Assembly: GCA_963920595.1 (NCBI GenBank)
Contig: OY986946.1
Span: forward strand, 4,092,001-4,156,000
Source: Eimeria praecox
Taxonomy: Eukaryota
Direction of reading: 5' to 3'
Length of the DNA stretch: 64,000 nt
Shown: positions 1 through 64,000 of the stretch, piece by piece
Numbering within the stretch: the stretch's first letter is position 1
How the letters are laid out: every line of letters starts with the position of its first letter
Notes under the pieces: model-generated
Told to the model about the DNA's origin: nothing
The model's input: only the letters and a program-made list of their open reading frames with translations
Databases searched by the model: none
Position numbers and translations under genes: made by a program

Positions 1-3000
1 CTACTAAACGTACGAGTTCTTCAAAAGCATCTAACCTTCCATCCAGTCTCCAATCATCCTGGTTACAGCTGGGAAAAGCCTCAGAGCTAGTGAGGATGGG
101 AGGCTGTAGCATTGCCTGCCATCGGCTGGACAATGTATGCCTACCTAAAAGGCTTTAATCTGCCTGAAGTTGGTAGATGCATTTTCAGTTGGGCACAGAC
201 TGCCTGCTGAGGGCAAAGTAAACATTTGTGTTCTGTCTAGAGTGGTGCAGCATGGCTTATCTCATGTTCGAATACACATTGCTACTTGCAGCCTACTAAG
301 GGGCAACAGGGTGTTAACATCAGGCAGTGCAAAAGGCTAAGACGTTAACTCATACAGTAAAAGAGAGATTGGAAGTGGACTCACGGGAGCTGCCCTGCAG
401 CATTAGTTAGCGCAAAGCGCGTCGTAGCTCACTGTAGGCTGGCCCTTGCTCCCACTAGTCCCCGGCCCTTGGGAAGCCGAGCCTAGGAAGCCTGGAGGCA
501 ACAGTGGAGGCCCATTGCTTTGGGGAGCTCTATAATTAGGGTCCCGGCTCTAGTGCTCTATTGGAGCTCGCAGCACTCCTCAGCTAGGATTGAGGACCCT
601 CGTTACATGGAAGCTCCGCGTGATGGTTATACCAAGGCAAACGTGTCACATTTCCGTAGCACATTCAGAGGACACAAGGCTTCCGGCATCCGACGCTATG
701 CAAGCTTACTCTCAGGTCGGCAAAGGAATGGACTGGCAGAAATGAGAAATCCTAATCCAAGGAAGGTGCTGCTAGAGCGCTACACCGAGAAACATCAGTC
801 CTTGATGAACAAAAGCCCAGCGGAGGAGTCAGAACTTCTATATCAACGATTCAAAGCAGGGCTATCCCGAGGAGCGAGAAAATCGGAAAGGAACTGAGCA
901 GTGGATAGCGAAGTAAGGGGTGAAAGTGTATAGCTTAGCAAGCATGCCCGCTTCATCCCTTGCTCGACTTCAGTTACAGCACGATAGGCCCAATCAATTA
1001 TTAGTCACTTCTGCAATCTCAATGATTTTTCGAAAAACTACTGGCAGGAACCAGAAATTCGTCGGCGCCTTCTGGCGCAAATCTATGAAGCGGCTTCATG
1101 CTGATCATAGCATGACCACCGTTGAACACCTTTATAAAGACAGTCACACTGAACGTATCAGTCTCACGCTTGTGCAGTATTTGACACTCTATGCTCAGCA
1201 GAAATTATATAGCATCACGATTTCCTTTCCTGAGCAGCAGAAAACGTTTATAATGCATCAGTATACTCTTCGACTTGTTGCTTTCCAGCTTCATACTCGG
1301 CACTAGACCTGGCTGTTAGAAGCAGGCCCCATAAGATCGCAGCTTTCGACATTTACACCCAGCTTGCGGCGCCACCGTAATGCACGAGGAAGACGCAACA
1401 GCGCACAAGACTACGCCCAGCCCCCCGTGAAAAAGGGTACCGGCGCCAGAAGAATATATGGCTAACGACACTTAGCAGCAACACTCGCACAAGTTGGATT
1501 CGTTCTAGTGATTTCGGAAGCTTTTTGTAAGGCGTTGGTGAAAGATCCGCACAAGAAGTTCGCCACTTGTTGTGCAGGGCCCTTTACTGTTCGTCCCTGG
1601 GCTAACGCGTTGATGTGCATCGTGACTTGACCACCACATGGAGATGCCATCATAGCATCCATCTTAGCTGTCACAAACGATTTAGGGAAGCACGAAAAAA
1701 GAACTTCCCGAACTCCTAAAGCAGAGCGGCAGCAACGTCAGTGCGAGAAGGAACAACAGGAGGCAAACGAGGTCCTGGACACCGATATGTGACGACAAAA
1801 AAGACCACAGATAACGAGGATACAGCGGTAAATAGCCAGGCGATCGGCAGTTTAAATAGGTTCCAGAGGATCGCTTGTGCAATGCATATCTTGTGGGGCA
1901 CCTACGTGTCTTTCTCGCTTCAGCGACGACTGCTGGCGTGAATACATGCAGCGCAGCTTAAGTGGGCATTGGGGCATTGTGCTTCTCCGTTCGGTGGCTG
2001 TCATTCTGTCGTAGGTAAAACCGTGCACATCCCTACTTACATGCCTATCTGTATACCTGCTATTCAGCTATGAGCTTTGCTCACCAATGACTAGTTATGG
2101 CTACCCAGGCGCAACAGCCGACAATATTTCATTTTTTTCAGATGTTTGGGCTGGCCCCCTTCCTCTGGGGCAGGCCGATCGCTGCCCATGCCATTTTAGT
2201 AGGGGCATCCGCACCACAAACAGCTCCCAAGCAAATTAAGCGGGCCGTTCTTGAGCAATGGCCACGCCTCTGAGCGAGTCTCTAGCCACCAGCAGCTGAT
2301 TGGCAGCGGCAGCGGCATGATGAAGCTTCATCCACAGATGCCTGCCCCCTTTGGCTTTTGTTATTTCCACCCTATTTGGTTCTGCTGGATGACTGGGTGC
2401 ATGAGGGTATCTGGTGGGGAGGGGGCTCAGATCTAGCATACTCTGCGAGCCATTGGTATTCATAGCTCTACTTGCTCGCAGCGTGGCTGTGCAGGGATAA
2501 GTAGCGCTTAACGACCCCCCAATACAGTGGCCTGCAATAGCACATGGAGAAAAAGAGGTTTAGTTGTGCGTACACGGGGAGCTGCGTTGGAGCAAGGCGC
2601 GTTCAAACTCGTGGCAAGCCGGTCCAGTCATCGTCATCTAGGACTCATGCATGTGGGAGGGAAGGCTAGCTGCTTTTCGTACATTCTTTGTCCAAGTTCT
2701 TGACCTTTGCAGCAGCTCTAGACAGTCTACAGCTAAGATGAGCTCTGTATCGGCAATTTTCTCTCACGGTGGTCTTCGGAGAAGATGGAGGGCTTTTGCA
2801 GCCAAGGACCTCGATCTTACCCGAGGAACGCCGCCAGCTGCAATAAGGTCAAACAATTGAAAATAGAGATCACAAAAACAACATGCCTGCACTCCCCCCT
2901 CTAGGCGTTCTGGACACACCGGTTCAAGAGCATGCGACTGGCGGGGAGAGGATAAGGCCTTCCTGCGCATCTGCGCATCTCGCTGTAACTAACGATGCAA

Positions 3001-4054
3001 AGTACCGGCGCATGGACGTGCAAGGAGTCCCCCTTTTGCTGCATGCGCTAATATTGTATACTGTAGTGTAGTCAATTTTCAGGCATTTACTTGGCCTTCC
3101 ATAGCCAGCCTGCTAGTAACCAAACCAATACCAGCACCACCGGGGAAGACTATGGTGAAATGCTGCTTACACGAACAACGTCCAGAACTGTTAGGTGTCC
3201 AGTTGGCTTCCATTAGCCAACACACGCAAAAGGATGGATGCATAAACCCACTTCTGACGAACCCTCCAGCATGCCCACAAACTGTAGCCTATATAACTAC
3301 GTTTGACCGGCCCGGCTACCAGCCACGATTTGCAGCATATGCGTAGTAGTTACTTGGTCAGCTGACTTTGATACGGAAGGCAAGCTCACAGTTAAGTAGC
3401 AAAATTAGTATAAATGCAGTGTGTATGAGGCTCCACACACCGTCAGCAGTCGAGGCCCCGCGCAGTGAACGTGATACGTAACGAGTAACTGCTCACGTAC
3501 TGCCTCAACGGGTACAAACATAGGTGCCAGGTACAGCCCATCCTTGATCTAACTGAGAGCCTTTATAAAGTCAAAAAACATCAGTTGACGAACTCAGAAG
3601 CTCTCAACTTAACGAACTAAACTGCTCAGCCGAGCGTGTTGCCTGGGTATTTGTTCAGGGCCCCCCCTAGCCGTATGGGAATCCCACCTATGCCGTATTA
3701 TTATTTGGCATCGTTATTGCCCTAACATATCTTTCTATTAATACTTTTTGTGTTTTCACTGAGGTACAAGCCTATCTTATTGTTCTGCAATACACCACAA
3801 GGCCGGCACACTCATTCGCGGCCGACAGAAGGGCGAAGCAGTAGTAGCTGCTGCAGTAGCTGGGACAACAGCAGCGAAGACCCATTCTCGTCTAATGCTT
3901 CCAGGTATGAAGTCCGAGCTATTAGCTATGCCAGACGAGGGGCCGGATCCAACGGGCGAAGCACGGATAGAAGGAAACCCCGGAACAGTAAAGGGCAGAT
4001 AGACAGCTAGCTTCTCCAGGAGGGGCTTTTCCCGAAGGAAAGCGCTGCAGATCA

Positions 4055-7000
4055 ATGGAGGAGAAGGTGCAACAAGAGCAAGGGGAACAACGGCAGCTGG
4101 GTCAGCAGCAGCTGGGGCAGCTACAGCAGCAACTTCAGAGTCTCGGGGAGCTGCAAGGAAGCTGCTCTGTCCCAGCACAACTATCTGAATCTTCTCGCTC
4201 TGATGCATGCGCAGCTCCTACTGATGGCTCCTCTTCCGAATGCACCACAGACACTACATCACACAGCCTGCGCAGCGGGACCCTGCTGTTCTGGGCGGCT
4301 TCTGGGACAGCAACAGCTACCACAGCTGTGTCAGAGCCTCTTTCGTGTCAGCAAGAAGGTCTAGGGGAGCGGAGTGAGGAAGGAGGGACTTGCTACAATG
4401 CGGCTCCCACTTGCCGAATCACAGTGGGATCGGGCTCGGCTTTGGGCTTCCGCGCGGTTCTGCAGCAGCATTTTCTGCAACGGCAGCAACGACGTATAGG
4501 TGCAAATACTTCAACACTTATGCGTCATATTCTGCTGGCTGAAGAGGAGCGGGCTGCGTTCTTCTCGCCCGATCGGCTTCCGCTGCTGCTTTGCCTATGC
4601 TCAAGCAGCATTTCACCAGTGCAGCAGCAGCAGCGACCAGCTCTGAACGTGTTGCGGCAGAAACTCCCGCCTAGCGGGGACACCAGCGGTGCTTCGGCAT
4701 CCATGGCCATCATTGAAGGGGAGCCAGTGGCCAAACCGACTCGAGTAGCAGCGGCTATGGGCGCGAAAGTACCTGACGGTTGCCTCCTGTTGTCTGTTCT
4801 GTGGGCAGCCGCGTCGTGGTTCTCTCGGCTGACAGACCCACTGCCAGTGTCGGCTGCGGCTGCTGCTGCTGATCTGGGCCTGTGCAGCACCACTTCTGCA
4901 AGAGCGAGGGCTCTAGTAGCCGCAGACCTCTCTGCTGCCGCTGCAGCTGCAGCTCTAGTTGGTGGGATTCCTGCGCTGCAACAAAGCGCTAGAGCCCCTG
5001 CATCGTCAGCAGTTGCTGCAGCTACTTTCCTTCGCGGAGGCATCTGTGTCCGTCTCGCTGCATTAAGAGCTCTAGCTTACTGGTGTTGCTGCTGCACCTT
5101 AGCGAAACAGGAAGCCACGCAGAACGTGCAGCGCAACCGCATGCGGCAACAGCAACGGCAGCAGCTGCCACTTCACGCAGGCCCGCGCAACAACAGCTCA
5201 GACACGAAACAGCAAAGCAGCAGCAGCAGCAGCAGTAGCATAGCTCTTTTGAGTCAGCTACAGCAAGCGTGTCGAGAATCATTCGCGCAGTTGCTGGTGC
5301 AGCAGCAAGATGCGCAGCAGCAGCTGGCAGAGAGACAAGGCATTGAAATGGAGTCCGCTTGCGCTTTGAGGGAGAAACAAGAGCAGGCGTTGAAGGCAGC
5401 AATTGATGCTCGCTGCTTGTCAGATCAAGATTCAGGAGATGCAAAGGACCCAGCAGCAGTTGCTGTTGCTGCTGCCGCTCTTGAAGCGTGTGAAAGGGAC
5501 TTGCAGGAGCTAGTGCAGCAGCACTTGAGTGAGTGTGAACTGCTAGAGAGACACTGGATACATGAACAGCAACTACTGCGAGAGCAGCAGCTGCAAATGT
5601 TCAAGAACGTAGCGGCAGATCTCTACCTGCTGCAGCACGGTTCTAATGCTGCGTATGGGGCAGCGTGCCAAGAACTGGTGCTACCACCGCTTCCTTCTGC
5701 CGATGAAACTGAAAGGTGGGCGTTTAGCTGGAAGCAGCAGCAACAAGAGCAACGCCAGCAGGAGCAACTGCTGCAGGGTCAACAACAACAGGCGGCCTGG
5801 CGGCAGGTGGGAGTAGCTGCGCGTCAGCTCTTTAGAAGACGCAGCGGTTGCCCTAGCCAGGAGGGAGACTCTCTTTATGATGCCAGTAACTGCAGTCATT
5901 ATATTTCTGCTACTGCTGGCTCAGCAGCGGCAGCAAAGGAGGAGCGCCTGAGGAGCTCAGGCTCAGCAGCAACTCCTTCAGGATCAGCAGCAGCCTCTGC
6001 TGCTGCTATCAGTGCACTCATGGGCGCATCAGCTGCTGTGCAGAACAACCTGCACCAGCAACAACAGCAAAACCAACAGGCAGCATTTACCGCTTGTAAG
6101 GAAGACAACTCCGCACAAAGCGGGTCAACCCGGCTCCAACAAACAGTACAGCAGAAGCAACAACCACAACAGCAGAAGCACCACGCGCCTCCGGGTTCCG
6201 CTTCTGCGAGTGCGGCTCACTCTCAGCTCCGCATGCAGCACCAGAGGCAGCTCGCAGTAGCAGCTGCTGTTCACCAAGGGCCGGTCTTTGACATGCCTCG
6301 CTTGCTGCAGGGCATAGCCGCTGGTGCGAAGCAGCCACAGCAGCGCTGCGCTTCACGGCTTCCGCAGCAGCACCAGCCTCGACAGCTGGGAGGGGTGCAG
6401 GAACATGCAGAGGTACGGCTTATGTTCGGGGCTCAGCAGCGACGGGCACTCTGGTTGCATGTCTGCACAGGCCTCACGGCGGAGTTCTTCCCCTCTAATG
6501 CTCCTGCTTCTGCAGAGCAGCAAAACCAGCAGCAGCAGGGGGGCATGAATGTTTCGTGTGCTGGTAAGTGGCTGTCGTTGTTAGGACAAGGGGCGACTGC
6601 CTTTGCGGAGGAGCCACTTGCGGACTGGCCTGGGGGTTTATCTTCCTATTGCTACAAAGACGTGCGGCATATGCGAGGCAACAACAACCTTTCGTGCTTA
6701 ATTGGCAGCAGCGGAAGGCTGAGTTGTGGGGAGCCTCTGAGCTGGCCGGAGCACGACGGTCCTTCTGAAGATCTGTTTGCCGCCCTCAAAAGCGGGCCCC
6801 GAGCGTCTCTTTCGGGGGCTGTCCTGCCTACTGGGGGGGCCATGCAAGAAAGTTTTGCATGCATTAAGGCGGGAAACGAGACTCCAGATCTACTACTGCC
6901 TTCTCTGGAGGAGCAGCGGCGTCTGCTGCGCACGGCTATTCATGCAGTGAGGTGCAACACCGACTGCCTCTGCAGCAAGCAGAGGCTGCTGCTGCAACAA

Positions 7001-7561
7001 GGAGAAGTGTTTGTCTCGCGCCATGCCGCCAGGCTGCGTCCGCAAATCTGCTTCCACATAGCGGTTGCTTCGACAGGACTGAGTCATGAAGGATCACAAT
7101 CGTCGAGCCCTTCGGCAGCAGCCCAGTCAGCGGAAGCATTGGAGGAAAACGACAACAACAAAAGGAAGAGCAGCGCTGGGGATGACCTTGATTCCCTATG
7201 CGCGCCTGTTTGCGAGGGGCTACGGCAGATACTCCGATTATGTGAAAAGCATGCAGTTGGTGCGCTGCTGCTGCCTGCACTGTTGCTCGAGACAGAAGCC
7301 TCCGCCAGCTGCCTGCCATTTGCCCTACTACAGCGGAGAATGCTGGCTGTGCTTCGGTGCGTTGTCGCCGAGCTCCGAGCCATTGCGCTTTCTCCAGTCA
7401 GCAGCAGTTGCTGCTCATCAGATGCGTCCGTTGGCCGTTTGAGGCACCTCGTGCTGCTGTTACCTCCCATACAACAGCAGCAGCAGGAAGGATCTGAACA
7501 GATGAACCTTCTGGTTCAGGCGGCTGTGAACTTTCTAAGAAACTCTGCGTGCTGCTGCTAA
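4055..7561 (+). CDS. FERRY3/C12orf4 (DUF2362)-like protein, 1168-aa ORF with Q/A/S homopolymer insertions; true start or small introns uncertain
   Basis: Long uninterrupted ORF. Motifs resemble C12orf4 as recalled: LVQQHLSECELLERHWIHEQQLLREQQ, EVRLMFGAQ, QGEVFVSRH...ICFHIAV, GLRQILRLCEKHAVGALLLPALLL, RRMLAVLRCV. Confidence 0.7.
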   Translation: MEEKVQQEQGEQRQLGQQQLGQLQQQLQSLGELQGSCSVPAQLSESSRSDACAAPTDGSSSECTTDTTSHSLRSGTLLFWAASGTATATTAVSEPLSCQQEGLGERSEEGGTCYNAAPTCRITVGSGSALGFRAVLQQHFLQRQQRRIGANTSTLMRHILLAEEERAAFFSPDRLPLLLCLCSSSISPVQQQQRPALNVLRQKLPPSGDTSGASASMAIIEGEPVAKPTRVAAAMGAKVPDGCLLLSVLWAAASWFSRLTDPLPVSAAAAAADLGLCSTTSARARALVAADLSAAAAAAALVGGIPALQQSARAPASSAVAAATFLRGGICVRLAALRALAYWCCCCTLAKQEATQNVQRNRMRQQQRQQLPLHAGPRNNSSDTKQQSSSSSSSSIALLSQLQQACRESFAQLLVQQQDAQQQLAERQGIEMESACALREKQEQALKAAIDARCLSDQDSGDAKDPAAVAVAAAALEACERDLQELVQQHLSECELLERHWIHEQQLLREQQLQMFKNVAADLYLLQHGSNAAYGAACQELVLPPLPSADETERWAFSWKQQQQEQRQQEQLLQGQQQQAAWRQVGVAARQLFRRRSGCPSQEGDSLYDASNCSHYISATAGSAAAAKEERLRSSGSAATPSGSAAASAAAISALMGASAAVQNNLHQQQQQNQQAAFTACKEDNSAQSGSTRLQQTVQQKQQPQQQKHHAPPGSASASAAHSQLRMQHQRQLAVAAAVHQGPVFDMPRLLQGIAAGAKQPQQRCASRLPQQHQPRQLGGVQEHAEVRLMFGAQQRRALWLHVCTGLTAEFFPSNAPASAEQQNQQQQGGMNVSCAGKWLSLLGQGATAFAEEPLADWPGGLSSYCYKDVRHMRGNNNLSCLIGSSGRLSCGEPLSWPEHDGPSEDLFAALKSGPRASLSGAVLPTGGAMQESFACIKAGNETPDLLLPSLEEQRRLLRTAIHAVRCNTDCLCSKQRLLLQQGEVFVSRHAARLRPQICFHIAVASTGLSHEGSQSSSPSAAAQSAEALEENDNNKRKSSAGDDLDSLCAPVCEGLRQILRLCEKHAVGALLLPALLLETEASASCLPFALLQRRMLAVLRCVVAELRAIALSPVSSSCCSSDASVGRLRHLVLLLPPIQQQQQEGSEQMNLLVQAAVNFLRNSACCC

Positions 7562-9055
7562 TATTTTGCAGTTTTCCCGCCGTGTTTGAATACTGGGTAG
7601 TTTAAGGCGTGGCAACCTCATGAAATGCAGGGCAGTTTTTGCGAAGATATATCGCACAGTTAAGAAGCAATATTTTGCCAAGATAATTTGGAACCAGTTT
7701 GGCAGGCCTGTACTATAGTATCACACATTTTCCTCCTAGACACGCATGCAGCCTATGCAGCTTACCTCAAGAGAGGGTAAATCCCTCTAGCACAACATGT
7801 GGCATGCATAAGGCATGCAGTTCTTGAACCGCACTAATGAAGACGGTTTGTTATTCGGCCTTCGGCATGGCTGCAGCACGCATACCTTGCCGTACGTGCA
7901 TCGTTCTTTCTCTGTTCTCTGTGCTTTGCAGAGCTTAATTGGCGACTGTACAATGCGTATGGGGGGCTGTGCTGTGGCATCTCACAAGTGCCATATATCC
8001 AAGGCAAATGAGTGTTTGGACGGTTGTGGAAAGACTAGCTCATTTGTTTGGCAGCTTACACCCACAAGGTTGCACATAGAATGCAAACTTTGAGCAGTAA
8101 TGCCAACAACCCATGCGTCACACGACAAGCATGCCAACTCCCCTTTAAAAAGCTATTACACACTCGCTGAGGCAGGTATAGCACTGTTTCTGGCTCTCAT
8201 AATTAAAGTATGCCTCCTTTCTGAACCTGAACGGAAACGCCCCAGTTTTCTTGCTTCCGACTAAAATCAGCTGTGGCGGAGTTATTGGCAGAGAAGTAGC
8301 TGTTAGTCCCGTACAGAGGAAGGATAGACTGAAATAAAGTGCAAGACACAATAAAAGCTAAAGTGGAGTTCTTATGCGGTTTTATAATGGGGGAATGATT
8401 CGATATCCGCAGACATGAAGTGCGGAGGAACGCCACGTGTCATGACCGACTCGAACCCCGGGCGTAGGCTGCAACGGGAATCCCAGAAGAAAATACCATC
8501 GCCTAACACATTTTCATTTTTTGCATTGAACGCGTCATAATTATTCTGGTTTCTTGAATTTTTAGAGAAATGTATCCCTTCTCTGCACCCACTGCTTCTT
8601 GGCGTTTGAAGACTTAGTGTGTGGCTCAGTCGAAGCATCGCGAGCCGCGCCCCCCCAAGTTTACTCGCAGTGAGGGAAGAGGATTAAGTTTGTCTGCATG
8701 GATAGATGACACTTCATGTGTCTGGAAGAGCAAATGCAGTCACAAGCCCGTTGCTGCGCCGGGCTTCGCAATACTACAGCTTTCGTCGCCTGTACCTTCC
8801 TGCCCCGCCACCTTTGCAGGTTTCTCTATGCGTTACATGAGCCATAGGCAAATCCTCTGTGAACCCAGCGCCACAGCATCGGCGACACTCGACCGACGAA
8901 GAGGCACCTGGAACTCCAAGGAAGAGTGTCTGCCGCCATGAAGCTCCCAGAATAGCCACAGCCGCTCTGGCAGCAGTGTCAGATGGAAGTATTCAGACTA
9001 TTTTAGCTCAGATCCCCTTATGCCAGCGCCCCCCACACCGTAGAGCAATGTCTTC

Positions 9056-12000
9056 ATGCTCAGACAAGAGCGCCGCAACAGCGTGCAAACCCCCGCAAGT
9101 AAAGTTTGTTTTAACCCTGCCAGCACCTCACGCTGCCCAAAGCATTCCATTATAGATGAATATCTTAGGGAAATGGGCGAAGAAAGAGCAGCGTCGCAGA
9201 ATGGTGCGAATTCCAGCAGCAAAATCATGGTGGGTATTCCTCCTGCGATTGTCTGTACCCCTCAGGTGGAAGACACAACCGGGACAGCGCAGTACTGGGA
9301 TTTGGTGCACGCAAGGGGCCGCGTTGCATACTTTATTTCAACTCGGTCTTTGCAAAAGGTGCTGAAGCCCATCTTGAAGCTAGGAGCATATGATGCAGCA
9401 GCTCAGGTGCTGCTAGAAGACGCTCATGCTGCTGCTCTAGCGACTCATGAGCCTTGCAATGAACCCAGGCAGCAACAGAAGCAGCAGCAAGGGCGGCGGC
9501 GTGTTGCACGTCCGCTTGCTCCCTTATCGCACACCCTTTTAGAGTTGATGTGTGGTTCTCGTCCAACCCACGTAAGGCCTCGTCCCTCTGTCTGTCCTCT
9601 TTTCCCCGCATGGCTCTTACATGGCTAGTAGAGGCAGTAGGAGTAGAGGGTCTAGGATGTGGTGATACCGTTGTGCTATCGTCACTCAGGTGCGGTTGCT
9701 CCAGAGTGGCGCGGTGGCCACCTATGTGGGGATCGACGCCTCCCAGCGGGCGCTGCATCTTGCCCGAGAGGCTTGCAGGCGACAACTCTGCACGGAAGAG
9801 CCATCGCCCGCAGCAGGAAGTGCTGCAGAAGCAGTTGCAGGAATGCCTGCAGCAAGACCTCGAGCAAGAACCGCGGGTTGTGTGCACGAGGACATGGGGA
9901 GCTGCATATTGCTGCGTCATGATTGCCGCATGTTAAGTGAGGAGCTGCCTTTGCTGCAGTCGAGATTTGTTTTGCTGGTCGCAGGGCTCGATGACATCAT
10001 AGCCCGCAGCACTACAGACAACACAGACGCTCGGGGGCCCTGCGACGAGGCCCTTCTCCAGGTGCTTCACTCCGCTGCATACGCGCTGCCTGTGGGCGGT
10101 ACTTTGTTGTTGATAGAGCCCACGTAAGCCTCTCATTCGTTGTTCGGGGGAGCTGTGAAATTGTTGAGCTGCTCCTACTTCACATAGTGCCTGTGCCAGT
10201 CTGTGTTTTGCTGCTCCTTGGTGAGCCCTTCTTGGCCGTCGTAGCAACCATTAGAAATTGCGGGAGTGTGCATGCACGCATTTCCCCCCTATCTATCTTT
10301 CTCTCTGTCTGCCTGCAACAGGAAGCACTTCCCAGAGCTGCTGCTTAGCCTATACAAGGCTTTGCAGCATCCGGTGCTTTGCTGCCGTCTGCTGCTGTGC
10401 GAGGCAGCTGAACTCGTGGGGCCCTCGCGAGATGTTCTCCTGCTGCGGCTGCGAAGACACACCGACGCCTCAGAGTGTATGCGGGCTCTTGAACATTTCC
10501 ATGCTACTGATGTTGCCAGGTAGATAGGAATGGACATTTCTGCTCTTACGTTTTATATTCCGCTCAGTTTCTGTTGTTTGGCGTGCCTCCGTGTCTAAGT
10601 GTTGGGAGGATATATCCCCCTCCAAAATTCTCCCTGTCTGCATCCCCTTCTGCCTACTCTATAAATCTTTCCGGTCTTCCTCCGTTGTTGTTCTCTTGTT
10701 GAACTAAGCGTGAATAGGCGTTTGACAGTCTCATCATTGCGAGAATGTGCCTCTGCGCATCTCTTGGCTGGCTGCCTGGCTATTAGCCTCCCTTCTGTCT
10801 TTCTTATTCCATAGGGCTTATGCATGCTGCCTTTCTCCTTTCTTCTGGCTGTGGCATGCTCCCTACCAGGGGCCGCCCCCTCTCACAAGGGGCGTCGTTT
10901 CCGCCACTGGCATCGTCCACCTTGGGAGATGCTCCTGCGGGGTGCTTTAGTGCGTATCTTTAACTATGCGAATATGACTGGTCCCCTCCTCGCTCTGTTC
11001 TGTATGCATATCGCCCTCACCAGGCTAGCAACAAGGAAGGCTTTTCGCCGCGGTCTCCAAGAAGCCCTTGAGGCCCCGCAGGCAGTGCAGCATGCGATGC
11101 CTCTGTGCTACCGTCTTTCTCTAGTCCAGCAGGCAGAAGAGATGGCGTTCCTTCTTTGTCAGGTTCGCGAGGGCGTTAACGGGGTCTCACGCGTGTGCGC
11201 TTCGGTTCTTTTAGTAGCTGGCGGATTGCTATGAATGCTGCTCCGTACTTGTGTGTGTTCCTCCCTTTCTGTGGGGAGAGGGAGCCGCTGCGCTGTCGGC
11301 TCTCTCCTCACCTTTAGGAGGATAGAGCCCCAGTACATGAAACGGAACAAGAGGGACGAGCCCCATGGCTAGGTAATTGCACAACGCTTCTCCTTTTTTC
11401 TTCAGGCCTGCAGGAAAGGCGATTTTCTCGCTACAACAAAGCTTCTGGCGTTGGGTGCAGAAGTAAACTGCAGCGGCAACAACACTACTCCGCTGAACGC
11501 AGCTGTCGCTGCCGGAGCCCCCCAGTTGGTAGACTTGCTGATTCGCCATGGAGCAAAGCCAACGGGGGGGCCATACGGGGATCCTCTCTCCATAGCTGCA
11601 GAGACGCTGCTACAGGAGGCTATTACTGCTGGCTTGTCTCTTCCTGAGGACTTGAAGTGTGTAGGCAACAATAGCGCGGGCAAAAAGCCCACTGCGGCAG
11701 CTGGGAAGACACTTGCGATGCAGCAGTCACTCCTCAGAAGTATCACTGTCCTCTCGTGGGTGGAGGGGGAAATGTCCGCACTCATGGGGGGGCCCTCCTG
11801 CGGCTGCTGTTGCGGCAAGAAAGACGATTTCTTACAGACAGCAGCGGGAGTCCCGCCTGTCCCATCCCTAATTTGGCCCTTTGGAGACCCGCTAGAAGTA
11901 TGTCCCTTCAGCTGCTGCTGCGGTTGCTGCTACTAGTGTTACTGCCACTGGTGCTGCTGAAAGCGTTGCACTTCACAGCATCCGCTTCGCGCTGTGCTAG

Positions 12001-12148
12001 CGTACCAGTGGGTGCTGCTGCGTCTAGCTGTGAATGTTGCTCTTGCTGCTGCATCTACCTTCACTGCCTACTCTGACTGTTGTTGCCGATGCTACAGGCA
12101 GTCTCTGAAGGATACCGGCTGGAGTTCACACACGCTGCAGTGCACTAG
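9056..12148 (+). CDS. Multi-exon class I SAM-dependent methyltransferase-like protein with C-terminal ankyrin repeats; 5' end uncertain
   Basis: Exon translations: AQYWDLVH, LLELMCGS (motif I-like), YVGIDASQRALHLAR, AGLDDII, ALPVGGTLLLIEP. Then ACRKGDFLATTKLLALGAEVN and TTPLNAAVAAGAPQLVDLLIRHGAKP (ankyrin-like). GT-AG introns; last exon AVSEGYRLEFTHAAVH* ends at 12148. Confidence 0.6.
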
Positions 12149-13448
12149 TGCAGCGCTCCCTGGAAGGCGCCGGCCCTCCCGGAACATTCGATGCAGCTGC
12201 TCCGTCGCCGGCTACTTTCGTGTAGCTACCACCGTAGGGTCAATAAACTAAACTGACCTGAATCCGCCCCAACAGCAACCACTTGATACCGAGTTGTATG
12301 AACATATGCGAACTAAAGAAATCAGGGCTCCACTAAAAATGGCAGGAGCCCCGCAACGTCAGAGCACACTGACAGCCTTGCGTTGTTGCCCTTCCGCCTG
12401 GCTACTGCGCTACTACCGCAGTACCTAACATTAATTGCTGCTGCTGCCGCAACCGAATGCCGATGCTCTTTGCTGCTACCTCCCCTTCACCCGCAGCCGT
12501 CTGGTCCTTAGTATCAGCAGCTGCTGTTGCATTCGCTGGTGCAGTACCCGCCAGCAAGTGCAAAAGCAGCTGCAGCAGCATCAGCCCCAGCGCCGGCCCT
12601 CTTGATGGGTTCGTGTTCGCTTCGGGAAGCCTTCCCGTGGCGGCATATCGCGTGTGCTGTTGCGCCTATGATAAAATCGGACATCGAAGCAAGCGGATGA
12701 ATACACAAAACGGTTTTGCTGGTGCAACAAATTCTGCTCCATATACTGCAGCAGACATTGCTGCTGTTTCTCTCTGCTGCTTCCGTTTGCGCAGCAGCAA
12801 CGGATCCCAATCTGCAGGTTCCTACACACCGCTCCAGAGAGGAAAGGCTCTCTCCTTCAGCTTCCGAAGCCCCAGTTTGTGTAGTAGCTCGTCTGCAATA
12901 CAACTGCTGCTGCGACAACTGGGAATGCTGCAAAAACTGCGTTGTTGCAGACACACCAGCAACAGCACCACCACATCTGCTACAGCGGCAGGTGCGTAGC
13001 TCCGCCTAAGGGGGCTCTCCCTTAAAGGAGCCCCTCACCAGATTGTCGAGTTGAACGTATTCGCCGTGAATGAGGGCCCCCCAGTCCCCGCCCATCCGCT
13101 GCGAGACAACGCACAAGGAACAGATGACGACGCGAATGGTGCGGCAGGAACAAGCGGGGTTTGTTCGAACACCAGCCCACGGTACAGCATAACGTACGCA
13201 TGCTCCGCATCTGGGGCTGGCATATGTTCACCAGCAACGAACGAAAAGAAAATACCACCATGCGGTGCCACAGCGAGAGCATGCAACTAAAAAAAGATTC
13301 CACCCCGTGGAAACGGGCAGGCGAACCGACACAGCGGGCTTAGACCGGCAAAGCAGCGCCGACGCAAATGACGGGCAGAGAGCGCCGCTTTCTTTAAGCT
13401 TGTAGGGGAAGCATGAGGCCGAGTGCATTGCAAGATGTGAACTACTAC

Positions 13449-15820
13449 CTACTTGGCTTGACTCATCGAGGCAAATGGATTCGTCGAAGCAACGGGGGCT
13501 CTCGCCGGAGCGCCTACAGGGGTTCCCCCCATGGGGGCCACACTGAGGGCCCCCATATGTGGCCCACTGGGGGGCCCCATAGGTGCCCCACTAGGGGCCC
13601 CCATAGGTGCCCCACTGGGGGCTCCCATAGGCGCCCCACTGGGGGCCCCCATAGGCGCTCCAAATGGTGACGTTTGCTGCTGTACTCCTGGAGGACGGTA
13701 TGCCTGCTGCATGCCTACTGTCTGCTGCAGAGGCTGCTGCAGAGGCTGCTGCAGTTGGGGCTGTTGCAACTGCTGCTGCTGCAGTTGCGGCTGTTGCAAC
13801 TGCGGCTGTTGCAACTGCGGCTGTTGCAACTGCTGCTGCTGTTGCTGGAAAGGGCTCCCCCCAAAGTGAGACCCCTGTAAAGAGGCAAATGGATTGGACG
13901 GTCTTGCAGCTGGCTGCTGGGGGCCTCTCATGCTGGCGAAGGGGTTGCGCTGCTGCTGCGGCTGTTGCATTTGCTGCATATGCATCATAGGATTTGGCTG
14001 CTGGTGTTGCTGCATCATCAGGTTAGGCTGTGGCTGCTGTTGCATCATCATCTGCTGAGGACGGCCCAGAGAACCTCCCATTCCGAAAGGTTGCTGCTGC
14101 TGCTGCGGCTGTACCCCGAACAAAGTATTGCTGGGCTGTTGCATGGGTTGCATATGAGGCAAAGACTGCAGCTGCTGCATATGCTGCTGCGGCTGGAGCC
14201 CTCCACAAGCTCTCCATTGTTGCTGGGAGGTGTCTACGAAAGCGCCAACGGCGGCTCCTTGCTGCGGCATCTGCATCTGCTGCATGTTTTGATTCATGAG
14301 GCCCTGCGGCGTTTGTCCCTGCCTCCACAGAGTGTTTGGTTGCTGCTGCTGTTGTTGCTGCTGCGGTTGCTGTTGCTGCGCATGTGGCACAGAAGCCATG
14401 CCCATACCTGCAAGGCCTCCCATGCCAGGGATAGGGCTTTGGTGGACGCCCCCCTGATGGGCCCCTGCATCGGGGGCCCCTGTCCATACGTTGCTACTGG
14501 GCTGTGGCCAGCCGGTAGCGACGAAGTCCTCCTGGGGGGCGCCTTTGCGCCTGCTGCTGCTTTTGTCTCCTCGATTTCCGCGGGACCTCGAGGACGCCCA
14601 GGAAGACCTCGGGGGAGAATCCTGACGCGATCAAGCAGAACGCATACACCCCAGATACAAGTGCCCCCCTAAGCCTTAAACATCAACGTATATATATGCT
14701 TCGATACGGATATGTATGGACAGATATGCGTGGAGCACGCATGCCCAGATAACCCTCTTAGCGTATGTGCGTCTGTGTGCCTGCCCCTTTGTGCTCATGT
14801 GTACACATGAAGGGAGCCATCCTAGCATTACGTATTGTTTTTCTGAGGAGTGCGCATTTGCGTGCATGCATGAAGATTAATTAAAGCTACACAAAGTGTG
14901 GCCTGCGGCTGAACGTGCATACACCCAGAGAAACAGGCACAAGGTGAAGCAGCTGCAGCTACAGCAGGTGCTGCATCGCTACCGCGTACATCGCTGGACT
15001 CCGGGGATTCGCTGGATGGAGAAGGCGAATCTCTCCTTCTCGAGTGTCCCCTGCCGTGGCGTCGTCTCCTCTCGGGGGCTCGGGACGAGGAGCTTCGGGG
15101 TGCGCGGCTACTGCCGCTGTCCCGCGTGCTACTGCTGCTGTTGCCACTGCAGACGCCCACAACTGGACTTACAAGACCCCTCAACCCCTCAAATGATAAC
15201 ATAATAATCACCGCACTAAATGAAGCTAAGCAGGCATACAGCCTGATATTCCACACAAGCAAAAGCCACAGCCCCCAAATGCACACAGAAAACCACCAAA
15301 GAAAACACACAAACGCACAAAGCACCACAGGCGGCATCTCAACATCCCTTACCCAAACTTGTTGAGGAGTTTCTGTACTTCAAAAGCTGTAAAGCGGTCT
15401 GTCCCAATCTTCTTTGCTGATGTCTTGCCCGCGCTACAGCCGTTGCACAGAAACTCATACCGTTGAAGGTCAACGGAGCTCACACCCTGTGCAGTAGTGC
15501 CAAAAGAACAAAGCACAATGCAGCAAGCAATACACAGCAAATCATCTTTTGAGAAGGTATTGCACCCAACAACATCCAAATAGCAAACCGGAAACACGCA
15601 CTGGGCATCACATTGCCCGTAGCAGCACCAGCGCCTGCTGAAGTACTTAGGCCACAGCAACAGCAGCTCAACTGCAATGAGGGCAGCAGCAAAAACAGCA
15701 GCGCCATCAACAGTTGGTTACCCCTCTGCCGCATAGTGCGCACTGGTCGTGGCTGTTGGCAAGAAAGTAGAGCTTTTCCAGATTGACAGCGTCCTCATAT
15801 TCAGTCTTGCTGAGGCCCAT
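13449..15820 (-). CDS. AGFG-like protein (ArfGAP-type zinc finger, Q-rich tail, NPF motifs), about 520 aa; exons 15820-15722, 15486-15353, 15146-14990, 14621-13449
   Basis: Phase-consistent GT-AG splicing gives MGLSKTEYEDAVNLEKLYFLANSHDQCALCGRGGVSSVDLQRYEFLCNGCSAGKTSAKKIGTDRFTAFEVQKL (C-x2-C-x16-C-x2-C). The C-terminus has three NPFAS motifs. Confidence 0.75.
13555..13662 (-). repeat. 24-bp coding minisatellite encoding GAPMGAPS repeats
   Basis: Translation reads GAPMGAPSGAPMGAPSGAPMGAPSGAPMGPPSGPHMG; boundaries approximate. Confidence 0.85.
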
Positions 15821-17363
15821 CTCAGCCGCGTTCGCGGAACTGAACCCCATTGTCAGCAGATGTTGTGCGTGTCTTCCCTCCTGCTATTCCCGATTATATT
15901 TCGTCTACTGCTGCGGCTGCTGCAGGTGAGCTGGGGGCCCAGCAGCGCAACTTCATTCGGCCGCTGAAGCCCCCTGTAGCTGTCGGTAGAGAGGATGCTC
16001 CCGTATGAGCTATTGCCTCTGTCTGTATATGTTCTTACTGCGGCGGTTGTTGTTGTTGCCAGTGATAACTACTGGTGCTCGTACTCCTGACGCCGCTACA
16101 CTGAAACTGCAGCTGTTTGGCCTCAGCGAGTGTTGCCCGCCGGCTGGGCGTCTACCAGTAGGGGTCCGGAAGCAGGCGGAGGGTCTCCCTGCTCCTCTGG
16201 CTTCTCCTGCAAATGCCGCTTTGGGCCGAAAGCGCTTGGGCAAAAGGCGCGGGGCCCCTGCTGGCGGAGGGGCCCCAGGAGCTGTCCGCCGGTGGCACGC
16301 CCGGGACGGGCAAAGAGGGATGAGGGACTGGTGATTTTTCGTGGCAGTAACAGCTCAAATTACATGTAAAACGAAGGGCGACAAATGCCAATATGAACTG
16401 GAAAGGCTACAGACAGCGGGTAAGACGACTGCGGACGGACTAGCGGCTGTCGAGCTAGAAGCCCAGATGCGAGATGCTGAAAAGAAAGATACCCTTTGTG
16501 AGTTCAAATAAGTGTAACAAAAAAGGGAGAACGAAGTATGGGCTACTACTGTTGCCCCTCCTCCCCTCCCGCCTATCTTATGCTACTGCTGCCGCTCCCG
16601 TGGCAGAACCAAGAGTTGCGTTGAGGGGCTCCCTGCTGCTTCTTTTTCTGTCTGCTCTTTCTCTGTGCTCTACAAACCTTATTCACAAAGGGGCAACCAA
16701 AAGGGGGCATATTTAAAGGTATAGGGGAGAATGACTACGCGCCACGTGAGAACACTGCAGCCAGTTCAGCTGCGACTACGACAGCGGCGGCAACTTGTGC
16801 TGCTGCTGAAGCTACAACTGCAGTTACAGAAAAATGAATGTTCTTGAGCGATCTTTTTAGCTATAAATGAAGTCGAAAGATTTACCAGGGTTACCTGCCT
16901 AGTCGAGGCAGATATTTTCAGCTGGCGGAACGTCGTTTTAGCCACGTCCTAAGGGAAGCTGTGAGTTAGACTTCTTTGGGTAGCAGACGAAGGAAACGCA
17001 ACTCAAAGTCGAAACTAAAGTTAGTGCCTGCTGCAGCGGAGTCGCACATAGAGGGTTAAAGTCTAGAGGGGAGCAGGGACCTTCTGTTGGTGGTCTGTCT
17101 TGCACGGTGTGCAACTGGTGGTAGGCCAGACGCTTTTCCTGCCCTTATTCAGATAGTAAACCCTACAAACTCGTCCGCTTATAGCCTTAGTGCACGAATG
17201 CAATTCACCCTGCGAAAACCCCTTAGCGGGCAAGCATAGGTGCAGGGCTTGTGAAGAGTGCCTTAACATTGACTAACTCGAGCTTATAGGCTTTGCGGTC
17301 ATTGTGGTGACGTTCAGTGAGGTGAGCCGCAATGCGGAAGGAGGAAAACCAAGCTGCACCAAT

Positions 17364-17436
17364 GGGCGTCTAGCTCAAATGGTAGAGCGCTCGCTTAGCA
17401 TGCGAGAGGTAGAGGGATCGATACCCTCGTCGTCCA
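17364..17436 (+). tRNA. tRNA-Ala (anticodon AGC)
   Basis: 73-nt cloverleaf with anticodon arm CTCGC-TTAGCAT-GCGAG, G3:U70 alanine identity pair and ATCGATA T-loop typical of eukaryotic tRNA-Ala. A T-run follows about 10 nt downstream. Confidence 0.96.
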
Positions 17437-17987
17437 GTACATTCACCTTTTATGAGAGGCTGGTTGTACTCTGGCGCAACAACCGCTTTAGTCACGCGGA
17501 TGCATAGGCTTCGCAGCATCCCCGCTTTGCACTGCGCGCATCTATGCTATCAGCCTGCCTTCCAACAAACACTCAGTAGCTCCCAATATTTGACGAGAGT
17601 TCGAGAAACTAACACTCCTCGCCTTTGGCTTATCAACTTGGCTGCTACACAAAAGAAGCAAACGCCGCGGGAAAACTTGTTCAGGGTTATTTCTTATAAA
17701 GAAACGAAAAAAATGTGCTCCAAAATGCAGTGTCTACTGTTGTTGCTACTGCCATTAAAGAGGACGCCCCCGTTGCTGCTGCTACTGTAGTACTGCTACT
17801 GTGGCGGTTGCTGCTTCGCAAGGAAGTGGCACCGAATGGCTAGCTACTGCTTTATGCGCCTCCAGGCCCTGAACCGTAACAGCAGCAAATGCCACATGGT
17901 GCTGCTGTCGCTAATGCATCATAAAACAAGACGGAATCGTGCCGGCCTTCTGCTGGAAGCAGCGGGATTCAACATCTACGGTCAGCG

Positions 17988-20900
17988 CTAGCCCTCGCTG
18001 TTATTGTTGCTGGTGCTGCGGTTGCTGCTGGTACTCTTGCTGCTTCTGGGGCACTCCGCATATCTGGATGGAACGCTCTTCCTTGCAGTCCTAAGGGAAG
18101 CAGAAGGCCAAGAAAGGGGCCATCTAGGCCGCAGCAGCATGGCCACATCCTCGCCCTTGATTCGACAGATGCTGCTGTCGCTGGTGATGCAAACAGCGGA
18201 GGCAGCTGCAGCATATGATCTGACAGGAACAGTATACTTTACACCCCAGGGGACACATGATCCCTGTAGTTGCTGTGAAGCGGCATTACCAGCAGTCTGG
18301 TGCTCATGCTGCAGAAGAGAATCTGCCTTCCCTGCTGCACCAGGCGGCGACGGTGTTCCTGCGAGGTGCACGCCGCTGTTTCGGCCGCTGTTGCTGTCGG
18401 TTCTCTGGGGGTTGCCTTCGGCTTCCAAGATCCAAAATGGTTTGCAATAGAGAGCGGCCGCAGTCGCTGCTTTCCTCACTGCCCGTTGCGAGCGAGGACT
18501 AAGAGCCTCTGCATTCGGATCTCGTAGGGGGGCTCCTGATTCCCCCTGCGGGGGATCTGTTCGTGTTAGGGGAAGACCGACCCTTTCTGAAGTGCTACCA
18601 GCCAGCTCTACACCGCGAGCCTCATCCTGAACCTGTAAAAAACTCGCAAATGCTTGGGTGCTGCAGATTTCTTGCAACAAAGGGCTGCCGTCGGGCGGAG
18701 CCCCCTGTCCCCTCTGCCTCCCGCTGCTGCCAGCAGTTTCCTTGCCCTTAAAGGGGCCTCCACAAGAATATCCCCCCAAGGTAGCGTCATACCGCGACCT
18801 AGTTATAACAGTGCAGCCCCGCAACAAGTCAACAAAGAAGCGAAGGAACACCTCCCGAAGTATTGCATCTGCTACAGCATTCGCCTGCTTCTGCTGAAGG
18901 TGCTGCTGCTGGAGCTCCTCCTCCTGCTGCTGGCAGTAACCGTCAGTGGTCAGAGCAGAGCTCCACTCATGTAGGACGACGAGAGGGTTTTCTGCACCAT
19001 CCAGAGGATCAATCTGGGGCTGCAAGCACACAGTGCTTGCCTGCTGCAGCGCAGCCGTACGAGATGCAGCAGCAGCTGCTGCTGCTGCTACTGCTTCTGC
19101 TTGTGCTGCCTTCGCTGCTTCCGCTACAGCTTCGGCCTCACACAGTTGCTGGTTTTCTGCATTGTTTTGGCACTCGAAGCTGCTACTGCTGAGCGCAACA
19201 GCAGCAGGCTCGGCAGCGTCCTGGCTGTGTGGATAGACAACGTTTATATTCAAAGGATCTCCCTCTTCAGAAGACTCAAACGAAACGCCAGAAAACTCTC
19301 GCCACACAGGCAGCAAGTTGCTGGTAGGTTCCGTTCCTCCAGCAGCAATAGCAGCAGCTCCGTGCTGCCCTCCTGGAACACCAACAAAGGTTGCCGGGGC
19401 TGAAGAAATTGCATTGCCTGGCCCCCAAGGCTCGTCTCTGTCACTAACGCCTGAGGTTGCCGCTGCTCTCGCCGCTGCTGCTGCTGACGTGGGTGCCGGA
19501 GTAAGACCCCTTGCTGCCGCTGCCGAAGGTCTCTTCGCCTTGACCCAAGTTCTGCTGCGTTCAAAAACTTCGCTGCTGCTTCTGCACTGCCGCTGAAACA
19601 AGAGGGACATTCCTCTCCGGCCACGGTTGCTGGTGCTCGTTGCCTGCTGCTGCTGTTCCTGCTCCTGCAGCGGCAACTGCTGCTGCTCCTGTTCCCCCAG
19701 CGCCGGCTGCTGCGGTGGATGGTCAGCTTTAGATGCAGCAGCCGCACCTGCGGATTCTGTTTCGCTTGTTACTGCAGCTCGTGCAGGTGAAACACACAAA
19801 TCCGGGAAGGGCGACGGAAGTTCGGGCTCCTCGAACAGCTGCTGCTTCTCCTCTTGCTGTCGTTGCTGCTCCTCTCTTTGTTCCAGTTGTTCCTGTTGCG
19901 CTCGCTGTTGCTGCTGCTTCTCCCGCATCCACGAGGCAGCATCAGCAGCGGCAGCCGCAGCATGCGCCCCCACGGGGACGGACGAGTGGCGGAAAATTGC
20001 AGACTGCCCTGGACCGCCACGGAGCGAAGGCGGCGTGTCTGCAGCAGCAGCGGCAGCAGTTGCCGCTGCTGAGGCTGCTGCTGCAGCTGAAGCTGCTGCT
20101 GCTGCTGAAGCTGCTGCTGCTGCGTCTGTCATGTCAGCTCCAGAAGTTGAAGACCGTTGCCCCCATAACCGCCATAGCCAATTATCTCTCCTGTGCTGCT
20201 GCTGCTGCTGCAGTTGGAGCTTGGCCGGTTGCGGTAGGTGCTGTAGCTCTCGCTGTTGCAACTGCTGCTGTTCTGTCTTTCCAGGAGGCAAGAGGTTCAA
20301 GAAACGAAAGACAGAGAGAAGGGCCCCGCTGTGAGAACGATTGGGTCCCCCCCTCACACTAGCGTTGGTGTTGCCGCTCCTGTTGCTACCAGTCGCTGCT
20401 GTCCCTGTGACGCCAGCAGCTGCGACAGCACCGAAGCTAGTGCTGCTCTGACCACCTGGTTGAGGGCTAAGCAGCCGCTGCTGCTGCTGCTCATGTCTGC
20501 TGCTTGTACGCAGCAGTTGCAGAGGGTCACCCCTGGCAGCGCCGTGTTGGGGCTGCATTTTGGTAACTCCTGCAGACTTGTTGCTGAGACTGCCTAGCTC
20601 AGTAGCAGCAGCAGCAGCCAGCCGTGCACTGTATGCTGCCGCTTCTTCTGTAATTGCAGCAGTGACATTCTCTCGCAGCAGTAGCCAGTTGGAGGGGAGG
20701 AAAGAAGGGATCTGCTGCTGTTGTTGTTGCCGCCGCTTCTTGTGCTGCTTCTGTTGGTGGCGCTGCAGCATCTTCCGCTGCTGATTGGTCAGGTTCCCAT
20801 CTACGATAGCTGCTGCTGCTGCTGCCGCCGCCGCCGCCGCAACTGCATCTTTGCACAGAAGTGGCACGAGGCTTGCAACAAGCTTCCCCAGCATTATATC

Positions 20901-23900
20901 TGGCAGAGGGGGCAATCCCCAAGCAACGGTACCAGGAGCTGCTGTTGTTGCTGCGGCTTCTGCTGCGGTTGCTTTTGCAGTTGCTACTGCCAAAGGGTCC
21001 AGAGAGTCGCGCTGTTGAGGGTCCCCTGCTGCCGTGGCAAGGGCAACATGCGAAAGGGAGAGCGAGCAACTGTCCAGATCCACCAGATAAACCCCTAAAA
21101 CAGCAGTCACACCAAAGGAAAAGCAGCAGCCAGGAATCTTGCCTTCTAGGACTGCGTGAAGGCGTTGCTCCAGGCTGCTCAATTACCGCACGCAGCAGCA
21201 AAAGCACCTGCATGCACTTCATCAGCAAACACCTGAAACTGCAGAAACTGGCGCTGCAGCAGATGCTGCTGAAAGGACAACAGCAGCTACCACAGCAGCT
21301 GCAGCAAAAGCAGCGAAGCCAGCGGAACTAACCGAGTGGGAAGGTGTCCAGAGCGTGAGAGAATAGGTTGATGGCGTACAACATATTGCCGGGAATGGTG
21401 TTCGTGCAGTTATTGTTGGTGTTGCTGCTGCTGCTAGAGACTGTTGCTGATGTTGCTGCTGCTGCATTTGCTGCTGCTGCTGTAAAATCAGGAACAGTGC
21501 ACACGTACACTGCGGGAGGGGCTGCCCTTCCTCTGGGGATGCCGCTGCGTTTCCTGTGGCAGTTGCTGCTGCTGCTGCTCTTTCCTTGTGGCTGTTGTTC
21601 AGGCGGAATCCCCTGCTGTTGCTGTGGCACCGGTGTCAAGAAGCCAACGCAGAAGGGAAGCGGCATCGACACGAAATGCGCGAGGGACGCTGGAAGCAAC
21701 GGGACGAACACCTGAGAGTAGCGGAGGGGATACATCAAGGCTGCGCATGCACCCCACACAGAAGCAGCAGAAGCAGCAGATGATGCAGTCGCTCGAAAAT
21801 GCACGTAGATACACCAAAGGGGCACGTCAGAACAGTCGCCAAAATTCTGTTATCGCCATTTCCGCTGCTGAGCATTCTACTGAAGCTGCTGAGGCAGCAG
21901 CAAGACCAGCTAGCGTTGCTTGGCTTCACAGCAAAAGGACCACTTTCACATTACGCGCTTGCTACTCTTGCTGTTGCTTCTGCTGAAGTTATCCTGATGC
22001 AGCTAACCCGTGAGAGCGCAAGGAAGCAGGCTAAGGCGGTTCACAGACGCGGAGAGCAGCACGACTTGCTTTTCGCAAAGTAGCAGCAAGAACAGCAACA
22101 ATAGCAACTCCAGGGGAAAGGTCTTCAGAAGATTCACCAGAGGTAGCTGCAGCGCGCAACGCAACATGAAGTATACCAAATCCATGATTTCATCTCATGC
22201 AGCTGGGAATGCAGCACCTGTGGCAGCACGCATTGCAGCACCAACACCTGCAGCAAGCATGGCTATAGCAACGGCTGCAAGAGCAGCTGAGGCAGCACCT
22301 CCAGCAAAGAAGGCTCACTTGCAACAGTGGCAAGCTTCCCGGCGGCGGCAGCGCGAAGTGGAGGGAGCGCGTGCATTCTATGGAGACAGAAACTTGCAGC
22401 GTGTTGATGCTGCTACACTTGCTGCAGTTGCTGCTGTCAGCGGTCTTGCAGTTACCACCGCTACTGCTGCTGCTTTCACAACGCATTTGAACCTGCTGAA
22501 GCGGGAAAACCTCCCATATGTGGGCTGCTACTGGAGCTGGGGTCTCCTCCACGAGTCGTGTGGCTTGTTGCTGCAGATACAACAGTGGTGAGGGAAGGAG
22601 TACCCCTTGCTGAACTTGCTGCTGCTTCTGCAGTACGATGTGACCTTTGGCGCTGCATGCAGTGGCCTGACAGAGAGCAGCGTATGAGGTGTACGTACAC
22701 CACAACCACTCATGGAAAACCCCAAAGAATGGGAGCTCAGACAACACGCAAAACGCCCTCTCCACATAAGCCAGGGCGGGTTCACGGCGGCAGCAGCCTG
22801 TCGCTGGTGCTGCTGTGCATGCCGCTTTTTCCTCTTCTCCCCTTGGCTTGCTTGTATCTTGTTCCCTGCCATCTGGTACTGCATCTGCCACAGGGTCTCC
22901 CTCTGCAGCAACACTTGGATTTCTGCTGCTGTTGAGCATGCTGCTGTACCTGCCGGGCACCCTGAAAGTCACGAGCTCGAAAAAGCGAAGGCAGTGCCCA
23001 TACAGTCTGCGGCCCTGAACATCTGTCAAGACGAAAACTGATGAGGAGGGAGAATGCACCCTCAGCAAAGAAGCGCATGGGCAGCCACCCCACTGGCACA
23101 TGCATGGTGGAGCCCGTGCTGGTGCTTGTGCAGGTGCTGCTGGTGTTGGTGCTGCGGCGGCCAGTATTGCTGCTGAATCCGGAAACATTTGAGGGGATGC
23201 AGCAGGCGCTGCATCTAAAAGAGATGGGGAAGTTACTGTCGCCGCTGCTTCTGGTTTGCACACACCCGGAGACAGCAGCTCTGTTAAGACAGGGGGCAAG
23301 TACGACTGCCAAGGAGATGTACATGGCCGTGTTGCATCAACGCCTTCTTGCTGCTGTTGCTTCTGCTGCGGAGGCGGATGAAGAAGGGTGCACAGACAGC
23401 CGCTTCTGACAGGCAGCACTTTCGCTGTCCCATGAGGAAAGCAGAACAGCTCTGCTGCTGGGGGTACCTCTGGCGGGAGCCACGAGGCACTGCCGCCGCC
23501 TTCATCGCTTGTTTCTGCTCCTGGCTCTGCTGCTGCTGGCCCTTCTGCTGCAGCCGCTGTCGGTGTTTCCGTCGCTGCTACTAGACCTGCTGCTGCTTTT
23601 GCTGGATCTGGTGATGTTTCTGCTTCCGCTGCTGATGGCTTCGGGACGGGGAGGACCTTGGGCTTGCCCTTGCGTGTGACTGCGACATCGAAGCTCGGTG
23701 TGTAGCTGCACTTGCAACAGCGCTGCTGGTCGCCTGATCTGATTGTGCAGCAGCTGCTGCTGCTATGGCTGCTGCCGCTGCTACAAGAGCAGACACCACG
23801 GACTCGGCAACGAATTAAAGCAGGTGAGTGATGGCTTGCCTCGTCCGCGAGTTCTGACGGTGGTGCAGCAACCCCGATTGCATCTGCATCTGCTGCCGTC

Positions 23901-26434
23901 GCCGCATCCGCTGTAGCTGTACAAGCTGCTGCCGCATCTGTTGGCTCGCCCGCTGCTGTTGCTGCTGCTGCTGCACCAGCAACCACCACTGGTGCAGCAG
24001 CTAAAGCACCACTATGAGACATAGGCCAGCTCGAGCTGCGGCGCATGGCTCCAACCTCATGGCAGCGCGAAGGGGCATCGCTGCAACTACGCCTGCTGCT
24101 GCCGCTGGTCAAGTAGTCGATGCTGCTGCTGCTGCTGCAGCTGCTGCTTCTGCCGAACCCCACCTCTGCTGTGTTCAACCGTGGACCACATATACGTGCT
24201 GTCGTTGTTGGTTCTCCTGCGGCACGGGCTTGCGGAGCATGCGCCCTTTTTGTGTTTCCGCTACTGCCTCGGCTGCTGCTGTGGCGTCTGCTTGTGCTGC
24301 TGTAGCCACTGAAATCTACGGGCTCTTTGTTGCAGTTGGAATCGGGAAGCAAGCAGCTGTTCGCCCTCCTGCTGCTCGTGCCTCTATTGCTGTCGTTGGG
24401 GCAGCTGCTGCTGCATCTTCTACGTGCCTGTATCGACGCTGCGTTTTTGCTGCTGCTGCTGCTGCAGCAGGAGCCTGCAACGACAGAAGGGACAGCAGAA
24501 GGACGCCGTTGGTATTGGCTGCACAAGCTCTGAACCCTACTGGAGCTGCAGAAGGAGCTGGAGCAGCTGCTTCTGATCCTGCTGCCGTCGCTGCTGCTGC
24601 TACGGCTGCCCTCTGGTGGAACGGCTCCTTCAGGGAAGATGCATGGAGCGCTCTTGCACGTGCAGCACCACCAAACATGCGGCTGCAACAAGTCGCTGTC
24701 TGTGCTACTCGTACTGCTGGTGGTCTGCTCTACGCTGTCGTCCCTGCAGCTCCCTGTACGTCCAATCTCCTGCCGCTGCAAATGCTCCTGCTGCTGCTCC
24801 TTCTCCTGATCCACCAGGGCTTGCTCGGAATCATCCTCGTGCTTCCATTCCCCAGAAGCGGCGGCAACAGCGGGCACAGGCGAGGTGTCTTTTTCCTGCT
24901 GGTTTCTAGCCTGGCAACAGCAGCAGCAGCACTGCTGTTCTTGTTGCTGTTGGCAGTAGCGGCCTATGCAGCTGTCTAGGACAGGGCTCGCCGCCGGGGG
25001 TCCCAGGATCAGAAATGCCTCAACAAGAGATGGCATGCAACGGACATGGCTAGAAAATCGCTTCTTGAAACGCTTCTGCTGCTGCCGTTGCTGTTGCTGC
25101 TGTCTTTGGCTCTCGTGTTCTTGTTTCTGCTTTTGCTGCCCTGGCTGCTGCTGCTGCTGGTCTTGGACTTGGTCCTCGCATTCTTGTTGCTGCTTTTGCT
25201 GCCCTGCGTGCTGTTGCTGCGCAGGCAGTTGTTCGTCCTCTTGTTGCAACTTCTGCTGTTGTAGTTGTGCGGCTGCTGCTTGCTTCTGTTGCAGCAGCTG
25301 CACGAGAGGCAGCTGCTGCTGCAACACCGGCGCCTGCTGTTGCGGGGAGTCTAACGACGCCAGCCGTTGAACCTCTTGCTGTTGATGCTGCTGCTGCTGC
25401 AGTTGCAACTGCTGTCTGTGACACCTCTCTGCCAATCCCTCAAGGAGTTGCCTTCGGGTGCCCGAATAGTCCCCGCGGCCCCCAGAACACCCACGAGCCC
25501 CCCCCGACTCCCCCGAGCTGCACCACTCCAGAAAGGCATTTGCCACAGCTTCAAAACGACCCCCAACAGCTTTTTCTCCAAGGCCTTCAGTAGAGGCCTT
25601 CTCAAGGGAGCCCCTGAGGATTTCTTCATGGGGGCCTCTCGGGAGCTCCTCAGGCGCTGCCCTTGAAGCCGCATCCGCATCACGGGGCTCCGACGAAGTC
25701 TCCACAGGTGCGTCATCTCCAGCTGCTCCAGCGGGCTCCTTCGGGGGCTCTTCTGCCAGACCCCTTTGGGTTTCTTCACAGGGATCCCTTAGGGCCCCAA
25801 AAGGCGGCCTGGCCAGGGCCTCCTCCGGGGGAGCCCCCGGTGAGTCCTCACCAGACTTTACTACTGGAGACATAGAATGTGACTGCCAAATATTCGTGTT
25901 TGCAGGCGGGCATCGGCGGGTGCCAACAGCTGCTGCGCTTAAAGGGAGAGGGCACGACACAGGTGTAGCCCCGACTGGCCCCATAGGCCCCTTGGGTGAT
26001 CCCCAGGCGGAGGCCCCAACGGCTATGTTGTCCTCAGCAGCAACAGTTGCTACTGGTGAGGACAACCCTCCGATGGCTGCATCTGCTTCGCAGTCTGTGC
26101 CACACGCATCCTGAGGTGGCGTCACTGTCGTTCCAGTTGCCGCTATAGCTGCTGCAGGTGTTCCCTTAGAAGCTGCTTCAGGTGCTGAGAGGCCATCTGC
26201 CGCTAAGACACTCAACGAAGAACTGGCAGCTGCTGCTTCTGCTGTAGTTTCTGCCGCGGTTTCGACTGCATGGGATTGAAAATGAGTCGCCTCAGCAGTT
26301 GTTCTTGTGGTTGCAGCCGTGAGCTCCTGCAGTTCAGTAGGTGTTGCTGCAGCAGCAACATCTACGGAACTGCAGGAGCCTGGGAACCCGTTGGGCTGCT
26401 GGACCTTCCCGCAGTCCGGTAGCATCTTCTGCAA
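17988..26434 (-). CDS. Large multi-exon DENN-domain protein (putative Rab GEF); ends approximate
   Basis: uDENN-like: LVEAFLILGP, ELFCFPHG, VFVLTDVQGRRLYGHCLRFFE. cDENN-like: AFCVLSELPFFGVFHEWL, LLCEKQVVLLS, LMYPLRYSQVFVPLLP, MPLPFCVGF, VYLVDLD. dDENN-like: LREVFLRFFVDLL, STQAFASFL. Confidence 0.88.
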
Positions 26435-40210: not shown

Positions 40211-40234
40211 CAGGTTCGAACCCTGCCGGTACCG
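40161..40234 (+). tRNA. tRNA-Asn (GTT) copy 3
   Basis: Same sequence as copy 2. Confidence 0.96.
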
Positions 40235-40712
40235 CATTTTGTCCATCTTACGCGAACCAGGACTCTTCGTGGTGAAGCACTCTGCTGATTGTGCCAGAAT
40301 TCGCCTTTGGGGAGGAGGACAGCACTACCCAGACCTCCGATAATCGCCCTCGTCCTCGCCCGAGAAATGCAGCTCCAACTCCCGGGAAAGGAGAAGAAGA
40401 AACGTGGTGAAGCACTCTGCTGATTGTGCCAGAATTCGCCTTTGGGGAGGAGGACAGCACTACCCAGACCTCCGAGAATCGCCCCCATCCTCGTCCGAGA
40501 AACGCAACTCCAAGTCCCGGGAGAGGAGAAGCAAAACCGCCCCTCCGTTTCAAAAACGCACTTCTCAAGCGTTGGGATCTTCCAATAGTGCAAAGGTCAA
40601 GTGGGATTCCCCTTTGACATACCTGATGGGGGACTCATGTTCGAGCCATCGCTGTTCTCCCGGCACCGCCGAACAGTCACGGTGATCATGTTGAGCGGAA
40701 GGCGCGCGCCAC

Positions 40713-40762
<50 letters not shown>

Positions 40763-40786
40763 CAGGTTCGAACCCTGCCGGTACCG
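40713..40786 (+). tRNA. tRNA-Asn (GTT) copy 4
   Basis: Same sequence as copy 2. Confidence 0.96.
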
Positions 40787-41261
40787 CATTTTGTCCATCT
40801 TACGCGAACCAGGACTCTTCGTGGTGAAGCACTCTGCTGATTGTGCCAGAATTCGCCTTTGGGGAGGACAGCACTACCCAGACCTCCGATAATCGCCCTC
40901 ATCCTCGCCCGAGAAACGCAGCTCCAACTCCCGGGAAAGGAGAAGAAGAAACGTGGTGAAGCACTCTGCTGATTGTGCCAGAATTCGCCTTTGGGGAGGA
41001 GGACAGCACTAGCCAGACCTCCGAGAATCGCCCCCATCCTCGTCCGAGAAACGCAACTCCAAGTCCCGGGAGAGGAGAAGCAAAACCGCCCCTCCGTTTC
41101 AAAAACGCACTTCTCAAGCTTTGGGATCTTCCAATAGTGCAAAGGTCAAGTGGGATTCCCCTTTGACATACCTGATGGGGGACTCATGTTCGAGCCATCG
41201 CTGTTCTCCCGGCACCGCCGAACAGTCACGGTGATCATGTTGAGCGGAAGGCGCGCGCCAC

Positions 41262-41311
<50 letters not shown>

Positions 41312-41335
41312 CAGGTTCGAACCCTGCCGGTACCG
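41262..41335 (+). tRNA. tRNA-Asn (GTT) copy 5
   Basis: Same sequence as copy 2; longer T-run downstream. Confidence 0.96.
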
Positions 41336-41810
41336 CATTTTTTCCATCTTACGCGAACCAGGACTCTTCGTGGTGAAGCACTCTGCTGATTGTGCCAGAA
41401 TTCGCCTTTGGGGAGGACAGCACTACCCAGACCTCCGATAATCGCCCTCATCCTCGCCCGAGAAACGCAGCTCCAACTCCCGGGAAAGGAGAAGAAGAAA
41501 CGTGGTGAAGCACTCTGCTGATTGTGCCAGAATTCGCCTTTGGGGAGGAGGACAGCACTACCCAGACCTCCGAGAATCGCCCCCATCCTCGTCCGAGAAA
41601 CGCAACTCCAAGTCCCGGGAGAGGAGAAGCAAAACCGCCCCTCCGTTTCAAAAACGCACTTCTCAAGCGTTGGGATCTTCCAATAGTGCAAAGGTCAAGT
41701 GGGATTCCCCTTTGACATACATGATGGGGGACTCATGTTCGAGCCATCGCTGTTCTCCCGGCACCGCCGAACAGTCACGGTGATCATGTTGAGCGGAAGG
41801 CGCGCGCCAC

Positions 41811-41860
<50 letters not shown>

Positions 41861-41884
41861 CAGGTTCGAACCCTGCCGGTACCG
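41811..41884 (+). tRNA. tRNA-Asn (GTT) copy 6
   Basis: Same sequence as copy 2. Confidence 0.96.
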
Positions 41885-42359
41885 CATTTTGTCCATCTTA
41901 CGCGAACCAGGACTCTTCGTGGTGAAGCACTCTGCTGATTGTGCCAGAATTCGCCTTTGGGGAGGACAGCACTACCCAGACCTCCGATAATCGCCCTCAT
42001 CCTCGCCCGAGAAACGCAGCTCCAACTCCCGGGAAAGGAGAAGAAGAAACGTGGTGAAGCACTCTGCTGATTGTGCCAGAATTCGCCTTTGGGGAGGAGG
42101 ACAGCACTAGCCAGACCTCCGAGAATCGCCCCCATCCTCGTCCGAGAAACGCAACTCCAAGTCCCGGGAGAGGAGAAGCAAAACCGCCCCTCCGTTTCAA
42201 AAACGCACTTCTCAAGCTTTGGGATCTTCCAATAGTGCAAAGGTCAAGTGGGATTCCCCTTTGACATACCTGATGGGGGACTCATGTTCGAGCCATCGCT
42301 GTTCTCCCGGCACCGCCGAACAGTCACGGTGATCATGTTGAGCGGAAGGCGCGCGCCAC

Positions 42360-42409
<50 letters not shown>

Positions 42410-42433
42410 CAGGTTCGAACCCTGCCGGTACCG
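42360..42433 (+). tRNA. tRNA-Asn (GTT) copy 7
   Basis: Same sequence as copy 2. Confidence 0.96.
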
Positions 42434-42908
42434 CATTTTGTCCATCTTACGCGAACCAGGACTCTTCGTGGTGAAGCACTCTGCTGATTGTGCCAGAATT
42501 CGCCTTTGGGGAGGACAGCACTACCCAGACCTCCGATAATCGCCCTCATCCTCGCCCGAGAAACGCAGCTCCAACTCCCGGGAAAGGAGAAGAAGAAACG
42601 TGGTGAAGCACTCTGCTGATTGTGCCAGAATTCGCCTTTGGGGAGGAGGACAGCACTAGCCAGACCTCCGAGAATCGCCCTCATCCTCGCCCGAGAAATG
42701 CAGCTCCAACTCCCGGGAGAGGAGAAGCAAAACCGCCCCTCCGTTTCAAAAACGCACTTCTCAAGCTTTGGGATCTTCCAATAGTGCAAAGGTCAAGTGG
42801 GATTCCCCTTTGACATACCTGATGGGGGACTCATGTTCGAGCCATCGCTGTTCTCCCGGCACCGCCGAACAGTCACGGTGATCATGTTGAGCGGAAGGCG
42901 CGCGCCAC

Positions 42909-42958
<50 letters not shown>

Positions 42959-42982
42959 CAGGTTCGAACCCTGCCGGTACCG
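42909..42982 (+). tRNA. tRNA-Asn (GTT) copy 8
   Basis: Same sequence as copy 2. Confidence 0.96.
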
Positions 42983-43460
42983 CATTTTGTCCATCTTACG
43001 CGAACCAGGACTCTTCGTGGTGAAGCACTCTGCTGATTGTGCCAGAATTCGCCTTTGGGGAGGAGGACAGCACTACCCAGACCTCCGAGAATCGCCCTCG
43101 TCCTCGCCCGAGAAATGCAGCTCCAACTCCCGGGAAAGGAGAAGAAGAAACGTGGTGAAGCACTCTGCTGATTGTGCCAGAATTCGCCTTTGGGGAGGAG
43201 GACAGCACTACCCAGACCTCCGAGAATCGCCCCCATCCTCGTCCGAGAAACGCAGCTCCAAATCCCGGGAGAGGAGAAGCAAAACCGCCCCTCCGTTTCA
43301 AAAACGCACTTCTCAAGCGTTGGGATCTTCCAATAGTGCAAAGGTCAAGTGGGATTCCCCTTTGACATACCTGATGGGGGACTCATGTTTGAGCCATCGC
43401 TGTTCTCCCGGCACCACCGAACAGTCACGGTGATCATGTTGAGCGGAAGGCGCGCGCCAC

Positions 43461-43510
<50 letters not shown>

Positions 43511-43534
43511 CAGGTTCGAACCCTGCCGGTACCG
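43461..43534 (+). tRNA. tRNA-Asn (GTT) copy 9
   Basis: Same sequence as copy 2. Confidence 0.96.
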
Positions 43535-44012
43535 CATTTTATCCATCTTACGCGAACCAGGACTCTTCGTGGTGAAGCACTCTGCTGATTGTGCCAGAAT
43601 TCGCCTTTGGCGAAGAGGACAGCACTACCCAGACCTCCGATAATCGCCCTCATCCTCGCCCGAGAAATGCAGCTCCAACTCCCGGGAAAGGAGAAGAAGA
43701 AACGTGGTGAAGCACTCTGCTAATTGTGCCAGAATTCGCCTTTGGGGAGGAGGACAGCACTAGCCAGACCTCCGAGAATCGCCCCCATCCTCGTCCGAGA
43801 AACGCAACTCCAACTCCCGGGAGAGGAGAAGCAAAACCGCCCCTCCGTTTCAAAAACGCACTTCTCAAGCTTTGGGATCTTCCAATAGTGCAAAGGTCAA
43901 GTGGGATTCCCCTTTGACATACATGATGGGGGACTCATGTTCGAGCCATCGCTGTTCTCCCGGCACCGCCGAACAGTCACGGTGATCATGTTGAGCGGAA
44001 GGCGCGCGCCAC

Positions 44013-44062
<50 letters not shown>

Positions 44063-44086
44063 CAGGTTCGAACCCTGCCGGTACCG
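44013..44086 (+). tRNA. tRNA-Asn (GTT) copy 10
   Basis: Same sequence as copy 2. Confidence 0.96.
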
Positions 44087-44564
44087 CATTTTGTCCATCT
44101 TACGCGAACCAGGACTCTTCGTGGTGAAGCACTCTGCTGATTGTGCCAGAATTCGCCTTTGGGGAGGAGGACAGCACTACCCAGACCTCCGAGAATCGCC
44201 CTCGTCCTCGCCCGAGAAATGCAGCTCCAACTCCCGGGAAAGGAGAAGAAGAAACGTGGTGAAGCACTCTGCTGATTGTGCCAGAATTCGCCTTTGGGGA
44301 GGAGGACAGCACTACCCAGACCTCCGAGAATCGCCCCCATCCTCGTCCGAGAAACGCAACTCCAAGTCCCGGGAGAGGAGAAGCAAAACCGCCCCTCCGT
44401 TTCAAAAACGCACTTCTCAAGCGTTGGGATCTTCCAATAGTGCAAAGGTCAAGTGGGATTCCCCTTTGACATACATGATGGGGGACTCATGTTCGAGCCA
44501 TCGCTGTTCTCCCGGCACCGCCGAACAGTCACGGTGATCATGTTGAGCGGAAGGCGCGCGCCAC

Positions 44565-44614
<50 letters not shown>

Positions 44615-44638
44615 CAGGTTCGAACCCTGCCGGTACCG
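44565..44638 (+). tRNA. tRNA-Asn (GTT) copy 11; T-run terminator disrupted
   Basis: Same tRNA body, followed by CATTGT instead of CATTTT. Confidence 0.95.
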
Positions 44639-45251
44639 CATTGTATCCATCTTACGCGAACCAGGACTCTTCGTGGTGAAGCACTCTGCTGATTGTGCCA
44701 GAATTCGCCTTTGGGGAGGAGGACAGCACTACCCAGACCTCCGAGAATCGCCCTCATCCTCGCCCGAGAAATGCAGCTCCAACTCCCGGGAGAGGAGAAG
44801 AAGAAACGTGGTGAAGCACTCTGCTGATTGTGCCAGAATTCGCCTTTGGGGAGGAGGACAGCACTACCCAGACCTCCGATAATCGCCCTCGTCCTCGCCC
44901 GAGAAATGCAGCTCCAACTCCCCGGAGACGAGAAGAAGAAACGTGGTGAAGCACTCTGCTGATTGTGCCAGAATTCGCCTTTGGGGAGGAGGACAGCACT
45001 AGCCAGACCTCCGAGAATCGCCCCCATCCTCGTCCGAGAAACGCAACTCCAAGTCCCGGGAGAGGAGAAGCAAAACCGCCCCTCCGTTTCAAAAACGCAC
45101 TTCTCAAGCGTTGGGATCTTCCAATAGTGCAAAGGTCAAGTGGGATTCCCCTTTGACATACATGATGGGGGACTCATGTTCGAGCCATCGCTGTTCTCCC
45201 GGCACCGCCGAACAGTCACGGTGATCATGTTGAGCGGAAGGCGCGCGCCAC

Positions 45252-45301
<50 letters not shown>

Positions 45302-45325
45302 CAGGTTCGAACCCTGCCGGTACCG
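45252..45325 (+). tRNA. tRNA-Asn (GTT) copy 12
   Basis: Same sequence as copy 2. Confidence 0.96.
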
Positions 45326-45665
45326 CATTTTGTCCATCTTACGCGAACCAGGACTCTTCGTGGTGAAGCACTCTGCTGATTGTGCCAGAATTCGCCTTTG
45401 GGGAGGACAGCACTACCCAGACCCCCGAGGACCGCCCTCATCCTCGCCCGAGAAATGCAGCTCCAACTCCCGGGAAAGGAGAAGCAAAACCGCCCCTCCG
45501 TTTCAAAAACGCACTTCTCAAGCGTTGGGATCTTCCAATAGTGCAAAGGTCAAGTGGGATTCCCCTTTGACATACCTGATGGGGGACTCATGTTCGAGCC
45601 ATCGCTGTTCTCCCGGCACCGCCGAACAGTCACGGTGATCATGTTGAGCGGAAGGCGCGCGCCAC

Positions 45666-45715
<50 letters not shown>

Positions 45716-45739
45716 CAGGTTCGAACCCTGCCGGTACCG
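45666..45739 (+). tRNA. tRNA-Asn (GTT) copy 13
   Basis: Same sequence as copy 2. Confidence 0.96.
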
Positions 45740-46217
45740 CATTTTGTCCATCTTACGCGAACCAGGACTCTTCGTGGTGAAGCACTCTGCTGATTGTGCC
45801 AGAATTCGCCTTTGGGGAGGAGGACAGCACTACCCAGACCTCCGAGAATCGCCCTCGTCCTCGCCCGAGAAATGCAGCTCCAACTCCCGGGAAAGGAGAA
45901 GAAGAAACGTGGTGAAGCACTCTGCTAATTGTGCCAGAATTCGCCTTTGGGGAGGAGGACAGCACTAGCCAGACCTCCGAGAATCGCCCCCATCCTCGTC
46001 CGAGAAACGCAACTCCAAGTCCCGGGAGAGGAGAAGCAAAACCGCCCCTCCGTTTCAAAAACGCACTTCTCAAGCGTTGGGATCTTCCAATAGTGCAAAG
46101 GTCAAGTGGGATTCCCCTTTGACATACATGATGGGGGACTCATGTTCGAGCCATCGCTGTTCTCCCGGCACCGCCGAACAGTCACGGTGATCATGTTGAG
46201 CGGAAGGCGCGCGCCAC

Positions 46218-46267
<50 letters not shown>

Positions 46268-46291
46268 CAGGTTCGAACCCTGCCGGTACCG
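46218..46291 (+). tRNA. tRNA-Asn (GTT) copy 14
   Basis: Same sequence as copy 2. Confidence 0.96.
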
Positions 46292-46904
46292 CATTTTATC
46301 CATCTTACGCGAACCAGGACTCTTCGTGGTGAAGCACTCTGCTGATTGTGCGAGAATTCGCCTTTGGGGAGGAGGACAGCACTACCCAGACCTCCGAGAA
46401 TCGCCCTCATCCTCGCCCGAGAAATGCAGCTCCAACTCCCGGGAAAGGAGAAGAAGAAACGTGGTGAAGCACTCTGCTAATTGTGCCAGAATTCGCCTTT
46501 GGGGAGGAGGACAGCACTACCCAGACCTCCGAGAATCGCCCTCGTCCTCGCCCGAGAAATGCAGCTCCAACTCCCCGGAGACGAGAAGAAGAAACGTGGT
46601 GAAGCACTCTGCTGATTGTGCCAGAATTCGCCTTTGGGGAGGAGGACAGCACTAGCCAGACCTCCGAGAATCGCCCCCATCCTCGTCCGAGAAACGCAAC
46701 TCCAAGTCCCGGGAGAGGAGAAGCAAAACCGCCCCTCCGTTTCAAAAACGCACTTCTCAAGCGTTGGGATCTTCCAATAGTGCAAAGGTCAAGTGGGATT
46801 CCCCTTTGACATACATGATGGGGGACTCATGTTCGAGCCATCGCTGTTCTCCCGGCACCGCCGAACAGTCACGGTGATCATGTTGAGCGGAAGGCGCGCG
46901 CCAC

Positions 46905-46954
<50 letters not shown>

Positions 46955-46978
46955 CAGGTTCGAACCCTGCCGGTACCG
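46905..46978 (+). tRNA. tRNA-Asn (GTT) copy 15
   Basis: Same sequence as copy 2. Confidence 0.96.
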
Positions 46979-47318
46979 CATTTTATCCATCTTACGCGAA
47001 CCAGGACTCTTCGTGGTGAAGCACTCTGCTGATTGTGCCAGAATTCGCCTTTGGGGAGGACAGCACTACCCAGACCTCCGAGAATCGCCCTCATCCTCGC
47101 CCGAGAAATGCAGCTCCAACTCCCGGGAAAGGAGAAGCAAAACCGCCCCTCCGTTTCAAAAACGCACTTCTCAAGCTTTGGGATCTTCCAATAGTGCAAA
47201 GGTCAAGTGGGATTCCCCTTTGACATACCTGATGGGGGACTCATGTTCGAGCCATCGCTGTTCTCCCGGCACCGCCGAACAGTCACGGTGATCATGTTGA
47301 GCGGAAGGCGCGCGCCAC

Positions 47319-47368
<50 letters not shown>

Positions 47369-47392
47369 CAGGTTCGAACCCTGCCGGTACCG
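47319..47392 (+). tRNA. tRNA-Asn (GTT) copy 16
   Basis: Same sequence as copy 2. Confidence 0.96.
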
Positions 47393-47870
47393 CATTTTGT
47401 CCATCTTATGCGAACCAGGACTCTTCGTGGTGAAGCACTCTGCTGATTGTGCCAGAATTCGCCTTTGGGGAGGAGGACAGCACTACCCAGACCTCCGATA
47501 ATCGCCCTCGTCCTCGCCCGAGAAATGCAGCTCCAAGTCCCGGGAGACGAGAAGAAGAAACGTGGTGAAGCACTCTGCTGATTGTGCCAGAATTCGCCTT
47601 TGGGGAGGAGGACAGCACTAGCCAGACCTCCGAGAATCGCCCCCATCCTCGTCCGAGAAACGCAACTCCAAGTCCCGGGAGAGGAGAAGCAAAACCGCCC
47701 CTCCGTTTCAAAAACGCACTTCTCAAGCGTTGGGATCTTCCAATAGTGCAAAGGTCAAGTGGGATTCCCCTTTGACATACATGATGGGGGACTCATGTTC
47801 GAGCCATCGCTGTTCTCCCGGCACCGCCGAACAGTCACGGTGATCATGTTGAGCGGAAGGCGCGCGCCAC

Positions 47871-47920
<50 letters not shown>

Positions 47921-47944
47921 CAGGTTCGAACCCTGCCGGTACCG
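47871..47944 (+). tRNA. tRNA-Asn (GTT) copy 17
   Basis: Same sequence as copy 2. Confidence 0.96.
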
Positions 47945-48284
47945 CATTTTATCCATCTTACGCGAACCAGGACTCTTCGTGGTGAAGCACTCTGCTGATT
48001 GTGCCAGAATTCGCCTTTGGGGAGGACAGCACTACCCAGACCTCCGAGAATCGCCCTCATCCTCGCCCGAGAAATGCAGCTCCAACTCCCGGGAAAGGAG
48101 AAGCAAAACCGCCCCTCCGTTTCAAAAACGCACTTCTCAAGCTTTGGGATCTTCCAATAGTGCAAAGGTCAAGTGGGATTCCCCTTTGACATACCTGATG
48201 GGGGACTCATGTTCGAGCCATCGCTGTTCTCCCGGCACCGCCGAACAGTCACGGTGATCATGTTGAGCGGAAGGCGCGCGCCAC

Positions 48285-48334
<50 letters not shown>

Positions 48335-48358
48335 CAGGTTCGAACCCTGCCGGTACCG
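48285..48358 (+). tRNA. tRNA-Asn (GTT) copy 18
   Basis: Same sequence as copy 2. Confidence 0.96.
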
Positions 48359-48836
48359 CATTTTGTCCATCTTATGCGAACCAGGACTCTTCGTGGTGAA
48401 GCACTCTGCTGATTGTGCCAGAATTCGCCTTTGGGGAGGAGGACAGCACTACCCAGACCTCCGATAATCGCCCTCGTCCTCGCCCGAGAAATGCAGCTCC
48501 AACTCCCGGGAAAGGAGAAGAAGAAACGTGGTGAAGCACTCTGCTAATTGTGCCAGAATTCGCCTTTGGGGAGGAGGACAGCACTAGCCAGACCTCCGAG
48601 AATCGCCCCCATCCTCGTCCGAGAAACGCAACTCCAAGTCCCGGGAGAGGAGAAGCAAAACCGCCCCTCCGTTTCAAAAACGCACTTCTCAAGCGTTGGG
48701 ATCTTCCAATAGTGCAAAGGTCAAGTGGGATTCCCCTTTGACATACATGATGGGGGACTCATGTTCGAGCCATCGCTGTTCTCCCGGCACCGCCGAACAG
48801 TCACGGTGATCATGTTGAGCGGAAGGCGCGCGCCAC

Positions 48837-48886
<50 letters not shown>

Positions 48887-48910
48887 CAGGTTCGAACCCT
48901 GCCGGTACCG
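48837..48910 (+). tRNA. tRNA-Asn (GTT) copy 19
   Basis: Same sequence as copy 2. Confidence 0.96.
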
Positions 48911-49243
48911 CATTTTATCCATCTTACGCGAACCAGGGCTGTTCGTGGTGAAGCACTCTGCTGATTGTGCCAGAATTCGCCTTTGGGGAGGAGGACAGCA
49001 CTAGCCAGGCCTGCGAGAATCGCCCTCGTCCTCGCCCGAGAAACGCAGCTCCAACTCCCGGGAGAGGAGAAGCAGAAACGCCCCTTCATTTAAACAAGAG
49101 CAGTTCTCAACCTATGGGAGCTTCTACTAGTTCAAAGTTGAAGTGGGATCAATTTTGACGTGCCTGCTGGGGGATGCATATTCGAGCCATATCTGTTCTC
49201 CCGGCACCGCCGAACAGTCACGGTGATCATGTGGAGCGGACGG

Positions 49244-49684
49244 TGCAATGCGTGATCACTACAACGCGGTTTCCGCTGAGGTGATGGGGAGTGAATTCGT
49301 TATAAAGCACAGGGTGCAAGATATCTCATAGAATAATGAGCGTTTGGACCGTTGTTGTGGTCGAATGGGCCGCTCGTGCCTACAGCTCTTAGGATTTAGG
49401 GCAGGCGGTCCCGTGGCGCTTGCTTCTGAGAGGGTGAGGCGCGCGGTCCTAACTCTCTTTGAGGACAGTCATACGCTTAGAAGGGGAGATGTTTAGAGGG
49501 GGAGACGTTTTAAGAAGAAACATCCTAAGAAGCCCGCTTTTGCGCTTTGAGTAGTCGGGATTGGGTGTTTAATGGTTTCTAGTAAGGTATCCGCAGAGAT
49601 ATGAATTGGATAGATAGTGTGCACGGGGCTTCGCAGGCCATAGTTTAACGTAATGCCAGCTATGAGGCCAGGCGGTCCACTACG
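49244..49684 (+). repeat. 5' LTR (441 bp)
   Basis: Begins TGCAATGCGTGATCACTACAA and ends GGCGGTCCACTACG. Colinear with 51773-52215; shared blocks include GAGTGAATTCGT, GGCGGTCCCGTGGCGCTTGC, AACATCCTAAGAAGCC and GCTTCGCAGGCC. Confidence 0.88.
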
Positions 49685-49685
49685 T

Positions 49686-49704
49686 TGGGGGGCTGTTCCG
49701 GGAT
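49686..49704 (+). promoter_or_regulatory. Putative primer-binding site, tRNA-Pro-like
   Basis: TGGGGGGCTGTTCCGGGAT immediately after the 5' LTR resembles the canonical tRNA-Pro PBS TGGGGGCTCGTCCGGGAT. Confidence 0.65.
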
Positions 49705-50150
49705 AATTTTAACTCGATGTCTCTTGCATTCGAAGTAGAATCCGCGACTACAGTGACTGCTGAAAAGAGGCGTTGTAGGCTCCAAGCGGTCGGAGGCCAA
49801 CGCGTACATGGGCCTGCGCAACGGGAGGATGCTACCTGAGACCTCTTGCACTTACGTTGAGCCCGCGTTTGCGGCAATTTTTGAGTCATTTCGTAACCTG
49901 TCTCAGGATGTCTCAGGCCAAGCCGCGCATGCACGTATGCAACGGAAAGATCCTAAGCGGTAACGCAGGCTCAGGCTGGGGAAGGAAGAGAGCTCCCATA
50001 CGAATCAGAGAGTGAAATGGGTGTAGAAGATGAGGAACCGCCCGTCGTTTCGCCGAAGGAGATTTTCCACCGGAAGTCAAGGTTATGCTCATACGGCATA
50101 GACACGACGGCGTCTGAAGAAGAGCCGCGCACAAACTTAACTTCAGGATA

Positions 50151-51680
50151 ATGTCTGAAGACAGCAGGCACAACAGAAGCCAGCGGATGCGGCATGAGCT
50201 GCCGCAAGCGAAACCGAGAGGGGAGGAGGCAACGGAGGGGACTCCGCTTGTAGAGAGTACGATGGTTGAGAGAACCGACGTATATTATGAATGTAACGGT
50301 ACAGGGATTCTATGCGCTGTAGTGACAGGACTTAATGAGATTCCCGTGTCCTCGAAGTGGGGGAAGAAAACAATAGGTGGGGGCAGGCCCGTTACGATAG
50401 AGGCTGCCGAAAGGGAAGAGGATCCGCAGGCAATGGAGGCGTACATAGAGGGGGAGGCCACAGGGGATGAAGTGGAAGAGATATGGCGTGTAGCAAACTG
50501 ATTTTGCAAAGGAAAAGCTGAGGGAGCGGATGATTCCGATTGTCTGATTGGTGAGAGTGTAGTGACGCCATGGGGACGCGAAGCTAGTGAGCTACCAGAA
50601 TCTAACAAGGGCGGTATATTGTACAACGTTGGCACTACCGCCGTTCTAAGAGTAGATGCAGCTGGCGGCTACGGCGAGGCGCTCTTGGATACGGAGGCCT
50701 CAAGAGCTTCACTAGTCAAGGGAGAGTTGAACATTTACAGCTGAAGGGGCGGCGACCTTCAGAAGAATGTATGCTTACAGTGGTCAGTGGCGAACAGATG
50801 CGCCACTGACCACTGTAAACATACATTCTTCTGAAGGTCGCAGTGGCCAGTGGCGCATCTGTTCGCCACTGACCACTGTAAACATACATTCTTCTTACAG
50901 ATGCGCATTGATCGTGTTGCCATGAGATCGACGACCGGGGGTGGACGGGAGCCTTCCACAGGAAATTTCTTGAGGGGGCTTGTGTCCTATGAAGTTGTGT
51001 TGGGGCTTGCTTCGTCGACCGCGCAACGAGTGGCGTGGTATCTTCAGTCCGACAGTTGCGAATCCGCGTGAATGAGACGTGGGATGAGCTAACGTTAGCT
51101 CGATCATGTGCAGAAAGGCAAAAGGGAGGCCACGCTAAAGGAATGCGGCAGAGGACCCCAGCAGAGCACGCATACGTCATCATCGCCAGGCAAGTGGCGG
51201 GCACGTCAACGGAACAGGTCGCGGCCATCCTACGGCCCCCACCTCAGCGGTACCAGGCCCACGCGAGGGCAGGGGCGAAGGTATTGATTGATTCTTTAGT
51301 TCAGCAGGATAAGGCAAATGTGCAGGGAATATACCGTATAGTGGCTTCTCTGGATGCCGGAAACACAGTGGGGGTACGCCGCATCGATGAGCGGCGAGGG
51401 GGACTGTGCTATGCATGGATTGGGCTTCTCCACCCGTCAGTCAGCTAGTTCAGCAACCAAGCTCATAATAACTCAACAGCAGATGGAGATGAGAAGGAAC
51501 ACCGAGGAGTGAGGCACAACTCGGATATTTCGAACCTGATGAATGGATGGTGACAGCAGAGGCGCAGTGCTTCTCTCAGGAGATCCTCGACGTGTTGCGG
51601 AACACCGGAAGGTCTTCCCCGACGCAGTACCGGCACGGCTGCCGCCAAGGCGCCCTGACAATTATCACACCTTTCTTGTG
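50151..51680 (+). pseudogene. Frameshifted gag/protease/pre-RT remnants of the retrotransposon
   Basis: YYECNGTG (decayed CCHC knuckle, ~50281); EALLDTEASR (retropepsin LLDTGAS with G->E, Asp codon 50688-50690); YEVVLGL (D-x-x-L-G-like); HRKVFPDAVPARLPPRRPDNY (Ty3/gypsy VFP..LP..LPP.R linker, ~51600-51665). Multiple stops and frameshifts. Confidence 0.8.
50752..50841. repeat. 41-bp-arm inverted repeat (1 mismatch, 8-nt loop)
   Basis: GCGACCTTCAGAAGAATGTATGCTTACAGTGGTCAGTGGCG-AACAGATG-CGCCACTGACCACTGTAAACATACATTCTTCTGAAGGTCGC. Confidence 0.93.
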
Positions 51681-51757
51681 CTAGTTTCGATTCGTGACTA
51701 CGCGTTGTTTGGCGTGTTGTTAGGCTTTCTTGCTGTGAAGCGAGGGGGATTAAATAT

Positions 51758-51770
51758 GAGAACGGGGGAA
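51758..51770 (+). promoter_or_regulatory. Putative polypurine tract
   Basis: GAGAACGGGGGAA, 2 nt before the TG start of the 3' LTR. Confidence 0.6.
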
Positions 51771-51772
51771 CT

Positions 51773-52215
51773 TGTGGCGCACGAGCATTACAATGTGGTC
51801 TCCGCTGAGTTGCTGACGAGTGAATTCGTCATAAAGCAGAGTATATAGAATATTTATCATATAATAGGGAGCTTTGAGACCACTATTGCGGTCGAATGGG
51901 CAGCCCGTGCCTACAGCCCTTAGGATTGGGGGGTGGCGGTCCCGTGGCGCTTGCCTCTTAGAGAGTGACGCGCTCTGTCCTACCTCTCCTTGAGGGCACT
52001 CAGACATTTAGAAGGGGAGACGTTTAAAGGGGAGACTTTTTAAGAAGGAACATCCTAAGAAGCCGGCTTTTGGACTTTGAATAGTCGGAACTTGATGTCT
52101 AATGGTTTCTGGTAAGGTACTCGCAGAGACATGAGTTAAGTAGGTACTGTGGATGTAAGCTTCGCAGGCCTTAGTTTGACGCAACGTCACCTACGTGACT
52201 AGGCTGTTCCCTACA
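51773..52215 (+). repeat. 3' LTR (443 bp), TG...CA ends
   Basis: Begins TGTGGCG and ends GGCTGTTCCCTACA; direct repeat of 49244-49684. Confidence 0.88.
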
Positions 52216-52231
52216 GAGTGCCCTCCCCCAC

Positions 52232-52281
<50 letters not shown>

Positions 52282-52305
52282 CAGGTTCGAACCCTGCCGG
52301 TACCG
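52232..52305 (+). tRNA. tRNA-Asn (GTT) copy 20
   Basis: Same sequence as copy 2; starts 16 bp after the 3' LTR. Confidence 0.96.
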
Positions 52306-52648
52306 CATTTTATTCATCTTACGCGAACCACAGCTGATCGTGGTGAAGCACTCTGCTGATTGTGCCAGAATTCGCCTTTGGGGAGGAGGACAGCACTAGC
52401 CAGACCTCCGATAATCGCCCTCATCCTCGCCCGAGAAATGCAGCTCCAACTCCCGGGAGAGGAGAAGCAGAAACGCCCCTCCGTTTCAAAAACGCACTTC
52501 TCAAGCGTTGGGATCTTCCAATAGTGCAAAGGTCAAGTGGGATTCCCCTTTGACATACATGATGGGGGACTCATGTTCGAGCCATCGCTGTTCTCCCGGC
52601 ACCGCCGAACAGTCACGGTGATCATGTTGAGCGGAAGGCGCGCGCCAC

Positions 52649-52698
<50 letters not shown>

Positions 52699-52722
52699 CA
52701 GGTTCGAACCCTGCCGGTACCG
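52649..52722 (+). tRNA. tRNA-Asn (GTT) copy 21
   Basis: Same sequence as copy 2; followed by a decayed spacer start to about 52800. Confidence 0.96.
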
Positions 52723-55700
52723 CATTTTATCCATCTTCCGCGGAGCAAAGCTGATCGTGGCGAAGCAGTCCGCTTATTGTGTCAGAAGGCCGTCTATGGT
52801 TAGGTCGTCGCCTGCGCACATTGTGAGCACGGTGAGCACCGCTTTGATTGTCTGACCGATTACAGGGATTATTCAAAGGATGAGAAAAACGGACCATTGG
52901 ATCGTATTTAAAAGGTATGGTAAGGTTCATGTTATCTTCATTATGGCGCTAAAAATGAAAGCCGATTCAACCTTCAGTCTAGTTGGGTGCTGCCACGTGG
53001 GCTTTTGCTTTTCAGCTAAACCTCGATGTGCACTGCACGTCTCTTCTTCAGCGCATCAAAAATGTGTGCCTGAACATCTACGAGCACGCGAAAGCTTGGC
53101 TGGTGCAGAACTGGTGGCTACGGTGAGCCTAGAACGCAACGTTAGCAACCAGTTGCTGCATCACAGTGGGCCCGGCAGGCAGGTCTCACGTTTCGTTAAG
53201 CGTGGTATTTAGATCGAAAGGGCGAAAGTATGTCAGCTTAAGGCATCCCAGGATGCAGCGAGCATACTGTCTGCAGCACAACAAATGTTAGCGGTCTTGA
53301 GGGACTCTGCGTATGTGTCATCACGGATTTCTCTGCCCGATAACCAGTTGTAGTGCTCCCCACTACAACTGAGAAAAAGGCCAGAAAGAAGTAAAAAAAG
53401 AGGAGTCGGGCGCTGAAGGAAGGGCGGAGAGCAAAGCCAAGTGAGGGCAGCCCACCACGGCTGTGGGATTAAGGAGCCCCACAACCCCACATTGGGTGCA
53501 TCACGCTGAGGGTCGCAGCCAAAGCTCGGGCGAATAACATCCAGAGCCCAGCAACCCTGAAATTAGTTTACTATATGTAAACTGCTTTAGCTCCCCTATG
53601 CCGCATGCTCTGTGTAATGTTGGTACGAGTACCAACATTAGCACGAGGAAGTAGAGGCACGAGTACCTCTACTTCCTCGCTCGTTCGCTATGGAAGACCA
53701 CACGCAGTCCACACTGGATTCTACAATGCTAGTGCATGTAGCAAAGGGGCATTGATTGTGGGTGCATATGGGCCTGTCTTGCAGGACTAGCTGCAGCCCT
53801 GTGCTTTGCACCGCATGGCAGGCCTTCCCGTTTCAGCCCGTGCGGTTGGGCAGCATTTTTGAGGATCCGTGAAGGCTGCTGGGGAGGGAAGCTGCATTTT
53901 GCGAACCCTTTCTTAAGCATTTGATTCTACTCCAGCTCTTGACGGTCCTCAGCTACGATGAGGGACTCTTCGTTACACCCTAATTAGATTTTTGTTGCAT
54001 TGTATACTGGTTTGCACGTGAGGCACAGGTAGGTGTTTAGATGCAATACACTGTCAGCCAATAAGCACTGGCATCCCACCCGTGTCAAATGCTCGTGTGG
54101 ATGATCCAGTTATTCATTGTTGATATTCGTTGACGCTGGGACAATGCAGTTGTTCACGCACCTTCTAGCTTTATCTAAAGTAGGAGTTGCCTGGACAACC
54201 GCGTGAACGGCTTGGCCAGGTGCACTGTGCATCAAATACTTGGCAGAGTATAAGCAGGCGGCATTATGCGTTGGACTGGCAAGCCCTTGGCAGCCGAGCC
54301 CCGACAAAGACTGTGTCGTCTGCTTGTGAAGTACAAGAGATGCTCCAGCTATTGGCTGTCCCCGTTCGGGAAAACAAGAATGGGGCAGAGATGACATTGG
54401 ATGAGCGCTTAAGGTATATTGACGCTGCCGATTCCGCTAGAGCTGCAGTGGAAGTCATCTGGCAAGATGCGTCTTTTACTATAAGAAAATACCATCGGCT
54501 TCTGATATTGCCTATCTCAGGGCGCAACAACTGAATAGTTTAAATGGATAGATGGGCGGTAACCGACGGCATCCCGACTTGGGATACGCGCGAAACGTCT
54601 TAGCGATGCATTCGCACCAGCCGCCGGAGAAAAAGACAATTTCCCCATGTATTAAGCCAGTATTGCGGGAACTCCGGCTCTAGGTGGACTGACCTTGAGC
54701 ACTGAGGCCGTGTTTGGTACGCCTTGATTGCCTACCTTCGGAGCAGGCTTTAAGAGTTTCTTTCACAGTAGGCGCAGGTGGCACGTGGCTTTGTAATAGC
54801 GCATGTCAATTTGGCCTCGATCGGTTCGTTGCTCGTTTTGGCAGCGGTGATTCTATTTGTCAAAGAAAAAATAGGAGTTCGCTGATTCACCGAAAATCGC
54901 CCGAATTCTGCCCCCCGTACAGCAGAATCAACCAAAGCAACAAGGCTAACGGCACCGGCAACAACTGTCTGCATTATTGATCGCAGCAGCAAGTGAACAC
55001 CAGGCAAAAAGAAGGGACGGAGGGGAGGGGAGGCAGGGGTTGGAAAATAGGCCTAGAGCATAGCACGGTGGGCGGGCGTTTATCGTTTGCTCAGCTTAGG
55101 TTTTTCTCTGTGGAATTGCAGCACGCATCGGTTTCCCCTTGTAATGCGAGCCCTCAGCTGTAGCCAAGGATGGTCGCGAGTTGCAACAGATTCAAGGACT
55201 AAAAGAAAGCGCTCGTCAAAAAACAGGTAGCTTCTCTCCCGGCCCCAGGCGTTCTCAGTGCAGTGGCTCAGGCCCTGGGGCTGCGGGAGAAGAACCGTCC
55301 TGGCAGGAGTTAGAGCGCATCGGGCTGCAAATAATGATGCAAGACAGCACTAAATGCAAGGGCAGCCGAACCTTCTTTACTGCATGCATTATCTCTGTAG
55401 GCGTTACGTACGCACGGACTCTAATGCAGCACTCGCCAACGTGGACGTCATCGGTGGGCTATACGCACGCCATCAGCGTTCTCGTGTTGATTGTCAAAAT
55501 AGTACATGCATCGAATCGCACTCCGTTGCCCTTCTTTTTAGGCTTTAGCGGCAGGAAAGTCTGCAGCGCGAAGTTCAACAGCAGGCGATACAACAGTAAG
55601 CGTTGGGGCAGCAAGCCGTGCGGCAGCAGGCCAAGCAAAAAAATATGACCTGGCGGCAAGAGTAGCAGCAAGCTACCCAATTGTATGAGAGGAAGCAGGA

Positions 55701-57193
55701 GGAACCAATAGATCCCCAGGAGAAACACCACTTTTGCAGGAACAAGAGCGGTAGGGACCCTGCCCTCCATCCGCCCACCTCTTGATGGGCGGCCAGGCAC
55801 ACAAGGATGCATGCCTAGTGGGGAAAGCGGGGAGCGGCCGTACACGTCAGGATCCTAAAGTTGAAACGAACACTTTTACGTGCTTGCAGGTTGCCTATAG
55901 GGGGCTAAGGAAGTGCTTAGCAATTCTCTACGGAATATTAGTGCACACAACAACCATCAAGGGGGCTTTTTTGTGATCGCTTGGTGAGCTGCCCTGCTGT
56001 CGTACGTGCATCAAGGCGAGTTGCAACTCCGGACAGTTGTATGCGAGCAACTATAGTGCGCCATAGATCCCGAGCAAAAAGCAGAAAATACCATCTTCCT
56101 TAGAGTGAAATCTATCCCCTCGTGGCGCATCTTCACCTGGAACAGCGTTACGCTGTAGCAGTGCTACAGCAGTGTAACGGAGTCCTCGATCTTATCCGAG
56201 TACCGTAACAAGCTGCAGTAGTGTCAAATGCTTGAGAAACAGTTCTCAAGAAGCAACTGACCTCCCGCACAGCATCCTGGCGCCCTGCGCACCGCTGTCC
56301 AACTGCCTGGGGTGGTCAGGACATGGAAATGCGTGTCACCGGCTGCAAGGGACCTTGCCGTTTCTAGGATGCCATGGCATTCCCACTTAAACGCACAGCT
56401 AGTGCCCTTCCGCTGGACGCACTAGCATTGTAGACTGTAGTATAGGCTGCATTTAAACACTTACTTGATCTATTCTGCAAGCAAGTAGGGATAGGAGTAG
56501 AAGCATCGCTCAAGAGCATGCTGCATCTCACACCCAAGTTGCTTTCCCTGTCCACTGCATCCGGTGCACACGTAACTCGGTATTCCCCTTGTCTCCATGT
56601 GATATCCCAAGTAATCAAATTTTGGTGCTTGCGTGGAATAAGTATGTTTGGTAATAGGGGAATTTGCCACTACAGCCCCATTTGGGACGAGCTCAACGCT
56701 GCTTCAGTTGCTACGAAAGAAAAATGACGACTCAGCTTTAGGTGCAAGCTCTAATCAGATCGCCAAGCTGATCCCTGCTGCACATGAAAAACCGAAATAT
56801 ATTGAATTTAGGGATGCTGAACTGTTAACTAGAAGTGAGTTCCCGTCGTAGGGCGTTCCCGCTCTATTCTTGCAGTCTCATCCAGCCCCAATCACTGCCA
56901 CATGTGCCTTGTTCCTACTGCGCACAGTCCAATTCCTACGACGGGGAATAATTGAGTTTTACTCTGCTTTTAATCATTTGTCTACTGTATTAGCAGTCTT
57001 TCTCTCCGGATCCCGGCACTTGGTAGTGCCAGGCACTACACCCCTAGCCTCCCGTTGCTCTCGCTGTCTTTCTGTCCCCAATCGGGCGCCTTTGGGGCCC
57101 TCAGCTCTGCCTCCTTTCCTGCCACCCGCACGTGTATCATTTCGCCTGCTGGGGCCCCTTCTTAAATCCACAGGGGGCCCCCTACCCGCAGAG

Positions 57194-60100
57194 ATGGACG
57201 GGAGCTTCCAGGCACCCCATGGTGCCTCAGCGGGCCTTTCTGGAGGGCCCCCACCTCTACCGGGAGGCCCGCCTTCCGTAGGAGGTCTCCCTTCTGGCGC
57301 TTTTCCAGGGGCCGCGAATGCGGGGGGATCCCTGCCTCCTCTGCTACCTGGCTTGCCGTACCCACCTCAGGCGTTGTTGCCTGGCACGGGCGGTCCAGGC
57401 ATAGCTCCGTCTGTAGTGGGGCCCTCGCCTGGTATGGGTCCTGGATCTGCGGCAGGGGAGGAAGGAGGCGGTCCGTCAGGCGGCGCGCCGTCTTGGACTT
57501 TAGAGGGCAGGGGTCGTGCGGAGGGTGCCCCGCGGCAAGGCTCAACGGGGGGCCGCAATCTGTACATCCACAACGTGTCTAAGGAGGCGCGCGAGGCGGA
57601 CGTGAGGGCTTTTTTTTCGCAGTGCGGCGAAGTGGAAAGCGTTGCCCTCAGAGTCAACCAGCGGGTTGGGCCCAACGCTGTGTACGCCTTCGTTCTTTAC
57701 AAGAACGCCGAGGACGCCAGACGCTGTTTCGAAACTCTCAACGGAAAAACGTTTAGTGAGGCAGCAGAAGCACGTTCATGCATTTCAAGGTGGCTAGCAC
57801 GCTATCCAGAGTTTGTGGTGGTTGCATGGGGTCTTGTGCTGGGTTGCCTTACACCAGCTCGTCCATATCGCCAGCTGTTGTGTAGACTGTCTGTTTCACT
57901 GGGTATATGCCCCCGTGGGCAGCTTGTCGTGCACATTTTTCTTGATTCTGTGTTTGCCGTTGCTGGGGTTGCGCAGTGGGCCGCTGTGTCCGCGTAGAGT
58001 ACCAACGGGGACGCGCCGGGGGCCGCAACGGCGGGGCAGATGATGCAGGCTCTGAGGCGGGCAGCGAAGCGCATGCAGCAGCTGCTGCGGGGGGCAGCAG
58101 CAATAGCAGCAGGCGGCCGAATAGGGGCAAGCAACACACAGAGAGGGGAGGAAACCGAAGCGACAGAGACTGGGACAGAAGGGGCCGACAGCCCATGAGA
58201 CCGATGGTGAGGGCCGCAAAGTCATAAGCGTTACACTGTAGAAGCTGTCAGACCCTTAAGCGTTAAGAAGGTCGGCAAAAAGCTTTCGGTGCTGGAGTTG
58301 AGAGGGGGACGACGGTGTTTGATCTGAGCAGACTTTGGAGCAAAGGGTTATTTAGGGTAGAATTTAGGCTTTAGGGCTTAGGGTTTGTGTGCAGGACGAC
58401 GAGCGCCGGGATGGGGATCCGCGGATAAGGGAGTGGGGCCACGAAGAGGAGGCGGTAAGCAGCCCGAAGGCCAGGTCTCTAGAAGGTGTATTTGTTGCTT
58501 TGTGAAACTCTCAGTCACTTGTTAGAGCGTTTAGGCTGGCGTAGGGGCGAAGCTGCATGAGCACTTGTTGTTTAGGGGCTTTGTTTCTTGCAAGCCCAGC
58601 ACTAGGTGTTGAGTCTGTTGCCTTGTGAAGGGAAAGTGCTTTGCTTTCTTACCCCTCCATTTTATGGAAACGATATCTATATGTAGAGTGCGGGTATGGT
58701 GGAGTACAACCAGAGAGGGATTGCCTTGGCAGAGGAGAGGACAGAAAGAGGAGTATTGGGGCACCCATGGAGGGGATATACTGTGAGTTGCCCCTGCTTT
58801 ATGAATAAATGCAGCCGCAAGGTTTGCTTCTGCTGGCTTGCTGCTGCAGATGTATCGCCGGGACGGCCACAATGGCCTTATGCTTCCTCCACAGCCCCAG
58901 CCACCGCCGCAACAACAGCAGCAGCCTCCGGAGCAGTCGCAGCAGCAGCTGGAGGTTCCGGTAGCTCGGGAGCCGCTCTTGCTGTTCCCTTTGCTGCAGC
59001 AACACCGGGCCCGGCAGGGCTTTCCGTTTCTCAAAGACTTCTCTTCTTCTCCTGCTGCGGCTGCTCCTGCTGCGGCATCCGGCCTACCTGCAGCCCCAGC
59101 AGGAACAGGGTCTGCGGGGGCGCCATGTGGCGCAGGTGCGCAGTGGAGGTGGACTTTGGGACGCAATGACCGCAAGAAAGTTGCGGTCACAGCCCTCTGT
59201 CTACAGGGGGAGGTCCCGCTGGAGATGCAGCAGGTACGCAAGTTCGCTGCTGCTGCTCTCTTCGCTGCTACTGGCCTTATCCATTCCCTTTTCGTCGATA
59301 TTCCATTTTTTCGCGGAGTCTGGAGACCTAAAGGGCCGGTTTTAGTGTTTATGGGCTTAGGGTTTGGGGTACACGCTTCGTTTTCGCGCAGCTGCAAACT
59401 ATGTTGAACGTCAGCCACCGCAGCAAGTGTGAAGAATTGGCCCTCAAACCCATGGATGCGGCGGTGTTGCTGCAACCTGCCTCCCCCGAGAACGACGCTG
59501 CCTTCAATGAATATGTGTCGTATTTCAGGTCAAAAGAACGGGTACGCCGGTGTTTCCGTTGCTGCTGGTGCTGTCGCAGGGCGTGCACGCTTTAGATGTT
59601 GGAACGAATGTAACGCTGTCCAGTAACGGTTCTTGAAGCTTTGCCGCTGCGACCTCGAGAGCATTGGCTGCAGGGGGCACTGCTGTCAAGGAAACTGCTG
59701 TTGCTGCAAGTTGTGCTGCAGCTGGGTTGGCGTCTCTGCTGCTGTTGTTTTTGCTGCAGGCTGGCGTGGCCTGCTTGCCCGGTGGAGTGTTTTTGTACTT
59801 TGTTCCCCCTGGGTTCCAGGTCTTCGACAAGTACAGATATCTCTTCCCGCAGCACCTCAGGAACAGCAACTCAGTGTACGCGTACTGGTTCCGATGCTGC
59901 AGAAGCTGCTGGTGTCGCTGATGCTGCGGCAACCTGTTGCAGACGCCTCTTCTAATTCACCGCTTTCTCCAGTGCAGTTGTTTTTGCTTGTGCATTTCGT
60001 TAGCATCGCCTGGTGTACCTTTTTAATGGTGGCTTTAGCAGCAGCAGAAACCGTTTGCTCTTTGCTGCAGCAGAAGGTGCACCGCTCTCCACATTGCATG

Positions 60101-60758
60101 TTGCCGTGCGTTTTTCAGGATGATTGGGCTCTTGGGACCCTCCCCTCACTCGGGATCTACCGGATCTGCTGCAGTAGCGTCGCATGCACAGTCCGAACAG
60201 CAGCAGCAGCCACAGCAGCAGTGGCAGCAGCAGCAGTTGCCGGCGTCTGCACCGCAACAGGCATGGCCGCAGCAGCAGCCTTGGCAGCCACAGCAGCAGC
60301 AGACACAGCCGCAGCCACAGCAACAGCCACAGCAGCAGCCACAGCAGCAGCAGCCGTCATGGCAGCAGCCGCAGCTTCAGCAAGGCTGGGCGCAGCAGCA
60401 GCAGCCTTCGCAAGTTAAACAGCAGTTTGGAGTAACTCAGTCGTGGCAACAGCCTCCGCCTCAACAGCCGCAGCAGCAGCCGCAGCAGTGGTCACCAGAT
60501 CCTCTGCAGCAGCCGCAGCAGCAAGTGCCTCCGATGCAGCAGCAACAGCAAGTACCTCCAATGCAGCAACAACAGCAACCGTGGCAGCAGCAACAGCAGC
60601 AGCCGCAGACTTGGCACCAACAACCGCAGCAGCAGCAAAGCGGCAGTTCTCAGAACAGCTTGCCGGAGCAGCAGCAGCAGCAAGAGGGGCCAGCAGGGGG
60701 CATTAGCTGGATGCAGCAGCTAAGCAACATGGCCGCCTTCTTAGGCGCCAAAAAGTGA
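57194..60758 (+). CDS. Multi-exon RRM + SPOC-like protein (Spen/RBM15/FPA-like architecture) with Q-rich C-terminus
   Basis: RRM: RNLYIHNVSKEAREADVRAFFSQCGEVESV...YAFVLYKNAEDARRCFETLNGKTF|MGRCVRVEY. SPOC-like exons: WRWTLGRNDRKKVAVTALCLQG, MLNVSHRSK, PASPENDAAFNEYVSYFRSKER|AGVACLPGGVFLYFVPP. Terminal Q/P/W-rich exon ends MAAFLGAKK*. Confidence 0.78.
58341..58387 (+). repeat. Degenerate telomere-like TTTAGGG heptamers, intronic
   Basis: AAAGGGTTATTTAGGGTAGAATTTAGGCTTTAGGGCTTAGGGTTTG. Similar runs occur near 29151-29168, 59341-59370 and 63322-63357. Confidence 0.7.
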
Positions 60759-62130
60759 AGCAGTTGTCCCCTGCTGTTGATGGCGTTGCTGCTCCTGCCG
60801 CAGCAAAGGCCTTAGCAAGTGTAGGAGAACGTGAAGCCACTGCTGTTGCTTGCACCTGTTGTTTTGCCCTCGCTACAGTATCATTTTGGTGGCTGAAAGG
60901 CTTTGTGAATGGATGGGTTGCTTAGTTAAGGGGCACCTGGGTTTGTGGCTAGCAGCTAGCTAGCCGGGACTCGTCAGGCCATGGCCGTTTGTCGTTTTGA
61001 CCTCTGCCGGGCCACCGGCGACAGCAGTAGTTTCAGCAGCAGCAATAGCAGCAGGAGCCGCTGTTGCTGCCTTCAGTTCCGCCTGCTGTTTGCTGCATGG
61101 TGCCCAACGGGTTGTGCCTTCAGCTGTCTACAGTTCATTGGCGCCGTTCTGTGGAGGGGAGGGGAAGGGAAATGGCCAGGCTTGTGCGGCGCTGACGATT
61201 TCTCTGTGTGAGGGGAGAGAGCCAGTGGTGCCTGCGCTGCAGCGCTCTTGTTGAACGCGGGATGGATGGTCAAAACACAGAAGTGCACAATAGGAGAGAT
61301 GCGAGAACAGAGAGAGGCAGACAGATAAGTACAACTGGACAGAAAGAAAAGGTTAGAGGAAAATTTAGGCAGAAAAGCCAGGCAGGTAGAGAGTGGAGTG
61401 GCAGCGAGGACTGTCCGACAGACTGACACGCAGGGGCCTACTAGGCAAAAACAGCGCCAGAGCGCAGACCGCATCACACCCTCTTACTCCAAGACCCGAC
61501 AGCTCAATCCCCCTAAAAGTACGCCGTGTATTTGAATAGGAGCGGAGGCATATTCAAAAGTGCATGGATCTTTCGTGTCCAACTGTGTTTGCGATATTCA
61601 TGGGTTTGCACGGCCCTTCTGTCTCTGGCTGAAGCTGCATTATTTGCATGGGTTGATGTCAGCTGGCCCCTCATCGTACCCCTTCCATCTTTTCCATTTC
61701 GGGCCAGTCTCCATCTCGCGTTGCCAGCCTAGGTGCATTTCTGTTCCTGTTTCCCCTTGTGTATACCCCCTCCTTTTACGCATTTGCGGATTTCTTTGCC
61801 GTTCCATGTCTGTCCCTGGCTTCGTCAGTCTGTGTGTGTGTCCTCCCCTGGAATGACAAACGAGAGCTGAATTGTTTTCCCTAGCTTATGTGTCCTGCTG
61901 TAATGCGAAGAATGATATTGCCCACCTAAGTGAAAACCCCTCCAAAGCGTCTTGCCCACCGACTACAACTGTGGCAAACCGTTGTGGCAGCATCTGCATA
62001 GCCCGTCCCAACATCTCCCTTTGCTGCGGGGTTCCTGAGGGCCTCCGAGGCCATATGCAGCCCCAGAGCGACCTAAAGGGCGCTAACTTAAGGCTTTTGG
62101 CGCCCTGGAAGAGGGAAGGTCGTGTCTATG

Positions 62131-64000
62131 TCAGTGGCTGCACCTTTCAAGCAGCACCGCCCAGTTGTTTGTGTCGTTGTAACAGTCGAGCACCTTCACT
62201 CGTTTCTCTTTGGCGCATAGCTCCAGCAGGTCCTCTCGACTGAACACTCTGTAGTACCGATAGAATGTCTCCTCCCTCTCAGAAGAGGTTGACGCCGGCG
62301 GCCCGGGGGCAGCCGCAGAACCCCCAGCACCAGGCCCAGCTGCAGCGCTGCCGACGGTCTTCTGGACCTCACGAGCCCGTTCATAGTGCTTCTGGTACAC
62401 CCAAGGCACCAATACTGCAACAGCAGTGGCAACAGCAACAGGGCAAAGCATGAATCATTGCACTGATGTCCATGCACAGCAATTGCACGCAGCAGCGGCG
62501 AGAACAAAACTAACGCCAGCAACAGTGGAAACACAACAACGGCAGCTGCAGCCCCCGCAGTAGTCTCTTACCGTCTTGGCTAGGGAATTTGCGCTCTCCG
62601 ACGCTGCCCGCCTCGTGTTCCAGGGCCCTGAAGGTCCGAAGCCACATGAAAGAGCCTACTGTGCCTTCAGCACCCGCAGAGGTGGCTATAAGCAAAGCAA
62701 TTGCGTTCAGGATAGAGGATTCGAGATCCAATTAACGTTACTGTTAGAGTAGGCGGGTGGTGCTAGGGTGGGACTCTACGGCTTATGCTTAGAGTTTCCT
62801 TCACCAGACGTATATCAGGATGCGGCCGCCAGGGCGCGTTATGCGCGCCAGCTCCCCCAAGGCTTGCTGCCTGTGCACATGCCCACAATGCAAACGGTGG
62901 TAATGCCTGCTACTGCGACGGTACTTCTGGTTATACCTGCTGCTGCAGTGACACCGCAACCAACACCTGGTGCTGCAGCGAAGGCTCCAGTGGTATGAGC
63001 AGCCAGTACAGTAACAACAACAGCGGCCATAACAGGTGCTGCAGTAACGCAGCAATGCAGCTTGCAGCAACGCCAAGCGCCGCGCAGCAGTCCCCGCTGC
63101 CCCCAAATCAATAAGTTGTCCGTAGCTGAAGCAACGCCGTGCACGCTAGCAGCAGCAAACCAAGGAGCAATAGCGGCAGTAGCTCCAGCAGCAGCAAAAT
63201 ATCTCACCTCCTCGCTTCAGTGGTCAAGTGGTGGAGAACAGCAATGCAAATGACGCCGTCAGCGACTTCTGAGGGTTTATGCGCACATAGAATAAAGGTC
63301 CCACAGGCCTAGCGCGCGCTGCAAACCCTGATCTCTAGACCCTAACCCCTAAACCTTTAGCATGAGGCCCTTACCGTCTCTTATGCAGGTGTGAAGGCAG
63401 TCCGCCTGTAGTAGCCGTGGTCCCAAGGCGCCCTGCGGGTGCTCTAAGGCGCAGTCTAGCAGTTCTGGGGACCTGTCAAGGCCAATGGATAAGCAGCTGT
63501 AGGGACTGGAACTGTTGGTACCGCTGCTGGTGCTGCTTGTGCAATCTGGTCTGCAGTGGAGGTATTTGCCGTTGCCACATCCTACGTCCACCAAGAGGGC
63601 GTCGTAGGGCAGAGACTCGATGAAGGCAGCGACGCGGGGCCAAGGGCGGTTCCTGTGCATGCACGTCAATGGCATTTACCCACCGATTCACCTCTCAAAT
63701 CATATTCATCTTCGCCATTTCTTTGCTCATGTTCATTTGGTCGATATGCATTGAATGGAAGGTACGCACAAGGACAATGCGGAAGCCGACGGCATCACGC
63801 AAAACGCCTGTCTGAGTATGGGCTTGTCTACCGTTTACCGGTTAGCGTTTAGGGTTTAGGGTTGGGGATTTAGGCTTCTAGGGTCACCACTTGTGGATTA
63901 TTTGGCGTGAGGTTTCAGACTTTTCGCTTAGGGTATAGGGTTCAGGGCTTCGGACCTTGTGTGGCTGAAGTGGGGTGCGATTTTTGCGTAGATGGAGTCA
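62131..64000 (-). CDS. Trm9/ALKBH8/TRMT9B-like tRNA wobble-uridine methyltransferase; 5' exon(s) probably beyond the window end
   Basis: Phase-consistent exons: RPWPRVAAFIESLPYDALLVDVGCGNGKYL, IGLDRSPELL, VICIAVLHHLTTEARR|QQALGELARITRPGGRILIYVW|ALEHE...FPSQD|VLVPW, FYRYYRVFSREDLLEL...YNDTNNWAVLLERCSH*. Confidence 0.9.
63841..63950 (+). repeat. Degenerate telomere-like AGGGTTT repeats
   Basis: GTTTAGGGTTTAGGGTTGGGGATTTAGG ... TTAGGGTATAGGGTTCAGGG. Confidence 0.7.

What the first reader, a model, noticed from the sequence alone, without database searches (positions are those of the whole stretch)
49244..52231. Ty3/gypsy LTR element 16 bp upstream of a tRNA gene: candidate tDNA-targeted retrotransposon
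Seen: the element interrupts the unit at the tRNA 5' flank. The left junction follows GAGCGGACGG (normally -20 to -11) and the 3' LTR ends 16 bp before mature +1 of copy 20; the possible TSD is eroded (GACGG/GAGTG). Known: yeast Ty3 integrates at Pol III start sites about 16-19 bp upstream of tRNA coding sequences via TFIIIB, and Dictyostelium DGLT-A targets similarly. Eimeria has Ty3/gypsy elements, but I know of no described tRNA targeting there. Inference: Pol III-directed integration in this lineage, supported by the similar motif at copy 1.
Basis: partly seen in the sequence, partly recalled or inferred. Interest (0 to 1): 0.9.

Follow-up and report, generated by a model that had tools for sequence, protein, structure and literature searches.

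The report
Eimeria chromovirus remnants at tRNA starts
In an Eimeria-type parasite genome, a broken retrotransposon ends 16 bases before one tRNA gene and a second, smaller remnant ends 15 bases before another, so these elements likely (about even odds, untested genome-wide) aimed at tRNA start sites as yeast Ty3 does.

Summary
Observation confirmed. A 2,972-bp LTR element (49244-52215; LTRs 345/440 alike) splits one unit of a 21-copy tRNA-Asn array. Its 3' LTR ends 16 bp before mature +1, and the left junction lies at -11, the overlap a 5-bp target duplication would leave (3 of 5 bases still match). It is an old, non-autonomous member of the known Eimeria Ty3/gypsy chromoviruses: protease and linker remain; RT and integrase are deleted, with a deletion junction shared by another E. 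praecox locus. New here: before tRNA copy 1 lies a second pol remnant (RT start, E 4e-11), joined to a 13/14 match of the LTR end, 15 bp from +1, same orientation. It holds RT sequence the first element lacks, so it is probably a separate element. Targeting itself is not shown. No genome was held, and two contig layouts gave no further junction. One family LTR seems not to abut a repeated tRNA gene. Relatives keep a largely canonical chromodomain. Copy 1's junction could have been copied from copy 20. Odds of Ty3-like Pol III targeting: about 0.48.

The parts
39063..52722 (+). Tandem array of 21 tRNA-Asn(GTT) genes, units of about 414-690 bp
49054..49243 (+). Left flank of the element: the 5' flank of an array unit, cut at -11 and more diverged than the others
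   Evidence: 157 of 189 identical to the unit-19 flank, against 182-190 of 190 for the 19 intact units, one being the reference itself
49239..49243 (+). Left copy of the candidate 5-bp target site duplication
   Evidence: 3 of 5 identical to the right copy
49244..49684 (+). 5' LTR (441 nt, TG...CG)
49686..49703 (+). Primer-binding-site-like tract starting TGG; resembles a tRNA-Pro primer site (recalled, not tested)
   Evidence: similar letters follow two other 5' LTRs
49808..50683 (+). Decayed coding region upstream of the protease, shared with Eimeria gene models; no domain assigned
   Evidence: tblastn hits of P0002-P0005, P0008, P0019
50684..51680 (+). Broken aspartic protease and protease-RT linker; stops and frameshifts; homology ends just before RT
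50752..50895 (.). Fold-back (inverted repeat) insertion inside the protease remnant; another copy lacks it
   Evidence: I1, I2; table 5, joint 50764 to 50897
51681..51728 (+). Sequence beyond the pol deletion, shared with another E. praecox locus (P0039); faintly like RNase H
   Evidence: 21 of 33 residues identical across the junction, E 2.5e-08; RNase H likeness only E 0.37-9
51758..51770 (+). Polypurine-tract-like run before the 3' LTR
   Evidence: sequence
51773..52215 (+). 3' LTR (443 nt, TG...CA)
52216..52231 (+). 16-bp spacer; its first 5 bases are the right copy of the candidate target duplication
   Evidence: runs read G at 52223 and 52226
52232..52305 (+). tRNA-Asn copy 20
   Evidence: 69.9 bits
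38854..39033 (+). Second chromovirus pol remnant: end of linker and start of RT, same orientation
   Evidence: tblastn E 4e-11, 41 hits in this bin, profile hit E 8e-05, alignments
39034..39047 (+). 14-mer matching the 3' LTR end at 13 of 14 bases
39048..39062 (+). 15-bp spacer before copy 1; 11 of 15 like the copy-20 spacer, 6 of 15 like the array flank
39063..39136 (+). tRNA-Asn copy 1

Best explanation
An old, internally deleted Ty3/gypsy chromovirus-type element lies with its 3' LTR 16 bp before a tRNA-Asn gene and a second pol remnant ends 15 bp before another, likely because the family's integrase was tethered to the RNA polymerase III start site. Shown: the two junctions, their common orientation, the loss of RT and integrase, and a deletion junction shared with another locus. 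Inferred: the copy-20 element moved as a non-autonomous passenger of an intact relative; the integrase docked on the Pol III pre-initiation complex (TFIIIB, by analogy with Ty3) through its C-terminal SH3-chromodomain part and cut at about -16 and -11 from mature +1, leaving a 5-bp duplication; an RT-bearing relative did the same at the first gene of the array and was later deleted down to about 200 bp. The flanks next to the insert then dropped out of array homogenisation.
For: Position: the candidate duplication spans -16 to -12; Ty3 cuts at -6 and -2 from the start site with a 5-bp duplication (PMC8632968, passages) and the start site is about 10 bp before the mature tRNA (PMC5911963 Table 1); DGLT-A lands 13-33 bp upstream. 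A 10-bp window is 1.8% of a 550-bp unit; with assumed 300-2,315 insertions and 150-300 tRNA genes in 60 Mb, 0.007-0.116 such hits are expected per genome (inputs assumed, 2,315 from Reid suppl. S8). Second junction: RT remnant plus LTR end 15 bp before copy 1. Likely separate element: P0039, from another E. praecox locus, reads across the same pol deletion, so the copy-20 subfamily had lost RT before it spread, while the copy-1 remnant has RT. Single old insertion: flank divergence (26 of 100 at 250-350 nt into the unit) matches LTR divergence (95 of 440). The third cage residue is non-aromatic in 9 of 20 relatives. Brf1 homology was reported in all eukaryotes of a set with three apicomplexans (PMC1540719, passages).
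Against: Only 2 of the 22 tRNA genes of the window have such a junction, both tRNA-Asn in one array. No junction from another locus was seen (tables capped at 6 loose ends a run). One LTR-bearing contig (X1 record 2, X2 record 10) runs 3,079 and 1,318 nt past the aligned piece with no break and no PBS piece listed, whereas this locus's contig breaks 26 nt into the tRNA; it may be a 5' LTR of a diverged copy. An old integrase remnant at 934-1401 has no tRNA gene within 16 kb downstream. The first cage residue is aromatic in 20 of 20 relatives and the second is W in 19 of 20; tRNA-targeting Ty3 and Skipper-2 lack the cage. The copy-1 junction resembles copy 20's at 24 of 29 bases, the 14-mer more than the element's own 5' LTR does (13 versus 10 of 14), as copying would give; P 0.15 at 78% identity. 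The rest of a copy-1 element was not found.
Confidence: 0.48

Rival explanations
1. One untargeted insertion happened to land 16 bp before a tRNA in a redundant array where it did no harm. The copy-1 junction is a later copy of it: repair or unequal recombination between tRNA copies carried the spacer and the last 14 bp of LTR to the array edge and joined them to an unrelated RT remnant.
For: Only 14 bp of LTR survive at copy 1, joined abruptly to RT sequence; junctions alike at 24 of 29 bases, same orientation and offset; E. praecox holds 2,315 fragments, covering 2.37% of the assembly (PMC9141347); one family LTR contig without a tRNA-type break.
Against: Needs a hit in a window expected 0.007-0.116 times per genome (assumed inputs), an RT remnant in the same orientation at the right place, and a conversion tract running beyond homology.
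Confidence: 0.3
2. The family prefers a chromatin state, not Pol III factors: its chromodomain reads methylated histones, the tandem tRNA array is such a region, elements gathered there, and the exact offset reflects accessible DNA at the gene's 5' edge or chance.
For: Relatives carry PF00385 (8 of 8 scanned); the profile's chromodomain part matches HP1, MPP8 and CDY structures at E about 1e-12; canonical chromodomains go with heterochromatin in Skipper-1 and MAGGY (PMC5006619); two remnants lie in or at one array.
Against: Does not explain two ends within 1 bp of the same offset; no other LTR piece was found in the 13.7-kb array.
Confidence: 0.17
3. The element is a recombinant of two elements, or an assembly join, so the junction geometry says nothing of one integration.
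For: LTRs differ at 95 of 440 bases; the duplication matches at only 3 of 5.
Against: Both junctions are bridged by contigs in two runs; flank divergence matches LTR divergence. A recombinant of two inserts at the same offset would itself imply targeting.
Confidence: 0.05

Closest known systems
Eimeria chromoviruses (eimten1LTR, eimpra1LTR and kin; Reid et al. 2014, PMC4199364)
   Same: Same pol family: best hits are E. praecox, E. necatrix, E. brunetti and E. mitis gene models; fragmented and inactive, as described there.
   Different: This copy is a non-autonomous deletion subfamily. No link to tRNA genes appears in that paper: 'tRNA' 0 times in the main text and 0 in the supplemental methods.
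Ty3 of Saccharomyces cerevisiae
   Same: Ty3/gypsy order PR-RT-RH-IN in relatives; best solved-structure match of the family profile is the Ty3 polyprotein 7q5b (E 4e-211); same offset from the tRNA and a likely 5-bp duplication.
   Different: Ty3's chromodomain lacks the aromatic cage and binds Brf1; here two of three cage residues are kept. Targeting is proven for Ty3, only suggested here.
DGLT-A of Dictyostelium
   Same: Ty3/gypsy, 13-33 bp upstream of tRNA genes; only part of the copies is tRNA-linked in several subfamilies, e.g. 6 of 15.
   Different: DGLT-A lacks a chromodomain and inserts in either orientation; both junctions here face the same way.
Skipper-2 of dictyostelids
   Same: A chromovirus that shifted to tRNA genes.
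   Different: Lands downstream of tRNA genes and has lost the first and third cage residues; here upstream, first residue kept in 20 of 20.

Membership tests
Ty3/gypsy LTR retrotransposon (Metaviridae) | Two direct LTRs with TG...CA ends | tested here: met
   the 5' LTR ends CG, other copies end CA
Ty3/gypsy LTR retrotransposon (Metaviridae) | [quoted passage not shown] | tested here: met
   TGG tract at 49686, purine run 51758-51770; the primer tRNA was not identified by a call
Ty3/gypsy LTR retrotransposon (Metaviridae) | pol order PR-RT-RH-IN | tested here: inconclusive
   RT and IN are deleted in this copy; relatives matching its protease and linker have this order
Ty3/gypsy LTR retrotransposon (Metaviridae) | 4-6 bp target site duplication | tested here: inconclusive
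   junctions overlap by 5-6 bp; 3 of 5 bases match
Eimeria chromovirus | Sequence kinship with Eimeria gypsy pol | tested here: met
   43 hits at E up to 0.001; of 20 looked up, 18 clusters carry Eimeria names and 2 none
Eimeria chromovirus | Chromodomain at the integrase C-terminus | tested here: inconclusive
   absent from this deleted copy; present in 8 of 8 relatives scanned, which are 32-46% identical in the linker; the actual helper element is unknown
Autonomous element | Open gag-pol with RT and IN | tested here: not met
   12 stops in the 523-codon frame read; no RT or IN
Pol III-targeting retrotransposon (Ty3/DGLT-A kind) | Insertion within about 10-30 bp upstream of a tRNA coding sequence | tested here: met
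   16 bp at copy 20, 15 bp at copy 1
Pol III-targeting retrotransposon (Ty3/DGLT-A kind) | Many independent copies at that offset across the genome | tested here: inconclusive
   no genome; two searches gave no new junction and one weak counter-example
Pol III-targeting retrotransposon (Ty3/DGLT-A kind) | Cage-less or absent chromodomain | tested here: not met
   relatives: first residue aromatic 20 of 20, W 19 of 20, third aromatic 11 of 20
Pol III-targeting retrotransposon (Ty3/DGLT-A kind) | Integrase binds TFIIIB or TFIIIC | not testable with these tools
   no Eimeria TFIIIB sequence was fetched and no binding test run

The most novel reading that the evidence does not exclude
A branch of Eimeria chromoviruses, with a non-autonomous passenger family, evolved Ty3-like precision at Pol III start sites on its own: tRNA-gene targeting in an alveolate, upstream rather than downstream as in Skipper-2, by an integrase whose chromodomain has kept most of its histone-reading cage and may be a halfway stage between heterochromatin reader and TFIIIB anchor.
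Probability: 0.4. Interest if true: 0.75.

Novelty: new variant of a known kind. Interest (0 to 1): 0.55.

Why it matters
tRNA-gene targeting is documented in yeasts and social amoebae (PMC5911963 Table 1). A case in Apicomplexa would add another eukaryotic supergroup and a chromovirus that lands upstream. It would make a long-standing question testable: how a chromodomain turns from a histone reader into a Pol III anchor, since the Eimeria relatives vary at the third cage residue. It would also say where these parasites' native elements went. If the rival holds, this is an ordinary decayed insertion, still useful as a marker of how a tRNA array is homogenised.

Tried and rejected
No whole genome was held. 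Pfam on 13 ORFs of the element: no retroelement family. Word-indexed search with the 151-aa ORF: 0 of 914 candidates. A 20-nt LTR pattern in metagenome contigs gave 2 loci, both 67-73% GC with no further likeness: chance. P0046 against viral and genome contigs: 0 of 1 and 0 of 11 stretches confirmed. Alignment A1 gave 5 distant loci with no tRNA gene (0 of 5) and no LTR pair in the 3 examined: uninformative. The tRNA-Asn pattern was absent from genome contigs. The second contig layout, aimed at the 5' LTR end, showed 12 of 37 loose ends and no new 3' junction; the first showed 18 of 383. A two-contig mixed loose end at 51779 could not be read as tRNA or not. A two-LTR profile found no third LTR in the window, and the internal region found nothing beside the array. 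BLAST extends the copy-1 RT match into the tRNA by a few residues across an 11-residue gap; rejected as chance. Look-ups of earlier findings by place and sequence were empty. Paper searches for an Eimeria or apicomplexan tRNA-targeting report listed none by title or abstract start; the library lacks most subscription journals and RepBase reports, and supplement file 1 of PMC4199364 was not searched.

Full report
Setting. The window is coccidian: CAG-rich repeats, and the nearest named relatives of the element's proteins are Eimeria praecox gene models. No whole genome was held. ARAGORN and Rfam agree on 21 tRNA-Asn(GTT) genes at 39063-52722 and one tRNA-Ala at 17364.

The observation. The element runs from 49244 to 52215. 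Its LTRs (441 and 443 nt) share 345 of 440 aligned bases, K2P 0.26. A TGG tract follows the 5' LTR and a purine run precedes the 3' LTR. The left flank is the array's own 5' flank up to -11; on the right 16 bp remain before +1 of copy 20. The junctions thus overlap by 5-6 bp, as a 5-bp duplication plus one indel would give. The two 5-mers match at 3 of 5 bases, which is weak (10% by chance; 30% chance of such decay at this age). Three public runs hold the stretch (two samples). Contigs of X1 and X2 bridge both junctions, and two other copies end their 5' LTR at the same base and continue into PBS-like letters, which fixes the LTR end. The left flank is 157 of 189 identical to the array flank, against 182-190 of 190 for the 19 intact units; in the worst 100 bp it differs at 26, close to the LTR divergence. 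One old insertion fits all this.

What the element is. Its ORFs hit no retroelement Pfam family (0 of 13). Read through with X at stops, the main frame found 43 relatives. Of 29 scanned, 16 carry retroviral-type aspartic protease domains, 3 RT and 1 integrase. Mapped back, they cover 49808-51728: a pre-protease region, the protease, and the linker up to the point just before RT. RT and integrase are missing. Full-length relatives read PR-RT-RH-IN-SH3-chromodomain. This is the chromovirus family of Reid et al. 2014 (PMC4199364; passages of main text and of supplements 5 and 6), who count 1 full-length copy and 2,315 fragments in E. praecox. Contig depth in X1 is about 50 for single copies, 164-696 over the internal bins and 942 over the best LTR bin, with 17 contigs at 51928: a family of roughly ten internal copies and some tens of LTR pieces, most under 90% alike. 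P0039, an E. praecox model from another locus, reads across the same pol deletion (21 of 33 residues). So the deletion came before amplification: a non-autonomous subfamily. That rests on one protein, helped by continuous contig cover across 51697 (8 contigs).

The second junction. Directly upstream lies about 180 bp of pol, the end of the linker and the start of RT (E 4e-11; 49 relatives hit it), in the same orientation. The copy-20 subfamily lacks this stretch. The simplest reading is a second, RT-bearing element whose middle was deleted to within 14 bp of its end. The other reading is that spacer and LTR tip were copied from copy 20 and joined to an unrelated remnant. The junctions match at 24 of 29 bases (13 of 14, 11 of 15); copy 1's spacer matches the present array flank at only 6 of 15. 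Both readings allow this: shared descent, or two inserts each preserving the old flank. No upstream LTR or protease was found for the copy-1 remnant. By my own rough weighing this junction about doubles the odds of targeting, no more.

The family-wide test. It could not be run. Two contig layouts list at most 6 loose ends a run, 30 letters each; none showed a 3' junction of another locus (18 of 383 and 12 of 37 shown). One result counts against strict targeting: an LTR-bearing contig continues 3,079 nt (X1) and 1,318 nt (X2) beyond its aligned piece without a break and with no PBS piece listed, whereas this locus's contig stops 26 nt into the repeated tRNA. It could still be the 5' LTR of a diverged copy or sit by a single-copy tRNA gene; several DGLT-A subfamilies are only partly tRNA-linked (PMC5006619 Table 1, passages). 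An older integrase remnant at 934-1401 has no tRNA nearby, but its ends are unknown. Collection scans gave nothing usable.

Mechanism. Ty3 cuts at -6 and -2 from the Pol III start site, guided by TBP and Brf1 contacts of the integrase C-terminal domain and a cage-less chromodomain (PMC8632968, passages). With the start about 10 bp before the mature tRNA (PMC5911963, passages and Table 1), that is about -16 to -12, the place seen here; the Eimeria start site was not measured. Brf1-like factors are reported across eukaryotes including apicomplexans (PMC1540719, passages), and a Toxoplasma TFIIIB component is named in PMC13377188 (passages). Against the analogy: among the 20 of 80 relatives P0045-P0124 whose chromodomain fitted my motif, the first cage residue is aromatic in 20, the second W in 19, the third aromatic in 11, and the domain resembles HP1 and MPP8. 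That is closer to heterochromatin-seeking chromoviruses than to Ty3 or Skipper-2, though the loss of the third residue in 9 is notable. Which relative mobilised this element is unknown.

Odds. With assumed inputs, a chance hit in a 10-bp window upstream of some tRNA is expected 0.007-0.116 times per genome. Set against a low prior for targeting (my estimate, under 10%), the first junction raises the odds about tenfold, the second about twofold, and the counter-evidence lowers them somewhat: 0.48 for Pol III tethering, 0.30 for one chance insertion with a copied junction, 0.17 for a regional chromatin preference, 0.05 for a recombinant or artefact. These are judgements, not computed values.

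Novelty. The family is known; a tRNA link is not mentioned in the passages I saw of PMC4199364, PMC4851813, PMC5880244, PMC9141347 (plus part 1 of 5 of its supplement and a term search of it) or PMC9131526, and searches listed no such report. The review table of tRNA-targeting elements holds only yeasts and amoebae. Subscription papers, RepBase reports and unread supplements could hold it. Earlier scan notes on fungal cases were not checked and served only as context. The tRNA-Pro likeness of the PBS is recalled and comes from no call.

Verdict. Real feature, correctly described; known element family; a plausible but unproven new targeting habit, resting on one sure and one probable junction in a single array. 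Interest 0.55; 0.75 if the genome-wide mapping shows a peak.

Noticed in passing
window 39063-52722: A 21-copy tRNA-Asn tandem array whose spacer holds 1-3 copies of a 135-bp subrepeat; units 95-100% alike except beside the insert.
   Followed up: partly
window 934-1401 (+): Very old gypsy integrase-core remnant (best E 5e-06), no LTR recognised, no tRNA gene within 16 kb downstream.
   Followed up: partly
window 50752-50895: Nested inverted repeats (41- and 55-bp arms) inserted in the protease remnant; absent from another copy; may be a fold-back duplication.
   Followed up: partly
window 49194-49243: The last 50 bp before the insert are nearly identical to the array while 60-170 bp upstream is about 25% diverged: conversion up to the junction, or a conserved upstream element with a short hairpin.
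   Followed up: no
window 52223, 52226: Runs X1 and X2 read G where the window has C, inside a C-rich run: isolate difference or assembly error.
   Followed up: no
window 49686-49703, 52202-52210: The PBS-like tract and the 3' LTR end share a 9-base word; unexplained.
   Followed up: no
L004:1666-5781, L005:3596-5185: Gypsy pol genes 40-56% identical to coccidian-type relatives sit in contigs of two bacterial MAGs, probably eukaryotic contamination.
   Followed up: partly
window 17364-17436: A lone tRNA-Ala(AGC) gene with no LTR beside it.
   Followed up: yes
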